In this document: positions 1 to 64,000 of the stretch, one piece after another
Numbering within the stretch: the stretch's first letter is position 1
Layout of the letters: every line of letters begins with the position of its first letter
Origin: a virus
Taxonomy: Duplodnaviria; Heunggongvirae; Uroviricota; Caudoviricetes
Virus record (IMG/VR): IMGVR_UViG_3300029305_004950
Coordinates: 189,430-253,429 of that record
DNA: 64,000 nucleotides
Strand: one strand, 5' to 3'
Translations under genes and position numbers: made by a program
Notes under the pieces: model-generated
Databases searched by the model: none
The model's input: the letters and a program-made list of their open reading frames with translations, nothing else
Told to the model about the DNA's origin: nothing

Positions 1-1836
1 AAGAAAGCTAGTAGAAAATGGGAGATTATCAAAAAATTTAAAAAGAATGATATGAATTATACGTATCTTCTTAAGGATAAGGAAAACAATCTAGAACTCT
101 TTCATGTAAAACCTGCAGAACGAATTACAGAACGTTATGGTTATACTTATAAGAATCTAGTATTAGAAAAAGATACTGGTGATTATATTGAAAAAGATGA
201 AATTCTTTATCATAGTACAACTTATGATGAAAACATGAATTTCTGTTATGGTAAGAACTTAAAAGCAGTATTCTTAGCAGCATACAATCTCACATATGAA
301 GATGGTATTATTTGTTCTGAATCAGCTGCAGAAAAACTAGGTTCTTATGCAGTAGATGAAATTGATATCTCACTTAACAATAACGATATTCTATTAAATC
401 TACTAGGTAATAACAAGTTCTATAAAGCATTTCCTGATGTTGGTGAAATGTGTAATTCTACTATTCTATGTAGTAGAAGACGAATTGATTATGAATCAAT
501 GCTATTTGAGATGAATTCTAAGAATATTAAGAAAATCAATCAAGATATTGATTCTATTTTCTTTGTAAATAAAGATAGTGTTGTTTATGACATTGATGTG
601 TATTGTAATGGAGATCCTGAAGTATTAAAGGATTATCCTTATTACAACCAGTTAATGAAGTATTATAAGATGAACTATAATTACTACTATGATGTAGTAA
701 CTACTATTGCTCCTTATATGGATGATTCTAGCTATACTTGTTCTAGTGATGTAAAGTATTTCTATAAACGTAGTATTGATATGATTAGCGAGAACACTCA
801 ATTTACATTTGATGGAAATGCTTTTGATAACATGATTGTTAGAATTAAAACCTATAATAAGAAGCCTTTGGTCACTGGCTCTAAGATAACCGGCAGATAT
901 GGATCCAAGGGTGTCATTTCTAAGATTCTTCCTGACTCTGAAATGCCTATGAATGAATATGGAGAAGTAGCAGATATCATACTCAATCCTTTCGGAGTCA
1001 TCGGCAGAGAAAACATTGCTCAGTTATATGAACAGGAACTAAACTTTATGGGCGATCAGGTTGTAAGACAGACTAAGTCTATGGAGTCTGTAAAAGAAAA
1101 ATTTGATCACATTATGAAGTTTTATAAGATTGTAAACTCTAGTCAGTATGAATTTATTAAGAAATCTGTAAAAACTTTAGGTGATAAAGAAGAATTCATT
1201 AATGACAGTTATGAACACGGATTATATATCCATCAACCTCCTTTCTTCGATAACATTACTATTGAAAACATGAATAAGTTATATGAAGAATTTGGTTGGG
1301 AACCTTATAAGTGTACTATTGGCGGAAAAGAAATTGAAAAACCACTTGTTATAGGTAATCTTTACTATTTACGGTTAAAGCATGATCCAAGTACAAAGTT
1401 GTCAGCACGTTCAAGCGGTGATCTAAGTCTTAATAATATTCCTAGTAAAAGTAGTAGTTTTAAGTATCATACTACACTATTCTCAAAGACTCCAGTAAGA
1501 TGTGGAGAAATGGAATTTACATCTCTTTTGTTGACCCAAAATATGCCACTTGTAATGAGATATCTAGCACAAACTTCTACTAATCCAGAGGAAAGAAAGA
1601 ACTTCAATACTGCACTTCTAACTAGAAATGTATTTGATATTGACAAAATTAACCTAACTGGTAATAAGTCTATTACTTCTCGTATAGTAAAGACTCAGAT
1701 GTTAACTCTAGGTCTGATTAATAAAAAATCTGTACCTGAAATTGAAGAAGAATTAGAATCAGTTAACGAACAATTAAATGAATTAGAAGAAGTTATGCTT
1801 TCTGAAACATTAGAGGGTGATTCTGAAGAAGAATAA
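1..1836 (+). CDS. Phage multisubunit RNA polymerase beta subunit, C-terminal half (5' end lies outside the window)
   Basis: Beta motifs GSKITGRYGSKGVISKI, DIILNPFGVIGRENIAQLYE, YYLRLKHDP and PVRCGEME. The frame is open from base 1. Confidence 0.92.
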   Translation, partial: KKASRKWEIIKKFKKNDMNYTYLLKDKENNLELFHVKPAERITERYGYTYKNLVLEKDTGDYIEKDEILYHSTTYDENMNFCYGKNLKAVFLAAYNLTYEDGIICSESAAEKLGSYAVDEIDISLNNNDILLNLLGNNKFYKAFPDVGEMCNSTILCSRRRIDYESMLFEMNSKNIKKINQDIDSIFFVNKDSVVYDIDVYCNGDPEVLKDYPYYNQLMKYYKMNYNYYYDVVTTIAPYMDDSSYTCSSDVKYFYKRSIDMISENTQFTFDGNAFDNMIVRIKTYNKKPLVTGSKITGRYGSKGVISKILPDSEMPMNEYGEVADIILNPFGVIGRENIAQLYEQELNFMGDQVVRQTKSMESVKEKFDHIMKFYKIVNSSQYEFIKKSVKTLGDKEEFINDSYEHGLYIHQPPFFDNITIENMNKLYEEFGWEPYKCTIGGKEIEKPLVIGNLYYLRLKHDPSTKLSARSSGDLSLNNIPSKSSSFKYHTTLFSKTPVRCGEMEFTSLLLTQNMPLVMRYLAQTSTNPEERKNFNTALLTRNVFDIDKINLTGNKSITSRIVKTQMLTLGLINKKSVPEIEEELESVNEQLNELEEVMLSETLEGDSEEE

Positions 1837-1870
1837 TACTTTTTCTATGTTCCAGTAGACTTATGTTTAC

Positions 1871-1929
1871 AAAAAAAAAAAAAAAAAAAATAGTATCTTT
1901 CAATTAAAGAAAGATACTATTTTTTTTTT
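1871..1929. terminator. Bidirectional intrinsic terminator
   Basis: Stem TAGTATCTTTC/GAAAGATACTA with a 20-A tract on the left and a T tract on the right, between convergent genes. Confidence 0.85.
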
Positions 1930-1931
1930 AT

Positions 1932-2156
1932 TTAGATTAGTTTCTCATCCAAGGTAATATGGTATGTTTGATTATCAGTTTTAATAGTGATGAAATAATC
2001 ACCTTTTACATCTTTATTAAGAATCAATTTACATTTATTCATTGAAACTTTATCATTATTGTCTACTTTGGAGATAATTCCTTTCAAACCTTTAGGTGAA
2101 GAAACTTTCTCATATATTCTTTTTGCTAAACCAAGATCTTTTAGTGTTAAACTCAT
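1932..2156 (-). CDS. Hypothetical protein
   Basis: 74-aa ORF with AAGGAG RBS, in an operon with its neighbours. Confidence 0.7.
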   Translation of the reverse strand: MSLTLKDLGLAKRIYEKVSSPKGLKGIISKVDNNDKVSMNKCKLILNKDVKGDYFITIKTDNQTYHITLDEKLI

Positions 2157-2171
2157 AATTGTATTCTCCTT

Positions 2172-2699
2172 TTATTTATTCCATTCTCTCTCATATGCTG
2201 TATCTTTCCAATGAATCTTTACAGAATAACCACTAATACTATTAAGGATATCGTCAGCATCTTCTTTATAGTGTCTTTTTACATCATCAATAAGTCTTTT
2301 AGTATCAACAGTCGCCCAATCTTTTCTTTCTTCTTCAGCATATTGAATGGGTTGATAACTATTTCCATTTTCATATTCCCATTCTTCACAATTTGCAAAA
2401 TAGCCATTCTGCTTAGTATCAGCTTCTTTACCAGACTTCATATAAACCTTAATACCCTTAGAGTAATAAAGTTTAGAATTTTTAACTTCATTAACTTTAT
2501 CATCTCTAAGATCGACACTGTTAACATCAAATCCTTCTTCAAAGGATTCAGTTAAAAATGTCTTAAATGCTGCTCCACAGTTGCCACAAATTCTAATAAT
2601 TGAACGATTTTTATAGTCTTCTTTCATCCAATCAAATTCACTATGAGGCATGATATGAATACGACCACAACCACAAAACCAAACTTCATAATGTTTCAT
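2172..2699 (-). CDS. Hypothetical protein with CGCG/CxxC motifs (possible Zn binding)
   Basis: 175-aa ORF with AAGGAG RBS. Confidence 0.7.
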   Translation of the reverse strand: MKHYEVWFCGCGRIHIMPHSEFDWMKEDYKNRSIIRICGNCGAAFKTFLTESFEEGFDVNSVDLRDDKVNEVKNSKLYYSKGIKVYMKSGKEADTKQNGYFANCEEWEYENGNSYQPIQYAEEERKDWATVDTKRLIDDVKRHYKEDADDILNSISGYSVKIHWKDTAYEREWNK

Positions 2700-2720
2700 T
2701 ATAAGTAATCTCCTTTTAAA

Positions 2721-2915
2721 TCATCTATCAAAGTACAAAAATTCGATTTGTTCCATTCTTTTTTCAATATGTGTGAGACTAGACCAATAGCCATTTTCAG
2801 CTAAAAATTTTTTAGCATTATAAATAGCTTCGTCATCATTCTTAGCTTCAACAGTGATAAAATAAACAGGATGTTCATCACTTTTGAGTTTCAACACCGC
2901 ACGATACTTCTTCAC
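2721..2915 (-). CDS. Hypothetical protein
   Basis: 64-aa ORF, GTG start with AAGGAG RBS. Confidence 0.65.
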   Translation of the reverse strand: MKKYRAVLKLKSDEHPVYFITVEAKNDDEAIYNAKKFLAENGYWSSLTHIEKRMEQIEFLYFDR

Positions 2916-2968
2916 TTCTTAAAACTCCTTTAAAAGTATATTTTTATCATTGGTTTTTATCTATAGCT

Positions 2969-2976
2969 ATAATATA
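2969..2976 (-). promoter_or_regulatory. Putative early promoter core TATATTAT
   Basis: Motif recurs upstream of non-structural genes and resembles the phiKZ early TATATTAC motif. Confidence 0.55.
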
Positions 2977-2995
2977 TATCTAAAAAAAGAAAAAA

Positions 2996-3028
2996 TACGG
3001 ATTAATGGAAAATATCCATTAATCCGTA
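2996..3028 (-). terminator. Intrinsic terminator
   Basis: 14-bp stem TACGGATTAATGGA/TCCATTAATCCGTA directly after the stop of 3040..3789. Confidence 0.8.
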
Positions 3029-3039
3029 ATTTATATTAC

Positions 3040-3789
3040 TTAAAAAGCATGATCATAATACTCAGGGAATAGTTCATTTAGTAGCTTTACTTCATCTTCA
3101 GTACAAGCTCTAGAATTCATAATAGTAAATACTGTAGAATCTTCAGAACCTTCACCTAGTTCTACACAATTCCATACAAACTTGTCATTATTATAGGAAT
3201 CTCTATCAACAGAAGCCATGTAATAACCAATATAATCATGTAAAACAGATAGATCAATACTATCAGTTTCGGCTAAGTACTGAGCAATTACTTCAGCTTC
3301 ACCATTTTCTAAAGGTTTAATAACTCTGAAAATCTTTACACCACGTACTAACATGGTCTTACCATCATCAGTATTTAAAGCTTCAGTGGTAGTTACATCA
3401 TGCTTCTCATATAGTAGAACATTGTCCTTTGTCATTACTTTCTGTTCAGTCATAGTCTTATTATCCTCCTCAGTTTCTTCTTCATTATCATCTTTATGAG
3501 TAAGTAGTAATATAGGAATTGTAAGTAATCCTAAAATAGCATAGCCAGTAAAGCATACAACATTGTAAATCAAATCGATTAAAAAATCTATAAAATCTAA
3601 TACAAATGTACATATAAGAGTTATTGGAAAAAATATTGATTTTACAAATAAGTAAAAATAACTACTTTTATCTGTATATTTACTATGAATCAAATATACA
3701 AAACTAATGTAAACTAGTATTAGATAGATACATAGTAATAAATACCAAACTGGTAGTGTATTTAAAAATCTAATGAAATCATTAATCAT
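3040..3789 (-). CDS. Membrane-anchored hypothetical protein
   Basis: Hydrophobic N-terminal segments, acidic linker, soluble C-terminal domain; AAGGAG RBS. Confidence 0.7.
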   Translation of the reverse strand: MINDFIRFLNTLPVWYLLLCIYLILVYISFVYLIHSKYTDKSSYFYLFVKSIFFPITLICTFVLDFIDFLIDLIYNVVCFTGYAILGLLTIPILLLTHKDDNEEETEEDNKTMTEQKVMTKDNVLLYEKHDVTTTEALNTDDGKTMLVRGVKIFRVIKPLENGEAEVIAQYLAETDSIDLSVLHDYIGYYMASVDRDSYNNDKFVWNCVELGEGSEDSTVFTIMNSRACTEDEVKLLNELFPEYYDHAF

Positions 3790-3822
3790 ATACTGCTTAA
3801 TCTCCTTGTGATTAACAAAAAT

Positions 3823-3857
3823 AGATACTAGTATAGAATTAACCTATACTAGTATCT
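3823..3857 (-). terminator. Intrinsic terminator after ligase
   Basis: Stem AGATACTAGTATAG/CTATACTAGTATCT. Confidence 0.75.
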
Positions 3858-3870
3858 TTAAATACTAGTT

Positions 3871-5883
3871 TTATCCTAGCATATCAATTAGTTGTTCACA
3901 AGTAATGATAGGCTTGTTTAACTCTCTAGCTTTCTTATTCTTAACGGTTCCACTATTAGGTGTTTCGGTGACCAAATAGTCAGTATTTTTAGATACAGAA
4001 CCAACTAATTTATGACCTTTATTTTCAATATAGTTCTTAAGATCATCTCTCTTTTCAAAGTAACGCTTATCAGGATCTCCAGTAGTTACAAATGTTAACT
4101 GATTTGTAGCCTTTTCACGCTTTACTGTTTTAAACTTTACTGTAGCAAGTAGATCATTAAGTAGAGCATTATTGTTAACTAATTCTTTAGGAATTCTTTC
4201 AGTCATAATTGGACCTATACCTTCGATGTTGGCAAGCTTTTCTTTAAAAGCTTTAGATTTTACATAATCCAAATCACATAGACTATCAAAGCTGACTTCA
4301 GAAAGAATGTTTTTAGCACAATCTTTACCTAAATTATCAATACCTAAACCAGCTAAGATATCATAGTCATTAGGTGTATTGGATCTGATAGCATCAATAA
4401 TGTTTTCTGCAGATTTAGAACCTAGACCTTCAACTCTAGATAGAGTCTTGTAGTTAAGCCTATACAAATCAGCAGAGGTTTCTAATAGACCTGCATTGAT
4501 AATCTTCTGTAGAGTAGAGACTTCAATACCTTTAATACCTACCTGATTGGTGTAGTTATTGATCTTACCAATACGTTTCATAGAACATAGAGGATTATCA
4601 CAGTATACAAAAGTTTCATTCTCATTAACTCTTAGTTTAGTACTACCACATGCAGGACAGAAATCAGTGAAAGGAATAGGGTCAATAGTTTCATTAATTG
4701 GATCATCCAACTTGCTACAGTAACTTAGAACATCATTACGATATTCAATCATTACCTTACTACCTTTACCTAATCCTAATTCTTTAAATCTCTTATAGTT
4801 AGCTAGAGATACCTTAGTCATCTTAGCACCATTGAAGTATACAGGTTTAAAGATAACGCTAGGAGTAATCTTACCAGTACCATTAGGAGATGCTTCAAAC
4901 ACAATTTCTTCTACAGTAGTAGTTTTCTGCATATAAGGGAACTTTAGCTTAGCCTGCCACTTAGGAGAACCAGAAGCAAAGTTACCTAGTTTCTTCTTAT
5001 AGTCATCATTGATTACTTCAATAACTAGACCATCAATCATATAACCTAGATTTTCTCTGGATTTAGCATATCTTTCATACATTTCTTTTACATTTTCTTT
5101 AAGATTTTTGTATGTTCCTTCGAAAATTTCACCAGTAAATTCAACTTCAGATTTAGGCTGTAGTTTTTCGATGTAATCTAGTTCTTTATAGCGATCAATT
5201 TCCTTATCCTTAATTCTCATAGATAGAGGAACTAGAGTAAGATACTTTCTATATTGAGGTGCATCTAGTCTAGAAAGTAGACCAGCTACAGTATTTCTAG
5301 GATTAGCATAAGTAGCTTCATTATTAGCTTGTCTTACTTCATTTAGCTTATCAAAGTTTTCATAAGTAAGCATAACCTCATACTTAATACCACAATACCA
5401 CTTAGGTTTCTTTAGTAGTTTTTCATTTTTGAAGATTTCAGTTAAATCAGCACCTTGACCGTCCTCGCCACGAGTCAAAGCTACTTTACACTTACCTTCT
5501 TCATACTCAATACAAATAGAATTGCCATCATACTTTTCAGAAACTAGAATCTCTAACTCATCATTTTTAGATAGATTTAGATCACCGAATAGTTTTTCAA
5601 TCCATTCATTGAAATCATCTAGATTCTGGAACTGATTATCAATAGTAGAAAGTAGATTCTCAAATGTATGCTTAGTATCTACTAGTTTCTTACCAGATTT
5701 CTCATCTTTAGTTTTTCTAGGAGCAGTTGCAGTATTATAAGGTTCACCACTAAGCTTGCGATAAGTAATACAAGCATTGTCGAATTCCTCATCTGACATA
5801 ATGGGAAGGTTAGAGTTATAATAAGCATCACATGCTTTATCTAGAGTTCTTTTTAAATCTTTTATCATTTCTTGTTTATTCAT
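3871..5883 (-). CDS. ligA: NAD-dependent DNA ligase
   Basis: EKYDG adenylation motif, LTRGEDGQG, NPRNTVAG, IDGLV, C4 Zn finger, HhH repeats and C-terminal BRCT (GSVSKNTDYLV). Start moved to ATG 5883 behind GAAGGAG. Confidence 0.95.
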   Translation of the reverse strand: MNKQEMIKDLKRTLDKACDAYYNSNLPIMSDEEFDNACITYRKLSGEPYNTATAPRKTKDEKSGKKLVDTKHTFENLLSTIDNQFQNLDDFNEWIEKLFGDLNLSKNDELEILVSEKYDGNSICIEYEEGKCKVALTRGEDGQGADLTEIFKNEKLLKKPKWYCGIKYEVMLTYENFDKLNEVRQANNEATYANPRNTVAGLLSRLDAPQYRKYLTLVPLSMRIKDKEIDRYKELDYIEKLQPKSEVEFTGEIFEGTYKNLKENVKEMYERYAKSRENLGYMIDGLVIEVINDDYKKKLGNFASGSPKWQAKLKFPYMQKTTTVEEIVFEASPNGTGKITPSVIFKPVYFNGAKMTKVSLANYKRFKELGLGKGSKVMIEYRNDVLSYCSKLDDPINETIDPIPFTDFCPACGSTKLRVNENETFVYCDNPLCSMKRIGKINNYTNQVGIKGIEVSTLQKIINAGLLETSADLYRLNYKTLSRVEGLGSKSAENIIDAIRSNTPNDYDILAGLGIDNLGKDCAKNILSEVSFDSLCDLDYVKSKAFKEKLANIEGIGPIMTERIPKELVNNNALLNDLLATVKFKTVKREKATNQLTFVTTGDPDKRYFEKRDDLKNYIENKGHKLVGSVSKNTDYLVTETPNSGTVKNKKARELNKPIITCEQLIDMLG

Positions 5884-6325
5884 ATGAAAATTCTCCTTCA
5901 CATAATCCTTCGATTCTTGCAGGACATTCTAAACATTTTCTATCAAACTTAATAGTAATGGTTTTAGTATTAGTAGTTTTTGTAGTAGTTCTCTTATTTA
6001 CCTTTACCTTAATAGGTTTCTTTTCAGCAATAGGAATTTCTACCTTAGTTTCTGCTCTCTTAGTTACCTTTACCTTAATAGGTTTCTTTTCAGATTCACT
6101 ACTAAGTTTATTCATACGTTCTTCTTTAACTTTTTCTAACCATTCTTCTTTACTAATAACTTTTGTTATATCAATATCTTCCTTTTGATTAATAGAAGTT
6201 TCTTCTTTTCCTTCAAATAGTTCAGGTTCATATTCAAATAAGTCATGTAAAACAGTAACTAGTTCTTCTTCACTCATAGGAACCCATTCTCCATTTTCAT
6301 AATTGTACTTTTTGATAGTTGCCAT
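5876..6325 (-). CDS. Hypothetical protein with internal EKKPIKVKV duplication and C-terminal CxxC
   Basis: 149-aa ORF with GAGGAGG RBS; its stop overlaps the ligase start. Confidence 0.7.
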   Translation of the reverse strand: MATIKKYNYENGEWVPMSEEELVTVLHDLFEYEPELFEGKEETSINQKEDIDITKVISKEEWLEKVKEERMNKLSSESEKKPIKVKVTKRAETKVEIPIAEKKPIKVKVNKRTTTKTTNTKTITIKFDRKCLECPARIEGLCEGEFSYE

Positions 6326-6330
6326 TAGTA

Positions 6331-6531
6331 TTAAACCTCCTCAAATGCAGTAGCTAGTAGTGCGAATAACTGAGATAATTCTAGACAGTCCTGTTGATTT
6401 ACAATGTGATTCTTACTTTTGGTACAAAGAATTAGTTCGTTTTCATGTGAAATAAACCATACATCTTCTTTAATCTTATCTAATACTGGAAAGTTCTCTA
6501 ATAGTTGTTTAAAAGTCTCTTCAAAGCTCAT
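6331..6531 (-). CDS. Hypothetical protein
   Basis: 66-aa ORF with AAGGAG RBS and TATATCAT motif at 6571-6578. Confidence 0.65.
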   Translation of the reverse strand: MSFEETFKQLLENFPVLDKIKEDVWFISHENELILCTKSKNHIVNQQDCLELSQLFALLATAFEEV

Positions 6532-6700
6532 TGTGATAATCTCCTTTATTTTAGTATTTGTATCGTTATTATGATATATGTTTAAATGTATTTTTAACGT
6601 TTATGGACATATAATGAGAAACGTATTTTTAATATTTTTAAGTATATATTTTAAAGATAGTATACTAAAGAAAAATAAATCAAAAAGGAGTGAATTAAAA

Positions 6701-6934
6701 ATGATGTGTACAAGAGACTTTAATAGCAAGCAAAAGGTTGAGTTGTTAAAAAAAGCTTATCCTAAAGGAACTAGAATTCGGCTATATAAAATGGTAGGTG
6801 AAGATCAGATGCCATATGGTCTTGAAGGAGATGTTACTTTTGTAGATGATATCGGTCAAATTCATATGAATTGGGATAATGGTTCCACTTTAGCTTTGCA
6901 AGATCATGATAGTTTTTCTATCATATCTAGATAA
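6701..6934 (+). CDS. DUF4314-family protein
   Basis: YPKGTRIRL..M......GLEGDVTFVDDIGQIHMNWDNGSTLAL matches the family pattern. Start moved to 6701 behind AAGGAG. Confidence 0.75.
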   Translation: MMCTRDFNSKQKVELLKKAYPKGTRIRLYKMVGEDQMPYGLEGDVTFVDDIGQIHMNWDNGSTLALQDHDSFSIISR

Positions 6935-6992
6935 ATAAGTATCATAATGACTAAACATTACTAATCATTACAACACAAAGGAGACAGTAACA

Positions 6993-8264
6993 ATGAAAAA
7001 CACTAATGATAAGAGTTCTTATAAGGAGATTGCTAGAGATTATAGAGATATGATCGAGGGCTTAAACAATAGTTTGAGCAAACCTTATAGAATTAAAACG
7101 AAACTCGCAAACTTTGAGAAATGCCTGTTTAAACACTTAGTAAATAATGGAAATGGTGAAGATATTTGTTCTGTACTTATTTCTATTGCTGAACAAACTG
7201 GTATTCCTACTGAACTCATCAGTGATAGCGAAATTGAAATGAATGTTTTCATTAATGATGTAGATGATGAAATTGAGATTAATGAAGAACTTGAAATGAA
7301 TGAATCTGTAGAAGAAAAAGAATCTTCTACTAATGAAAAGAAAGAAAAAGAAAAGGAAACTGTTGATTTCAAGGACATCTTTGAAAAAGGTTTTAATAAG
7401 ACCGTTAAGAATAATCCTGTAACTTCTAGATCTGAAGTAACTAGTCTTGTAAGCCAGTATTATGATATTCAGGCATTTAGAATTGCTGGTGGTAACCGTC
7501 AGTTCCAGCTTGATAATAGTGGAACTAGTGTAGCAACTAATAACAATAATAATCCAAAAAATATTTCCTTTGCATATGTTAATGCTGGATTCAAGGAAAT
7601 TGAGGGAATTATTGTTAAGTGGCTGAAGGATTATGTTGAACATGATAAAATGGGTCAATGGCTTATTGCTACTAAGGGTATTGGTCCTGTTCTAGCTGCA
7701 GGTTTGCTTTCTTATATTGATATCTCTAAGTGTCAAACTGCAGGTTCTATTTGGAGATATGCAGGTTGGGAAGGTCATCGTGCTCCTCGTAAGAAGGGTG
7801 TGAAGCTTGACTATAATCCTAAGTTCAGAGTTCTTTGTTGGAAGTGCGGTGAAAGTTTTCAAAAGCTTTCTGGTACTAAAAAAGATAAGGATGGTAATAC
7901 TATTTATGAAAATGGTAAGCCTGTCTATAAGTCTTATTATGGTGGTCTTTATGCTGAAAAGCTGAAGTTCTATATTGATAAGAATGAAGCTGGTGGTTTT
8001 GCTGAAGCAGCTAAGCTTGCATTGGAAGAAAAGAACATTCAGAATGTGAAGACTAGAGCTACTTATGAATCTGGTAAACTTCCTATGGCTCATATGATTG
8101 CTATGGCTAAGCGTTATGCTGTTAAGATCTTCCTTTCTCACTTGTTCGAAGTCTGGTATGAGTATGAGAATGGGGTTAAGCCTCCTAGACCCTTTGTTGA
8201 AGTTCATCTTGGTCATGTTCATATCATGGAAGCACCTAATAAAAATATTCTTGGTTTGAAGTAA
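6993..8264 (+). CDS. TIGR-associated Nop-domain protein (TasA-like, IS110-related) with N-terminal extension
   Basis: Coiled-coil LVSQYYDIQAFRIAGGNR, IS110/Nop core TKGIGPVLAAGLLSYIDISKCQTAGSIWRYAG and C-terminal HMIAMAKRYAVKIFLSHLFEVW. No RuvC (DEDD) or HNH motif. A 36-nt dual-repeat array follows directly. Confidence 0.85.
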   Translation: MKNTNDKSSYKEIARDYRDMIEGLNNSLSKPYRIKTKLANFEKCLFKHLVNNGNGEDICSVLISIAEQTGIPTELISDSEIEMNVFINDVDDEIEINEELEMNESVEEKESSTNEKKEKEKETVDFKDIFEKGFNKTVKNNPVTSRSEVTSLVSQYYDIQAFRIAGGNRQFQLDNSGTSVATNNNNNPKNISFAYVNAGFKEIEGIIVKWLKDYVEHDKMGQWLIATKGIGPVLAAGLLSYIDISKCQTAGSIWRYAGWEGHRAPRKKGVKLDYNPKFRVLCWKCGESFQKLSGTKKDKDGNTIYENGKPVYKSYYGGLYAEKLKFYIDKNEAGGFAEAAKLALEEKNIQNVKTRATYESGKLPMAHMIAMAKRYAVKIFLSHLFEVWYEYENGVKPPRPFVEVHLGHVHIMEAPNKNILGLK

Positions 8265-8291
8265 GAGGATTTGATGTAATTTCTTTAATTG

Positions 8292-8793
8292 TTTTAATCA
8301 CTACTTAATATAGTATCATACATCAATAATGAATCATCCATAAAAACAGTATCACAAAAATGATAATGAATCACTTATAGACATTCGTAACATGGTGAAT
8401 AAATGAATCAATGAGCATTATAGTATCATTAGCTGTAAATGAATCATCATCAGAAATTTAGTATCAAGGTCATCTAAATGAACCATACTGCGATATAGTA
8501 TCAGTTGATATAAGTGAATCAATGAAGATTATAGTAACAGAACAGGAATAAATGAATCATACCCAAATATAGTATCAGTATCACTGAATGAAATTATTCA
8601 AAAAAATCAAAGGAGGATTTTAGAATTTCATCTATATAACAAAAAATCACGACGACCTATAGTATCAATAACCCGAAATGAATCAATATTAAAAATAGTA
8701 TCAACTTTTAAAAATGAATCAAGCTCTTCAAAAGTATCATATTATTTCAATGAATCAAAGTAGTTTATAGTATCAGATACGCATAATGAAAAA
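8292..8793 (+). ncRNA. TIGR-type dual-repeat guide RNA array 1 (12 clear units plus 1 degenerate unit)
   Basis: Alternating AATGAATCA and ATAGTATCA repeats separated by variable 9-nt spacers, period about 36 nt. Confidence 0.88.
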
Positions 8794-8831
8794 AAGAGGA
8801 TAGACTTATTTAAAGTCTATCCTCTTTTTTT
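8790..8831. terminator. Bidirectional terminator closing array 1
   Basis: AAAAAAGAGGATAGACTT/AAGTCTATCCTCTTTTTT inverted repeat. Confidence 0.85.
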
Positions 8832-8869
8832 GTTAAGAAAATGTATAAAGAAAGGAAATTTTTAATGAA

Positions 8870-10750
8870 TTAGTCAGAATTATTATCAGGATTTTTTATA
8901 TATGTATATACATAATTTCCACAATCCCAAATTCTATAATAATCTGTTTTATCCATAATTTCTTTTTCTGTTAAATTTTCATCATAATACTCTGGAAACA
9001 GTTTTTCTAATTTATGTTTTTGGAATTTAACTCTATTCTCTCTATTTGTAAAATTAGTATAAAAATAGCTAGGTTTACTTATATCATCTAATTTAAATCC
9101 AGTATTCTCGTATAGTCCACCTATAGACCATCTTCTATCAGCATATGTTATAATGCTATTCCATTCATAGTTTTCTTTAAAATACTTAAATAATTTATCA
9201 AATGCACCATATACTTGATATTCTATATCTATAGCAAATCTAGATAATTCATAATCATGATTCTTATTAAATCTAGGTTTACAAAATGTCATAACCGCTA
9301 CTAGTCTATGTTCTTCTTCATTAATAGGATACCATAAACCAAGTTTTATGTTAGCTTTATCTTCACCTTGAATGTGATTTTCATTAAGAAATTGATTCTT
9401 AGTAGTTGAGTCTAGTTCTTCTATATAACATTTACTAGCTCTAATTTTAGTATTGTTATTACAACCAAGAATATGTTTTATCTTAGATTTTACTATATTC
9501 TGTTTGAAATTCCATTCATCTTCAAAGATATGAATTAAACGAATATTCTGTAAACGACAGTTTACAGTTTTATTAAGATGATAATCCTTATCAGATATAT
9601 TCTTTTCACAATGCCAATATAATCCATCAAATTCTATAGCCAAGTTTCTATCTGGAATATAGATATCTAATTCTTTACCATTTAGAATAGTTCTGTTGTT
9701 TTCAGTTATTTCACCATTATAAATGGATTTAATAAAATCCATGATTTCTTTTTCACCATTACTATAACCTTTAATAAGAGAACAATCAGCACATCTACTC
9801 TTTTTTGATGTAAAATGATGAGGTAATACTTCATACTCATTTCCACAAGTATTATGTCTCATTTTTATTTTTACATTAGAGTTTATATACTTTCCTATAA
9901 CAGTATATTCATCTCCAACTTGATCAAAAACCTGTTTTTCAAATTCTTCTTGAGTTAAGGTTGCATCTTTTATTCTACAATCTTTACATCTAGTACCTTG
10001 TTTAAAACAATGAGGAGTTATATATAGATCATCTTTACCACAGATATTGTGTTTCATTCTTACTTTAGTATCAGCATTTACATATTCACCTATAACAGTA
10101 TATTCATCTCCAACTAAATCAAATACTTCTTTCTTATATCTTTCAGTTGTATATGATGAACATATTTTACATCTAACTCCACCTGTAGTAAAAGCATGAG
10201 GTGTAGTTTCATATGTCTGACCACATACTGAATGAAACATCGTTATAGTTTTATTATCTTTAATAAAAGGTGTAGTTGGAATATATTCATCACCGACTAA
10301 ATCAAATACTTTTTTTCTAAATTTTTCATCCTTTTCTTTTTGTAAACATATTTTACATCTGTTTTTTCCTTTTTTAAAACTAGCAGGAATTATTGGATAA
10401 ATTGTACCACATACATTATGTTTTACATCTATATCAGTATTGTTATTTTTGTAAATACCTAATACAGTATACTCATTACCTACTAAATCATAAACTTCTT
10501 TTTTAAATTTTTCTGTAGTACTTTTAAGATTTCCATTACATTTAGGACATCTAGTACCTTTTTTATTTTCTCTATCTTTAAAATGACAAGGTGTTACATA
10601 CCAGTCATCTTTACCACATACATTATGTTTCATTCTAATTTTTGTTTTATCATTTACATATTCACCTATAACAGTATACTCATCACCTACTAAATCATAG
10701 ACAATTTTCTTATATTCTTCAGTATTGGATTTGGGCCACATATATTTCAC
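8870..10750 (-). CDS. Free-standing homing-endonuclease-like protein: 5 Zn-finger repeats, Vsr/PD-(D/E)XK nuclease, GNAT/Mom-like C-terminal domain
   Basis: Repeats DLVGDEY...HNxCG...RCxxC; ELDIYIPDRNLAIEFDGLYWH; LSRFA...YADRRWSIGGLY. Confidence 0.75.
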   Translation of the reverse strand: MKYMWPKSNTEEYKKIVYDLVGDEYTVIGEYVNDKTKIRMKHNVCGKDDWYVTPCHFKDRENKKGTRCPKCNGNLKSTTEKFKKEVYDLVGNEYTVLGIYKNNNTDIDVKHNVCGTIYPIIPASFKKGKNRCKICLQKEKDEKFRKKVFDLVGDEYIPTTPFIKDNKTITMFHSVCGQTYETTPHAFTTGGVRCKICSSYTTERYKKEVFDLVGDEYTVIGEYVNADTKVRMKHNICGKDDLYITPHCFKQGTRCKDCRIKDATLTQEEFEKQVFDQVGDEYTVIGKYINSNVKIKMRHNTCGNEYEVLPHHFTSKKSRCADCSLIKGYSNGEKEIMDFIKSIYNGEITENNRTILNGKELDIYIPDRNLAIEFDGLYWHCEKNISDKDYHLNKTVNCRLQNIRLIHIFEDEWNFKQNIVKSKIKHILGCNNNTKIRASKCYIEELDSTTKNQFLNENHIQGEDKANIKLGLWYPINEEEHRLVAVMTFCKPRFNKNHDYELSRFAIDIEYQVYGAFDKLFKYFKENYEWNSIITYADRRWSIGGLYENTGFKLDDISKPSYFYTNFTNRENRVKFQKHKLEKLFPEYYDENLTEKEIMDKTDYYRIWDCGNYVYTYIKNPDNNSD

Positions 10751-10778
10751 TCCTTTAACTCGGTACGTTTAAATACTT

Positions 10779-10790
10779 TATAGTATTGTT
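10779..10790 (-). promoter_or_regulatory. Putative late promoter AACA-N6-TA
   Basis: AACA ATACTA TA on the minus strand upstream of 10750. Confidence 0.55.
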
Positions 10791-10812
10791 CCGTAAAAAT
10801 TAAAAGAATAAA

Positions 10813-10844
10813 TAAGAGGTATACTCAATTGAGTATACCTCTTA
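10813..10844 (-). terminator. Intrinsic terminator after HU
   Basis: Perfect 32-bp palindrome TAAGAGGTATACTCAATTGAGTATACCTCTTA. Confidence 0.75.
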
Positions 10845-10863
10845 GATTTTTAATGAAATAGGA

Positions 10864-11154
10864 TTAAGCGTTTAGATCCTTCTTTAGCTGTGCGCCAGAA
10901 GTGAAGGAAGGCTGCTTACGTGCAGGGATTAGAATCTTTTCAGCAGGGTTCTTAGGATTATGGCCTTCACGAGCTGCTACTTCACGTGCCTTAAAAGTAC
11001 CGAAACCAGTAATCTGGACAATACCATCTTCACGTAGACCAGCAGTGATTAGGTCTAGAATAGTGTTAACAACAGTGTTAGCCTCATTCTGAGTTAGCTT
11101 AACGTTTTCCATAGGAGTCTTAGCGAGTGCCTTTACTAGATCAGTCTTAGTCAT
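10864..11154 (-). CDS. hup: HU-family histone-like DNA-binding protein
   Basis: MTKTDLV...VQITGFGTF...AAREGHNP...IPARKQPSFTSG.QLK; strong codon bias. Confidence 0.93.
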   Translation of the reverse strand: MTKTDLVKALAKTPMENVKLTQNEANTVVNTILDLITAGLREDGIVQITGFGTFKAREVAAREGHNPKNPAEKILIPARKQPSFTSGAQLKKDLNA

Positions 11155-11260
11155 AATTTATATACCATCCTTTTTTTAGTTTTTAATAAATTTTTTAACA
11201 TTTATTTATAAAAATTAGTTTTTAGATTTTTTATATGAAAAAACTAATTTCTATATGTAT

Positions 11261-11272
11261 TATAAATATGTT
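11261..11272 (-). promoter_or_regulatory. Putative late promoter AACA-N6-TA for HU
   Basis: AACA TATTTA TA on the minus strand. Confidence 0.5.
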
Positions 11273-11389
11273 ATTAGCTTTTATTTCTTTTTTATGTAAA
11301 AATTGTATTTTTATCTTAATTTTGAAATATATATAATAAAAGAAGTTAGAAGTAATACATCATATTTTAAGAAAGGAAATGTTAAGAAT

Positions 11390-12856
11390 ATGTATAATCT
11401 ATTACAGAACTATTCAGATGCTAATCCAGAAAGATTTAATGAAGATTTGATCTATTTGAAAGAACATGATACTGTATTAACTCATATCAATTCTATTTTT
11501 AAAGCACTTGAAGTAGTTAATGGAGTAGAATTTCTAGGTTCTACTATTAATGAGGATGAATCTAGTTTTCCTGATTATATCAAACATGAAAAACATCAGG
11601 TAAACATTGCTGAATCTAGACATGTATTGATTGATTTCAAATTCAAGATTTCTGATAGTAAAACTGGTGAAGAAGAAATCATTGAAAAGAGTCTATTCTT
11701 TCCAAAACTAATTGATAAGACTTATTTCATTCTAAATGGTTCTAAGTTCTTCCCTATTTATCAGATTATTGATAGTGCTACTTATAATAACAATGGTAGT
11801 CTAACATTAAAAACTCTACTAATGGGTGTTACTATTCGTACTAAGGACATTGAGTTCTATGATATGATGGGTAATAAATATGATGGAAATATCAAAGTAA
11901 TAGATTTGTTTAAGAATAAGCTGAATTACTTACTATATTTCTTTGTAGATAGAGGCTATACTAAAACTATTGAGTATTTCTTAGGTAAAGAAAATACTAA
12001 GAAAATTCATTTAGTTCTAGATGAAAGTAAGGAATATAAGAAGTTAGTAAATAGTGATAATAGTTATGTAATGTTTAATCTAAAAAATGAAACTATTCTA
12101 GCTATTGAAGAAAACCTATTTGAAAGATATTTCAAATTCTTCACTAATGTAATTGAGATTCTTAGTGGAAATGAAATGTTCCAGATTATGGATCAAGATT
12201 TCTGGAAACTAGAAATGGGTAAAGTATTTAGTAGAAATAAGAATAACTATGAAAGTAAGGCTAATGATATCTTAATCTCATTTAGACGTATTCTAGATAA
12301 TTCTACTCAAAGTACATTAAGACTGAAGGAAGAGAATAAGGAAGATATCTTTGCTATCATTAGATGGATGGTAAGAAACTATGAAACTTTGATCTATCAG
12401 GATAACATGGATCTACGTTATAAAAGAATTAGAATCAATGAATACTTACTTTATGATTTGCTAATTAAGATGTCTAATGCAACTTATCGTCTATTAAATA
12501 AAGCAGAAATTACAATGAAAGATAGACAGCAGTTGTTTAGTACATTAACACCTATGTATGTATTAAAGAAGATTGGTAGTAATGAATTGCTAAGATATTT
12601 CGGTGGTGTAAATGCTATTGAACTTTTCAATCCTAGCCTTAAATTCTCTCAAAGAGGTTTCCAAGGTCTAGGTGAAGGTAGTAGAGATGTTAATAAATCC
12701 TATAGAGGTCTGCACTATTCATATCCTGGAAGAATAGGTCTAACTAGTAGCTCAGCTGGTGATCCTGGCATGAGCGGAACCTTCACTCCATTCTTACAGA
12801 ATTGTGGTTTCTATTTCTCAGATGAAATGTTAGATACTAACGAACAAGATTTTTAA
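11390..12856 (+). CDS. Phage RNA polymerase beta subunit, N-terminal half (AR9 non-virion RNAP-like)
   Basis: FILNGSKFFPIYQIID and YRGLHYSYPGRIGLTSSSAGDPGMSGTFTP (beta fork region). Start moved to ATG 11390 behind GAAAGGA. Confidence 0.85.
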   Translation: MYNLLQNYSDANPERFNEDLIYLKEHDTVLTHINSIFKALEVVNGVEFLGSTINEDESSFPDYIKHEKHQVNIAESRHVLIDFKFKISDSKTGEEEIIEKSLFFPKLIDKTYFILNGSKFFPIYQIIDSATYNNNGSLTLKTLLMGVTIRTKDIEFYDMMGNKYDGNIKVIDLFKNKLNYLLYFFVDRGYTKTIEYFLGKENTKKIHLVLDESKEYKKLVNSDNSYVMFNLKNETILAIEENLFERYFKFFTNVIEILSGNEMFQIMDQDFWKLEMGKVFSRNKNNYESKANDILISFRRILDNSTQSTLRLKEENKEDIFAIIRWMVRNYETLIYQDNMDLRYKRIRINEYLLYDLLIKMSNATYRLLNKAEITMKDRQQLFSTLTPMYVLKKIGSNELLRYFGGVNAIELFNPSLKFSQRGFQGLGEGSRDVNKSYRGLHYSYPGRIGLTSSSAGDPGMSGTFTPFLQNCGFYFSDEMLDTNEQDF

Positions 12857-12941
12857 ATAGTAGTAAAGCGTATTAAATCATACTATAGCTATATATTTTA
12901 GTTATAGTATGATTCTCATAATGAAGGGAATTTATAAAAAA

Positions 12942-13172
12942 ATGAGTTTATTCGATGATTACATGATAAATGCACAATTTAGTAAAGATTTTCCATTTGG
13001 AGTACCTTGTGATACATGGGTAACTAGAGATGGAGTAAAAATAAAACTAAAAGATATGACAATATCTCATATAAAAAATTGTATGAAAATAGTTGGTGAA
13101 GATGATCCTTGGTATCCATACTTTCAAGAAGAGCTAAATAAGAGGAAAAAGAGGAGATTTAGAACTAAATGA
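12942..13172 (+). CDS. Hypothetical phage protein
   Basis: W.TRDG..I.LKDM..SHI.N motif common in phage proteins; start moved to 12942. Confidence 0.6.
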   Translation: MSLFDDYMINAQFSKDFPFGVPCDTWVTRDGVKIKLKDMTISHIKNCMKIVGEDDPWYPYFQEELNKRKKRRFRTK

Positions 13173-13651
13173 AACGAAAAAACTATATTTCATGGGATGA
13201 GTACTTTATGGGAGTTGCTTTATTAGCAGCTAAACGTAGTAAAGATCCAGATAGACAAGTTGGAGCTTGTATTGTAAAGAATAAGAAAATTCTAGCTACT
13301 GGTTATAATGGATTTCCTTGGGGTTGTTCTGATAATGTATTTCCTTGGATGAAGAATCAAAAAAATCCATTAGATAATAAGCAGATGTATGTAGTTCATG
13401 CTGAATTAAATGCTATTTTAAATAGTGGTAGTTCAGATTTAACTGGTAGTACTATCTATGTAGATTTATTTCCATGTAATGAATGTGCTAAAGCAATTAT
13501 TCAAGCTGGAATTAAAGAAGTTGTATATATGAGTGATGAAGATTCAAATAAAGCTACCTATATTGCATCTAGAAATATGTTAAGAATTGCTGGTGTCAAA
13601 ATTAGAAAATTTGGAAATATTGATTTTATCAAAAGATTAAAAGAGGTGTAA
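13169..13651 (+). CDS. dCMP deaminase
   Basis: SWDEYFMGVA, RSKDP, VHAELNAI and FPCNECAKAIIQAGI Zn-deaminase motifs. Confidence 0.93.
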   Translation: MKRKNYISWDEYFMGVALLAAKRSKDPDRQVGACIVKNKKILATGYNGFPWGCSDNVFPWMKNQKNPLDNKQMYVVHAELNAILNSGSSDLTGSTIYVDLFPCNECAKAIIQAGIKEVVYMSDEDSNKATYIASRNMLRIAGVKIRKFGNIDFIKRLKEV

Positions 13652-13655
13652 TCTA

Positions 13656-14003
13656 ATGATTAAAGTAGGAACTCTTAAGAGACTAAATAAGCGTATTGAT
13701 GAGATCGTTGAAACATTTGGTTATGAGGTTTTTGAAGATGCTAAAGCACAAGTAAAAAATCTAGATTACTACTATGGTAAAGATAGAGATATCGATAATG
13801 ATGATGGTGGTTATCTAGTATTTTTAGAAGATCTAACTGATTACAATGAGAATATTGGAAATATCAGTTATGTAATTCAGAATAATTGTTATGAAAATTT
13901 CAAAGAATTTGATGATGGTTTTGTAAGAGTTGACTACATGGTAAATAATGAAACTATGATTTCTGTTTATATGCTGAGTTACTTGTTTCATAAAAAAGAA
14001 TAA
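13656..14003 (+). CDS. Hypothetical protein
   Basis: 115-aa ORF with GAGGTG RBS. Confidence 0.7.
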   Translation: MIKVGTLKRLNKRIDEIVETFGYEVFEDAKAQVKNLDYYYGKDRDIDNDDGGYLVFLEDLTDYNENIGNISYVIQNNCYENFKEFDDGFVRVDYMVNNETMISVYMLSYLFHKKE

Positions 14004-14015
14004 TGGAGGAAAACA

Positions 14016-14420
14016 ATGAATGTTCTATTAAGGAAAATTGATATTAGATCAGATAATGAAATAAACATCCTTAATGAAACTATAGAAACTACTTTCTTTG
14101 GTAGAACTAAAAAAGTAGAAACCATAACTAAAGAAAAGGCAGTATATTCTTACTGGATAGAATTTCATATTGATCAAGGTAGATTCTATTATGGTGAGAC
14201 TAAACCAGTACTAGTACCAAATAGAAAAGATGTATATGTATATCAAACTAGTACTAGTCATACTAAGAGAGGATTGGATAAGAGTTTAGAGATTATAACT
14301 GAGATTAAACAAAGAACTGAACTAATCCATCCTAATTGGGAAATTGAATTACATCAGATTTCAAATATGCCATTCTATAGACAATTTGACAGAGAAAAGA
14401 ATCTATCAGATTACTACTAA
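14016..14420 (+). CDS. Hypothetical protein
   Basis: 134-aa ORF with GGAGGA RBS. Confidence 0.7.
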   Translation: MNVLLRKIDIRSDNEINILNETIETTFFGRTKKVETITKEKAVYSYWIEFHIDQGRFYYGETKPVLVPNRKDVYVYQTSTSHTKRGLDKSLEIITEIKQRTELIHPNWEIELHQISNMPFYRQFDREKNLSDYY

Positions 14421-14429
14421 AATAGAAGT

Positions 14430-15130
14430 TTTTAATCACGTAGGCGAATAGTATCAAAGGTACACAATGAATCAGATGTATTTAAAGTAACATGTTGGTA
14501 TAATGAATCATATAATCCTATAGTATCATCCTCTCATAATGAATTAAACGTATTAAAAAGTAACAGAGGAAATTAATGAATCAATACTACAAAAAAGTAA
14601 CAGTTTATTCTAATGAATCAGTGTAGACGATAGTAACAATGCTAATTAATGAATCAGATGTATTAAAAGTATCACATGGTTATAATGAATCAATATAGTG
14701 AATTAAGTATCAGTAGCCAGAAATGAACTATGTAGTGCAATAGTAACAATTGGAAATAGTGAATCATACTATAGATAGTATCATAGAAATGTAATGAATC
14801 ACTGAATCTAATTTTTAGTAACAAGACTTACTAATGAATCATAGGAGGTCTTAAAGTATCAAAGATATGTAATGAATCAACTTGAATTGATAGTATCATT
14901 GAATGGGAATGAATCATAGCTTTGAATAGTATCAAATATATGTAATGAATCACTGAATCCCTAACCTGTATCAAGGGGATGAAATGAATCACAAAAACTG
15001 ATAGTAACACATAAAATCAATGAATCATATAGTGTAATAGTATCACACTTGCTAATGAATCAATGATTTTAACAGTATCATATGCGGCTAATGAATCATG
15101 TCTGTGATTAGTACCATATATCTTTAATGT
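14430..15130 (+). ncRNA. TIGR-type dual-repeat guide RNA array 2 (19 units, no adjacent tas gene)
   Basis: Same AATGAATCA and ATAGTA(T/A)CA repeats with 9-nt spacers and about 36-nt period as array 1. Confidence 0.88.
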
Positions 15131-15138
15131 AAAACAAA

Positions 15139-15186
15139 GATTGGATAAAGACTTTAGTTAGTCTTTATCCAATCATTTTTTTTTTT
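15139..15186. terminator. Bidirectional terminator closing array 2
   Basis: Stem GATTGGATAAAGAC/GTCTTTATCCAATC followed by a T run. Confidence 0.85.
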
Positions 15187-15865
15187 AGTTCATTTTGATA
15201 GCAATACCAAGTTCAGGGAATCTAGCTTCCATTAAAACTTTACCATTGCTATATCTTTCTTCTTTATTCCATTCTTCCTTTAAGAACTTTAAGCCACGAA
15301 TAATCTGCTTAGTAACTTCTCTTAAATCAGAAGATTCTCTAACAGGAACACAGAAAGATTTAGGATTATAAGATAGAATCTTTAAAGGTTCACAGTTAAT
15401 TCTTAATCCATTTTCATCATAAGCAACTGCTTCATTGATCATTAGATAATGGTTATGATACTCAGTATCTAAAACTACTTGTTTAGTTTTACTAGGTAGA
15501 TTGAAATCAATAGATTCAAAGTAAGCCTGAATATCTAAATCAGTATTATCTAAAGTAGTATCGAAGTTAAAACTACTTTCATTGATAACCTTACGCTTAT
15601 AGACTAGATTCATTTCATTTAAACGCTTATCCCAGAATTCATCAGTGGATTCTTGAGTCAGATTTTCAATGGAAATAGTTTCATTCCATTTAGTGAAATA
15701 GTTAGATACTAGAACCTTACCTAGATCAGTAAAATCTTCAGTATACATTTTGGAATTAATACCAAAAGTCTCTAGATTTTCAATACCAGTATCAGTTAGT
15801 AAGTTTTTACCTTCACACCAAGTATAAAATCTTTCTAATATGTTACAAGAATGATTCTTATTCAT
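15185..15865 (-). CDS. Hypothetical virion (head) protein
   Basis: In a late operon; carries INE/S and INE/A putative protease sites. Confidence 0.5.
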   Translation of the reverse strand: MNKNHSCNILERFYTWCEGKNLLTDTGIENLETFGINSKMYTEDFTDLGKVLVSNYFTKWNETISIENLTQESTDEFWDKRLNEMNLVYKRKVINESSFNFDTTLDNTDLDIQAYFESIDFNLPSKTKQVVLDTEYHNHYLMINEAVAYDENGLRINCEPLKILSYNPKSFCVPVRESSDLREVTKQIIRGLKFLKEEWNKEERYSNGKVLMEARFPELGIAIKMN

Positions 15866-15940
15866 AACTTCTTACTTGCACTTCCTCTCTTTTAAAGATA
15901 CATTTTCATATTACATTTATCTATTTGTTCTTTTAAATCT

Positions 15941-16633
15941 TTATCCTACAAAGATTTTTCTATGTCTACTAGATTTATTGAAGTTTCCTCTCCATTTTTC
16001 TAGTAATTGTTTCTTGTCTTCAAATGCTGAATCAAGTCTATCCATGAATAACTCTAAGTTACCAAATGTAGTATTGATAGTAGCAAAACGTTGTCTAATA
16101 GGATAAAGAGCTATACGTACATCATATAAAGCGCATTCTAAAAACTCATTTCGATATCCTAAAGGAATAGTAGCTAAATGATCAGGATGAATAGTTTTTA
16201 CTTCTACAGTAAACTTACCTAATAGTTGAGTTTTAGGATATACTGAAACTATGTTAGGTGCTTCATAAGCAAATGTAATAGGTTGTAAGAACATAGAAGC
16301 AATATCAGCTGTCATTTGTCTATTAACAGGATCACTATCATAGTATGCTAAAGGTAAACCAGAATTACCCATGTAATTCTCTGCTAATACTTTAGAAACA
16401 CCAAGAATTTCTTTATCAGTTTTTAGATAAAAAGTATTAAAACGATTAGGTACTTTGTCTTCAGCTGGAGTAATAGTTAGTAATTCATAATGAGGATAGT
16501 AAATACTGAAAGTAGGAACTGTCTGAGTTCTTACTACATCCATTATCTCATTAGCATCTAATTCTAATACTTGTAAACTAGCACCTAGATTTAGTTCTAT
16601 ATATTGCAATACATCAGTAGGATTCATTGCCAT
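15941..16633 (-). CDS. Putative neck/head-completion protein (T4 gp13-like)
   Basis: N-terminal IELNLGASLQVLELDANEIMD resembles the gp13 LG.P.INVEL..QI motif. Confidence 0.55.
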   Translation of the reverse strand: MAMNPTDVLQYIELNLGASLQVLELDANEIMDVVRTQTVPTFSIYYPHYELLTITPAEDKVPNRFNTFYLKTDKEILGVSKVLAENYMGNSGLPLAYYDSDPVNRQMTADIASMFLQPITFAYEAPNIVSVYPKTQLLGKFTVEVKTIHPDHLATIPLGYRNEFLECALYDVRIALYPIRQRFATINTTFGNLELFMDRLDSAFEDKKQLLEKWRGNFNKSSRHRKIFVG

Positions 16634-16661
16634 AATGTATTAGTCACCTACTTTCTGTTGA

Positions 16662-17300
16662 TTAGCCTTCGATATCTCTTTGAATACCAGTATCAATAAT
16701 CATATCGTTGTAATGAGAACCATTAGGAACTTTTAATTTACCTTGATTAGGATCAGCTAATACTCTTAAAGGATCATCATTATTGATTTCATCCTTTAGA
16801 TCTTTAGTAGTAGCATTACCTTGATTTTCAGGAGAAATTTCATAAGTATTGGAACTAAAGCCAGGAACTATAAAACTAACTTTGTTACTATCGTCCATAG
16901 TATCATCAAAAGCTTCAGACTTAATACCTAGTGCAAAGTTCTTGTAGTTATCTACATACGTATTACCAAATTCGATTAATCTAGTATCTTCAGAATAAGT
17001 CTTTAGTTCAAAGTAAACATCAGCTTTTTCTTTTTTTAGATAACGATTTACAGTTTCTTGTAAGAGTTTCATGTTATTGATAAATCTTACTTGTTCCATT
17101 TCATCTAAAGTATCTTCTATATCAATGGGATTTACATTTAAAGCAATACCTAAAAACTTACCATTATCTACAAACTGAACACTAGATTCAGTAAAGTAAG
17201 GTTTTAGATAAGAGTTCATCTTACTTCTCTGTAGGTCATGATTGATGTTTTTAGCTATACGTAAACCCATTTTCTTTAAATCTTCTTTATTATAAGACAT
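16662..17300 (-). CDS. Hypothetical virion protein
   Basis: 212-aa ORF under a late-type promoter; FTE/S putative cleavage site. Confidence 0.5.
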   Translation of the reverse strand: MSYNKEDLKKMGLRIAKNINHDLQRSKMNSYLKPYFTESSVQFVDNGKFLGIALNVNPIDIEDTLDEMEQVRFINNMKLLQETVNRYLKKEKADVYFELKTYSEDTRLIEFGNTYVDNYKNFALGIKSEAFDDTMDDSNKVSFIVPGFSSNTYEISPENQGNATTKDLKDEINNDDPLRVLADPNQGKLKVPNGSHYNDMIIDTGIQRDIEG

Positions 17301-17354
17301 ATATCATAAACACCTGCTTTCTTAAATTAGATGACTTTAAGGATTTTTACTTTA

Positions 17355-17366
17355 TAATGATATGTT
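17355..17366 (-). promoter_or_regulatory. Putative late promoter AACA-N6-TA
   Basis: AACA TATCAT TA, identical to 23145-23156. Confidence 0.65.
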
Positions 17367-17404
17367 TTTAACAAAAATACTATTTTTATAGAAATAGATA
17401 AAAA

Positions 17405-17439
17405 AATGAGATAAAGGGAGATTATCCCTTTATCTCATT
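17405..17439 (-). terminator. Intrinsic terminator
   Basis: 15-bp stem AATGAGATAAAGGGA/TCCCTTTATCTCATT. Confidence 0.8.
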
Positions 17440-17452
17440 AGAGTATTAAAGA

Positions 17453-17584
17453 TTAGACGTAGTCAACACCAGTAATTTCCTTGAACTGTTCTTTAGTAAT
17501 AACACCTTTACGAACAGCATTCTTTACCATAGGTAGGCTCCATAAGCCAGCATCAAAGTAATACTTAACTCTTTCAAAATTCAT
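17453..17584 (-). CDS. XkdX-family small tail-associated protein (absent from the ORF track)
   Basis: MNFERVKYYFDAGLWSLPMVKNAVRKGVITKEQFKEITGVDYV read by hand; GGAGG RBS. Confidence 0.8.
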   Translation of the reverse strand: MNFERVKYYFDAGLWSLPMVKNAVRKGVITKEQFKEITGVDYV

Positions 17585-17586
17585 AA

Positions 17587-17985
17587 TTACTGTACCTCCA
17601 CATCTTCTAGAGTCATCATATTCTGATATTCCATACTAGCAGCAATAGATGCTAGAGAAGTAGCAGTTAGTTCTTCATTAGTCATTTCTTCAGAAGGAGT
17701 ATTCTTAGCATCTTCAAAAGCTTCGATAACAGCTAGTTTTTCTTCAGGAGTAGTTGCATTAGAGAAATCAGCACCATCATTCTCATACTGCATTACCATC
17801 TGTCCTAGAGTACCAAAGAAACCACCATTGATTTCACCAGCAGAGCAAACAATAGTGATAGAGGGAACTGCTGCTACAGGGAATTCTTCAATCCACTGTT
17901 CAGCAGTGAATACTTTACCATTAGGAGTAATAATGGGATCTACTTTATTCCAAATTGCATATCTTTTTAGCATAGTTTTATTCAA
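17587..17985 (-). CDS. Putative tail fibre assembly/accessory protein
   Basis: Lies between a fibre gene and xkdX, the usual synteny. Confidence 0.5.
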   Translation of the reverse strand: MNKTMLKRYAIWNKVDPIITPNGKVFTAEQWIEEFPVAAVPSITIVCSAGEINGGFFGTLGQMVMQYENDGADFSNATTPEEKLAVIEAFEDAKNTPSEEMTNEELTATSLASIAASMEYQNMMTLEDVEVQ

Positions 17986-17996
17986 TCCTTTCTTTA

Positions 17997-19208
17997 TTAA
18001 AGTATTTTGTAAACTTCTACTGTATATGTTGAGTCATCATGTACATTGCTTTGTATGTTACCTCCAGCAAAAAGAGCATAATCGCCAACACCTACACCTA
18101 CATGGTTATCTCTTGCCACAGATAGAGGTGTTAGAATTTGTTTTGTTAGATTAGCATCATAAGATTCAGCAACATTTGAACGAGTATAGTTATTAGTATA
18201 ACCGCCTGCAACGACTACAATTTCTGGTGCAGAAACACCTTTTACAGATCTTCTAGCTTCTGATAATGCTGCTATTGAAACTCTAGTTAATGATGCATTA
18301 TAAGCATTTGCATAAGCAACACTATTTTGATGAGCTTCTGCGCTATCACCACCTGCAAATACAGCAAAATTATTCATAGAAGCACCAGCACCATTAGCTG
18401 CTGCGTTAGGTAACGCATTAGTAAGAGTTGTAGTCATAGAATTTAGATTTAAAGCTTCAACATTAGTAGTTCTAGGTTTATCAGAGCCTGCAGCAACACC
18501 ACCTGCAAATAAAGCGTAGTCTCCGACTCTACCAGGCATAGATCTAAACATACCAGCATTAGCAACTAATCTAACATAAGAACTAGTTAAATTATTGTTA
18601 ACTACATATACTGTATTGTTATATGATGTAATAGATGAAGAAGCTGAACCAGATTTACCACTAGCAAATAAAGCATATCCTTTAGCGGATAAAGGAGTCA
18701 TATCAGCAATAGAAATTATCGTAAGACTTGTAGTAACTTTAGTTAAATTGGCATTATACACATCTAAAGAAGAAGTTGTATAACCATTAGTATTATAACC
18801 TCCAGCAAATACAGCATTTTCTTTATTACCAGTATATGCGGATTCTAGATAACTTTTAGCTTCTGTTAATTTAGATATTGTACCAGTGAATTTTGTTAAC
18901 TGAGAATTAAAAGCTTCTAAATTTGCAGTATTGTTGTTATAACCACCAATATATCCACCAGTAAATACTACATAGTCACCTACATTAGTTGCAGTATGGC
19001 CTAAACTTCTATTTGTTAGATTAAATGTATTTCCGTAATAAGCAACTTCTTTAGAACTAGAGAAAAAAGGTCTAGCTACACCATTAACACCAACGTATGC
19101 TTTTTTAGCTAGCTTAGCTACGTTACTAACACCTACATATATCTTTTTACCTTTTTTAGATGTATTAGAAACACCAATATATAGTTTACCTGACATTAGA
19201 GTTAACAC
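17997..19208 (-). CDS. Kelch-like beta-propeller tail/receptor-binding protein
   Basis: Repeats LS.AR....(G)..VGDYALFAGG; N-terminal YVGV..VA...KKAYVGVNGVARPF. Confidence 0.7.
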   Translation of the reverse strand: MLTLMSGKLYIGVSNTSKKGKKIYVGVSNVAKLAKKAYVGVNGVARPFFSSSKEVAYYGNTFNLTNRSLGHTATNVGDYVVFTGGYIGGYNNNTANLEAFNSQLTKFTGTISKLTEAKSYLESAYTGNKENAVFAGGYNTNGYTTSSLDVYNANLTKVTTSLTIISIADMTPLSAKGYALFASGKSGSASSSITSYNNTVYVVNNNLTSSYVRLVANAGMFRSMPGRVGDYALFAGGVAAGSDKPRTTNVEALNLNSMTTTLTNALPNAAANGAGASMNNFAVFAGGDSAEAHQNSVAYANAYNASLTRVSIAALSEARRSVKGVSAPEIVVVAGGYTNNYTRSNVAESYDANLTKQILTPLSVARDNHVGVGVGDYALFAGGNIQSNVHDDSTYTVEVYKIL

Positions 19209-19233
19209 CCCTTTCTTATCAGAGTTTATTTAT

Positions 19234-19302
19234 TATAAATTTGTTGAACTATAAAATCTTTAAAATAGAGTGAGATTCTATTGATCTAATTAATAAGATG
19301 TT
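19234..19302 (-). promoter_or_regulatory. Two tandem putative late promoters (19234-19245 and 19291-19302)
   Basis: AACA AATTTA TA and AACA TCTTAT TA on the minus strand. Confidence 0.55.
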
Positions 19303-19322
19303 CTATCGTTAGTTACTAAAAA

Positions 19323-19369
19323 AGAAATCTAGGATATGTGCTTTTTATACACATATCCTAGATTTCTTA
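19323..19369 (-). terminator. Intrinsic terminator
   Basis: Stem AGAAATCTAGGATATGTG/CACATATCCTAGATTTCT. Confidence 0.75.
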
Positions 19370-19378
19370 TCAAAATTT

Positions 19379-22300
19379 TTAATCAATGATGTCAATAACT
19401 ACAGATAATGCAATTGTAGGAGTTGTTTCACAAGTAAAAGTTAAGCTATTTGTAGTTTGAGAAACACAAGTAACTTCTGCATCTTTATAATCAGTTAAAG
19501 AAGAAGATGCAGGATTAACAATTATTAGATTATTATCAGTAACACCGTTACAAGTAACTGTCTGTGTATTATTAGACCAACCTGCTGTTGTTAAACTAAC
19601 AGTAACATTAGTCATAGTACAGGTTCTTTTGTTATTACTATATACACAGCCATCAGTTCCTACATAAGCAGTCTCATGAGAATAAGTTTGAGAATTATCT
19701 GCTAGAGAGATTGCACCAACTAAGTAAATCTTACTAGAAGTCTTAGTAGAACCAGCAGTATTCTTAGTATCTGAATCATCTCTCCATGCAGGATTACCAC
19801 TACTATCAGTTTTCCAAACTTTATTAATTTGTCCACTACTAGAAGTTACATAACCTTCACTTGAAGAACTATTTGCTTTCCAAGTATTAGTATCTTCACT
19901 TGGAATTCCTAAAGCAGTTATATCAGATTTAGCAACATTACTAACACTACTAACATGACCTAAACTATCTACTTCAATCTTATATAAACCAGAAGATTTA
20001 GATTCATATGAAGGATGAATATAGTTATTAGCTCCTTCAGCCATACCTTCTAGTTTTTTCTTATCATTAGCTGACATCAAACCATCAGTTAATGTAGTAG
20101 CAACTGCATCAGGAATAGTAATGGTTCTACTATTCATGCCAGTTATATGTCCTTGATTATCAGATACAGGTTGTGTTACATTAAAAGATCCACCAAATTT
20201 AGGAGATTCATTTTTTGTAGGAACACCAGTATATGCAGTATAAGTAGGATGTTGATAGACAACTGCTTCTTCAGCCATAGGAGCATATAGATTAGTAGAA
20301 GTTGTACCAACAGTAACAGTACCAATATGAATACCTTCTGTGTAATTATTAGTACACTTTACAGTAGTACCATTAATAGTGATATTACCATTAGTATCAC
20401 TAGTAACACTAACTGATCCAGAACCAGTAATCTTATGACTAGAAGTTACTTCATTATTTTCAACATGATTTAAGAAAACTTTACCATTAGTTAAAGCACT
20501 AGTAGTATTAGTATTGGCTGTAGTAGAATTACTAATTACGTTTTTACTTTCATAATGAGTATCAGTATTAGGATTAGCTGGCATGGTCATAGTAGTAGTA
20601 CCTTTTCCAGTAATATGACCTTGAGCGTCATAAGTAACAGTAGGAATATTAAAAGTACCACCAAAAGTTAAAGTCTTGTTTGCATCACCTTGTGCAGTAC
20701 CAGCAGTAATACTATTTTTATGGTTAAAAGTAGTACCGCTAAGTTTTAAACCAGTACCTGCATCATAAGTAACAGCTTCATCAGGCATAGGCGCATATAA
20801 CTTAGTATCATTACCATTGATATTGATAGTACCAATATGAGTACCAGATGCTAAAGCACTAGTATAACTTACGTTATCTCCACTTTCTGCACCATTAATA
20901 GTGATATTACCATTAGTATCACTAGTAACACTAACTGATCCAGAGCCAGTAATCTTATGACTAGAAGTTACTTCATTATCATTTTCAACATGATTTAAGA
21001 AAACATTACCATTAGTTTGACTAGAATTTGAAGTATCATTAGTAGCACCAACAATATTTTTACTCTTATAATGGGTAGTTTTGTCAGCACCTTCAGCAAT
21101 TCCATCTAGTTTTTTCTTATCATTAGCTGACATCAAACCATCAGTTGATTGTGTTGCAGTATCATCAGGAATAGTAATGGTTCTACTATTCATAGCAGTT
21201 ATATGTCCTTGGGTGTCTGATACAGGTTGTGTTACATTAAAGGATCCACCAAATTTAGGAGATTCATCTTTTGTAGGAACACCAGTATATGCATTATAAG
21301 TAGGATGTGTATAATTGTTAGCACTATCTTCAATTCCATCTAGTTTTTTCTTATCACTAGATGACATTAAACCATTACTATTAGTAGTAGCATTAGAATA
21401 ATTTGCACTAATGGTAACACTATCAGTATCTTCATTAGCTTCAAGAACGATATTACTACCAGCAATTATTCCTAAACTGCTTTCAGATTGATTAGCATCA
21501 AGAGGAATAGTTGTACCATCATTAGTAACATTTACAATGCTAAATGCATTTTGGTTCTTTTCAGCATTAGCAGGAGCATGAGATAATTGAGAATGGTCAT
21601 AAGCAATTTTACCCTTATCACCATAGTAAGCAGTAGCTGATGTTTCACCTAAAGCTAACGTTTCAGAAATAACTGCATAAGCAGTACCACTCCAACGATA
21701 AGTTTTCTTAGAAGTGAGATCAACATAAATCTTACCAGATTCTGCAGCTATTAATGTAGTATGACTAGATTCTTTATAGAATTTACTATTGTATAAGTAG
21801 CCTTCTATTATGTCATCAACGTAAGAAGGTAATTGAGAGGAAGGAATTAAACCTCTTTCATCCAAAGTAGCAACACCATTAGCAGTACCCATTTCAGTAC
21901 GCTTAACCTGTGCATCATTAGTAACATTACCTAAACCTACTTGATTATTAGTTACTCTATGAGGGTTATCAAATTTTTCAATATGTGAAGTTATACTTAC
22001 ACCAGAACTATTTCTGATTTCGGTTAGCTGTTCTTGTATGTTAGAGGTAATACCGTCTAGATAGTTCAGTTCTTCAGTAGTTACTTCAATGCCATCTAAG
22101 ACGTTTAGCTCTTTAGTAGTAGCAGTAATACCATCTAGGACGTTTAATTCGTTAACATCTGCTTTAATACCATGTAAAGTATTTAGTTCACTAGTAGTAG
22201 CTGTAATACCATTTAGAGTGTTTAACTCATTAACGTTTGCTTTAATACCATGTAAAGTATTTAGTTCACTAGTAGTAGCAGTAATACCATCTAAGACATT

Positions 22301-23110
22301 TAATTCGTTAGCAGTAGCAGTAATATCTTTAATGTCAGATATTGTATGATTATAATTACCATTAGGTATTGTAGTTGTAATTGTTAGATTACTACTACCA
22401 TCAAAACTACCAGAACCTGAAACATCACCAACTAAAGATATTGTTCTACTATTTGCAAGTTTATAAGCTGAACCAGAAATATTTGCTGTTATTGTATTAG
22501 TTTCAGGATTTAAAGTTACGCCACTATCAAAAAATGTAGTATCTGTAGTTTTAGTAATTTGACCGCTTGGACCTAGTAATAAAGGATATTGACTGTTATC
22601 AATTTTAGGTGTTTGAGTTACCTTAGTATCAGTCCAAGGTATATTAACGAACATTTGATCATCGGAGTTTAATTCTACAGGATAGTTTTGCTTGTTTTCT
22701 TTATAACCGATTTTAACTAATCCAAGATCACTATCAGTAGCAGTATCATAAGTAGTATCTTTTGCTTTAATAACAACTGCTTTATTTTCAACAACAGGTT
22801 CTAATACAACATTAGGACCAGCAGCTAGAATTAAAGTATCGGCGACAGCTTCAGCAACAACATCTTCAACAATCTCTACTTTTTCACTATCTTCTACTAC
22901 TTCAGCGATTTTAATTTCACTGAAAGCATTTTGGTTTAAAATTTCTTGAATTGTATATCCGCCATCTTTAATGACTTTACCAGTAGTATCAGCAAATACA
23001 GCAACTTTATCAAGTTCTGCAGATTCAGGACCAACTATATTGGTATTCAATTCAAGCTCATTAATTAAATTTTTAAGATCAATTTGCTTTGCTTTTATCT
23101 TATTCCCCAA
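19379..23110 (-). CDS. Long tail fibre protein (about 1240 aa) with internal repeats
   Basis: 13-aa ELNxLxGI repeats, NPHxVT..QVGLGNV and DGLMSA.DKKKLDGI fibre motifs. Probable TTG start at 23110 (track start 23122). Confidence 0.75.
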   Translation of the reverse strand: MGNKIKAKQIDLKNLINELELNTNIVGPESAELDKVAVFADTTGKVIKDGGYTIQEILNQNAFSEIKIAEVVEDSEKVEIVEDVVAEAVADTLILAAGPNVVLEPVVENKAVVIKAKDTTYDTATDSDLGLVKIGYKENKQNYPVELNSDDQMFVNIPWTDTKVTQTPKIDNSQYPLLLGPSGQITKTTDTTFFDSGVTLNPETNTITANISGSAYKLANSRTISLVGDVSGSGSFDGSSNLTITTTIPNGNYNHTISDIKDITATANELNVLDGITATTSELNTLHGIKANVNELNTLNGITATTSELNTLHGIKADVNELNVLDGITATTKELNVLDGIEVTTEELNYLDGITSNIQEQLTEIRNSSGVSITSHIEKFDNPHRVTNNQVGLGNVTNDAQVKRTEMGTANGVATLDERGLIPSSQLPSYVDDIIEGYLYNSKFYKESSHTTLIAAESGKIYVDLTSKKTYRWSGTAYAVISETLALGETSATAYYGDKGKIAYDHSQLSHAPANAEKNQNAFSIVNVTNDGTTIPLDANQSESSLGIIAGSNIVLEANEDTDSVTISANYSNATTNSNGLMSSSDKKKLDGIEDSANNYTHPTYNAYTGVPTKDESPKFGGSFNVTQPVSDTQGHITAMNSRTITIPDDTATQSTDGLMSANDKKKLDGIAEGADKTTHYKSKNIVGATNDTSNSSQTNGNVFLNHVENDNEVTSSHKITGSGSVSVTSDTNGNITINGAESGDNVSYTSALASGTHIGTININGNDTKLYAPMPDEAVTYDAGTGLKLSGTTFNHKNSITAGTAQGDANKTLTFGGTFNIPTVTYDAQGHITGKGTTTMTMPANPNTDTHYESKNVISNSTTANTNTTSALTNGKVFLNHVENNEVTSSHKITGSGSVSVTSDTNGNITINGTTVKCTNNYTEGIHIGTVTVGTTSTNLYAPMAEEAVVYQHPTYTAYTGVPTKNESPKFGGSFNVTQPVSDNQGHITGMNSRTITIPDAVATTLTDGLMSANDKKKLEGMAEGANNYIHPSYESKSSGLYKIEVDSLGHVSSVSNVAKSDITALGIPSEDTNTWKANSSSSEGYVTSSSGQINKVWKTDSSGNPAWRDDSDTKNTAGSTKTSSKIYLVGAISLADNSQTYSHETAYVGTDGCVYSNNKRTCTMTNVTVSLTTAGWSNNTQTVTCNGVTDNNLIIVNPASSSLTDYKDAEVTCVSQTTNSLTFTCETTPTIALSVVIDIID
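22080..22325 (-). repeat. 39-bp coding tandem repeat (13-aa T.T..ELN.L.GI)
   Basis: About 6-7 copies visible in DNA and protein. Confidence 0.8.
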
Positions 23111-23144
23111 TTTAAAAAACACTCCTTTCTTTTATAGTTTCTTA

Positions 23145-23156
23145 TAATGATATGTT
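23145..23156 (-). promoter_or_regulatory. Putative late promoter AACA-N6-TA
   Basis: AACA TATCAT TA. Confidence 0.65.
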
Positions 23157-23219
23157 TTTTAGTAAAGTAAATGATATTAGAATATGCATAAGAAATGCAT
23201 ATTCTAATATTCGTTAATT

Positions 23220-24062
23220 TTAGTCAATAATGTCAATATCTACAGTTAAGTCAGCTGTAGGTATATTTTCGCAAGTAAAAGTTAAACTATTAGCAGCTTG
23301 AGTGGTACAAGTAACACCTGCGTTCTTATAATCAGTTAAAGAAGCAGATGTAGGACTAACAATTACTAAGTTATCAGTAGTAACACCAGAGCAAGTAACA
23401 GTTTGAGTATTACTAGACCAACTAGCAACAGCTAAAGTAATAGTTACTCTAGTTTTAACTTTAGTTATATAATTAGCAGGTAAATAAGTTTCCTTCAATG
23501 CATTAAATGCAGATGACACATCATCATAAAGTGCAAATGTAGAACCCTTTGTTGCAGTAACAGCACCATTAGTAGCAGATATAGAAGTAATAGCATTACC
23601 ATCACCAGTTTCAGTTACAGTAGTGACAGTATCATTATCTACTCCCCAAACAGCAGTACCAGCAGCAGACCAACGTAAAATTTGTCCACTAGAACCACCA
23701 CTAGGAATATGTTTATTACCAGCAGTAGTAGGATGAGTATAAACAGTATCAGTAGCTGCAATAGTAACCTTATCATTAGTAGCATCAGGTGTTAAAGTAA
23801 TGTTAGTACCTGCCACTAAAGTTAAAGTATCAGTTTTAGTATCAGCAGCAATAGTAGTTGAACCAACCTTTACATTACTAAAAGCATTCTGGTTTACTTC
23901 TGCACCAGTAGCAATTCCAGCTAACTTATTCTTTTCGGTAGTAGTATAGTCGTTAGTTGATAATCCTTTTCCGTCTACTTTATCAACCTTTTTTCTTAAA
24001 TTGTTTGCAACCCAAGTCTTTAAATCGTCTCTTAGGTTTACTAAAGCTTGTAAAATATCCAT
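23220..24062 (-). CDS. Short tail fibre-like protein
   Basis: KVDKVDGKGLSTNDYTT.EK.KLAGI motif; C-terminal domain paralogous to that of 19379..23110. Confidence 0.75.
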   Translation of the reverse strand: MDILQALVNLRDDLKTWVANNLRKKVDKVDGKGLSTNDYTTTEKNKLAGIATGAEVNQNAFSNVKVGSTTIAADTKTDTLTLVAGTNITLTPDATNDKVTIAATDTVYTHPTTAGNKHIPSGGSSGQILRWSAAGTAVWGVDNDTVTTVTETGDGNAITSISATNGAVTATKGSTFALYDDVSSAFNALKETYLPANYITKVKTRVTITLAVASWSSNTQTVTCSGVTTDNLVIVSPTSASLTDYKNAGVTCTTQAANSLTFTCENIPTADLTVDIDIID

Positions 24063-24150
24063 TATATTTTAACCACTCCTTTTATCTAAATCTTAATAAA
24101 AATTTTATATAAGTTTTCTAAGAACAATTTACCATTTACATATCCTTTAT

Positions 24151-24162
24151 TAATAGTATGTT
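24151..24162 (-). promoter_or_regulatory. Putative late promoter AACA-N6-TA
   Basis: AACA TACTAT TA, identical to 48424-48435. Confidence 0.6.
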
Positions 24163-24240
24163 CTTTAAGATAAAATTTGCATAAAAATCTCCTATATCTA
24201 AAGCTATAAAGTTTTAGATATAGGAGAAAATTTTTAATCA

Positions 24241-27006
24241 TTAAGAAACGATTGCAGTAGTATCAAAAGATAATAAAGAATAATCAATATCTACAATATA
24301 GTTGTAAATAGGTACGCCCTTTAATGAAACATTAGTAGTATTAATACCATCTTTATTAACAGTCATAATAATGTTACCAGATTTATCAACGATATTATAA
24401 GTCTCAGAATTATCTTCTGTAATGTTAGGAGCATTATCTAGATCGTTATAGTTACCAGAGAAATCTGATTTACTATTCCAAGTATTTCTCTCATTAGCAG
24501 TAATATGAACAGTAGTATTACCAGTATGAGTAGTTAAAGCTGTTTGATCAGCTTTAGCATTCCATGCAGTCTTATCTGCTTTAGTAACATGGATATCTCC
24601 ATTACTAGTATGAGTACTTAAATCAGTAATGTTCTTATTCCACTTAGTTCTTTCTGCTTCAGTAATATGAACAGTAGTATTACCAGTATGAGTAGTTAAA
24701 GCTGTTTGATCAGCTTTAGCATTCCATGCAGTCTTATCTGCTTTAGTAACATGGATATCTCCATTACTAGTATGAGTAGTAATAGTTGTACGAATATCAC
24801 TGTGAGTAGAAGTATCACTACCATGAGTACTTAGTAAATCTTTAAGAACATTACCTTGTTTAGCACTTAAAGGTTTATTAGTATCAGTAGATGTTAGATT
24901 ATTAACAATATCGGTAACATTTACTTTACTATCAAGAGCCACTTTTACATCAGTACCATTAACAGTAATTGAAGTTTTTGCTTTAATATCAGTTGTTTCT
25001 AGACCAGAATTATCTACTCTTAGAATTACATTACCAGAATTATCAACAATAACCCATTCTTTTGATTCAGAAACAATAGTTTCACTTAACTCAGCCTTTA
25101 GAGCATCTAAAGCTGTTTGCTGTGCAGTTGAAACAGGTTTGTTAGCATCGGATGTATTATCTACATTACCTAAACCAACCTGTGCTTTAGTAACACTATG
25201 AGGATTATTCTTATTAGCAATATGGTTATCCCAATTAGTTCTTTCAGTAGGTGTAATGTGGATACTTCCATCAGTAGAATGAGTATCTAAAGCAGTTGAT
25301 AACCCATCAAGTAATGTTCTAAGAACTTTACCCTGATTAGCACTTAAAGGTTTATTAGTATCAGTAGAAGTCAGATTATCAATGATATCAGAAACATTTA
25401 CCTTACTGGTTGTAATTGAATCAATTAAACTCTTATTTGACTTAATATATGCAACAATTTCACTTAGTTGGTCTAAAGTTGTATCATCACTATCAGCTAA
25501 TGCATTTAGTCTTCTTTTTAAGTCTTCTATAAAAGTAGCTTGTTCACTAAACTTAGTAGTAACATCAGTACCATCAACAACTACAGTTTTTGCTTTAACA
25601 TTAGTTGTTTCTAGGCCAGAATTATCAACTCTTAGAATTACATTACCAGAATTATCAGCAATTACTACATCACCAGAGTTATCCTCAGTAATGTTAGGCT
25701 TATTACTTAGATCGTTATAATCTCCACTAAAGTGGAAATCATTCTCTCTATGATTATCTAAAGCTGTATCAACTTCATCTATTGAAGTTTTTAGAACATT
25801 ACCCTGATTAGCACTTAAAGGTTTATTAGTATCAGTAGAGGATAAGTTATCAATGATATCAGCAGTATTTACTTTTGCATCAACTAAATCTTTAAGAACT
25901 TTACCCTGATTAGCACTTAAAGGCTTATTAGTATCAATAGAAGTTAGATTGTCAACTATATCAGCAGTATTTACCTTGTTGCTAATTAAGGTTTCATGTT
26001 CACTAAACTTAGTAGTGACATTAGTACCTTCAACAACTACAGATTTTGCTTTAATGTCAGTTGTCTCTAGACCAGTACTGTCTACCTTTAAGATAACATT
26101 ACCAGAGTTATCGGCAATTACAACCTCACCAGAACCATCTTCGGTAATGTTAGGTTTATTCTCTAGATCGTTATAATCACCACTGAAGTGGAAATCATTC
26201 TCTTTATGATCATTTAAAGATGTTTCTAAAGCGTCAATCTGTCTATCAACGTCTCCACTACTAAGACTTAGTTTAGTAGTATGAGCACCTTGAGCATCTA
26301 CTTTAAAGATAATGTTACCATCATTATCGGCAATTACAACCTCGCCAGAACCATCTTCGGTAATGTTAGGTTTATTCTCTAGATCGTTATAATCTCCACT
26401 AAAATGAAGACTAGTATCTTCTTTATGAGTAGCTAAAGATGTTTCTAAAGCGTCAATCTGTCTATCAACGTCTCCACTACTAAGACTTAGTTTAGTAGTA
26501 TGAGCACCTTGAGCATCTACTTTAAAGATAATGTTACCATCATTATCGGTAATAGAAACTTCACCAGAACCATCTTCTACGATGTTAGGTTTATTCTCTA
26601 GATCGTTATAATCACCACTAAAATGAAGACTAGTATCTTCTTTATGAGTAGCTAAAGATGTCTCTAAAGCATCAATTTGTCTATCAATATCTCCACTACT
26701 AAGTTCTAATTTAGTAGTATGAGCACCTTGAGCGTCTACTCTAAAGATAACATTACCAGACTTATCAGCGATAGTTACTTCACCAGAACCATCTTCAGTA
26801 ATGTTAGGTTTATTTTTTAGATCATTATAATTACCATTAAAGTGAACACTAGTATCTTTTTTATGCGCATCAATAGTAGTATTTATAACATCTACGTCAG
26901 TATTTTTAGCAGGAGTGTAACCTAATGAAGAGATTATCTTACTTTTAGTTACTGATTGACCAGAAAGTTTTTGTAATCCATTTTCAAGTTGGATATTTAT
27001 ACTCAT
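24241..27006 (-). CDS. Tail fibre protein built from duplicated modules
   Basis: 73-aa GDYNDLENKPNI modules, DNLTSTDTNKPLSANQGK and HT.N..IHVT motifs. Start moved to 27006 behind AAGGAGG. Confidence 0.75.
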   Translation of the reverse strand: MSINIQLENGLQKLSGQSVTKSKIISSLGYTPAKNTDVDVINTTIDAHKKDTSVHFNGNYNDLKNKPNITEDGSGEVTIADKSGNVIFRVDAQGAHTTKLELSSGDIDRQIDALETSLATHKEDTSLHFSGDYNDLENKPNIVEDGSGEVSITDNDGNIIFKVDAQGAHTTKLSLSSGDVDRQIDALETSLATHKEDTSLHFSGDYNDLENKPNITEDGSGEVVIADNDGNIIFKVDAQGAHTTKLSLSSGDVDRQIDALETSLNDHKENDFHFSGDYNDLENKPNITEDGSGEVVIADNSGNVILKVDSTGLETTDIKAKSVVVEGTNVTTKFSEHETLISNKVNTADIVDNLTSIDTNKPLSANQGKVLKDLVDAKVNTADIIDNLSSTDTNKPLSANQGNVLKTSIDEVDTALDNHRENDFHFSGDYNDLSNKPNITEDNSGDVVIADNSGNVILRVDNSGLETTNVKAKTVVVDGTDVTTKFSEQATFIEDLKRRLNALADSDDTTLDQLSEIVAYIKSNKSLIDSITTSKVNVSDIIDNLTSTDTNKPLSANQGKVLRTLLDGLSTALDTHSTDGSIHITPTERTNWDNHIANKNNPHSVTKAQVGLGNVDNTSDANKPVSTAQQTALDALKAELSETIVSESKEWVIVDNSGNVILRVDNSGLETTDIKAKTSITVNGTDVKVALDSKVNVTDIVNNLTSTDTNKPLSAKQGNVLKDLLSTHGSDTSTHSDIRTTITTHTSNGDIHVTKADKTAWNAKADQTALTTHTGNTTVHITEAERTKWNKNITDLSTHTSNGDIHVTKADKTAWNAKADQTALTTHTGNTTVHITANERNTWNSKSDFSGNYNDLDNAPNITEDNSETYNIVDKSGNIIMTVNKDGINTTNVSLKGVPIYNYIVDIDYSLLSFDTTAIVS
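24498..24778. repeat. Exact direct repeat of about 119 bp (24498-24616 and 24660-24778)
   Basis: Read directly from the sequence. Confidence 0.85.
26150..26830. repeat. 219-bp-period near-identical coding repeat, 3-4 copies
   Basis: For example, the block at 26221 recurs at 26440. Confidence 0.85.
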
Positions 27007-27144
27007 ATGATTGAAATTACCTCCTTTCAAAATTTGTATAGAGAAATTTCGTTTAAAAATTTATAAAATAGCTAAATAATATAAAAAAATCTTATATTAT
27101 TTAGCTATTTTTATATCTTAAATGTTTACCAATTATTTATATAA

Positions 27145-29385
27145 TTAAATATAAGCCTTAATATAAGTTGGGAAGTATAAAGCATATCCTTCAACAGCAT
27201 TAGCATCAGTAGAATTAGTTCTATGGTGTGCTACAATTAAGTATTGAGCGTTAGAAGGTACAGCTATATTAGTTGTGCTCTGTCCTTTTTCAACAGATTG
27301 ACGAGAACCGCTCAAATCAATTAAGTCTTCATCAATACTAAACTGATAATAAGTGGTAAAATTATTTTGTGCAGTTATATCAATTTTGGAATATCCTTTA
27401 ATAGGACAATAAGCAGTATAATAACCATCTTGAGCAGTTGCTAAAGATGTACCACTACTCATAATCCAAGTATTATCAAATATCTCAAAATCAGATTCAG
27501 TTAACACTTTATCTTCGGTTGGTAAATCTTCAGGTAATTCACTTTCACCACTACTAGTACCACCTTTAACGTCAGCATAGATATAGATATCACCATTAAC
27601 GTCTGGTACGTTAATAGTGGTAACATCTCCAGAAGTAGTATAAGCATTTTTTAATTCACCATATCTCATCATAATGCTAATACCTTCACTACCTAAAGAA
27701 CAACCACTATTTAAAGTTAAAGTAGCATTAAAACTCTGTCCTTTTTGTACTGTAGAAGGACCACTGTATTCAATACCACTATCTAATACAAGATATACTT
27801 TATATTCACTATCAAATTCAGCCTTGTTACTATTATCACGCAACCAGCTAAATTCAGATGTAATAGCTTCATATGTCAATGTATTTCCTAATGGACTTAA
27901 ATGAGTTCCATCAGAAGCAAAATAAGTTTTATCCTGACCACCAGAAATAACATTATTTTTACTAGTTAATAAATCAAGGCGACATCCAAATTGTCCTAAA
28001 GAAACAATGTGTTCATTTAAAGGTTTAATACTTCCAGCACGACCATCACAAGCCCAGCAAGTATTTAAAATTAAAATTACATTAAAATACTCACATATAT
28101 CAATAAACTTTTGATATAGATATTTATTACCACCATTAGTGCCGATTGTAACTACAATAGCTTCAGGTTTTAAACGTGGAACCATACTACGTACAGTATT
28201 AACACAACACATAATATCTCCAGAACCTCTACCACAAGCAATAGAATTGCCAAAATATCTACCACATCTAATTGCAAAGGCATCGTCTGGTAGATTATGA
28301 GTTCCCTGAGTAATACTATCTCCAAAGAACATAACCTTGGGTTTAGTACACCAAGTACGACCATACCATTTACGAATAACTGGAGAGCCAGATGATACAA
28401 ACAATTGTGGAGAATCATACATACGTCCAACTGGACTCTTTCCTCTAGTCAAACCAGTACTTGACTCATCCTTTTGTGCTACTGTTTCTAATCCGGCTAA
28501 GAAAGTTACTGATTTATTTGTATGATCATTAATAATTGTTGCTCTAATAGGACCATCAGCTTTTTCTAATTTAATTGTAAATAGATGATTATTATCTTGA
28601 CCACCAATTGAATCAACTACATCGCTAATATCTACATTCTTATAGAAAGAAGAAGGTACATTACCTCCATTACTTCCTTTTGCTAGTTTCATAATTTTAT
28701 TTTTAAAATTAACACATAACATAGTTCCATGTGAACAGGAACCTTGTGTAGTTTTAGTACTTAAATAGATTTCTTCTTGATTGGTGATTGTTTGTACTTC
28801 AACAGCCATAGTTTGAGCATCTGCTAAAATAACTTTATTTAATAAGATTCCATTTCCAATACCAGTATTTAAAACTAAGCCACCATCTTTAAAAGTACCA
28901 TTGATTTTATGGTCTACAAAATCGTTGTAATCTAAAGAATCGGGATTAGCAAAATCAGCAAAATATAAAAAACCTTTATGGCGTTCTTTAGATTTTGGAA
29001 CTTCAATATTAAAATCAGAGAAATTAGCAAAATCATTTGAAATATAAAGCATTGTTGCTGTTTCTGGAATACTCAAATACTTGCAAGTTCCAGAATTCCA
29101 CTGCTCAATTATATCTGTTTTTGAGGAACCAATTAAAGTACAATATCCAGTTGAATTTGGATAAGCATTAACTATAATTGTACTGCCTCTATATTTTCTT
29201 ACATCAAAAGTGCATTTTTCATAAGAAGAATTTGAAGCAGCAGAACAAGAAGCTGAGTAATATCCGGTAGATGTAATAGGATAAATTCTCTCTTTATCTG
29301 ATTGAACGATACCTTGTTCAATTAAATTTAAATGGGAAGCCTCTAAAGTTTGACCTTTTTCAAAATTTTGAATTAAATAAGACAT
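27145..29385 (-). CDS. Virion appendage protein with SGNH/GDSL hydrolase domain
   Basis: FFGDSITQG, GTNG and DGTH catalytic blocks; N-terminal G..L.ASHLN.IEQGI attachment motif. Confidence 0.75.
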   Translation of the reverse strand: MSYLIQNFEKGQTLEASHLNLIEQGIVQSDKERIYPITSTGYYSASCSAASNSSYEKCTFDVRKYRGSTIIVNAYPNSTGYCTLIGSSKTDIIEQWNSGTCKYLSIPETATMLYISNDFANFSDFNIEVPKSKERHKGFLYFADFANPDSLDYNDFVDHKINGTFKDGGLVLNTGIGNGILLNKVILADAQTMAVEVQTITNQEEIYLSTKTTQGSCSHGTMLCVNFKNKIMKLAKGSNGGNVPSSFYKNVDISDVVDSIGGQDNNHLFTIKLEKADGPIRATIINDHTNKSVTFLAGLETVAQKDESSTGLTRGKSPVGRMYDSPQLFVSSGSPVIRKWYGRTWCTKPKVMFFGDSITQGTHNLPDDAFAIRCGRYFGNSIACGRGSGDIMCCVNTVRSMVPRLKPEAIVVTIGTNGGNKYLYQKFIDICEYFNVILILNTCWACDGRAGSIKPLNEHIVSLGQFGCRLDLLTSKNNVISGGQDKTYFASDGTHLSPLGNTLTYEAITSEFSWLRDNSNKAEFDSEYKVYLVLDSGIEYSGPSTVQKGQSFNATLTLNSGCSLGSEGISIMMRYGELKNAYTTSGDVTTINVPDVNGDIYIYADVKGGTSSGESELPEDLPTEDKVLTESDFEIFDNTWIMSSGTSLATAQDGYYTAYCPIKGYSKIDITAQNNFTTYYQFSIDEDLIDLSGSRQSVEKGQSTTNIAVPSNAQYLIVAHHRTNSTDANAVEGYALYFPTYIKAYI

Positions 29386-29404
29386 CTTAAATACCCCCTA
29401 ATTA

Positions 29405-30193
29405 TTATTTATAAATTTTTAAATTAGTGGGGAAGTAACTATATGTTAAACCATCGTCCTTAATACGAGAATGAGCTACAATTAAATATTTAGCTTTACT
29501 TGGAATACTTTGTTCATTTAAAGTAGTACCTTTGTCTACTTTAATTCTAGCACCTGTCAATTTATAAGAGCCATCAGTAGTAAAGAACTGATAGTAAGCT
29601 GCATTTTCATTATTTGCAGTTATATCAAGTTTTGTATAACCTGTAATATCAATAGGTAAGTAAGAACAGAAATAGTTTGTACTTGTTGTTCCAGCACTTT
29701 CATCTTGATTGTCTAATAAAGTAGTATCAGTTCCATTTAACCAGGTATGATTTAAAACTACAGTCATATCTGCAGTTATAATACCGTCACTTGGCATAGT
29801 TGCCCCATTTGCGTATGGATGTTTTGCAACAGGATTTTCAGGCTCAACAACATCTCCATTACCACCATTATCATCTTCACCAGTAGCAGTATTCTTAGTA
29901 GGAACCTTAATAACAACAGTGCCAGTAACCTTTGCAATACTAATAATGATAGTATTGCCATTAACAGTAACGCCAGAAGTTACAGCAGAACCACCCATAG
30001 TAACAGTAACACCAGCAGCACCTAGTTCATAGCCTTCAGCAATAGTAACAGTTGCATTTAATGCAGCATCCTTGTCAACAACACGATTACCACTATAGGT
30101 AGCACCACTACCTAAAACAGTAGAAATACTCCAAGAAGATAGAGTACCAATGTTAGATGTGCTAAAATTAGCACCAGTTAAAGTAATTATCAT
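29405..30193 (-). CDS. Virion appendage protein; C-terminal domain paralogous to 27145..29385
   Basis: Shared GY.K.DITA......YYQF.....G.R..V.KG....PS.A.YLIVAH.R. Confidence 0.65.
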   Translation of the reverse strand: MIITLTGANFSTSNIGTLSSWSISTVLGSGATYSGNRVVDKDAALNATVTIAEGYELGAAGVTVTMGGSAVTSGVTVNGNTIIISIAKVTGTVVIKVPTKNTATGEDDNGGNGDVVEPENPVAKHPYANGATMPSDGIITADMTVVLNHTWLNGTDTTLLDNQDESAGTTSTNYFCSYLPIDITGYTKLDITANNENAAYYQFFTTDGSYKLTGARIKVDKGTTLNEQSIPSKAKYLIVAHSRIKDDGLTYSYFPTNLKIYK

Positions 30194-30219
30194 AACTTAA
30201 ATTTTCCTCCTTTAAATTT

Positions 30220-30666
30220 TTATCCTAGGATCATTTGACCTAAAACACCAACGCCAAGTATAGAAGAAGTAGCATCAGCATTGATATCGTCATCATTACC
30301 AGTATCATCATTGATGTCTTCATCTACTTCATCAGTTATTACTACAATAGTACCAACAGGAATCTTATTTTCTGAATTAGCAGCTTCATATTCTTCTCTA
30401 GTACCAATCCATGTAGTATTAAATGAACCCTCATTTCCATCACCTTTAGTAAAAGAAATCAATGAACCTAATACTGATAGACCTTTTATATACTCAGTAA
30501 GTCTAGTTTCAAGTTCATCTAAATACATACTTAGTGATGAACTAGGAAAACTACTACCTTCACCACCAGATTTAACATCAACATCTTCAGCATTAACTAG
30601 GAAGAATTGACCACCACCAGTTGAATAACCTTTTGGTTTTATAGTACTTTGTATTTCAACAGCCAT
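30220..30666 (-). CDS. Hypothetical virion protein
   Basis: 148-aa ORF; WIGTREEYEA...IP.GT.V.ITD motif typical of fibre accessory proteins. Confidence 0.6.
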   Translation of the reverse strand: MAVEIQSTIKPKGYSTGGGQFFLVNAEDVDVKSGGEGSSFPSSSLSMYLDELETRLTEYIKGLSVLGSLISFTKGDGNEGSFNTTWIGTREEYEAANSENKIPVGTIVVITDEVDEDINDDTGNDDDINADATSSILGVGVLGQMILG

Positions 30667-30685
30667 ATATCATTTCTCCCTCCTT

Positions 30686-31924
30686 TTAACTAACTTTTAC
30701 AGTTGATGAACCAAGTGCAACCTGATCAGAGAAGTATACATTATAAGATTCTGTATGACCAGAAGCATTTGTTAAATCAAAAGTAGTTTTTAAGAAGAAG
30801 CCACCATCAAAACCACCAACATTAAAATTAGGTGTACCATAATCTGCAGGTAAAGCAAATACAATATACTCACCAGTTCCAGGATTTACTGTAAAGGTAA
30901 TACTCTTGGAACTTTGTAGCTTACGAGTTAAACCTAAGATAGCTGCATTGTCAACAGTTGCACTATTACTAATAACACCATAGTATACACCATTAACAAA
31001 GGATACAGAAGTAGTCTTCTCTGCAGAAGCTCCACGTTCATCAGTAGCTACTATCTTATAGGTTTTCTTACTAGTTAGATTTAAACCACTATAGGTATGA
31101 GTAGTTAGAGTCTTTTCTATAGCAGTACCATCTAATGTTAGACTTTCAGGAGTCTTACTAGTAGCCCATGTTAGAGTAACAGAGTTAACAGTAGAACCAA
31201 TTTCAACAGTACCAACATTGTTAGTAAAGCTACTAATAGTAATTGCTTCATATAGTAAATCAGCTAACTTTGTATTAATCTCATCTATCTCAGTATCATA
31301 AGTTTTAGCTTCGATGATGATAGCTTTATTTTCCTTATCAGGTGTTAAAGTAATGTTAGCACCAGCAGCTAAAACTAGAGAGTCAGTAACATATTCTGCT
31401 GCAACGTTGTCAACATGTGTTATGTCACCTTCTTGAGTTTTTTCAGCAACCTTAACTTCACTGAAAGCATTCTGATTTATAATTTCCTGAACAGTATATC
31501 CGCTATCTTTAAGAACTTTACCAGTATTGTCACTGAATATTGCAACGTTGTCAGTTATAACAACAGTTTCACCTTCTCCACCTTCGCTACCACCACTTTC
31601 AATATCAGGACCAATTACTACTCTATCTAGTTTACTGTTAAGTTCGTCTATTGTAGTTTTAATAACACTGTTTTGTACTGGATTAGTAGAGTTAGCATCT
31701 AACTTACTATCGGCTATAGCTAAACTCTGTGTAAAAGGTAAAGCATTAACATTAGTTTCGCCATCGCCTATTTTTATACGAGGATAGTTATGAGTACTAT
31801 CTACATCGTAGATGATTAATTCACCCTCTTTAGGTGAAAAGTTTATGGCTTTTAGCCAATTGGCTTCAACATCATGCTTATGTTGAATTCTGCCATTGAT
31901 TAACTTTTCAGCCAATTTATACAT
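30686..31924 (-). CDS. Tail fibre-like protein with Mtd_N-type N-terminal domain
   Basis: RIQHKHDVEANW...EGELIIYD...RIKIGDG...VNALPF. Confidence 0.7.
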   Translation of the reverse strand: MYKLAEKLINGRIQHKHDVEANWLKAINFSPKEGELIIYDVDSTHNYPRIKIGDGETNVNALPFTQSLAIADSKLDANSTNPVQNSVIKTTIDELNSKLDRVVIGPDIESGGSEGGEGETVVITDNVAIFSDNTGKVLKDSGYTVQEIINQNAFSEVKVAEKTQEGDITHVDNVAAEYVTDSLVLAAGANITLTPDKENKAIIIEAKTYDTEIDEINTKLADLLYEAITISSFTNNVGTVEIGSTVNSVTLTWATSKTPESLTLDGTAIEKTLTTHTYSGLNLTSKKTYKIVATDERGASAEKTTSVSFVNGVYYGVISNSATVDNAAILGLTRKLQSSKSITFTVNPGTGEYIVFALPADYGTPNFNVGGFDGGFFLKTTFDLTNASGHTESYNVYFSDQVALGSSTVKVS

Positions 31925-32003
31925 CTCCTTTCAATTTATCAATTTCAAAATTTGGAGCAAATAGTGAGATATCATTTCAATCTCACTTTATAATTTTCAT
32001 AAT

Positions 32004-32015
32004 TAATGTAATGTT
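32004..32015 (-). promoter_or_regulatory. Putative late promoter AACA-N6-TA
   Basis: AACA TTACAT TA. Confidence 0.55.
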
Positions 32016-32074
32016 TTTCCGATTGCAAAAAGTATTTGTTTAATCACCTAAAAACGAATTTTTAGGTGATTTTT

Positions 32075-34432
32075 TTAAGATAGAAGAATTTCTTCAATCT
32101 GTTCATCACTTAAGGTACAATTATAAATTCTACAATCATTTAGAATACCCTTTGCAAAACGTCCTTTTCCACCAGTTGTTGTTTGATAACAACCGAGAAG
32201 TAGATTTTCAGGAACTGCAACATATTCAACTTGTTTTGTATTTGTATAAATTTGACCATTTTCATTGTAACATCTTGAAATTGTAATATTGCCATCAGCT
32301 GCCTTTCTATAAACAACCTTTGCTCGTTGTAGATCAGCATTTGCAATATTACCACCTTGAGAGTTAGAAGAAATATTTAAATCTTGTCTAAACTCAGATA
32401 TTATACCATTAGGACCATATTGTAGGATTAAGCCAGGATAAGGATATGCTTCTGTCATACAGTGAGCAACAACATATTTACTTGCAACGAAAGAGCTTTC
32501 TCCAGTATGAGTCCAATCAATAAAAATAGTAAAAGGTGTGTCTGTTGCTAGAGGACTGATACCAGTATCAATATAGTTTGTACCATCAAATTCGGTTACA
32601 GCAGGTAGACTATATAGTAAAGTTGAATCATCAGGAATAGTAGAATCTTGAATTCCACTGATTGCAACAAAACATGTAGCATAACATTCACCACAAGTTG
32701 CAGTAATAATTGCATTTCCATTAAATATAGCGGTAACAACACCATCTTTTACAGTAGCAACACTGTCATCATTAGTAGACCATATAATTCTATCTGTAGT
32801 ATTTATTGGTTCAACAGTTGCTATTAATGTTTGAGTTCCCCTACTAGTAAATACAAGTTCGGTTACAGATAATGTAATACCAGTACATGGTACTCTTTCG
32901 ATTGGTGATAACATATTGAAATAGTGATCAGTCCAATCTCGTCTTAAAACAGCAAAGTTTCTTATTTGCTGAATATTGTTTCTTGCAATAGATGGAATTC
33001 CAACATAATTTCCATTAGCAGTAGTAGATGCATAATCTTCTTTTATTAAGTCAGAAGATATAACATCTGTAAATCGTTCAAATCTATTAATGATATTTGA
33101 TAAAGATAATGCAGAATTTTTTAATTCTATCCAACGATCTTGAAGTTCTTTATAGAAATTTTGCTCTAAACGTTCATATAGTAAATTTCCTTGACGTTCA
33201 TTTACCATATCTTCGAAACTTGTACGAGCATAATCATAAGAAACAAGTGTTTCTCCATTCCAATATAAACCCCATGTACTGTCCATATCATACATAGATG
33301 CAATCCATTTATTGCCATCATATGTCATGTATATTTGATTCTTACCATAAGAATCAAGTCCACACATAGCAATACCAAATATATGGTAATCTAATAGACT
33401 TGGTATATCAAAATAGTTATCTAAGTTTGTTTTAAATTCTTCATCAGAACTATTTATAACAAAATCAATTACTTCAGTCCATCTAGCCTTAATACTATTA
33501 GGACATGAATCATGAATTTCATCAGACCAATCACTTTCATCAATAATTGGTAGTGCTCTAAAACAACCACTATCATAATTCTCTCCACAAAGAATACAAT
33601 GCGAATCAATACTATCATCCATATTTGTCATCCAAGCATCTTTTGGAATATTCCAAGTATATCTACCTTGATAAACTCCATTATAATAAACCTTTATAAA
33701 AAATCCATCAATTGCTCCTTGATTTGGACTTGTAGTTAATAATTCAGGAAGTTCATTATAGTTTTTACGAGTTTTTACAATATCAGACCATATTCTTGCT
33801 GAAACAATATTTCTTGCATGAGAAATATCTATCCAATTTGCTTTTAAACAGAACTTATTCTGTTCTCCCCAACATCTAAAGTTATTTTTTAATTTTATTG
33901 TACGTTCTTTATCTTCGAATAATTTAATAGTAAAATTCTTTTTAGGATATCTTAATGAAGATGTACCTTGACACTTAATTTTTATATAAGAATGAAACTT
34001 AAGCGTCTTTGATATATAAGTCATTTCAGCTATTACATCATCTTTTGTAGTAGGCATTTCACCAGTAATAAAAACTTTTGGAATATCATTATTTGCTGGT
34101 TCAATTATAGTCATAGAAATTTCTTCTAATTTAGCTTGTAAACCTTCTATATTAGTCATACTATGATTATGACTAGAATCATTAACAGTAATATTACCAA
34201 AAGAATCTACATTAATATCTCCACCAGTTTTTATACTATACACAAATGGTAAATCATTAACAGTAGTTTCACCATCGCCTATTTTTATACGTGTATAAGA
34301 ATACTTATTATCAACATCGTATACGATTAATTCACCAGCTTTAGGTATGAAATTTGTAGCTGCTAACCATTTATCTTCAATATCATGTTTATTTTGTATT
34401 CTAGTATTAATTGGTGTCTCAATCATATACAA
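32075..34432 (-). CDS. Virion protein: Mtd_N-like domain, CotH-kinase-like domain, Ig-like (Big_2) domain and C-terminal lectin-like domain
   Basis: KCQGTSS..YPKKNF.IK, FCLKANWID.SHARN, DSYGKN and MYDMDSTWG; CTGITLS...L.ATVEP.NTTD.I.WS...SVATVKDGVVTA..NG.A.ITATCG. Confidence 0.75.
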   Translation of the reverse strand: MYMIETPINTRIQNKHDIEDKWLAATNFIPKAGELIVYDVDNKYSYTRIKIGDGETTVNDLPFVYSIKTGGDINVDSFGNITVNDSSHNHSMTNIEGLQAKLEEISMTIIEPANNDIPKVFITGEMPTTKDDVIAEMTYISKTLKFHSYIKIKCQGTSSLRYPKKNFTIKLFEDKERTIKLKNNFRCWGEQNKFCLKANWIDISHARNIVSARIWSDIVKTRKNYNELPELLTTSPNQGAIDGFFIKVYYNGVYQGRYTWNIPKDAWMTNMDDSIDSHCILCGENYDSGCFRALPIIDESDWSDEIHDSCPNSIKARWTEVIDFVINSSDEEFKTNLDNYFDIPSLLDYHIFGIAMCGLDSYGKNQIYMTYDGNKWIASMYDMDSTWGLYWNGETLVSYDYARTSFEDMVNERQGNLLYERLEQNFYKELQDRWIELKNSALSLSNIINRFERFTDVISSDLIKEDYASTTANGNYVGIPSIARNNIQQIRNFAVLRRDWTDHYFNMLSPIERVPCTGITLSVTELVFTSRGTQTLIATVEPINTTDRIIWSTNDDSVATVKDGVVTAIFNGNAIITATCGECYATCFVAISGIQDSTIPDDSTLLYSLPAVTEFDGTNYIDTGISPLATDTPFTIFIDWTHTGESSFVASKYVVAHCMTEAYPYPGLILQYGPNGIISEFRQDLNISSNSQGGNIANADLQRAKVVYRKAADGNITISRCYNENGQIYTNTKQVEYVAVPENLLLGCYQTTTGGKGRFAKGILNDCRIYNCTLSDEQIEEILLS

Positions 34433-34472
34433 TATCTCCTTTCAATTTATTAGCTTCAGAATTTTTAAAGAA

Positions 34473-34504
34473 AAGGGTAAACCATTATTTCAGGTTTACC
34501 CTTT
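34473..34504 (-). terminator. Intrinsic terminator
   Basis: AAAAGGGTAAACC/GGTTTACCCTTTT inverted repeat. Confidence 0.75.
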
Positions 34505-34515
34505 TTATATTTTAG

Positions 34516-35160
34516 TTAAATTATAATACCATATTCAATACTATTGATCTTTTCAATATCGTATAAGCTTTTTATATAATGTTTTAGCTTATTAAAGTAT
34601 GTTGTATGATATATTTTATGTTCATCAGCAGTTTTAATCAATAATAATATATCTTTTGCCTTATAGCTCTTACATAAACTATCGGTTTCATGATATACTA
34701 CTTCTTTTGAACCTGATTCAATCAATGATTTAAGAGAGATTAGATTGATTTGATCTTCTATTGTTAATCTGAAATGATGTTTCTTATTGTCACTAAAAGT
34801 AACAGTAACACCATTAACAATAGTTTGATTGCAAATCTTACTCATTTCTTCTATCTTTTTCTCTCTTATATCATTTAGTATACTTTCATCTCCACAAACA
34901 GTGTCACCACTCTCTATCAGATGAGAAAGATTTTCATACTCAGATTCTGAGATTTCTACTAAAGATACAGTTTTATAACCAGAACCTTCAGGATAGGGCA
35001 TACCCTGAACGTGATACTTCTCTTTATTATCAGAAGCTAAAATGCAGTTTGCACTAGGTCTGTCTGTCATAACAGCAATTTTAGCTTTTTGTAAAAATCT
35101 CATGTATTTTACTTCTTTTAAAATGTCAATAACTATGCTTTCATGAACTATTTTATACAT
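34516..35160 (-). CDS. DUF4376-like tail fibre assembly protein
   Basis: REKKIEEMS..C...I.NG......HF.LT.EDQINL. Start moved to 35160 behind GGAGG. Confidence 0.6.
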   Translation of the reverse strand: MYKIVHESIVIDILKEVKYMRFLQKAKIAVMTDRPSANCILASDNKEKYHVQGMPYPEGSGYKTVSLVEISESEYENLSHLIESGDTVCGDESILNDIREKKIEEMSKICNQTIVNGVTVTFSDNKKHHFRLTIEDQINLISLKSLIESGSKEVVYHETDSLCKSYKAKDILLLIKTADEHKIYHTTYFNKLKHYIKSLYDIEKINSIEYGIII

Positions 35161-35161
35161 A

Positions 35162-38100
35162 TCACATTTCCTCCACATAGTTATAGTTTACAGTTGCGTT
35201 AACAGCACCCCATCTAGAGCTATCACCTGAAACGTCACCCTTAGACCAAGGTACATTGATTGTAGTAAGGTTAGGACAGTCATCGAAAGCTTCAGCATGT
35301 ATTGTTAGTGAACTATAATCGATATCTGCACTGAAAGTAATTTCAGTTAAGTCCTTACACTGACCGAAACCATACATACCTATATAAGTAATGTTCTTAG
35401 GAATATATACTTCAGTAAATCCACAATCATAGAATCCCATGGATCCTATACTAGTAACGCTTTCAGGAATTTTAACAGTCTTAAGAGACTTACAACCAGC
35501 AAATGAATAGCTTTCAATTCTAGTAAGACTTTCAGGTAAATCAAGTAAAGTTAGTTTCGTACAACCCCAGAATGCATATGGTGCTATTACACCTATAGTA
35601 TTGGGTAAGTAGATTATTTCTAAATCTGCCTTATCTTTAAAACCTGTTACTTCCTTAACTCCTCCACCTATACCTATCTTATAAACTAGATATGTCTTAT
35701 CTAAATCATAAGTAGAAGGAATTCTACCAATAGCATTAACACCATTATATATGTCAAGAGATATAGCATCTTTGACACCATCTTGGTTTGAATCCATTAG
35801 AGAATAATCGAAATCAGATAATACAAATTGGTATACAGTATCTTCACTACCAATGAAATAGTACTGAGCATAACAGTTCATAGTACCAGTAATAGCTTCA
35901 GGTTTAGGTTGCCATCCCACAAATTCATATAGATCAGGATGCTTAGTATCTAACTTTATAGGTAGATCACCAACAAATATAGCATCACTACCATATTCTG
36001 TTCTTGCGGTATAGATTAGACTATCAGCATTATAGAAGTTTATATCGTAGCTCTTTATAGCTTTATGGAATGCAATGTAAACAGTAATATCCTCATCAAT
36101 CTTCTTTAAAGCATTAGGATCAGGATCACCATTTGCTATTCTAGACCAACCACCATATGTGAAATCATACTGAGCAGTACTGTCTTTTGTAGGCTTTGCA
36201 TACATACCATCCTTAATAATGTCAGTAGCATTTTCACCATTATAAATAGTGTACTGATGTAAGACTGTAGTTCCTTCATCATTCATATATGTGATGTCAG
36301 CTACTAATGTATCATAAGTAACGGTTAATTCAGGATATACCTTGTTCATCTTCTTTAACATAGTACCTCTAATAGTAGGTACATGTACAGAACCAGAGAT
36401 TAAAGGATAACGATTTGCATCGTCTATATGAGTTCCACTTGCATCAATATACTTACCCTTAGCATCATCACTTAGTAGTAATCTTACGAAAGAATCATCT
36501 TCTAAACTTTCATGTAGACCAACAATTCTGATACCACCAGTTAATTGAGACATATAGTTTTTAAGAATATCAAATACAGGGATATTAGGAGTATTTTCAA
36601 TGTGTAGTCTATTTAGTGAATCATAACTTGTACATTCGAATATCTTAAGATTTGCTTGGTTTAAGATTTCAAGGTCAACGATATCACCAAGATATAGTTC
36701 TTCAACTACACCACCATTAGCTAGTATTACAGACTGAACACTAGACTTAGATGCATATAGTCTCTTTAAGATACCATTCTTGGATAGATCTAAGTTACCT
36801 AATGCAGTACAACCCATAACATTTAATTCTTCAAGTAGTCTACAACTAGAAGTGTCAATTTTCTTTAACTGAACGTTTTCATAACCTTCTTCGTCTGAAC
36901 CAATTGTTAAATGTCTTATACCAGTTGCATTTTGTAACTGTAATTCATAAGGTCTAAACTTTGAAATATCACCAATATCGGTAAGGAATGTACCACCAGC
37001 AATATAGATAGTATCAGAGAAACCGACCTTATCACTAGATGTTGAACCTGGCTTTGTAACTACACATACATTACCAGCATCAGTTTTTGCACCAGAAATA
37101 ACAGCAGCATCACCATCACCAAATTTTACAGCAGGATATAAAGTCTGGTTAGCAGTTATAGAAATACCACTATTGATAGCAGATACACCGCCATTAGTAC
37201 CACAACGGAAGTTAATGTTGTTGTTTAAGAATTTCTTACACTTATACTTACTGTATAACATGTTAGAACGTCTATAAATGAAAGCGTCTTTCTGTTCAGT
37301 ACGGCTACCACGTTGTAAGTACTTATAGTCAGAAATATGACGTACAGGGTTACCTTCAGATGAATAGTCTACGAAACCTTCAACCCAAGGATCTTCGTAC
37401 TTATAAGTCATATCTTGGTTGACTACTGCAGGACATACAAGCTTAGCATTACCTTCAATATGCACTTTATATAGAGCTTCATAGCTTAAAGCACCTTCTT
37501 CAACTTTTTTCTCAGTTAATTCTTGTGCAGTAGCTTGAATCTTATTTGCAAATGCATCTTCAAACATTAACCATAGTCTTGATTCATAACCATTGAACTT
37601 CTGAGTACCATTTAGCTGATAGCTCCAGTCAGCATAATAAGGAATCTGAAGATAACCAGAGTTTTCAACACCATAACCAGAGTCAAGGTCATATAGAGAA
37701 GGATACCAAATAGCAAAGGAAGAATTCTCCCAATCTATCATATTAGCATTAACTTCACCAGTATCCATGTTGATAACGTCATTAATAGAAATTTCGTTAC
37801 CATGTATATCAATTAATTGTTCTGCGTGAACATCTTCGCATTTAATGAATAGGTTCTTTGCACGGTTATCACATAATGCAATGAATTCCATGAATAGATA
37901 GTAAACTAATGTATGATTTAGATTAAAGTGTCTTTCAAATTCTCTTACGAAAATTGCTTTACGATAATCATATTCACTATAATACTCAACACCTTGATAA
38001 GTATAAGGAACATCTAATGTATCAGTTGAAGCATCCCAGAAATTAGCTCTCTGATATACCCAAGTAAAGAGTAATTGTAGATAATCATAATTAGGTTCTA

Positions 38101-41100
38101 ATCCTTCATCTTCAAGGTCACCCTGATCAGGATACATTGACTCTAAACCAAGTGTTACACGTTTAACTTGTGAGCCTTCTTCAGTTTTAACCATTTCATA
38201 GAAACGGTCAGTTTGGAAAGAACATAGAGCTTCAGTGTTGTTTAGGAATTCCCATTTCTGACGAGTAGTATTATTACCACTATCTCCATCACATTCTAGA
38301 CCGAAAGTCTTAGAGTTACTCTTATCGTTGTTTAATGCACCATCACCAACAAAGTAGATGTCACCATTTTCATGATTTCGTCTAAATAATAGACAACGGA
38401 ATCCATAAATGGTATTCTGTACACGAGGATCTTCTAACTGAGAAGGTGTAATATCAGTAAATAGAGTATCAGCTAAGTTTGCGTTAAATGTATTAGCATG
38501 GTCTGAGGACATGAAGTCAGCTTTCCAACATAATGTGGATTCAGGAATAGAAAGTGCATTACCTTCTTCATCAAGACCCTTAAGAGCATACTTGAATTTT
38601 GAAGATTCACCATTTTTATCAAATCTTAGATAGAACTTAAAGTTCTTAATGGGGAATTTAACTGAAGAAGTACCCTGTACTTTATTATAACATAAATATC
38701 TTCCATTAGAATCTCTATCCATTAATGAGAACTCAGTAGTATAACTACCATTACCATCAGGCTTAGTAAGAATAGAACCACTATATCTTGTACCACCAGT
38801 ATTTCTATCATCATCTTTATAAGGAGATAGATCACCAGTAATTAGTAAACAAGGATACTTATTAATTGCTTTGTAGTAATCAATATCTATATCAGAAGTA
38901 TTATCGGTTAATATGTCATTATCTTCAAATCTACTAATCTTATCCTGTACAACAACAGGAGAAGCTTTATAGTTCTGAAGAATTTCATCCTTATTAAGAC
39001 CACGATTATAAATACGTATATCATATACATTTAAGATACAAGTATTACTACCCATCTTAATGTACTTATCACTTACAAATCTTGCATTATCAGGATAAAT
39101 AAAGGACTTTGCAAATTCGCCATTGATAAAGATATTTATACACTGACCAGTAATTAGTTCACCATTATCATTTGTATAACTTATAGATTTTAAAGGTTGG
39201 ATAACAAAGCTTACTCTTATACGAGTATTATCCTTGATATATGCAGCTGCAATACTTTCTTCATTTTCAATGAAACCAGTACTATCAAGTTTTACATTTT
39301 GACCATTAGCTGATAGTAAGTAACAAGACTGAGGAGTAATTACAAAACCAGCATGATCATTTGACATACATTCAATAATACGAGCATTTATATCAGTTAC
39401 ATTAGTAACCTTAAATTCGATTTCAAAAGTTCTACCACTAGTTGTAACTGTAGCATCAGCTATATTTTCAAGATTGACAATTTGTCCCTCTTTATCTATA
39501 TAGTTAGTAGAGAACATAGGTAGTTCAATAGTATGACGAGAGTCACCACTTAAAGTTAGAGACTCATTATCAATATAACCATTAGAAACCCAGTTAAAAC
39601 CAGTAAATTGTCCTTCTATTTGTGTTTTAACACCATTAGAAGTTGTATAAGCATACTTATATACATCTTTATTTACGTCATTATTACTACGACCATTTGC
39701 ACTATAGCTATAAATTAAGCCTGTAGAAACAGATTTTAAGTCGTATTTACTTTGAATCTCGTTGATTGTTAATTCAACAGTTCTAATAGTTTCTTTACTC
39801 TTAAATTCGATATATACAGTACCAGATGAGGGATAAGAAGTACCATTCCATGATTGCTGTTTGTTGTTAATAATACCAACAAGTTCAGTTGTATCATAAA
39901 CAATCTCATTATCTTGATCATCTTTACTATATACACGAATAGATAACTCATCAGTAGTTTCTTGATTGGGTGTATATACTACATAATCTAGGCTTATTAT
40001 ATCACCATAATTGTATTCGGTTTGTTTACAGTTTACACCAATCATAGGTGCAGTACCATTTCCATCATCATACAGAATAGCATACTGTAGAACATTGGAC
40101 ATTGCACCGTCTTCAGTTTTGAAATATACTTTTAGATCATGTACACCATATTCATATTTTCCAAGCATCTCAATAATCTGAGGAATTAGGGTATTATGAC
40201 TAGTGCCGATATTAATCTCATAGCATATTTCGTCATCAATCTCAAAATAAACTGTCTTATTTAAGTTAAGACCTATACATAGATATTTAAATTCAAAGTT
40301 ACCAGTATATCTAGCATAAGGATTAAAGTTTCTATCTGCTGAGATACCAGCCTCAACCTGTGTAATTTGGAAAGTTAATGAACGCTTATATTCCTCGCCA
40401 GATTCACCACCGATAACGGTAAACTGAATGTCAACAGGAGTATCTTTAACAAGAATACCAGCTACGTCTATTGAGAATGGAGTGCCTTGTAGAACGTTTA
40501 TAACTCTTCTAAAGGGAATCCATTCACTATCAGTACTTAATTTATAAGAAATCTCAACAGTACCAGATTTACCAGTGGATACATTACCCCATTTTTCATA
40601 GAATTCAATACTGATTAAATTCTGTTTTGATTGAGCAACAGTAAGAATGTTTGAAGACATTTTGTTTACTATACGTAAACTATAACCTTCTACACCACCA
40701 CCGCCGCCACCGACAATTGTAACAGAATTTCCTACAGGTTCACCTTTTGAAGTTAGATATAACTGATTGGTTCCTTCATTATAGTATAAACCATCAACAG
40801 CATCTGCGTCTATAAAATCTTGTAGATTGTTTTTAAGATAACTTAATTCGTTACCAAGAGATCTAACTGCTTCGCCTGCAGTTTCATAAGTAGTACCATC
40901 ATAACTAACTCTAATGTCAGCTAATTCTGCATCACCTGTGGTTGAACCATCTTTTAATGCAACAAAAGTATCCATTCTAGAGTTAGCAACTGCAATACCA
41001 GTTTCATTTGTTTCTACTCTAGCAGTAAGATCGGCAATATCCGTATTAATACTTGCAATTTCATTAGTAATATTTTCTAAACTACCATTTTCACCTTCAC

Positions 41101-42034
41101 TATTCTCTAGTGTTTCCACTCTAGTAGTAAGGTCAGCAATATTAGTATTAAGACTAGTTAGTTCATTAGTAATAGGAGTTAGATCGATATCTACTTCACT
41201 ATTTTCTAATGTTTCTACTCTAGCAGTAATGTCAGCGAGTTCATTAGTAATAGGAGTTAGATCGATATCTACTTCACTATTTTCTAATGTTTCTACTCTA
41301 TTGGTAAGACTAGTTAGTTCTTCAGTAATAGGAGTTAGATCGATATCCACTTCACTATTTTCTAGTATCTCTAATCTAGCAGTAATATCAGCGAGTTCAT
41401 TAGTAATGGAACTTAAGTCAACATTAACTCCACTATTTTCAAGTGTTTCTACTCTAGTACTAAGATTAGTTAATTCCTTAGTAATAGAACTTAAATCAAC
41501 ATTACCAATGTCTCCACTATTTTCTAGTATCTCTAATCTAGCAGTAATATCAGCGAGTTCATTAGTAATAGGACTTAAGTCAACATTAACATTTTCATCT
41601 TCACTATTTTCTAGTGTTTCTACTCTACTAGTAAGATCTGAAACATTAGTATTAACTGTTTCTAGTTTAGTGTTGATATCAAGAGCTTCAAGTGTTTCTA
41701 CTCTACTAGTAATATCAGTAAGATCAACTGAACTATCTTCACTATTTTCTAGTGTTTCTACTCTACTAGTAAGATCAGTAATACTTTCATCAATAGTATC
41801 AATTTTTTCATTTATAGCTTCAATCTGTTCGTTAGATACATTACTACTTCCACCACCAGATACATTATCAGATCCTTGTATATAAGGTGTATTACTAAAC
41901 TTTTCATCATTACCAACTTTAAGTTTAGTACTTCCATCTTCACAATATTCTACAACTATCTCGCCACGTTCAATAATTGGATCGACTTCATTCCATCTTT
42001 CGGTAGAACCTCTTCGATGTTTAACTATAGACAT
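35162..42034 (-). CDS. Giant virion protein (about 2290 aa): Mtd_N-like domain, coiled-coil repeats, CotH-like domain, LRR/BspA-like C-terminus
   Basis: VQGTSSVKFPIKNF, CWKADFMSSDHAN, DNRAKN and YDLDSGYG; LP.SLT.I...AF.GC..L LRR repeats. Start moved to 42034. Confidence 0.75.
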   Translation of the reverse strand: MSIVKHRRGSTERWNEVDPIIERGEIVVEYCEDGSTKLKVGNDEKFSNTPYIQGSDNVSGGGSSNVSNEQIEAINEKIDTIDESITDLTSRVETLENSEDSSVDLTDITSRVETLEALDINTKLETVNTNVSDLTSRVETLENSEDENVNVDLSPITNELADITARLEILENSGDIGNVDLSSITKELTNLSTRVETLENSGVNVDLSSITNELADITARLEILENSEVDIDLTPITEELTSLTNRVETLENSEVDIDLTPITNELADITARVETLENSEVDIDLTPITNELTSLNTNIADLTTRVETLENSEGENGSLENITNEIASINTDIADLTARVETNETGIAVANSRMDTFVALKDGSTTGDAELADIRVSYDGTTYETAGEAVRSLGNELSYLKNNLQDFIDADAVDGLYYNEGTNQLYLTSKGEPVGNSVTIVGGGGGGVEGYSLRIVNKMSSNILTVAQSKQNLISIEFYEKWGNVSTGKSGTVEISYKLSTDSEWIPFRRVINVLQGTPFSIDVAGILVKDTPVDIQFTVIGGESGEEYKRSLTFQITQVEAGISADRNFNPYARYTGNFEFKYLCIGLNLNKTVYFEIDDEICYEINIGTSHNTLIPQIIEMLGKYEYGVHDLKVYFKTEDGAMSNVLQYAILYDDGNGTAPMIGVNCKQTEYNYGDIISLDYVVYTPNQETTDELSIRVYSKDDQDNEIVYDTTELVGIINNKQQSWNGTSYPSSGTVYIEFKSKETIRTVELTINEIQSKYDLKSVSTGLIYSYSANGRSNNDVNKDVYKYAYTTSNGVKTQIEGQFTGFNWVSNGYIDNESLTLSGDSRHTIELPMFSTNYIDKEGQIVNLENIADATVTTSGRTFEIEFKVTNVTDINARIIECMSNDHAGFVITPQSCYLLSANGQNVKLDSTGFIENEESIAAAYIKDNTRIRVSFVIQPLKSISYTNDNGELITGQCINIFINGEFAKSFIYPDNARFVSDKYIKMGSNTCILNVYDIRIYNRGLNKDEILQNYKASPVVVQDKISRFEDNDILTDNTSDIDIDYYKAINKYPCLLITGDLSPYKDDDRNTGGTRYSGSILTKPDGNGSYTTEFSLMDRDSNGRYLCYNKVQGTSSVKFPIKNFKFYLRFDKNGESSKFKYALKGLDEEGNALSIPESTLCWKADFMSSDHANTFNANLADTLFTDITPSQLEDPRVQNTIYGFRCLLFRRNHENGDIYFVGDGALNNDKSNSKTFGLECDGDSGNNTTRQKWEFLNNTEALCSFQTDRFYEMVKTEEGSQVKRVTLGLESMYPDQGDLEDEGLEPNYDYLQLLFTWVYQRANFWDASTDTLDVPYTYQGVEYYSEYDYRKAIFVREFERHFNLNHTLVYYLFMEFIALCDNRAKNLFIKCEDVHAEQLIDIHGNEISINDVINMDTGEVNANMIDWENSSFAIWYPSLYDLDSGYGVENSGYLQIPYYADWSYQLNGTQKFNGYESRLWLMFEDAFANKIQATAQELTEKKVEEGALSYEALYKVHIEGNAKLVCPAVVNQDMTYKYEDPWVEGFVDYSSEGNPVRHISDYKYLQRGSRTEQKDAFIYRRSNMLYSKYKCKKFLNNNINFRCGTNGGVSAINSGISITANQTLYPAVKFGDGDAAVISGAKTDAGNVCVVTKPGSTSSDKVGFSDTIYIAGGTFLTDIGDISKFRPYELQLQNATGIRHLTIGSDEEGYENVQLKKIDTSSCRLLEELNVMGCTALGNLDLSKNGILKRLYASKSSVQSVILANGGVVEELYLGDIVDLEILNQANLKIFECTSYDSLNRLHIENTPNIPVFDILKNYMSQLTGGIRIVGLHESLEDDSFVRLLLSDDAKGKYIDASGTHIDDANRYPLISGSVHVPTIRGTMLKKMNKVYPELTVTYDTLVADITYMNDEGTTVLHQYTIYNGENATDIIKDGMYAKPTKDSTAQYDFTYGGWSRIANGDPDPNALKKIDEDITVYIAFHKAIKSYDINFYNADSLIYTARTEYGSDAIFVGDLPIKLDTKHPDLYEFVGWQPKPEAITGTMNCYAQYYFIGSEDTVYQFVLSDFDYSLMDSNQDGVKDAISLDIYNGVNAIGRIPSTYDLDKTYLVYKIGIGGGVKEVTGFKDKADLEIIYLPNTIGVIAPYAFWGCTKLTLLDLPESLTRIESYSFAGCKSLKTVKIPESVTSIGSMGFYDCGFTEVYIPKNITYIGMYGFGQCKDLTEITFSADIDYSSLTIHAEAFDDCPNLTTINVPWSKGDVSGDSSRWGAVNATVNYNYVEEM
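41100..41800 (-). repeat. Coiled-coil coding tandem repeats (RVETLENSE.D.DL..IT.EL)
   Basis: About 9 copies of a 24-28-aa unit. Confidence 0.8.
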
Positions 42035-42077
42035 AATTTCTATCAACACTCCTTTCTATTTAGAATACTTTTAATTA

Positions 42078-42117
42078 AGATTTACCACATCACCTTAATG
42101 ATGTGGTAAATCTTATT
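42078..42117 (-). terminator. Intrinsic terminator
   Basis: TAAGATTTACCACATCA/TGATGTGGTAAATCTTA inverted repeat. Confidence 0.8.
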
Positions 42118-42151
42118 ATATTTTAACTTAAATCTATACTTTTATAGATAA

Positions 42152-44425
42152 TTATACATTTACAGTAGAAGTACCGCAGTACATGATTAGGAAGTCTTCT
42201 GCTTCGCCGAATTTCTCAACAAGAGCATCAACCTTGGTTTCTACTTCGTCTAGATCATCCTGAGAAGCCTTAGTAGCTAGACCAGTTTCAGCATGGTTGA
42301 CAGCAGTCTCTAGAGCAGTAACCTTACCAGAAACTTCATTTAGAGCAGCGGAAGTAGCACTGTTAGCCTTTAGGTCAGCAACATCCTTAACTAGACCTTC
42401 GTTTTCGTCACCGACAACAGTAGCTAGTTCGTCTAGATCATCCTGAGAAGCCTTAGTATCTAAGCCAGTTTCAGCATGGTTGATCTTGTCAGTGACAGCC
42501 TTTAGTTCAGTATCGGTAGCGTACTGATCTAAGTTAGCAGCTTCGAAGGCAGCTTCGATCTTGCTATCAACGGAATTGTCGCCCTCAACTAGAGCATCAA
42601 CCTTGGTTTTTACTTCGTCTAGGTCGTCCTGAGAAGCCTTAGTAGCTAGACCAGTTTCAGCATGGTTAACAGCAGTCTCTAGAGCAGTAACTTTACCAGA
42701 AATGCCTTCAACGACAGAACTCTCAGCCTTAGTAGCGACAGCACCCTGTAGATCGGCAACATCCTTAACTAGACCATCAGTCTCGTCACCAACGATAGTC
42801 TCTAGAGCATCTAGGTCGTCCTGAGAAGCCTTAGTAGCTAGACCAGTTTCAGCATGATTGACAGCAGTCTCTAGATTAGTGACTCTACCGCCAATACCCT
42901 CGACAACAGAACTCTCAGCCTTAGTAGCAACGGCACCCTGTAGGTCAGCAACATCCTTAACTAGACCATCAGTCTCGTCACCAACAACAGTGGATAGTTC
43001 GTCTAGATCGTCCTGAGAAGCCTTAGTAACAATATCTCTTTCTAGAGCAGCAATACGGTCACCTTCAGCAGAAACGTCACCGAATTCAACGAATGCACCA
43101 CTGTTGAAGACATATTCCTTTTCACCAACAATGATTACATCACCATCAGAATAAGCAGCTAGAGCTTCGCCTTCAGGTAGTGCAGTTTCAACACCAACAA
43201 AGTGCATAGCACCACTTAGACCAGTGATAGTACCTTCTAATTCAGCGATACGAGTCTCGTGATCATCTACATCATCCTGAGAAGCCTTAGTAGCTAGACC
43301 AGTTTCAGCATGGTTAACAGCATTTTCTAGAGTGGTAACTCTGCCACCGATACCCTCGACAACAGAACTCTCAGCCTTAGTAGCGACAGCACCCTGTAGG
43401 TCAGCAACATCCTTAACTAAACCTTCGTTTTCGTCACCGACAACAGTAGCTAGTTCGTCTAGATCGTCCTGAGAAGCTTTGGTAGCTAGACCAGTTTCAG
43501 CATGATTGACAGCAGTCTCTAGATTAGTGACTCTACCACCGATACCTTCAACGACGGAACTCTCAGCCTTAGTAGCGACAGCACCCTGTAGGTCAGCAAC
43601 ATCCTTAACTAGACCTTCGTTTTCGTCACCAACAATGGTCTCTAGAGCATCTAGGTCGTCCTGAGAAGCCTTGGAATCTAGGCCAGTGTCAGCAGCATTG
43701 ATCTTGTCGGTAACAGCCTTTAGCTCAGTATCGGTAGCATACTGATCTAGATTTGCAGCCTCGAAAGCAGCTTCAATCTTGCTATCAACAGAGTTTTCAC
43801 CCTCAACTAGACCTTCAACAACAGTAGCTAGTTCGTCTAGATCATCCTGAGAAGCCTTAGTATCTAAGCCAGTTTCAGCATGGTTGATCTTGTCGGTAAC
43901 AGCCTTTAGCTCTTCATCGGTAGCATACTGATCTAGATTTGCACCAGCTAGAGCGTCAGCAATCATCTTAGCTACAGAACCTTCAGCATCAGCAGCACCA
44001 TTTAGCTTTGCAATAGCTTCTTCGTTAGCAGCAACCTTAGTGTTGGTCTCTCTTAGAGCAGCAGTAGTAGCATAGTCACCAATTGCACCCTGACTTAGTA
44101 GTTCAGTTAAGTAAGACTTAAACTCTTCTTCACTCTTCTTTGCCCAACCATAAACGTCAGCAGCTAGAGCAGAAGCCCAAGGTAGCTCATTGAAAGACTT
44201 CCAAGTGCCATCATCGGTAGCACCAGGAGTACCAACACCAACCTTGAATAGTACGGTAGGCTGCTTTACAGCATTAGTCTCGCCATATAGCTGACTACCA
44301 CCATTAGCAGAATCAATGTAAGCAAAGGCAACTTCACCGGGACGGAGCTTTACAGCACTACTTTTCCAGTTACTTAGACTATCATATTTAAGGGCAATAC
44401 GAGTATTTAGAATCTTATCAGCCAT
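42152..44425 (-). CDS. Abundant fibrous virion protein, Mtd_N-like N-terminus and long coiled-coil repeats
   Basis: ILNTRIALKYD...W...L.PGE; repeats NHAETGLATKASQDDLD and DENEGLVKDVADLQGAVATKAESSVVEG; strong codon bias. Confidence 0.75.
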   Translation of the reverse strand: MADKILNTRIALKYDSLSNWKSSAVKLRPGEVAFAYIDSANGGSQLYGETNAVKQPTVLFKVGVGTPGATDDGTWKSFNELPWASALAADVYGWAKKSEEEFKSYLTELLSQGAIGDYATTAALRETNTKVAANEEAIAKLNGAADAEGSVAKMIADALAGANLDQYATDEELKAVTDKINHAETGLDTKASQDDLDELATVVEGLVEGENSVDSKIEAAFEAANLDQYATDTELKAVTDKINAADTGLDSKASQDDLDALETIVGDENEGLVKDVADLQGAVATKAESSVVEGIGGRVTNLETAVNHAETGLATKASQDDLDELATVVGDENEGLVKDVADLQGAVATKAESSVVEGIGGRVTTLENAVNHAETGLATKASQDDVDDHETRIAELEGTITGLSGAMHFVGVETALPEGEALAAYSDGDVIIVGEKEYVFNSGAFVEFGDVSAEGDRIAALERDIVTKASQDDLDELSTVVGDETDGLVKDVADLQGAVATKAESSVVEGIGGRVTNLETAVNHAETGLATKASQDDLDALETIVGDETDGLVKDVADLQGAVATKAESSVVEGISGKVTALETAVNHAETGLATKASQDDLDEVKTKVDALVEGDNSVDSKIEAAFEAANLDQYATDTELKAVTDKINHAETGLDTKASQDDLDELATVVGDENEGLVKDVADLKANSATSAALNEVSGKVTALETAVNHAETGLATKASQDDLDEVETKVDALVEKFGEAEDFLIMYCGTSTVNV

Positions 44426-44475
44426 AATTTAAAATACCTTCCTTTTCTAAAAAATTAAAGTTTTTGTGAATGAGA

Positions 44476-46413
44476 TTAGACAGCGGAAGAGCCACCATTA
44501 AGGATTAGACTATCGCCATCAGTTTGTATTAATCTGTTAACATTTAGACCATTAACTTCCATAGTACCATCATCATTAACAGAAATTTTGTTATCTTCAT
44601 CAGAAGATTTAACAACACCAAAATTCTCAGCAGCAGCAATAGGAATGTTTACAGTTTTATCAGAAACTGCAAGAGGTACATCATTGATTGCTATAGCTTC
44701 AATAACATTATCCTTTGCACCACTTTCAATCCCATTTAGTTTTTCTAATAGAGCATTAGTAAAGTTGTTTTCAGAAAGACCTTTAAGAGTACTTGCACGG
44801 TTAGTAATCCAGTCTTCAAGACCATCAATATTACCAGCAGCAACCTTACCAGAAACTTCAACTTCACCATTTTCGCCAATAACTAACTTTTCTAACTTAA
44901 TAGCTTCATCAGAAGTTAATAGACGAGAACCTTCTTTAACGTCTACCTTATTAGCAAGAGCATCAGATAGACCAGTTACTTTTTCAATAGCAATGTCGAG
45001 AAGAGTTAGTTTTCTATTTTCATCAACACTAAACTGAGCTTCATCAACAGATGCAATAACATTCTTTTCAGCTCCAGCTTCTTCAAGAGCAGCAATTCTG
45101 TCAATTGCACTGTTAAGAGAAGAACTATCAGCTTTATTAGCTAATGCAGCATTAATAGCTTCATCAGCTGCTTTATAAGCAGTTTCAATACTAGCTAGTT
45201 TAGCAGAATTTGCAGAAATGAGATCAGCTAATTCAGTCTTATCAGAAGAATCTAAATAATCATTTTCAATAGCGACTACTCTATTAGTTAAAGCAGTTAA
45301 ATCACTATTAGTGGCATATTGATCTAGATTTGCAGCTTCAAAAGCAGCTTTAATCTGATCATCAACAGAATCTTCACCAATTAAGGCTGCTAATTCAGAA
45401 ATAGCAGTAGTATTATTACTGATATTAGTTTTAGCATTAGCGATATCTGTCTGAACTACTTCCATTTCACCTTCTAAAGTGGAAATAGCAGATGCCATTT
45501 CAGCAGCATCGCCGCCATATTCATTGATATAATCGACTAATTCTTTGAAAGTATCATGAATGCCATTATCACTTATTTGTGTTGCAAATTCATTAATACC
45601 TTCTTTAATTTTGTAATCTACTGAACCAACTACAGTATCATTACCATTTAAGACATCAATATCGTTTTCAACTGATTCAATACGTTCAGTTAGATTACTA
45701 ATAGCAGTAGTATGAGCTGAAACTGTATTGTTAGTATCATCTAAATCAGATTGATTAGCTTTTAGATTAATAGCATTTTGTAGCTCAGTCTTATCAGAAG
45801 AATCTAGATAATCATTCTCAATAGCAGTTATTCTATTGACTATAGATTCATCATCATATGCAACTTCATCAATCATTTCAACCAGAGTTTTGTTTTCAGG
45901 AACTTCGCCAACTACGGCTTCAAGATTACTAACTCTGCTCTTTAAACCTTCAATTTCAGTGGAAAGACCTTCAGCAGTAGTAGAAGAAGGTTCTACCCAG
46001 ATTAGCTTACCATTAACATATAAAGGTTGGTAAGAAATACTAACAACTTCGCCGCTCTCCTCAGTTCTAGTAAGTTCTAGACCTTCGATTCCATATAGAC
46101 TTACAGTACCATTTTCATTGATAGTAATAGTACTTTCATCACCAACAGAAGAGCTACCAACAGGTTTTAAAGTACCTAATTCATCTTCGATATAATAGAC
46201 ATTAACTGTACTATCAGTAGAACTAGTATAGTTAACTACAGAAATGATCTGACCTACATAAGCAGTAGGATCATTCTTAGCATATTCTTTTGCTAATTCT
46301 AAACTTTTCCATACAGAGCTATTATCAAGAGGATTAGGATTACCTCGTCTAAAATTTAGAGGGAAACCAAGACCATCTGTTTCTAGATAGTTTTCAAGAT
46401 TGTATTTTGCCAT
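44476..46413 (-). CDS. Coiled-coil tail fibre-like protein
   Basis: FRRGNPNPLD, GSVDYKI...DTFKELVDYI and NNFTNALLEKLNGI fibre motifs. Confidence 0.7.
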   Translation of the reverse strand: MAKYNLENYLETDGLGFPLNFRRGNPNPLDNSSVWKSLELAKEYAKNDPTAYVGQIISVVNYTSSTDSTVNVYYIEDELGTLKPVGSSSVGDESTITINENGTVSLYGIEGLELTRTEESGEVVSISYQPLYVNGKLIWVEPSSTTAEGLSTEIEGLKSRVSNLEAVVGEVPENKTLVEMIDEVAYDDESIVNRITAIENDYLDSSDKTELQNAINLKANQSDLDDTNNTVSAHTTAISNLTERIESVENDIDVLNGNDTVVGSVDYKIKEGINEFATQISDNGIHDTFKELVDYINEYGGDAAEMASAISTLEGEMEVVQTDIANAKTNISNNTTAISELAALIGEDSVDDQIKAAFEAANLDQYATNSDLTALTNRVVAIENDYLDSSDKTELADLISANSAKLASIETAYKAADEAINAALANKADSSSLNSAIDRIAALEEAGAEKNVIASVDEAQFSVDENRKLTLLDIAIEKVTGLSDALANKVDVKEGSRLLTSDEAIKLEKLVIGENGEVEVSGKVAAGNIDGLEDWITNRASTLKGLSENNFTNALLEKLNGIESGAKDNVIEAIAINDVPLAVSDKTVNIPIAAAENFGVVKSSDEDNKISVNDDGTMEVNGLNVNRLIQTDGDSLILNGGSSAV

Positions 46414-46431
46414 AATCTATTCCCTCCTTTC

Positions 46432-47727
46432 TTATGCAAGTTTAATAGCATGAACTTCACCAGCATCAATCTTGCTAGGTTCATATACATAAGTATCATA
46501 GTCTACAGCAGTAACACCGTTTAGACCTTCAACTTTAACACCAGCAGATGTCTTAACATAAGACTTAGTTATAGGTGTATTCATAGCAGAAGTAAGAATT
46601 ACTTCACTTAAACCATTACGAGTAGAATTACTAGGAATTGCAATTACAATTCTCTTAGCACCTTCTACATCATTACCCTTAAGGGTAAGAGATTTAGATT
46701 TATTATATTCGCCACCATTAGTAAGTTGATTACGAATAATTGCAGAAGTTAAAGGAGCTTCTTCAGAAGTTGTATCAAGTATACCATAGAAGAAACTTCT
46801 ATAACCAGTAATTGCACCAGAAGTTTTACTCTTAACACCAGATGTAATCTTTTTACTACTATCAGTACAAGGATTACCCTTATTGGTAAGAGGAGTTTCA
46901 CCAGCAGTGTGAGTGGCTTTTGCAGTTACAGAAAAATTAGTGTCATCAGATACAGTTACATCAGGTAAATCGCCAGAAGCAGTAGTATATGAACCATCAC
47001 TAGTTACTATAGACCAGTTTGTAACTGTTGCGCCAGTGGGTTCAGGACCATAACTATAATTACCATCTTCAAAAGAAGCACTATAACTAACACCACTAAC
47101 AATAGTACCAACTTCATAAGAACCAGTACCAGTTAATGTAACACTTACAGAAGGATCAGTTTTTTCAGGATCTTGTTCTTTAACAAACATAGCTTCAAAT
47201 ACTTCAGCTAAATTTTTACCCTTAGAAGGAATAGTAGCAGAACCATTAGTGGTTGTAATATAACCAATATCAGTTGTAACTAGCATATCCTCATCAAAGT
47301 AAACATTGTTTGCATTGTAGTTACCATCCATAGCTGCCCAAGCAGTACCATTGTAACGATAAGCAGTATGTTGATATTTTTCATTACCTTCAGCATCAAT
47401 TGCAATTAACTCTGCAACAATACCAATGTCATGAGTATTGGGCATATAACCACTAGTTGCACGAACAAGAGCATCGTTATGAGTTTCACCTTCATTAACA
47501 GTGGCTTCAAAAACACGAGCGTCTTCACTGTCACCACCAAAGTAAGAAAGATCTTGCCATTTAGTGGTTCCATCACCGACTTTCATTTTTACACCGTTAT
47601 CAGTAAACTCTAAACCAATTTCGCCTTTAAGTAAAACTAGACCTTCATCGCCAGCATTTACTACTGCTGAATTCCAGTTTGCAGAAGAATCATTACGAAG
47701 AACAATTCTTGTATTTAAAACACTCAT
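46432..47727 (-). CDS. Virion protein with Mtd_N-type N-terminal domain
   Basis: VLNTRIVLRNDSSANW...LKGEIGLE...MKVGDGTTKWQDLSY. Confidence 0.7.
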   Translation of the reverse strand: MSVLNTRIVLRNDSSANWNSAVVNAGDEGLVLLKGEIGLEFTDNGVKMKVGDGTTKWQDLSYFGGDSEDARVFEATVNEGETHNDALVRATSGYMPNTHDIGIVAELIAIDAEGNEKYQHTAYRYNGTAWAAMDGNYNANNVYFDEDMLVTTDIGYITTTNGSATIPSKGKNLAEVFEAMFVKEQDPEKTDPSVSVTLTGTGSYEVGTIVSGVSYSASFEDGNYSYGPEPTGATVTNWSIVTSDGSYTTASGDLPDVTVSDDTNFSVTAKATHTAGETPLTNKGNPCTDSSKKITSGVKSKTSGAITGYRSFFYGILDTTSEEAPLTSAIIRNQLTNGGEYNKSKSLTLKGNDVEGAKRIVIAIPSNSTRNGLSEVILTSAMNTPITKSYVKTSAGVKVEGLNGVTAVDYDTYVYEPSKIDAGEVHAIKLA

Positions 47728-48071
47728 TCAGCATTACCTCCATTGATTAATGTTATGTCTAAATCATTAGAATAATTTAAAGCTTCATATCTAAGAGTGG
47801 TTGTATTCCACTGATATATTTTTTGTTCAGATTCTGCTTTATAAATAGTATTAGCACTACCTATAGATGGAAAATCATAATGTGTTTTAGCATTAATTAC
47901 ATTATTTTCACCAACATAACCTAGTTGATTCCAAGGTGTTACACCATCACCGATCTTAAATCGATTTTCGTCTGTAACATAGCCAGGTTCACCAGATCGC
48001 AGAACTATATTTAGTTCTTTCCATTTTGAAGCAGGACCACGTTTAAATTGAATTCTTGTTATTTTTGCCAT
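47724..48071 (-). CDS. Small Mtd_N/hyaluronidase-N-like virion protein
   Basis: RIQFKRG.A..W...N.VL..GEPGYVTDENRFKIGDGVTPWNQLGY. Confidence 0.75.
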   Translation of the reverse strand: MAKITRIQFKRGPASKWKELNIVLRSGEPGYVTDENRFKIGDGVTPWNQLGYVGENNVINAKTHYDFPSIGSANTIYKAESEQKIYQWNTTTLRYEALNYSNDLDITLINGGNAE

Positions 48072-48084
48072 AATCCACTACTCC

Positions 48085-48369
48085 TTAAATTTCACCGCCA
48101 TCAAGATTACCAATTAGAATATTCTCTAATTGTTCGATAACAAATCCAACAGTAGCAGCCTTTAAATTATCTTTACCAGTTTCAGAATTAACAGGTGGCA
48201 AAGTAACAGTTCCAGTAAAAACTGGATTATCAACTGGTGCTTTTCCATCAATAGATTCTTCTAATCTAATTAGATCATCACTTGACTTACTTAAAAAAGA
48301 ATCTTTTAATTCAGTTTCAACACTTGCAATGTCAATTTGTTTAGCTTTTATCTTATGAATGCCAGCCAT
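48085..48369 (-). CDS. Small virion protein
   Basis: KIKAKQID N-terminus shared with 19379..23110; KAP..NPVFTG.V..P...AATVGFV fibre motif. Confidence 0.65.
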   Translation of the reverse strand: MAGIHKIKAKQIDIASVETELKDSFLSKSSDDLIRLEESIDGKAPVDNPVFTGTVTLPPVNSETGKDNLKAATVGFVIEQLENILIGNLDGGEI

Positions 48370-48423
48370 TTAAGTACTCCTTTCTTTCATATTTTTACAT
48401 TTATAAAATGTAAAGTATTGCTT

Positions 48424-48435
48424 TAATAGTATGTT
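48424..48435 (-). promoter_or_regulatory. Putative late promoter of the fibre operon
   Basis: AACA TACTAT TA. Confidence 0.65.
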
Positions 48436-48490
48436 CTTAAGAAGGAAACGAAAAATTAGCTAGATAAAACCTTAACAATCTATACAATTT

Positions 48491-48795
48491 TTATAAATTA
48501 GCTAGATATCTGTCTAATTCTATATTAATATAATCTTCTAAATAAGCAGCTAGAATATCATTACCTTCTTGGAAGTAAACTAAGTTACCTTTCTTACCTA
48601 ATGCAATTGCATCTTGGAAATTATACTGGTCTTTTAAAGATTTAATATTCTTACTTTCAGTATTTAGATAATTAACAATAGAGTCTTCAGTTAAAGGAAT
48701 AAAATAAGACTCAGACATAGGAATGAATGAAGTATTTTCTTGTAAAACTTTCTGCATATAAGCAGGTCTATGAGAGGGATGTAATACCCAATCGT
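48491..48795 (-). CDS. Prohead protease (T4 gp21-like), exon 3
   Basis: Joined T|AC GAT TGG gives YDWVLHPSHRPAY, the conserved gp21 C-terminal motif. Confidence 0.85.
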
Positions 48796-48988
48796 CAGTA
48801 TCTTCCTTATAGATCTTTAAACTATAAGTGTTGTCTTAACAACTACTTTGTTATAAAACAAAGGTGAGACTATATCAAAATCTTCTATATGTGCGGTATA
48901 AAAGACTTCTCTTATTTCCATTCTTAAGAGATTTAGAATGTACTAATAGTCGTTGAACTTAAAAACGTAATTAAAAAATTTTTATTTA

Positions 48989-48996
48989 TATATTAT
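48989..48996 (+). promoter_or_regulatory. Putative early promoter TATATTAT for the intron-nested ORF
   Basis: Motif about 40 nt upstream of ATG 49037, followed by AAGGAG. Confidence 0.55.
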
Positions 48997-49036
48997 AAAT
49001 GTGTACTAATCTTTACATAACATAAGGAGTGTTTTT

Positions 49037-50083
49037 ATGTCTACATCTAAAAAACATTGGTCGCAAGAAGAATTAAAAATTCTTAGACGAGAATATCCAA
49101 CTAAAGGTGTAAATATTCCTGAACTACTTAAAACTAGAACTGCAGTAGCAATTAGAACAAAAGCATTTAAAATGAATCTAGTTAATCTCGATTTTAATGA
49201 ACCTTGGACTGAATATGAATTAAATCTTCTTAAGAAATATTATCCGACATATGGATCTAATATTCCTGAATTACTTAAAACTAGAACTGAAAATGCAATT
49301 AGGAGTAGAGCTAATATCGAAGGATTAACTAAAACAGAAGACTCTTGGACAGATTATGAATTAGATCTTCTTAAAAAGTATTATCCAATTAATGGATCTA
49401 ATATTCCTAAATTGCTTAAAACTAGAACTGAAAATGCAATTAGGAGTAGAGCTAATATCGAAGGATTATTAAAATTAGAGTGTAATGATCCTTGGACAGA
49501 TTATGAATTAGATCTTCTTAAAAAGTATTATCCAATTAATGGATACAAAATTCCTGAATTGCTTAAAACTAGAACTGCATATTCAATTATTGACATGGCA
49601 CGTAAGGAAAAGTTATTTGTAATTAGTCCAAATAATCCAAAAAGAAAAAGTAAAAAACATTGGACTGTAGATGAATTAAATCTTCTTAAAAAGTATTATC
49701 CAATTAATGGATCCAATATTCCTGAATTGCTTAAAACTAGAACTGTAGTGGCAATTACTAATCAAGCAATTAGATTAGGATTAGGTGAACGAGATAATGA
49801 TCCTTGGACAGATTATGAATTAGATCTTCTTAAAAAGTATTATCCAATTAATGGATACAATATTCCTGAATTACTTAAAACTAGAACTACAAGTTCAATT
49901 AAAACTAAAGCTAGAATTGAACGAGTATCTAAATTGGAAGATAGTTGGACAGATTATGAATTAGATCTTCTTAAAAAGTATTATCCAATTAATGGATCCA
50001 ATATTCCTGAATTACTTAAAACTAGAAATAAAAATGCAATTATCGGAAAAGCCTTTAAGGAAGGACTAAAACTTATTAAATAA
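49037..50083 (+). CDS. Seven-repeat Myb/SANT-like (WT..EL..L) putative DNA-binding protein, antisense within intron 2
   Basis: 7 copies of WTDYELDLLKKYYPINGSNIPELLKTRTxxxIxxxA; own RBS and terminator; no nuclease motif. Confidence 0.75.
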   Translation: MSTSKKHWSQEELKILRREYPTKGVNIPELLKTRTAVAIRTKAFKMNLVNLDFNEPWTEYELNLLKKYYPTYGSNIPELLKTRTENAIRSRANIEGLTKTEDSWTDYELDLLKKYYPINGSNIPKLLKTRTENAIRSRANIEGLLKLECNDPWTDYELDLLKKYYPINGYKIPELLKTRTAYSIIDMARKEKLFVISPNNPKRKSKKHWTVDELNLLKKYYPINGSNIPELLKTRTVVAITNQAIRLGLGERDNDPWTDYELDLLKKYYPINGYNIPELLKTRTTSSIKTKARIERVSKLEDSWTDYELDLLKKYYPINGSNIPELLKTRNKNAIIGKAFKEGLKLIK

Positions 50084-50090
50084 TTCTATA

Positions 50091-50127
50091 AAAAGATTCC
50101 ATTATTTTATAATGGGATCTTTTTTTT
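50091..50127 (+). terminator. Terminator of the intron-nested ORF
   Basis: AAAAGATTCCATTA/TAATGGGATCTTTT followed by a T run. Confidence 0.75.
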
Positions 50128-50219
50128 ACGTTTTTAAGCTGCTGATAATACAATTTTTTGTATGTTCCAGCAATTAAAGAGATTTAGTATAACTATTACT
50201 AGTTATAATCGCACAATCT

Positions 50220-50475
50220 ACGTTAAAATGTGTAGAGGATCTTTGATATAAGTAATATCACCTTTCTTTTCAGAAACAGGTCCAAATCCTCTCATTGAGA
50301 ATGCTACTTGCATTCCTTGTCTGATTAAACCTTGCATGTCTTTACCTCTTTCAGTTAAACAGGTTTCGACACGACCTTTTAGTAAATTACCTTCCCACCA
50401 TACATCAGTAATTAAGTGAGATAAATTAGATTGATCAATATACAATTGTCTTTCAACAGTTGGAGATAATGGATG
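50220..50475 (-). CDS. Prohead protease, exon 2
   Basis: Begins with HP (catalytic His) and contains AFSMRGFG (catalytic Ser). Confidence 0.88.
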
Positions 50476-50948
50476 CATTTTCTTTATATAGAATCGTTAA
50501 TTCTATAACTTCATTAAAAAGCTAAGTATTTCTACCTAGATTAGACTATATCTCTATCCTTATAAATAAGAATACTTTTCTATTACGAGCTTACTAAAAC
50601 TCTTTTATAGTCGTTGAACTTAGATAAAACGTAAAGCGTACTATTATAGCTATATATAATCACTTTGTACTATACAAAAGAAAACTGTATTATAATAAAA
50701 ATAATACTTTAGAACTTTTTAACATAGTATACAAAAGAAGAAATATTCTCTAAAAAAAGAAAATCCCATTAACTTCCCAAAAGTTAGATAATCTAAAGAA
50801 AGGTTATTTATATCCTTATAATGGGGTTTCTTTTTTTTTTAGTTTTTATCTAAGCTGCTGATTGTATAAACTAAATTCTTTATAGTTTCCAGCATTTAAG
50901 AATAGTTAAAACCATATGTTATCATTATGGTTAGGCAATCCTTATTTT
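50476..50948 (-). ncRNA. Group I intron 1 of the prohead protease gene (473 nt)
   Basis: GGT|intron...G|CAT junction restores GEAGHP. AAATGCTGGAAA, AATCAGCAG, GTTCAACGACTA and GAGATATAGTC core elements present. Confidence 0.9.
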
Positions 50949-51182
50949 ACCTGCTTCTCCAACCCAAGACTTAGTATTTAATCTTTCCTGTACATATTCA
51001 GAAGTTAAAGCTTTCTTAATAGTATCAGTAGGATAAATACGTTTATTACGATTCTGTACATCACCCTCTTGTAATATAGTTTCAATTACAGTAGGTTGAC
51101 CAGATTTATCACTAATAATTCTAGGTGTAGTAGATATAGCATCTTCAGAAATGATATATCCCTTAATTTTTTCATCTCTCAA
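50949..51182 (-). CDS. Prohead protease, exon 1 (spliced product 264 aa)
   Basis: LQEGDVQNRNKRIYP...GEAG matches gp21. Exons of 234+256+305 nt give 795 nt in frame. Confidence 0.88.
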
Positions 51183-51222
51183 AATACATTACAACTCCTT
51201 TCTTTAAAATAAGGGTATCATA

Positions 51223-51297
51223 TAATGAAATGTTGAATCTTTATTATCTAAAAATACTAGTTTTATTATAAAAATCATTAGTTTCAACATTTTATTA
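51223..51297. promoter_or_regulatory. Divergent late promoters (51223-51234 minus, 51286-51297 plus)
   Basis: AACA TTTCAT TA and AACA TTTTAT TA. Confidence 0.6.
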
Positions 51298-51366
51298 AAT
51301 TAGATAAGAAAATACTTAACTATGAACTTTCTAATTCTAGTAAAGAAAGGAGTGTTTAATTTATAT

Positions 51367-51966
51367 ATGGAATTTTCTAACGAAATCTTACAAGAAATTG
51401 AAAACGATAGTAAGAGACTATTACAAGAAATGACATTATATGATAGTAAAGATAAGAAAACTTTAGATCAGAGTAATTCTAATCCTGAAGTTCTAAATAA
51501 GAAAAAGAATCTTTTAAATAAGAGTACTGCTTTACTTAAGAGAATGCAAAAGAGTATAAAAGACGAAGAGTACTTAATTAAAGGATTTGGTTATCATAGT
51601 AATATCCTTTATAAATTATGTACAAAATTTCCATTTGTTGGTAAAACAATTGGTATACCTTTAATGGCACTTACTAAAGCTGCTGTTAATAATGTTCCAG
51701 CATTAGGAAAAATAGAAAGAGAAAAAATTCTAAATTTATATACAAAACTAAAAGGTGATAAGGAAGCTGTTGTTGCTAAGATTGAACAATTAGAAAAAAT
51801 GAAAAAGATTTCTAATGATCAAAAAGAGCAACTAATTCTATTAAAGAAAATGTCAGCTGAATTAGATATGAATATAAAACGTTTAGAATTTAATTATAAA
51901 CTTTCTCATATCGAAGAACAAACAGCTAAAATGAAAAAGAATAAACCTAGAAATTATACATTTTAA
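51367..51966 (+). CDS. Hypothetical virion head protein
   Basis: Late promoter, LQE/M putative cleavage site; start moved to 51367 behind AAGGAG. Confidence 0.55.
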   Translation: MEFSNEILQEIENDSKRLLQEMTLYDSKDKKTLDQSNSNPEVLNKKKNLLNKSTALLKRMQKSIKDEEYLIKGFGYHSNILYKLCTKFPFVGKTIGIPLMALTKAAVNNVPALGKIEREKILNLYTKLKGDKEAVVAKIEQLEKMKKISNDQKEQLILLKKMSAELDMNIKRLEFNYKLSHIEEQTAKMKKNKPRNYTF

Positions 51967-51987
51967 GAAAGGGATGGTTAATTAATT

Positions 51988-52587
51988 ATGTCTATAAAAA
52001 AATATAGTGAAGAATATTTACTATCCCTACTAAATGAAGCACCACCTAATGATGCTATGGGTCAAACAGCCACTATGCAAACCTCACAAGACAATGCTGC
52101 TTTTGAACCTCAAGAACAGAATGCTTCTATGGGTACAGAAAATGACATGGGTGAAGGTAATATGAATATGGATCCTGGAATGGAAGAAATGGATATGGGT
52201 GGCGGAGATATGGATCCTTCTATGAGTGGTACTGATGGTAATATGGGAACTGATCCTAGTATGGGTCAACCTCCTGTTAAAGATGTTTTCAAAAAAAGAA
52301 AACTATTTAAAGATTATAAAGATTTATTAACTGTTATTGAAAATTTAGAAGATATTTCTTCTAATGTCTTAGCTAAAGATCTTCCAGAAGATGCAAAAAA
52401 GATTTATAATTTTATAACTCATAAGATGGAAGAGAATAAAGAAAAAATAGTTATTATAATGACAGAACAATATTTAAATCTTTCTTACCAACAGTTATTA
52501 ACAATCTATATGTATCTAAAAATGGCAACTAAGCTATATAGTGATATGCTAAAACAGCTAAATGATGCATATAATGAAAAATCTTAA
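51988..52587 (+). CDS. Putative head scaffold/internal protein
   Basis: Directly upstream of the capsid gene; LNE/A site; Met/Gly/Asp-rich low-complexity segment followed by a helical C-terminus. Confidence 0.5.
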   Translation: MSIKKYSEEYLLSLLNEAPPNDAMGQTATMQTSQDNAAFEPQEQNASMGTENDMGEGNMNMDPGMEEMDMGGGDMDPSMSGTDGNMGTDPSMGQPPVKDVFKKRKLFKDYKDLLTVIENLEDISSNVLAKDLPEDAKKIYNFITHKMEENKEKIVIIMTEQYLNLSYQQLLTIYMYLKMATKLYSDMLKQLNDAYNEKS

Positions 52588-52608
52588 AATTTTTCTAATT
52601 AAAAATCA

Positions 52609-52620
52609 AACAAATCAATA
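52609..52620 (+). promoter_or_regulatory. Putative late promoter of the major capsid gene
   Basis: AACA AATCAA TA. Confidence 0.55.
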
Positions 52621-52820
52621 GTCTACTAATCATATATTTACTATAGTTACGTCTATACTATAGTAAATAAAACAAAACAATATATCAGATTATATTAAAT
52701 CAAACAAAATTCAAAATTATTTCTTAATGAAAGGAGGAAATCATACATTTTTTGATTATTTCTCTTTTTTATCTAAAATAGACTTAATCAAAAAGAAAGA
52801 GTGTATGATAAATTCAAATT

Positions 52821-54325
52821 ATGTCTATTGAATACCGTCAGACCGCTCGTTCCAGAATGAACGATGGTTTTACCGATGTACTACGTGAAGCTGCAGAATT
52901 CTTTGCAGATAAGGGCATTCAGATGACCTCCCATCAGGGTATGGAAGAGATTCTATCTGAACAGACTCTATTTAACGAATATAAAGATCATCTATTAGAG
53001 GGTATGGAACCCGATCAGATTGAGAACTTCAATCAGCTAATGGATAATGCTCGTACTCAGATGCTACAGGAAGCTTCTGTCTCTGGTGTACAGCAGATCG
53101 CTGGCTTATCTATGCCTACCATTCGTAAGATGTGGGCAAAGGTTGCTCTAAAGCACGCTATTCCTACTCAGGTAGTTGCTACTCCTCGTTTCGCTATTTC
53201 CTACACCAAGGCATATCTAATGGATGCTAATGGTAATAAGAAAGAACTACCTGATGCTATCAACTATCTAGGTAACACTGAGGCTCAGCTACCTCGTTTC
53301 CGTAACCCTGCAGAAGGTCTAGTTCTACCTATGACTGACTTCAGCCTATTCGAGATTGACTCTGCTGATTATGAAGGTCAGCCTGTTGGCTTCGATGTTG
53401 CTGGTCTAAAGGGTACTGACACCATTGATAAGGTCTTCTATGTTGAGCATGTCGTTACTGACAAGGCTGCTGTCCTAAAGGCTGCTGCTTCTCTACCTGA
53501 AGTTCCTGCTGATATCGATGAAGTCACTCTAAGAGTTCATATCAAGACTGATCTACAGGCTCTAGTTTATGCTAAGGTTGCTATTCCTGTTCAGTATACC
53601 GATCCTGTTACTGGTCTAACCAAGCGTTATGGCGAAGTCTATGATACTCTACTAGGTAAAGTTGACTACACTGAAGGCAAGATGACTCTAATGTCCTCCA
53701 ACGGCCTAATCTCTGCTGTTATGGTTGACGCTCGTCTATCTCAGGAAGCTAATGACTATGGTCAGTCCGTCAGCTTCGACGTTCTAACTAAGGACGTTAC
53801 TATCGGTGTTGGCAGCCACCTAAATGCTCCTCTACCCATCGAATGGCTACAGGACACTATGGCTATCTACAATATCGATGGTGCAGCTGAAGTTGTTGAC
53901 CTAATGTCTCAGACTGTTGCACAGCAGCTAGAAATTGAGATTTATAACTTCCTAGCTAAGTCTATCGAAGTTAACAACATCCAGTATCTAGGTGAGTTCA
54001 ACATGGTTCCTTCTGCTGGCTTCAATGGTACTCCTAAAGCATGGCGTGAAGAACTAAAGACTGTCATTGACTACTTTGCTATCAAGATGAAGACTGATGC
54101 TAAGTTCCATGGTGGTAAGTTCATGATCATTGGTAACCCCATTGACATGCAGATCATTCCTAATGTTGACTGGGTCTTCAATCATACTTCTGACCAGATG
54201 TCTGGTGTTGACGTTTCTTTCAATCTCGGTGCCTTTAGTGGTGCTAACAAGTATGAAATGGTCTCTAGTGACTTAGTTCCTTCTGGTGCATTTATTATGT
54301 TCTTCGTTCCTGGTATCGACAGGCT
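52821..54325 (+). CDS. Major capsid protein (probable), exon 1
   Basis: Strongest codon bias in the window, next to protease and scaffold-like genes, T4 gp23-like propeptide ending at LQE/A. Confidence 0.75.
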
Positions 54326-54560
54326 TAATTAATAGGCCACTATATTGGCAACAATATAGAATTATTTTGAGAATTGCTGGAAATACTATAAGGTAAATCA
54401 GCATCCTTTTATAAAAGGTTCAACGACTATATGATTATCAAATGATAATTTAGTACAAAATGACCTAATGATAGCGAGAATAGTTAGGTTAAAGATATAG
54501 TCTGTTCATTAATGAAAATTAATGATTAAATACATCTAATGAATGTATAAAAACTAAAAG
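54326..54560 (+). ncRNA. ORF-less group I intron (235 nt) in the major capsid gene
   Basis: P1 GGCT/AGGCC with a U.G pair; GAATTGCTGGAAA, AATCAGCA, GTTCAACGACTA and AAGATATAGTC; terminal G. The CT|T junction restores the frame. Confidence 0.9.
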
Positions 54561-54744
54561 TATGACTTACAAATACTATCCTTATACCTTCAACGTTGAG
54601 CGTGGTTACCGTGATCCTAATATGCCTAATGTACCTAGTCTAATGATGACTAAGAGACATGCTCTTGAGGAGTTCACGCCTCTAATCTGCCGTATTGCTA
54701 TTAAGAATAATGTCGGAGCAGTTCCTCAGACTCCTGGTTATTAA
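54561..54744 (+). CDS. Major capsid protein, exon 2 (spliced product 562 aa)
   Basis: Continues in frame as DRL-MTYKYYPYTFNVERGY with the same codon bias. Confidence 0.8.
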
Positions 54745-54779
54745 TTATCTTAATAAGAATTTACGCTAATTAAATAATG

Positions 54780-54822
54780 ACAATCTCCTAGATCTTTTTA
54801 GTCTAGGAGATTGTTTTTTTTT
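54780..54822 (+). terminator. Terminator after the capsid gene
   Basis: ACAATCTCCTAGA/TCTAGGAGATTGT followed by a T run. Confidence 0.85.
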
Positions 54823-54843
54823 GTAAAAATATTTTTAATTTCT

Positions 54844-54855
54844 AACAAATTTTTA
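54844..54855 (+). promoter_or_regulatory. Putative late promoter
   Basis: AACA AATTTT TA upstream of 54902. Confidence 0.5.
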
Positions 54856-54901
54856 AAATATATTTTATTTTTATAGAGTAAATTCTTCTTAAGAAAGGAA
54901 A

Positions 54902-56455
54902 ATGATAATGCTTAAAACACATGATGAATATGTATTAGAATGCAAAGAATTGCTAAATCAAGGTTTTGAAATTTTATCTGAATATAAAAATAATAAAACT
55001 TCAATGAAATTCAGATGTCCTGTTGGACATGAATTTGAAAGATGGCCAAAGGATTTTAAACGGTATAAATCTTGCCCTAAATGTAATGGTAAACAAAAAA
55101 TAACAATAAAAGATTTCAAGGATACAATCAAAAATGAAGCCAATAATGAATATGAGCTTCTAGAAAAAACTATTACAAATGTTCATACACCAGTTAAAAT
55201 TAGACATAAAATCTGTAATCATGAATATAATGTAAGTTATACTAATTTTCAAAATGGAAAAAGATGTCCTAAATGTGCTAAAGAAATTATAATAGATACT
55301 TGTAAGAAAAATAGTACTAATAACTTAAAATCAGATCAAGATTTTAAAAAAGAAATTTTTAGTTTAGTTGGTAGTGAATACACATTCATGGAAAAATATA
55401 AAGGAAAAAGAAAGAATTTAAAATGTAGACATAATTCTTGTAAACATATTTTTTCAATTAATCCAGATTACTTTAAAACAACTTTGAAAAAGAATTCTGT
55501 TCCATGTCCTAAATGTAAAATTTTAAAGGATAGATCTGAAGCAGAAGATGAAATTTATGAATTTTTAAAATCTTTTTATAAAAAAACAATTATTCTTAAT
55601 GATAGAACTATTTTAAAGGGTCAAGAGTTAGATTTTTATCTACCAGATGATAAACTTGCAATAGAATATAATGGTTTATATTGGCATAGTGAAGAAGGTA
55701 GTAATGGTAAATGTGATAGATGGTATCATTATAATAAAACTAAAGATTGTGAAAATAATGGTATTCGTTTAATACATATATTTGAGAATGATTGGTATAA
55801 TTCAAAAGAAATTGTCAAATCAAAAATAAAGTATATTTTACATGAAAGTACAGATTTGTATAAAATATATGCTAGAAAATGTACCATAAAAGAAATTGAT
55901 GATGATTTAAAGAATAAATTTCTTAATAAAAATCATATTCAAGGTTCAGATAAAACAACTACTATAAATCTAGGTCTTTATTATAAACATTATATACCTA
56001 AAAAACAAAAAGAAATGAATCAATTAATTGCAGTTATGACATTTTTAAGAACTAATAACAATTCTAATGATATCGAATATAACCTTTCTAGATATGCTAG
56101 TGATAATAATTATATCATTGAAGGAGGATTTAGTAAACTATTAAAATATTTTACTAGAAACTATGAATTTAATTCTATTATATCATTTGCTGATAGAACT
56201 TGGTCTATAGGAAATATGTATGAGAAAAATAATTTCTATATTGAAAGTTATACTAAACCAGATTATAAATACTATAAAAGAAATGAATTAGTGTTACATC
56301 ATAAATTTGGATTTAGAAAGGATAAGATTAAAAAACTATTTCCAGAAATATATGATGATTCTAAAACTGAAAAGCAAATGATGCAAGAAGCTGGTTATTT
56401 AAGAGTTTGGAATTGTGGATTAATAAAATACAGAATGAAAAATTTAGGAGGTTAA
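54902..56455 (+). CDS. Free-standing homing-endonuclease-like protein (3 Zn-finger repeats, Vsr/PD-(D/E)XK domain, GNAT/Mom-like domain), paralog of 8870..10750
   Basis: ELDFYLPDDKLAIEYNGLYWH; LSRYA...SFADRTWSIGNMY. Confidence 0.75.
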   Translation: MIMLKTHDEYVLECKELLNQGFEILSEYKNNKTSMKFRCPVGHEFERWPKDFKRYKSCPKCNGKQKITIKDFKDTIKNEANNEYELLEKTITNVHTPVKIRHKICNHEYNVSYTNFQNGKRCPKCAKEIIIDTCKKNSTNNLKSDQDFKKEIFSLVGSEYTFMEKYKGKRKNLKCRHNSCKHIFSINPDYFKTTLKKNSVPCPKCKILKDRSEAEDEIYEFLKSFYKKTIILNDRTILKGQELDFYLPDDKLAIEYNGLYWHSEEGSNGKCDRWYHYNKTKDCENNGIRLIHIFENDWYNSKEIVKSKIKYILHESTDLYKIYARKCTIKEIDDDLKNKFLNKNHIQGSDKTTTINLGLYYKHYIPKKQKEMNQLIAVMTFLRTNNNSNDIEYNLSRYASDNNYIIEGGFSKLLKYFTRNYEFNSIISFADRTWSIGNMYEKNNFYIESYTKPDYKYYKRNELVLHHKFGFRKDKIKKLFPEIYDDSKTEKQMMQEAGYLRVWNCGLIKYRMKNLGG

Positions 56456-56461
56456 ATAAAA

Positions 56462-56959
56462 ATGGGTTATCAAGAAAGTTGTATTTATACTAATAATAAA
56501 GACATTGAAAAGAATAATGAAGATATTAAAGATATCTTAAATCTACTTAAAAAATATGATATTAGACTTAGTAATGATAATTATTGTGAATGTATTGGTA
56601 TCTTAAAAGTAAATGAAAGAATTAGTAGTAAGTATGAAAAAGACATGGAAATGTTAGTTTTCGCAGGTGAGAGATCAGAACAAAAGAATCAAAGATTTTT
56701 GTTCAATATCTGTTATGGTTATAATTCAGATTTTACTGATAAAGAATTTGATGAATATATTCCTGCACAATATAGATATGAAGATAAGATTAAAAAAGAA
56801 GATATTGGAATTAATATTCCTAAACTTACAAAAGAGGAATTAGAGCTTATTGATAGAATTAAAATAGTATTTATATATGATGATAATCTTCTTAATGATA
56901 AACTTAGCACAAATACAAGTTTTATTGGATTAGATGACTATTTAAAAAACATTAAATAA
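56462..56959 (+). CDS. Hypothetical protein
   Basis: 165-aa ORF with AGGAGG RBS. Confidence 0.7.
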   Translation: MGYQESCIYTNNKDIEKNNEDIKDILNLLKKYDIRLSNDNYCECIGILKVNERISSKYEKDMEMLVFAGERSEQKNQRFLFNICYGYNSDFTDKEFDEYIPAQYRYEDKIKKEDIGINIPKLTKEELELIDRIKIVFIYDDNLLNDKLSTNTSFIGLDDYLKNIK

Positions 56960-56983
56960 AACTAATTAAATTTTATAAAATAT

Positions 56984-57019
56984 TAGAAGATTACCTAACT
57001 TAATAGGTAATCTTCTAAA
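56984..57019. terminator. Bidirectional terminator
   Basis: TTAGAAGATTACCTA/TAGGTAATCTTCTAA inverted repeat. Confidence 0.75.
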
Positions 57020-57022
57020 TTA

Positions 57023-57622
57023 TTAATTTACATTTTTTAATCGTTTATATTCATTTATAAAGGGTCTTACATTAAGTGGTAATTTCAGTTTTAATTCTTG
57101 TATCAGTTTTACATATGCAATAGCATCTACATAGTTTTTATATTCTTTAGTAAAAATTCTATTAAAGAACTTACAGTATTGCATTGAATTCTTATAACCT
57201 TTAAATTCCATATAAAGTTGAAGTTTATTTTGATATTCAAAACAAAATCCATCTAAATATTCTATTAAATCTTTATCAGACTTTGGTTTTCCATCATGAG
57301 TATATTCATATTGCTTTATTAAATATTTTTTTAATTCTAGATGTTTATTTATATAGTCTAGACTAATACTATTATTTTTAAGCTGAATGACTTTTATTTC
57401 TTTATGTTTAGGTAATTTCTTTATATTAGCATAATCATCCATAGCAACAGGTAAAGCTTTTATAGCTTTTTTATTTAGAACCCCTTCAACAATGACATCA
57501 CCTGCAATAAGAATAGCTAATGCAGCAGCAATTGTTAGGCCGACTCCTTCAGATAAAACCAATTCTTCATTTAAAAACATACAATTTCTATACATTTCTC
57601 TTTGTTTTTCATTAAGTATCAT
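57023..57622 (-). CDS. Putative virion head protein with cleavable propeptide
   Basis: MILNEKQREMYRNCMFLNE leader shared with 57638..58069. Confidence 0.55.
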   Translation of the reverse strand: MILNEKQREMYRNCMFLNEELVLSEGVGLTIAAALAILIAGDVIVEGVLNKKAIKALPVAMDDYANIKKLPKHKEIKVIQLKNNSISLDYINKHLELKKYLIKQYEYTHDGKPKSDKDLIEYLDGFCFEYQNKLQLYMEFKGYKNSMQYCKFFNRIFTKEYKNYVDAIAYVKLIQELKLKLPLNVRPFINEYKRLKNVN

Positions 57623-57637
57623 ATTTTCACCTTCTCT

Positions 57638-58069
57638 TTATTTACTACTACTCTTAATCTTCTTAATTCTTTCATTCAAAGTCTTAAGAGCAACTTCTCT
57701 AAACCACTTTATAGTTAGTTCTACATCTTTAGTAGTTATACCTTTATCTAGATATTTCTTCTTAATACCATTATAGTAGTTCTTAGTTTCATCACATTCA
57801 CCTAATCTAGAACATTTCTCTATACGTTCACCAATTTTCTTAAACTGTGAAATACCAAGATAGATGTCTTTTCTAATGTATTCTAGGCCATTTACTTTCT
57901 TAGTTCTATTTATAAGATTCAAGTATCCTTCGTATTTATGCTTCTTAAAAGTTTCATCTATATTCTGATGGGGATGTATCTTTAATCCCATGAAAGTCTG
58001 ATTAATGAAACCTTCATTTAGGAAAATGCAATCTTTATACATATTCTTTTGATTTTCATTTAGAATCAT
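57638..58069 (-). CDS. Putative virion head protein with cleavable propeptide
   Basis: MILNENQKNMYKDCIFLNE leader; late promoter AACA ATAGAT TA at 58109-58120. Confidence 0.55.
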   Translation of the reverse strand: MILNENQKNMYKDCIFLNEGFINQTFMGLKIHPHQNIDETFKKHKYEGYLNLINRTKKVNGLEYIRKDIYLGISQFKKIGERIEKCSRLGECDETKNYYNGIKKKYLDKGITTKDVELTIKWFREVALKTLNERIKKIKSSSK

Positions 58070-58186
58070 TTCTATATCACTTTCCTTTCTATTGAAAGTA
58101 TTTCTTATTAATCTATTGTTTTTATATATAAAAATACATTTAAAAATTTCATTATACTAAAGATAAAAGGAGACGTTTTTAATTCT

Positions 58187-58570
58187 ATGAAATATCCTAT
58201 ATTCACTCTATTATCTATGATTTTCTTACATATTGTAGATGACTACTATTTACAGGGAATTTTAGCTTCATTAAAACAGAAGAAATATTGGAAGGAAAAT
58301 GCTCCACAAGATTTATACAAATATGATTACATAGTAGCTTTATTTATGCATGGATTTAGTTGGTCTTTTATGATAATGCTACCTATATTTATCTATGTTA
58401 GCTTTAATCTAGATTTTAATATGATTATCTTCTTTATTGTTAACTTGCTAATACATGCTTATATAGATAACCTAAAAGCTAATAAATTCAAAATAAATCT
58501 AATTATAGATCAATTATGTCATCTAATTCAAATTTTAGTAACTTTTACATTTTATCTTTTCTATTTATAA
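58187..58570 (+). CDS. DUF3307-family membrane protein
   Basis: LHIVDDYYLQ, HGFSWS, HAYID..K and DQLCH motifs. Confidence 0.75.
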   Translation: MKYPIFTLLSMIFLHIVDDYYLQGILASLKQKKYWKENAPQDLYKYDYIVALFMHGFSWSFMIMLPIFIYVSFNLDFNMIIFFIVNLLIHAYIDNLKANKFKINLIIDQLCHLIQILVTFTFYLFYL

Positions 58571-58576
58571 AAATTT

Positions 58577-58613
58577 AAGAAGATTACCTAAAAATAGGTA
58601 ATCTTCTTTTTTT
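58577..58613. terminator. Bidirectional terminator with the same stem as 56984-57019
   Basis: AAGAAGATTACCTA/TAGGTAATCTTCTT inverted repeat. Confidence 0.75.
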
Positions 58614-58616
58614 TTA

Positions 58617-58973
58617 TTAAAATTCATTTTTCTTTAATTTATTTTGAAAAGCTTCTAATTTCTTAGTCATATTATAATCAATTATAATTTCATCACCAGA
58701 ATCATCTACAATAACAAGATCTGTTTTAAGATCTGTACTTGTAGATAACCACCATGTAGTACGATTGTCTCTTTTAGTCTTATTTGGATTCTTTCTTTCC
58801 ACTCTAATCTCATATTGATTAGGATGTCTATCAGAATCATATGGAATTGGTTCTGAAACAATAATACCATAATTTTCTTTTGCCTTTATATTAAAAATTG
58901 TCTTTCCAACTAAACTATCCTTATTAGCTGCTAATTTTTTCATTTCATTTGTAAATCTTGTATATTTATCCAT
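58617..58973 (-). CDS. Hypothetical protein, tandem paralog A
   Basis: RH.NQYEIRV and WW.STSTDL..D..IVDD.G shared with the next ORF. Confidence 0.7.
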   Translation of the reverse strand: MDKYTRFTNEMKKLAANKDSLVGKTIFNIKAKENYGIIVSEPIPYDSDRHPNQYEIRVERKNPNKTKRDNRTTWWLSTSTDLKTDLVIVDDSGDEIIIDYNMTKKLEAFQNKLKKNEF

Positions 58974-58988
58974 AATTTTATTTCCTCC

Positions 58989-59432
58989 TTAGTTTTCCTT
59001 GCTATATTCTTTTTCTTTAGTTTTTAAATCATTCTGTAGTTGTTTTAACTTTTTAGTAAGTTCTTCATTCTTATAAACTTTTTTACCTTCATCATCTACT
59101 ATATACATATCCTTATCTAGATCTGTACTAGTAGAAATCCACCATCTAGTATAGTTATTCTTAGATTTTTCTTTGTCTTTAATTTCATAAGCTTCAACAG
59201 ATTTTACTCTAATTTCATACTGATTAGTATGTCTTTCGGTATAACTAAAATCGTGATAGATAGGTTCTTCATAGATTATACCAAATCTTAATCTCTTACC
59301 ATTCTTATTAAAAACAGTTTTTCCCATCATCTTGTTTTTACTGAAAAATCCGCCTTTATCTTTCTGTACGGTATTTCCCATTACTTCATTTAAAAACTCT
59401 TCATACTTTGCTCTCTTATCATTAGTATTCAT
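58989..59432 (-). CDS. Hypothetical protein, tandem paralog B
   Basis: Same shared motifs; TATATTAT motif at 59563-59570. Confidence 0.7.
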   Translation of the reverse strand: MNTNDKRAKYEEFLNEVMGNTVQKDKGGFFSKNKMMGKTVFNKNGKRLRFGIIYEEPIYHDFSYTERHTNQYEIRVKSVEAYEIKDKEKSKNNYTRWWISTSTDLDKDMYIVDDEGKKVYKNEELTKKLKQLQNDLKTKEKEYSKEN

Positions 59433-59719
59433 AACTTTAACTCCTTTTTATCTAAATTCGTACGATTATTTCGTATTATTTTTATGTTCGGATATGTACG
59501 AATTTTAAAATAAAAAAGAATAAAACTATAAAAGATTTTTATCTATATATTCTTTATATGTTATAATATATATAGAAAGGATTGATTGTACTTATGAGAA
59601 AAATGACATAAGTTGTAAATAATCAACTGGAAAAATAAAATTAAAATGAGAATTTGCATGAATGTAATATAGATCTAAACCTTTAAAAAGATTTTTATAA
59701 TTAGGAGTATAATCCTTAT

Positions 59720-59923
59720 ATGAAACTAATAAGACATCTATCATACAGAAACTTATTTAATACAAACTATAGAATTTATTGTATTCAATTCAGCCTACCT
59801 AAATTTGGATGGAGAATAAATAACTTCCTATATAAATATCACCTATCAGATATTAGTTATTGTGAAGATTGTAATAAAGTTAGATACTTAAGAAAATGGT
59901 ATAGAAAGGAAATGAAATTATGA
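59720..59923 (+). CDS. Hypothetical protein
   Basis: 67-aa ORF with AGGAG RBS; overlaps the next start (ATGA). Confidence 0.6.
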   Translation: MKLIRHLSYRNLFNTNYRIYCIQFSLPKFGWRINNFLYKYHLSDISYCEDCNKVRYLRKWYRKEMKL

Positions 59924-60270
59924 AACCACTAACTAGAAAACAGATATTTGATTTACTCTTTAAGTATCCAGAAGTAAATAGAATAGGTAGAATTATCAAT
60001 CTATCATATGGTAATAAAGTCTGGTTTGATGATCATCGTATTTGGAAACATATTTCCGATAATTTCAAACTAAGCGAAGATTTTATGAGAGAATTTAGAA
60101 AACAGTTAAATTGGGATTGTATTTCTAGAAATCAAAATTTATCAGAGAAATTTATTAAAGAAATGAAAAATTATATAGTATGGAATCATATTGTAAAATA
60201 TCAATCTCTTTCTAAAGAATTTATAGAAAGAATGGAAGAAGATTATAATATAAAAGAAAATATATACTAA
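59920..60270 (+). CDS. Tryptophan-repeat family protein
   Basis: W..IS....LSE.F..E repeats of about 22 aa. Confidence 0.7.
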   Translation: MKPLTRKQIFDLLFKYPEVNRIGRIINLSYGNKVWFDDHRIWKHISDNFKLSEDFMREFRKQLNWDCISRNQNLSEKFIKEMKNYIVWNHIVKYQSLSKEFIERMEEDYNIKENIY

Positions 60271-60292
60271 GTACAGAAAGGATATATTATAT

Positions 60293-60538
60293 ATGGCAAA
60301 AATGGTAAAACCTTCTAATAAGTCTTCATCGAAATCTAAAACAAAAATGAAAATCTATAATACTAAGGAAGCGAAGAGAGTAGTAGAAAGAAATGGTTGG
60401 AAGTTAATTAGAACAAAAGGTGATCATTTCTATTATAAAAAAGAAGGAGATCAAAAAGTTCTTGGTATTTCGGATGGTATGAATAAATATTGGTGGGAAA
60501 AAATTATTGATAAATATAATCTAGACTTAGATGCTTAA
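60293..60538 (+). CDS. HicA-family mRNA interferase-like protein
   Basis: EAKRVVERNGWKLIRTKGDHFYYKK carries the HicA G-x-H motif. Confidence 0.7.
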   Translation: MAKMVKPSNKSSSKSKTKMKIYNTKEAKRVVERNGWKLIRTKGDHFYYKKEGDQKVLGISDGMNKYWWEKIIDKYNLDLDA

Positions 60539-60547
60539 ACTAATAAA

Positions 60548-60587
60548 AAAAAAGAAACTCTCATTAAGAGAGTTTCTTTTTTTTTTG
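60548..60587. terminator. Bidirectional terminator
   Basis: AAGAAACTCTC/GAGAGTTTCTT flanked by A and T runs. Confidence 0.8.
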
Positions 60588-60611
60588 CTTTGGATCACAG
60601 AAAATTTTCAA

Positions 60612-61166
60612 TTAGTCAATAAGACTATGAAGATATTCCTTGTAATCATCACTAAGTACAAAACCGTCACTGTTAAGCAGCTGAATGATGAGATTTCCAT
60701 CAATTTCTACATTCTTAGAAACAAAGTAATTGATAAGTTCTCTGTTTCCATAAACGAGTGCATAATTGATAAGCTGTTCATCATTCAAATCGATATGATA
60801 CTTATTACCGAAGAACTTAAACCAATCAAGGTTATTAAGATCAATAGCAGCTGTAAGAATATAGTTCTTAACAAAATCTTCAATATTACTATTGATTCCG
60901 TGATTACTGAGAATATGCATTACATTCTTGAAACGACCCATTGTTGCTGCACACTTAATAGGATTATCATTGTCAATATGAGGATCGCCACCATACTTTA
61001 CTAACAATTCAAATTCATCATGTTCACCGTATGCAGCAACATGACACATCATATGAGGATACTTCTTATAAAGAGTTGCTTTACCAGATTTCAAAATAGT
61101 TTCAGCAGTCTTGAGATTGTGCTTGTCAATAGCTTCGATCAGCATGATGTCATAGTTCTTGTTCAT
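60612..61166 (-). CDS. Ankyrin-repeat-like protein
   Basis: AA.YG....FELLVKYGGD...DND.PIK.AA..G pattern. Confidence 0.7.
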   Translation of the reverse strand: MNKNYDIMLIEAIDKHNLKTAETILKSGKATLYKKYPHMMCHVAAYGEHDEFELLVKYGGDPHIDNDNPIKCAATMGRFKNVMHILSNHGINSNIEDFVKNYILTAAIDLNNLDWFKFFGNKYHIDLNDEQLINYALVYGNRELINYFVSKNVEIDGNLIIQLLNSDGFVLSDDYKEYLHSLID

Positions 61167-61270
61167 TTGTAAAATCTCCTTTTAATAAAAATGGTTTTAT
61201 TTGTTTTTAACTAAGTTTATTATATATAGATAAAACTGCTGAAAATACGGAAATTGTATGTAGTTAGATT

Positions 61271-61777
61271 TTAGTTAAAAAATTCTTCATCTCTGATATA
61301 TCCTTCATCTATCAATTTCTTTAGCATTTCCTCAGATAATTGTGTTCTATTTGATCTACCATGAAGATAACAGAACCAATCTATCTTATCTTTGAATTCA
61401 TATAGAAATTCTTCAGATAAATCTTGATATTGTTGAACTCTATACCAATTAATCGTATCTTTATTTTCTTTAATGAGGTTTTCAGATAATTTTTGATACA
61501 TAGGTAAATCATACCAACATAAATAATAACTGAATTCTCGCATAAATTCTTCAGATAATTTTTGACACATTCCAATTAAATACCAGTTTACATAGTCCTT
61601 AAATTCTCTAATAAAATCTACAGGTAATGGTTTTACATATTCAGAAATATTTGTCCAATATTCTTCATAGTTCCACCACTCCTTTATACGTTTATCACCA
61701 TTTATATAGTACTTTGGTTTAATATCAGACCATTTGAATTGAAGATTGAATATTTGCTGTTTAGTAAATTCTTTCAT
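61271..61777 (-). CDS. Tryptophan-repeat family protein
   Basis: W....YQ.LSEEF..EF repeats; start moved to 61777 (MKEFTKQQ). Confidence 0.7.
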   Translation of the reverse strand: MKEFTKQQIFNLQFKWSDIKPKYYINGDKRIKEWWNYEEYWTNISEYVKPLPVDFIREFKDYVNWYLIGMCQKLSEEFMREFSYYLCWYDLPMYQKLSENLIKENKDTINWYRVQQYQDLSEEFLYEFKDKIDWFCYLHGRSNRTQLSEEMLKKLIDEGYIRDEEFFN

Positions 61778-61793
61778 TCTATATAACCTTCTT

Positions 61794-62207
61794 TCATTCG
61801 AAAGATAATAAACAACTAGGATAGAAATTAGCAATATCATCTATAGTAGTAATTTTGCTATCAAATCCAGTCTTATGAATAGGACTCAATTCTAATAATT
61901 CCTTATATTCTTCGATAAAATCTTCTGGTAAATCTTTATAATATCCATATGATAAAAGTTGCCAAAAAATCTTAGTATCAAAGATATCATTATATCCATA
62001 TTTTAAACAATGTTGCATAAAACCTATATTACACCATTTAGTATATAGATCAAATAGTTGTTGTTTTGTTAATGGTTTATCAATTTTCTTAGACGTAATC
62101 TTTGTATCTTTGGTAATTGTTGTTCCATAAAAATGATTAAGACCGTAAATAGAATTTTCTTGTAATCTTTTCATTTTTCTAAAGTAATTGTAATCAATGT
62201 TATCCAT
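61794..62207 (-). CDS. Divergent member of the same Trp-repeat family
   Basis: LTKQQLFDL..KW and W..LS......LPEDFIEEY; TATATCAT at 62250-62257. Confidence 0.6.
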   Translation of the reverse strand: MDNIDYNYFRKMKRLQENSIYGLNHFYGTTITKDTKITSKKIDKPLTKQQLFDLYTKWCNIGFMQHCLKYGYNDIFDTKIFWQLLSYGYYKDLPEDFIEEYKELLELSPIHKTGFDSKITTIDDIANFYPSCLLSFE

Positions 62208-62312
62208 GTTTTATAAATCAACTCCTTTTTAAGTATTTCATTCAGAGTTATGATATATACTTATAAATCTTTATAATTCGCTAAAAAAAGAAAGGTACTT
62301 AATACCTTTCTT

Positions 62313-62609
62313 TTAGTTTTTATTCATAGCTTTCTGGAAAGCCAAAGACATAGCAGAAGGAAAATTTCTGCTATCGTTTCTATAAGATTCTCTTCTGTCT
62401 TCTCTTTCTTTTTTGATTCTTTTCCTTTCTTCTTCCAAATACTTTTTCTCTTCTTCGATATCTCGAATCAAAATACTAGGTACAAATTTACCATCAGGTT
62501 TCATAGAAGAAATAATCTTGTTAAAGATATTGATTTCCTCTTCAGTCAACATAATTTTGGTGGAAAGATAGTCATCACCAGCAATAATGATTTCATATTC
62601 CTTTAACAT
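62313..62609 (-). CDS. Hypothetical protein
   Basis: 98-aa ORF with GAAAGGA RBS. Confidence 0.65.
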   Translation of the reverse strand: MLKEYEIIIAGDDYLSTKIMLTEEEINIFNKIISSMKPDGKFVPSILIRDIEEEKKYLEEERKRIKKEREDRRESYRNDSRNFPSAMSLAFQKAMNKN

Positions 62610-62630
62610 TGTTCAATTTCCTTTCTTCTT

Positions 62631-63092
62631 TTATCCACAATAAGTGTCTTCGAATTCCTGACACTCAGCTCTATTTTGAACATAATCTTTGAAGAATTTC
62701 TGTGCAGACTCATAACCAGATTCTTCATAGATTTCATAAAGTTCTTCAAAATCGATATTATACTTTTCAGCCATCAATTCAATAGTCAGAGGACCATTAA
62801 ACAGATACTTATCTCTAGCAATATAGTGAGATTCGTATCTTTCAATAGCTTCTCTATCGCCATTATTCAGGTCCATCATAAACTGGTAGTTTCTAGTAGA
62901 AGAATAGACTTCGATATTATCATCGATATGCAACATTAACAAAGAACCTGCAGCAATAACTGCAATGAAAATTACAATATTAGTAACAATAGTTTTAACT
63001 CTATTGTATCTAGCTCTCTTCTTAGATTGTCGTCTATAGTTGATATTGGAGTAATTGCTAATGGGAACAATGTTGTTTCTAGGATTAGTCAT
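62631..63092 (-). CDS. Membrane-anchored hypothetical protein
   Basis: Basic stretch followed by TM helix IVTNIVIFIAVIAAGSLLML. Start moved to 63092 behind GAGAGG; TATATTAT at 63163-63170. Confidence 0.65.
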   Translation of the reverse strand: MTNPRNNIVPISNYSNINYRRQSKKRARYNRVKTIVTNIVIFIAVIAAGSLLMLHIDDNIEVYSSTRNYQFMMDLNNGDREAIERYESHYIARDKYLFNGPLTIELMAEKYNIDFEELYEIYEESGYESAQKFFKDYVQNRAECQEFEDTYCG

Positions 63093-63249
63093 GATAAAAA
63101 CCTCTCTTTTCAAAAATCAAAAAGTATGTAATGAATATTTCTTTTCTATATTCATTACATTAATAATATATATTTATAGTTTTTTAAAATACGAATTTTT
63201 ATAAAACTTTATAACTATATATCATAGACTTAATGAAAGGAGAGATTTA

Positions 63250-63570
63250 ATGGATAATAAAGAATTAATAAAAAGATTTGAATTTGATCTAAGATTTAAA
63301 TACAATCCTGCATATTTTGTAATACTAAATAAAGAAGATTTAAATCTAATTATTCACATTATTATAGAAGAATTTAATCTTAAAACTAATCTTGCATATG
63401 TAGAATATATGTTAGAAACTGATTTTAGAATAGACTGTACTGTTTTAATAGATTTAGAAAATCATATATCAGATGTATATAGTACTAATACAGCTATTTA
63501 TATGGAGCATATTTCAGAAAAAGATTTATTGCTATTACCAGATTACATTAAATCATATCGTATAGAATAA
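63250..63570 (+). CDS. Hypothetical protein
   Basis: 106-aa ORF with AAGGAG RBS and TATATCAT at 63218-63225. Confidence 0.65.
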   Translation: MDNKELIKRFEFDLRFKYNPAYFVILNKEDLNLIIHIIIEEFNLKTNLAYVEYMLETDFRIDCTVLIDLENHISDVYSTNTAIYMEHISEKDLLLLPDYIKSYRIE

Positions 63571-63579
63571 GATTTAAAA

Positions 63580-63624
63580 AAAATAGAAATCTCCTTTATT
63601 AAGAGATTTCTATTTTTTTTTTTT
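63580..63624. terminator. Bidirectional terminator
   Basis: ATAGAAATCTC/GAGATTTCTAT flanked by A and T runs. Confidence 0.8.
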
Positions 63625-63631
63625 GATTTAC

Positions 63632-63958
63632 TTAATTTTTCTTAATATATTTTCTGTATTTAGTAACTAACTTTACTATTCTAGGATCTACATCAGGAAT
63701 TGAAATACACAAAGGTGCTATGTAACTATAGAATTCAACTACAAAATTTTTAGTAAAAGTTTTTATTGGTGCATATTTCATAACTAACTCCCAATCAATG
63801 ATATCTCTATATACTTTTAAGAAATTGAAAGTAGGAGTAATTGGTTTATTGTATTTATCAAATTTATTGAGATTAAGATACATTTTGTAAGTATCTTCTA
63901 TTTCAGTACTTTTATACTTTTTTATACATTCTTCAGATAGATTTTTATTTTCCATCAT
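63632..63958 (-). CDS. Hypothetical protein, possibly Trp-repeat related (may extend upstream)
   Basis: NKNLSEECIKKY and IDWELVMKY fragments. Confidence 0.5.
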   Translation of the reverse strand: MMENKNLSEECIKKYKSTEIEDTYKMYLNLNKFDKYNKPITPTFNFLKVYRDIIDWELVMKYAPIKTFTKNFVVEFYSYIAPLCISIPDVDPRIVKLVTKYRKYIKKN

Positions 63959-64000
63959 TAGATTAAAAAGCTGTATATTTCTTGTATAAGTATTATTTCC

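Follow-up and report, generated by a model that had tools for sequence, protein, structure and literature searches.

The question raised by the locus at positions 6993–8831 is what kind of system it encodes and on which DNA that system would act. The window, meaning the whole stretch of 64,000 nucleotides that was analysed, comprises bases 189430–253429 of a single virus record of 319,626 bp with a CheckV completeness of 100%, which agrees with the assignment to a jumbo phage made earlier from the letters alone (hereafter the sequence-only reading). The genes near tas encode a multisubunit RNA polymerase beta subunit, an NAD-dependent ligase (37–40% identity to the ligases of Staphylococcus and Bacillus jumbo phages), a dCMP deaminase and HNH homing endonucleases; judged by these predicted products, the gene neighbourhood is of the kind seen in AR9/PBS1-like jumbo phages. 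Phages of the AR9-like jumbo type have a virulent life style. An Rfam search of the window gave no match. The locus is a dual-repeat TIGR-TasA system of such a virulent phage, which would probably bind foreign DNA in the manner set out below. The coding part of the locus is divided as follows:

6993..8264, plus strand: tas gene of the TasA type, 423 aa (P0001), ATG at 6993, stop at 8262–8264
6993..7223, plus strand: predicted three-helix N-terminal domain, residues about 7–69, pLDDT above 90
7236..7346, plus strand: predicted acidic disordered linker, residues 82–118, pLDDT below 50
7365..8261, plus strand: predicted Tas core, comprising a pair of long helices where the coiled coil is expected and the Nop domain; the region common to 121 homologs

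The 423-aa ORF had been read as an IS110/Nop-like protein, and homology searches clearly bear this out. The top phmmer matches in the PDB were TasR (9mty, 2.6e-12) and TasH (5.5e-7), and residues 139–416 matched phrog_4285 (8.7e-38). The AlphaFold2 model, for which 65 homologs were used, reached a pLDDT of 84; when the fold comparison proposed in the sequence-only reading was run against the PDB, the Nop-fold relatives TasH and TasR headed the Foldseek list, with 11 matches at E ≤ 0.001, every one of them a TasH/TasR chain, followed at ranks 12–22 by the IS110 recombinases IS621 and ISCro4. Taking sequence comparison and predicted structure together, the ORF is a Tas/Nop-fold protein. The long helices of the model (residues 146–175 and 191–216) lie at the expected place of the dimerising central coiled coil, and residues 125–423 are the part in common with the 121 homologs, which are mostly 270–350 aa long and several of which are encoded on contigs of 200–300 kb. 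Among isolated phages, Microcystis phage Mvi-JY20 is the sole one with a Tas homolog, a distant one (27% identity), and a protein-pattern scan of viral contigs revealed no relative. A tblastn search found one copy of tas in the 319,626-bp genome.

The absence of the IS110 RuvC (DEDD) domain and of any HNH motif, also claimed earlier, held up. The Pfam search of Tas gave a weak, sub-threshold match to PF02371 (IS110 C-terminal; E 0.27, residues 225–258) and nothing else, with no nuclease domain (HNH, RuvC) at E ≤ 10; there was likewise no match to the DEDD/RuvC catalytic domain of the IS110 transposase, and residues 1–125 are modelled as three helices and disorder, not as a nuclease fold. Since no region of the protein resembles RuvC or HNH, it is assigned to the TasA type.

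Whether modelled as part of full-length Tas or on its own, the N-terminal domain has a pLDDT above 90; it gave no Pfam match and no Atlas lead, and its fold comparisons (best Z 7.0; AFDB E > 1) did not rise above the background given by helical bundles. Among 11 aligned homologs, it aligns with P0002 and P0003 only, and its motif LSKPYRIKTKL is conserved with P0003. The Tas protein of a strain variant (L055) is 97% identical, has 413 aa and differs by a 10-residue deletion in the acidic linker. A confidently folded extra domain, found in few homologs only, might be taken to mean that TasA provides the targeting and another protein the cutting, with this domain or the acidic linker recruiting a nuclease in trans, e.g., one of the many HNH homing endonucleases of the phage, one of which is encoded close by:

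8870..10750, minus strand: HNH endonuclease gene, 626 aa, convergent with tas and just downstream of it

However, AR9-like phages carry such HNH genes as multi-copy homing elements, in three places per record; the N-terminal domain is missing from relatives in which the gene order is the same, and published TasA proteins work without a partner, so that recruitment of a nuclease appears quite improbable. Action by binding rather than cutting, as the sequence-only reading had proposed, would be in keeping with the results of Xu et al. (2026) for another TasA, and it is in this form, as a DNA binder, that the protein is considered further.

The non-coding part of the system within the window is composed of two arrays:

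[quoted passage not shown]
8593..8640, plus strand: gap of 48 nt between sub-arrays 1a and 1b, fold not significant (z = -0.5)
[quoted passage not shown]
8789..8831, plus strand: predicted rho-independent terminator of array 1, -25.3 kcal/mol, z = -8.6, followed by a T-run
14430..15131, plus strand: array 2, 19 units, with its own terminator
15139..15186, plus strand: predicted terminator of array 2, -22.2 kcal/mol, z = -6.9

The edge repeat AATGAATCA, the loop repeat ATAGTATCA and spacers of 9 nt together make up a dual-repeat TIGR array. Its first edge repeat, 5'-truncated, begins at 8292, 28 nt past the stop of tas, precisely the distance given previously for the 423-aa ORF; an independent parse returned the same 12 spacer pairs, and the terminator noted at the array end is found there as a stable hairpin. 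The ‘degenerate unit’ of the sequence-only reading proved to be something else, namely the 48-nt gap between a 3'-truncated edge repeat and a new 5'-truncated one, and array 1 therefore consists of two sub-arrays of 8 and 4 units. Truncated terminal edge repeats are present in sub-arrays 1a and 1b and in array 2. The extent of 6993–8831 assigned to the system is right for tas and array 1, but arrays 2 and 3 lie beyond it; array 3, outside the window, contains 3 units at genome positions 266954–267066 and is bracketed by a perfect 16-nt inverted repeat. The three arrays hold 34 guides in total and, with a single tas gene in the genome, one protein serves all of them.

In the window, 25 occurrences of GWATCA-N12-GWATCA were counted, all of them within the two arrays, against 0.07 expected from shuffles. 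The unit length of about 36 nt stated earlier is valid for 18 of the 31 units of arrays 1 and 2, but it is not fixed and ranges from 35 to 40 nt, because 0–4 extra bases stand between a spacer and the next repeat; 48 of the 62 half-units have 18 nt. Within the repeats, G4 and A9 are invariant (64/64 each) and C8 is found in 62 of 64 copies, the remaining two having T, which would keep a G-U pair; such conservation fits the box D / box C pairing (UG...CCA) of the TasR structure. The last three bases of each repeat are NCA, with box C being UCA or ACA, unlike the CCA of TasR; box D reads UG in the edge repeat and AG in the loop repeat. No promoter was recognisable for any of the arrays, sigma-70-like sites being no more frequent than in shuffles. 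Related spacer pairs (three or fewer differences), a sign of duplication, were not in excess either (12 against 9.8 and 11 against 9.4 in shuffled sets). Array 1 of the strain variant L055 is 100% identical over 700 nt; a more distant relative (L001), the Tas protein of which is 63% identical, has the same repeats and 14 different guides.

Faure et al. (2025, PMC12045711) described the TIGR array as alternating edge and loop repeats of 8–12 nt with spacers of about 9 nt, truncated terminal edges and a terminator, and TasA as a nuclease-less Nop-domain protein, the commonest Tas type, frequent in phages. All these array features, as well as the TasA definition, are found at the 6993–8831 locus, and its earlier identification as a TIGR array thus agrees with the published dual-repeat layout. 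Xu et al. (2026, bioRxiv 10.64898/2026.09.09.750476) catalogued 6,685 arrays and showed MbTasA to be a guide-dependent, reversible repressor of transcription which shifts target DNA in EMSA; TasA binds 36-nt tigRNAs. The present system resembles those of FpTasA (Flavonifractor plautii) and MbTasA in having a Nop fold without a nuclease, alternating edge and loop repeats, 9-nt spacers, truncated terminal edges, a terminator, a phage setting, and arrays both beside and away from tas. Set beside the descriptions of those two systems, it differs in the extra three-helix N-terminal domain and acidic linker, in unequal unit lengths (35–40 nt) within one array and in having one guide with an identifiable natural target. 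SpTasH of Salicola phage CGphi29 (PDB codes 9W03, 9W04 and 21KL) and TaTasR (PDB code 9MTY) are the best sequence and fold matches and share the two-strand targeting geometry, but the Tas protein considered here has neither HNH nor RuvC, and its identity to them in structural alignments is 15–23%. Its RNA-binding domain is also related to that of the IS110 bridge-RNA recombinases IS621 and ISCro4, from which it is distinguished by the lack of DEDD/RuvC, of a bridge RNA and of element ends, and by the guide array present instead.

In the alignment with SpTasH, which is weak as a pairwise alignment in this region, His408 of Tas corresponds to the processing residue H296 and is kept in 63 of 65 homologs, whereas the position of the processing tyrosine Y289 is occupied by Phe401; the homologs have Phe there in 40 and Tyr in 24 of 65 cases. 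Self-processing of the guide RNA by Tas is plausible from these residues, but, given the Phe at the aligned Y289 position, it is not assured.

By analogy with relatives that are 15–25% identical, from which we infer expression, processing, and RNA and DNA binding, the following course can be proposed. The three arrays, with their 34 units, would be transcribed and cut within the edge repeats to give guide RNAs of about 36 nt, and a TasA dimer would bind each of them by the box D (xG) and box C (NCA) motifs. Base pairing would then be between spacer A and one DNA strand, and between spacer B and the adjoining 9 nt on the opposite strand; the nuclease-free TasA complex would stay bound, blocking RNA polymerase or other machinery. 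The DNA acted on would be foreign, belonging to the host chromosome or to competing phages that carry tRNA genes; this proposal proceeds from the lack of self-targeting, together with the complementarity of guide 9 to the tRNA-fMet gene.

As to self-targeting, the 34 guides were compared with the 319,626-bp genome in both geometries, allowing up to 2–3 mismatches and taking mismatched A/B pairs as the null. No match was found at 0–1 mismatches, and at two mismatches there were 4 matches against 2.9 expected and 4 against 2.6, i.e., no excess over the mismatched-pair null. The search with A followed by the reverse complement of B, suggested in the sequence-only reading, was carried out as well and gave one clear target, the tRNA-fMet gene, for guide 9; this is 1 of 34 guides. 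Exact 18-mers of guide 1a-3 were found in four near-identical contigs of one lineage, in a small ORF adjoining an RNR beta gene, and that of guide 1a-6 in one contig of 79.6 kb among the viral contigs; these single-lineage matches are at most suggestive, their numbers being far too small to be distinguished from chance. In the same viral contigs, neither the guide 2-1 18-mer nor the two mismatched-pair control 18-mers had an exact match. Guide 2-1 had three scattered matches in unrelated phyla in 596 Gb of genomes, and these are read as chance. No record out of G001, G006 and L030 was matched by several guides, and, for ribosomal RNA, no guide matched an E. coli rrn operon at two or fewer mismatches.

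The guide with the clear target belongs to sub-array 1b:

8650..8676, plus strand: guide 9, with spacer A at 8650–8658, the loop repeat and spacer B at 8668–8676

The spacers of guide 9 are CGACGACCT (A) and ATAACCCGA (B). Spacer B followed by the reverse complement of spacer A is identical, at 18 of 18 positions, to nt 36–53 of the initiator tRNA-fMet gene. The corresponding 18-mer, A followed by the reverse complement of B, has 24 exact matches in public viral contigs of 30–72% GC, all of them at one place in one conserved sequence, and ARAGORN predicted a tRNA-Met(CAU) at the guide 9 site in 6/6 loci checked. The target sequence carries a C1/A72 mismatch and a GGG/CCC anticodon stem, the hallmarks of a bacterial initiator tRNA. 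For 34 random guides, the probability that at least one matches this one tRNA is about 6e-8 (34 x 120 / 4^18). The metZWV locus of E. coli contains three genes between mltA and amiC, each with the exact guide 9 18-mer at nt 36–53, and over a set of 5,426 genomes the median copy number of this tRNA is 4. [quoted passage not shown]

The arrangement of the match can be compared with the geometry of TasR. Cleavage by TasR leaves 3' overhangs of 8 nt, from which it can be derived that a target reads A and then the reverse complement of B on one strand; this arrangement, which is that of the guide 9 match, is the sole one yielding an overhang of the TasR type. Spacer B of guide 9 has the sense of the tRNA and spacer A is complementary to the neighbouring 9 nt (tRNA-fMet nt 45–53), and the opposite sense of adjoining spacers means that duplex DNA alone satisfies both; it also rules out a decayed tRNA gene as the origin of guide 9. 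The same arrangement bears on the idea that guide 9 acts on RNA, i.e., on the tRNA itself, in the style of box C/D snoRNPs. Tas proteins are related to Nop5, and spacer A could indeed pair with nt 45–53 of tRNA-fMet, but spacer B, being tRNA-sense and abutting the spacer A site, fits the DNA duplex only; moreover, TasR is inactive on RNA substrates, and no methyltransferase partner is evident. An RNA target is thus very improbable.

Faure et al. (PMC12045711) raised the idea that a Tas protein might bend an attachment site in a tRNA gene and so aid a phage integrase. For TasA and guide 9 it is attractive in that integration at tRNA genes is classic and the target of TasR undergoes a bend of about 180 degrees. 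The search for tyrosine and serine recombinases, however, found none in the 100%-complete genome, while control genomes gave matches, and the absence of an encoded recombinase argues against a role as an integration helper. The virulence of AR9-like jumbo phages points the same way, and this explanation has next to no likelihood for the present phage.

Bacterial chromosomes carry the tRNA-fMet gene, as do many large phages, among them relatives of the TasA phage of similar size; it is absent from the TasA phage itself, which carries eight tRNA genes, none of them for tRNA-Met. One phage record of 262.6 kb and 30% GC (G001) has 25 tRNAs, with the guide 9 target included. It is on these grounds conceivable, with a likelihood that we place a little short of even, that guide 9 is functional and that TasA is programmed onto the initiator tRNA-fMet genes of the host or of rival large phages.

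The match might instead be a by-product of spacer origin, in which host or phage DNA is copied at random, the match has no selected role and other guides do the real work. As many as 33 of the 34 guides have no assigned target, and, run without a host genome, the searches can detect ultra-conserved genes only, so that a conserved gene is the only kind that could have come to light. Guide 9 was not found in another TIGR array: an A-N{8,12}-B pattern search gave 60 metagenome matches and 1 viral match, four groups of which were inspected and none lay in an array; these matches are read as chance. Nor did any of the 14 guides of L001 match tRNA-fMet. Against this stand the estimated chance of only about 3% that random sampling of a host genome would land 1 of 34 guides in an ultra-conserved gene, the persistence of guide 9, unchanged, in the strain variant L055 despite its diverged Tas protein, and the fact that the target gene is missing from the phage yet carried by its relatives of similar size. 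On balance, we regard the by-product explanation as rather unlikely, although that same estimate of about 3% makes the guide 9 match a predicted binding site and not a purpose.

With regard to programmed binding at tRNA-fMet genes, it also counts against a function of this kind that tRNAs are stable, so that a block of tRNA-fMet transcription might have little effect within a single infection. A further observation counting against such a block is that the phage itself needs initiator tRNA. The exact guide 9 site in E. coli metZWV makes the idea directly testable in E. coli.

The TIGR-TasA system as such is of an already known kind; the new part is the perfect match of guide 9 to the universally conserved tRNA-fMet gene. 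TIGR-Tas systems are well described biochemically, but the literature searched has no natural target on record for the family, and the phrase ‘tRNA gene’ is absent from the TIGR-Tas papers found by that search; guide 9 adds a concrete, testable natural target. If its function is as proposed, guide 9 would be the first TIGR guide to which a natural target has been assigned, and this would suggest host take-over or phage–phage exclusion as what TasA does in nature.

The TIGR repeats of array 1, which lies downstream of the tas gene, were also found in array 2 and in a third, shorter array located elsewhere in the phage genome (G000:C1). The features considered here are as follows:

Window 8587-8649: gap region within array 1, with the flanking truncated edge repeats
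Window 8870-10750, minus strand: HNH homing endonuclease gene, 626 aa (phrog_559, 2e-167)
Window 14430-15186: array 2 and its terminator, with the repeats of array 1
G000:C1:266954-267066, outside the window: third array of three units, with the repeats of arrays 1 and 2

The spacers of array 2 differ from those of array 1; the start, GTTTTTAATCA, is identical in both. A perfect inverted repeat of 16 nt, GTTTTTGAATTAAAGA / TCTTTAATTCAAAAAC, brackets the three-unit array and could form a long-range stem closing this mini-array. The gap in array 1 opens in a manner resembling the true end of the array, with AATGAAA, an A-run and then AAAGGAGGA vs AAAGAGGATAG at 8785-8803; the gap may represent a decayed copy of both terminal edge repeat and terminator, left by array duplication or fusion. 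The HNH homing endonuclease gene is convergent with the array 1 terminator, and its product resembles endonucleases that AR9, PBS1 and phiR1-37 carry in multiple copies.

For guides 1a-3 and 1a-6 (spacer pairs 3 and 6 of the first sub-array), the 18-mer was matched exactly at one site each, in phage contigs with a GC content of ~39% (L027-L030, four near-identical contigs of one lineage, and G006:C1:4808-4825). One of these sites falls within a small ORF adjoining an RNR beta gene; the second coincides with the end of a 171-aa ORF. Mismatched-pair controls for this search (n=2) gave zero exact matches, and the number of tests is too small to name these sites targets. The translation of G000:C1:124440-124720, outside the window, which came up only through two chance 2-mismatch guide matches, resembles by eye an RNA 2'-phosphotransferase (Tpt1/KptA-like).

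An exact guide 9 target is present in an initiator-like tRNA-Met gene of IMGVR_UViG_3300032321_002024, a phage record of 262,603 bp and 30% GC, classed as a provirus in IMG/VR; it carries 25 tRNA genes, including two for tRNA-Ile(UAU), and lacks a Tas homolog.

The same phage is represented by a strain variant on a 4416-bp contig (ENA ERZ27248457), which is 100% identical over 700 nt comprising array 1 and its flanks; the Tas of this variant has 413 aa vs 423 aa here, 10 residues of the acidic linker being deleted. The related phage L001 encodes a Tas with 63% identity and shares the gene order ligase-DUF4314-tas; the repeats of its array (1195-1790) are identical to those described here, and its 14 guides are all unrelated. 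Since a terminator stands between tas and the array in L001, this array is probably transcribed from a promoter of its own.

What the first reader, a model, noticed from the sequence alone, without database searches (positions are those of the whole stretch)
14430..15186. Second, larger orphan guide array (19 units) 5.6 kb from the tas gene
SEEN: the repeats, 9-nt spacers, truncated first repeat (GTTTT(T)AATCA) and terminal hairpin all match array 1, but the upstream genes are dCMP deaminase and hypotheticals. Spacers A/B: CGTAGGCGA/AAGGTACAC, GATGTATTT/TGTTGGTAT, TATAATCCT/TCCTCTCAT, AACGTATTA/GAGGAAATT, ATACTACAA/GTTTATTCT, GTGTAGACG/ATGCTAATT, GATGTATTA/CATGGTTAT, ATATAGTGA/GTAGCCAGA, TGTAGTGCA/ATTGGAAAT, TACTATAGA/TAGAAATGT, CTGAATCTA/AGACTTACT, TAGGAGGTC/AAGATATGT, ACTTGAATT/TTGAATGGG, TAGCTTTGA/AATATATGT, CTGAATCCC/AGGGGATGA, CAAAAACTG/CATAAAATC, TATAGTGTA/CACTTGCT(A), ATGATTTTA/TATGCGGCT, TGTCTGTGA/TATATCTTT. 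No spacer pair is shared with array 1. INFERENCE: one Tas protein is supplied in trans with more than 30 guides from arrays placed at the 3' ends of early operons. This implies that arrays spread or expand independently of the protein gene.
Basis: partly seen in the sequence, partly recalled or inferred. Interest (0 to 1): 0.85.

Follow-up and report, generated by a model that had tools for sequence, protein, structure and literature searches.

The report
Remote guide-RNA array in jumbo phage
This is a real 19-unit TIGR guide-RNA array lying 6 kb from the only Tas gene of a 320-kb gut phage, and its relatives also scatter such arrays across their genomes, which may explain why some tas genes seem to have no array.

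Summary
Window 14430-15129 carries 19 head-to-tail units (edge AATGAATCA, 9-nt spacer A, loop AGTAWCA, 9-nt spacer B). It starts with a truncated edge and ends with AATG plus a strong terminator.

It is a dual-repeat TIGR array, a kind described in 2025. Its repeats match array 1 beside the tas gene. The 320-kb phage has one tas gene (nuclease-less TasA type) and three arrays: 12, 19 and 3 units, the third outside the window.

Four related jumbo phages also have one tas each and 1-5 arrays with the same repeats, up to about 150 kb from tas. One of them has no adjacent array.

The array-2 site is conserved in at least four lineages, yet no guide is shared there. One array grew by block duplication. 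Two guides are conserved although their loop repeats differ, which suggests selection on guides in remote arrays.

I confirmed that match. It fixes the target geometry as 5'-B+rc(A)-3'.

No target was found for array-2 guides, and expression is untested. This is a new organisational variant of a known system.

The parts
14430..15129 (+). Array 2: 19 dual-repeat TIGR units (edge AATGAATCA, spacer A 9 nt, loop 8-13 nt ending AGTAWCA, spacer B 9 nt). The first edge is 5'-truncated. The array ends with the 3'-truncated edge AATG at 15126-15129.
15139..15185 (+). Intrinsic terminator closing array 2: a 15-pair hairpin at 15139-15174 followed by a T run. It is bidirectional and also serves the convergent gene 15185-15865 (-).
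   Evidence: fold -22.2 kcal/mol.
11303..14420 (+). Same-strand gene run that the array follows: a 517-aa polymerase-like protein (phrog_2943), an 87-aa ORF, dCMP deaminase, and 115-aa and 134-aa hypotheticals. The last stop codon ends at 14420, 10 nt before the first unit, so there is no room for a separate promoter or terminator. Co-transcription is inferred, not shown.
6993..8264 (+). The only tas gene of the genome (423 aa). Residues ~130-423 form the coiled-coil plus Nop core of TasA type. Residues 1-80 form a small helical domain and 82-130 an acidic disordered linker. No nuclease domain was found.
8291..8790 (+). Array 1 has the same repeats: 8 units, a ~55-nt interruption, then 4 units, then a terminator. 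The first unit after the interruption (CGACGACCT / ATAACCCGA) is the guide matching tRNA-Met(CAT) genes.

Best explanation
Array 2 is a working, remote dual-repeat TIGR array of the phage's single TIGR-TasA system.

Inferred steps:
- It is transcribed as the 3' tail of the polymerase/dCMP-deaminase gene run and stops at the hairpin at 15139-15174.
- Dimers of the Tas protein made from the gene 6.2 kb upstream bind each unit through the edge and loop repeats (box C/D-like UCA/ACA and UG/AG).
- The precursor is cut within the edge repeats into about 19 tigRNAs of 35-40 nt.
- Each RNP recognises double-stranded DNA reading 5'-[spacer B][reverse complement of spacer A]-3'. Spacer B pairs with one strand and spacer A with the other.
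- The protein has no nuclease domain, so the outcome is binding and blocking (transcriptional repression), not cutting.

Shown here: the array anatomy, the single tas gene, the shared repeats, lineage-wide dispersal of arrays, conservation of the array-2 site, and the target geometry (from one array-1 guide).

Inferred only: transcription, processing, loading in trans, repression, and host or competitor DNA as the target.
For: Anatomy matches the published definition of dual-repeat TIGR arrays. That definition is two alternating short repeats, 9-nt spacers, a 5'-truncated first edge, and a 3'-truncated last edge followed by a terminator (PMC12045711). Searches show all of these.

The protein:
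- Tas matches the Nop domains of TasR 9mty (E 2.6e-12) and TasH (E 5.5e-7) by sequence.
- The 11 best fold matches of its model are all TasR/TasH structures.
- No nuclease family was found. Most homologues are ~290-aa solo-Nop proteins.
- There is one tas per genome in five phages.

The arrays:
- All three arrays of the genome have the same repeats, and no solitary units lie elsewhere.
- Relatives carry 1-5 dispersed arrays with the same repeats.
- An array sits at the same syntenic site (dCMP deaminase, 134-aa homologue, array, convergent 226-aa homologue) in G001, L268/L269 and L270.
- Repeats are 91-100% conserved, while the spacers of syntenic arrays are unrelated: mean best distance 9.76 against 9.95 for controls. 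The flanks are 75-79% identical.

Selection on guides:
- One guide of array 2 (ACTTGAATT / TTGAATGGG) recurs 17/18 in a remote array of G002, whose Tas is only 47% identical, with a different loop repeat.
- Two G001 arrays share an 18/18 guide with different loops.
- The spacers are thus better kept than the loop, as expected if guides in remote arrays are used.

Geometry and mode of action:
- B+rc(A) of one array-1 guide is an exact 18-mer inside tRNA-Met(CAT) genes in 18 of 20 viral loci checked.
- TasA and dead TasR act as RNA-guided repressors (bioRxiv 10.64898/2026.09.09.750476).
Against: - There are no expression data: all runs holding the phage are DNA.
- No natural target was found for any array-2 guide. 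Self and cross-phage matches equal the controls in every geometry. The conserved guide and the first guide give only chance-level hits in genome, viral and metagenome collections.
- The tyrosine of the Y/H processing dyad of SpTasH (Y289) aligns with Phe401 here; only the histidine (H408) is kept. Self-processing may therefore differ or need a host RNase.
- About half of the units are not exactly 36 nt, whereas the literature describes a fixed 36-nt guide for dual-repeat systems.
Confidence: 0.8

Rival explanations
1. Array 2 is a decaying, unused copy: a duplicated array that is no longer expressed or loaded.
For: It is separated from tas by six genes. No target was found for its guides. About half of its units depart from 36 nt.
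Against: Edge and loop repeats are as well kept as in the tas-adjacent arrays. The truncated ends and the terminator are intact. The same site holds an intact array in at least four lineages, although every spacer has changed. One guide is conserved 17/18 with a distant phage while its loop repeat differs. It is also the largest array of the genome.
Confidence: 0.08
2. Array 2 is a functional guide array, but it is used by another protein encoded elsewhere in the phage or by the host, not by the 6993 Tas.
For: Trans use is only inferred. The catalytic Tyr of the known processing dyad is replaced by Phe in this Tas.
Against: No second Tas/Nop-like ORF was found at E <= 10 in any of the five genomes. 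The repeats are identical to those next to tas. In G004 the only array lies 111 kb from the only tas.
Confidence: 0.05
3. The repeats act at the DNA level, as iteron-like or partition-site binding arrays, rather than as RNA guides.
For: It is a regular 36-bp periodic repeat in an intergenic region. TasA loci are sometimes linked to ParB-like genes in the literature.
Against: Every array is oriented with the gene upstream of it, starts just after that gene and ends in a terminator. Matches occur on one strand only. The architecture is that of arrays shown to be transcribed and processed in other TIGR systems.
Confidence: 0.03

Closest known systems
Dual-repeat TIGR-TasA systems (FpTasA of Flavonifractor plautii, MbTasA; Faure et al. 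2025, PMC12045711; Xu et al. 2026, bioRxiv 10.64898/2026.09.09.750476)
   Same: Alternating edge and loop repeats with two 9-nt spacers, truncated terminal repeats, a terminator, a solo-Nop Tas without nuclease, and phage origin.
   Different: Published arrays are described as upstream, downstream, flanking or inside tas. Here the largest array is 6.2 kb away behind six genes, and a third is 69 kb away. Relatives have arrays up to ~150 kb away, or none adjacent. The trinucleotide before the spacers is UCA/ACA rather than the CCA reported for ParTasR. The loop repeat varies from 8 to 14 nt. The Tas has an extra N-terminal helical domain and an acidic linker.
SpTasH of Salicola phage CGphi29 (PDB 9W03/9W04/21KL; PMC13421893)
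   Same: Phage-encoded dual-repeat system. The Nop fold matches the model (TM by target up to 0.72). The His of the processing dyad is conserved (H296 aligns with H408). Tolerance of a mismatch at spacer A position 1 fits the one difference in the guide shared between G000 and G002.
   Different: SpTasH has an HNH nuclease and cuts DNA; this protein has none. Tyr289 aligns with Phe401 here.
Archaeal box C/D sRNA genes served by one Nop5-fibrillarin-L7Ae set
   Same: Many dual-guide RNAs with box C/D-like motifs, encoded at scattered places in the genome, are all loaded in trans onto one Nop-domain protein.
   Different: Those guide RNA methylation, need K-turns and L7Ae, and are mostly single genes. 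Here the guides sit in tandem arrays and, by homology, direct DNA binding.
Orphan and remote CRISPR arrays, including phage-borne mini-arrays
   Same: Guide arrays lie away from the effector genes, are used in trans, and show fast spacer turnover at a fixed locus.
   Different: The repeat architecture and the protein family are unrelated. No acquisition machinery is known; growth here appears to be by block duplication and mutation.

Membership tests
Dual-repeat TIGR array | Two distinct alternating 8-12-nt repeats separated by ~9-nt spacers, with a unit of ~36 nt repeated in tandem | tested here: met
   19 units. The edge is 9 nt (91-100% conserved across 199 units). The loop ends in AGTAWCA. 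Spacers are 9 nt. Units are 35-40 nt.
Dual-repeat TIGR array | [quoted passage not shown] | tested here: met
   TTTTAATCA at 14430; AATG at 15126; hairpin 15139-15174 plus a T run.
Dual-repeat TIGR array | Located directly upstream, downstream or inside a tas gene | tested here: not met
   The array starts 6,166 nt after the tas stop codon, with array 1, a 626-aa HNH-endonuclease-like gene and a five-gene run in between. A tas gene is present in the same genome, so this concerns placement, not the system.
Dual-repeat TIGR array | [quoted passage not shown] | tested here: inconclusive
   Before the spacers: UCA (edge) and UCA/ACA (loop). After the spacers: AAUG (edge) and A(U/A)AG (loop). The positions fit, but the letters differ from the one consensus I could read.
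Dual-repeat TIGR array | Transcribed and processed into ~36-nt tigRNAs bound by Tas | not testable with these tools
   No RNA run holds the phage.
TasA class of Tas proteins | Nop-domain fold related to TasR, TasH and IS110 RNA-binding domains | tested here: met
   phmmer against PDB: 9mty_A E 2.6e-12, TasH E 5.5e-7. Foldseek ranks 1-11 are all TasR/TasH, followed by IS110-family recombinases. Model pLDDT is 80.6.
TasA class of Tas proteins | No HNH or RuvC nuclease domain | tested here: met
   No Pfam family was hit. The N-terminal 80 residues model as three helices, followed by a disordered acidic linker. The extension is absent from most homologues.
Dual-repeat Tas proteins | C-terminal Tyr/His dyad for self-processing of pre-tigRNA (SpTasH Y289, H296) | tested here: not met
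   H296 aligns with the invariant H408, but Y289 aligns with F401. More distant homologues have Tyr at that place.

The most novel reading that the evidence does not exclude
In this jumbo-phage clade the TIGR system has become a dispersed regulon. Guide arrays are hung on the 3' ends of operons of different functional classes (replication, RNA polymerase, virion), so batches of guides may be released along with those operons. A nuclease-less TasA would then use them to silence host genes; the initiator-tRNA gene is the one exact match so far. New guides would arise by block duplication and point mutation of old ones, without any acquisition machinery. If so, 'arrayless' tas genes reported in the literature may simply have their arrays elsewhere in the genome.
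Probability: 0.25. Interest if true: 0.85.

Novelty: new variant of a known kind. Interest (0 to 1): 0.6.

Why it matters
TIGR-Tas systems were described only in 2025, and their natural targets, array growth and genome organisation are still open questions. Published surveys looked for arrays around tas genes and left one branch of tas genes without any array.

This phage clade shows that arrays can lie tens to more than a hundred kilobases from a single tas gene, at stable sites whose guide content turns over completely. That bears on four points:
- how to annotate these systems (scan whole genomes, not just tas flanks);
- how many guides a system really has (34 here, not 12);
- how arrays grow (block duplication followed by divergence);
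- which guides are under selection, and therefore worth testing for targets.

It also brings TIGR organisation closer to the dispersed box C/D sRNA genes, to which it is thought to be related.

Tried and rejected
1. Megablast of 11000-17000 against the phage collection: no match.

2. Self and cross-phage targets. All 199 parsed guides were searched against the five phage genomes in four geometries with gaps of 0-12. Counts equalled the controls and there were no meaningful exact hits.

3. Guides against 103 tRNA genes from the loaded loci. Only the array-1 tRNA-Met guide stands out.

4. Conserved array-2 guide (TTGAATGGGAATTCAAG).
- It gave 91 hits in genome contigs, against about 70 expected by chance (my estimate from collection size). 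The contexts are unrelated apart from a Poribacteria gene and one gut element.
- It gave 8 unrelated hits in viral contigs.

5. First guide of array 2 (AAGGTACACTCGCCTACG). It gave 0 viral hits and one hit in a 60%-GC metagenome contig. That is chance level.

6. Host search through the tRNA-fMet 18-mer. It is exact in only 10 of 401 sampled genomes of the phylum of Clostridium sporogenes.

7. RNA evidence: no RNA holder was listed. Contigs of four DNA runs are identical over the parts of array 2 that they cover, so no polymorphism was seen.

8. A 99.2%-identical strain (L271) has an identical array 1, so unit gain or loss could not be read.

9. Rfam: no family matches the array. The array RNA is no more structured than shuffles (z +0.6).

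10. Several relatives' contigs could not be fetched as DNA.

11. Search for a gene family travelling with arrays: the upstream genes are unrelated to one another.

Full report
**Observation**

The stretch 14430-15129 consists of 19 head-to-tail units.

- The first edge is 5'-truncated (TTTTAATCA).
- After the last unit come AATG and a 15-pair hairpin with a T run at 15139-15185.
- Ten units are exactly 36 nt. The others are 35-40 nt, and the extra bases sit at the 5' side of the loop repeat.
- The combined pattern occurs 18 times on the + strand of the genome, never on the - strand and never in the reversed control.
- The array starts 6,166 nt after the tas stop codon.

**What it is**

The anatomy is that of a dual-repeat TIGR array as defined by Faure et al. 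2025 (PMC12045711). That definition is two alternating short repeats, 9-nt spacers, a truncated first and last edge repeat, and a terminator.

The window lies in a 319,626-bp IMG/VR virus record of 28.6% G+C, rated complete. The record was found in animal faeces metagenomes.

The ORF 6993-8264 is a Tas protein.
- It matches the Nop domains of TasR (9mty, E 2.6e-12) and TasH (E 5.5e-7) by sequence.
- An AlphaFold model (pLDDT 80.6) has TasR/TasH structures as its 11 best PDB matches, followed by IS110 recombinases.
- No nuclease family is detected.
- Residues 1-80 model as three helices and residues 82-130 are a disordered acidic linker.
- Most homologues are ~290-aa solo-Nop proteins without this extension. 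It is therefore TasA-type.

**One protein, three arrays**

A search with the protein and a profile HMM against all six-frame ORFs find a single tas gene. Motif and nhmmer scans find three arrays with the same repeats and no solitary units elsewhere.
- Array 1 (window 8291-8790) has 8 + 4 units split by ~55 nt.
- Array 2 has 19 units.
- Array 3 has 3 units and lies outside the window, at genome 266953-267067. It follows a family-B DNA-polymerase-like gene, an assignment I read from a sequence motif and did not test with a tool.

**Comparison with relatives**

An alignment-based scan of IMG/VR gave 80 tas loci. Four jumbo phages (210-299 kb; Tas 45-64% identical) use the same edge and loop repeats.
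- G001 has arrays at 0.1, 10 and 17 kb from tas.
- G002 has arrays at 0.04 and 10 kb.
- G003 has five arrays, at 0.8, 16, 56, 122 and 151 kb.
- G004 has a single ~31-unit array 111 kb from tas and none adjacent.
- Each of the four has one tas gene.

Two ~160-kb phages with a similar edge repeat keep all arrays next to tas. Dispersal is therefore a trait of this clade, although one unrelated locus (L066) also has a second array 9 kb away.

The arrays start 7-307 nt after a same-strand ORF, 11 of 14 within about 100 nt, and most end with AATG plus a strong hairpin and T run. The genes they follow are unrelated to one another: polymerase-like and dCMP deaminase genes, an RNA polymerase beta fragment, and a virion structural protein. 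Placement at the 3' end of an operon is thus supported, but an 'early' class is not.

**The array-2 site is old and its content is young**

- In G001 the order dCMP deaminase, 134-aa homologue, array, convergent 226-aa homologue is kept.
- Contigs L268/L269 (about 12 units) and L270 (10 or more units) show the same order.
- The flanks of G000 and G001 are 75-79% identical in DNA. The arrays align only through their repeats.
- The best spacer distances between the two arrays equal those to unrelated arrays (9.76 against 9.95).
- The repeats stay 91-100% conserved.

**How arrays change**

- The 44-unit array of G003 contains an old block duplication. At an offset of 18 units the spacer distance is 9.83, against about 12.5 at all other offsets.
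- Two arrays of G001 share one guide 18/18.
- One array-2 guide (unit at 14871, ACTTGAATT / TTGAATGGG) recurs 17/18 in the remote array of G002.
- In both cases the loop repeats of the two copies differ at several positions. The spacers are therefore kept better than the repeat between them.
- The single difference lies at spacer A position 1, which SpTasH tolerates (PMC13421893).

I read this as selection on guides that sit in remote arrays.

**Targets**

I tested it. For the array-1 unit CGACGACCT / ATAACCCGA, B+rc(A) is an exact 18-mer in 24 viral contigs. In 18 of the 20 I checked it lies inside a tRNA-Met(CAT) gene on the sense strand, starting at the anticodon.

This fixes the geometry as 5'-B+rc(A)-3' without a gap. 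The following CCC fits an initiator tRNA by textbook knowledge.

With this geometry I found no convincing target for any array-2 guide. The conserved guide has one match (17/18) in a HEPN-like gene of a defence island in low-GC gut MAGs. The total number of hits is what chance predicts, so this is only a lead.

**Mechanism**

- By homology, the array RNA is bound by Tas dimers and cut within the edge repeats.
- The His of the SpTasH Y/H dyad is kept (H408), but the Tyr aligns with Phe401. Processing may therefore differ.
- Without a nuclease the RNPs should bind and block DNA, as shown for MbTasA and dead TasR.
- The array RNA has no excess structure and matches no Rfam family.

**Novelty**

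The papers I could search place arrays beside, around or inside tas. They do not mention orphan or remote arrays or jumbo phages. One of them leaves open why a branch of tas genes has no array. Array 2 is therefore a member of a known kind of element in a new organisation.

Noticed in passing
outside the window: genome G000:266953-267067 (+), 69 kb from tas: A third array of 3 units with the same repeats lies about 130 nt after the end of a 562-aa ORF carrying a family-B DNA-polymerase-like motif. It has no strong terminator after it.
   Followed up: partly
outside the window: genome G000:266854-266931 (+): Just upstream of array 3, a 20-pair hairpin (-25.7 kcal/mol) encloses one unit-like sequence (edge-like AATGAATAATCA, spacer, loop TGTATCA, spacer). 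Its 3' flank is the reverse complement of the edge repeat. It resembles a single stem-loop-type tigRNA, or a terminator built from an array unit.
   Followed up: partly
window 8590-8650: Array 1 is interrupted by ~55 nt that include an AGGAGG-like stretch. The tRNA-Met guide is the first unit after the break. In G001 an orphan array sits at the matching place beside the homologue of the 626-aa gene, while tas and its own array lie 17 kb away. Array 1 may therefore be two arrays that became adjacent.
   Followed up: partly
window 8870-10750 (-): A 626-aa HNH/homing-endonuclease-like gene (phrog_559, E 2e-167) lies between array 1 and the operon that carries array 2.
   Followed up: no
L248:4604-4620 (+) and L186:7920-7936 (-): The conserved array-2 guide matches 17 of 18 bases. 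The mismatch is at the tolerated spacer A position 1. The match lies inside a 473-aa ORF with a weak HEPN (RiboL-PSP) hit, next to Schlafen-type helicase, GNAT and ApeA-like genes, in two low-GC gut MAGs that are 100% identical over the shared 949 nt. This is consistent with chance, but it is a testable lead for silencing of a host defence gene.
   Followed up: partly
G004 (L015 record), tas at 121228-122007, array at 9096-10364 (-): A relative whose only detectable array (~31 units) lies 111 kb from its tas gene. By gene map only, another relative (the contig of P0124) has an HU-like gene 163 nt after tas and a gene-free gap at the array-2 site.
   Followed up: partly
window 8430 joined to 14870 in contigs of runs X4, X6, X7: One contig per run joins a place in array 1 to a place in array 2, skipping 6.4 kb, with only 30 letters on the shorter side. 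It could be a recombinant between arrays, a related phage, or a repeat artefact.
   Followed up: no
window 13157-13790: The dCMP deaminase gene collects 10-20 times more contig depth than its neighbours in four faecal runs. This probably reflects cross-matching to bacterial deaminase genes at the conserved zinc-binding motif.
   Followed up: no
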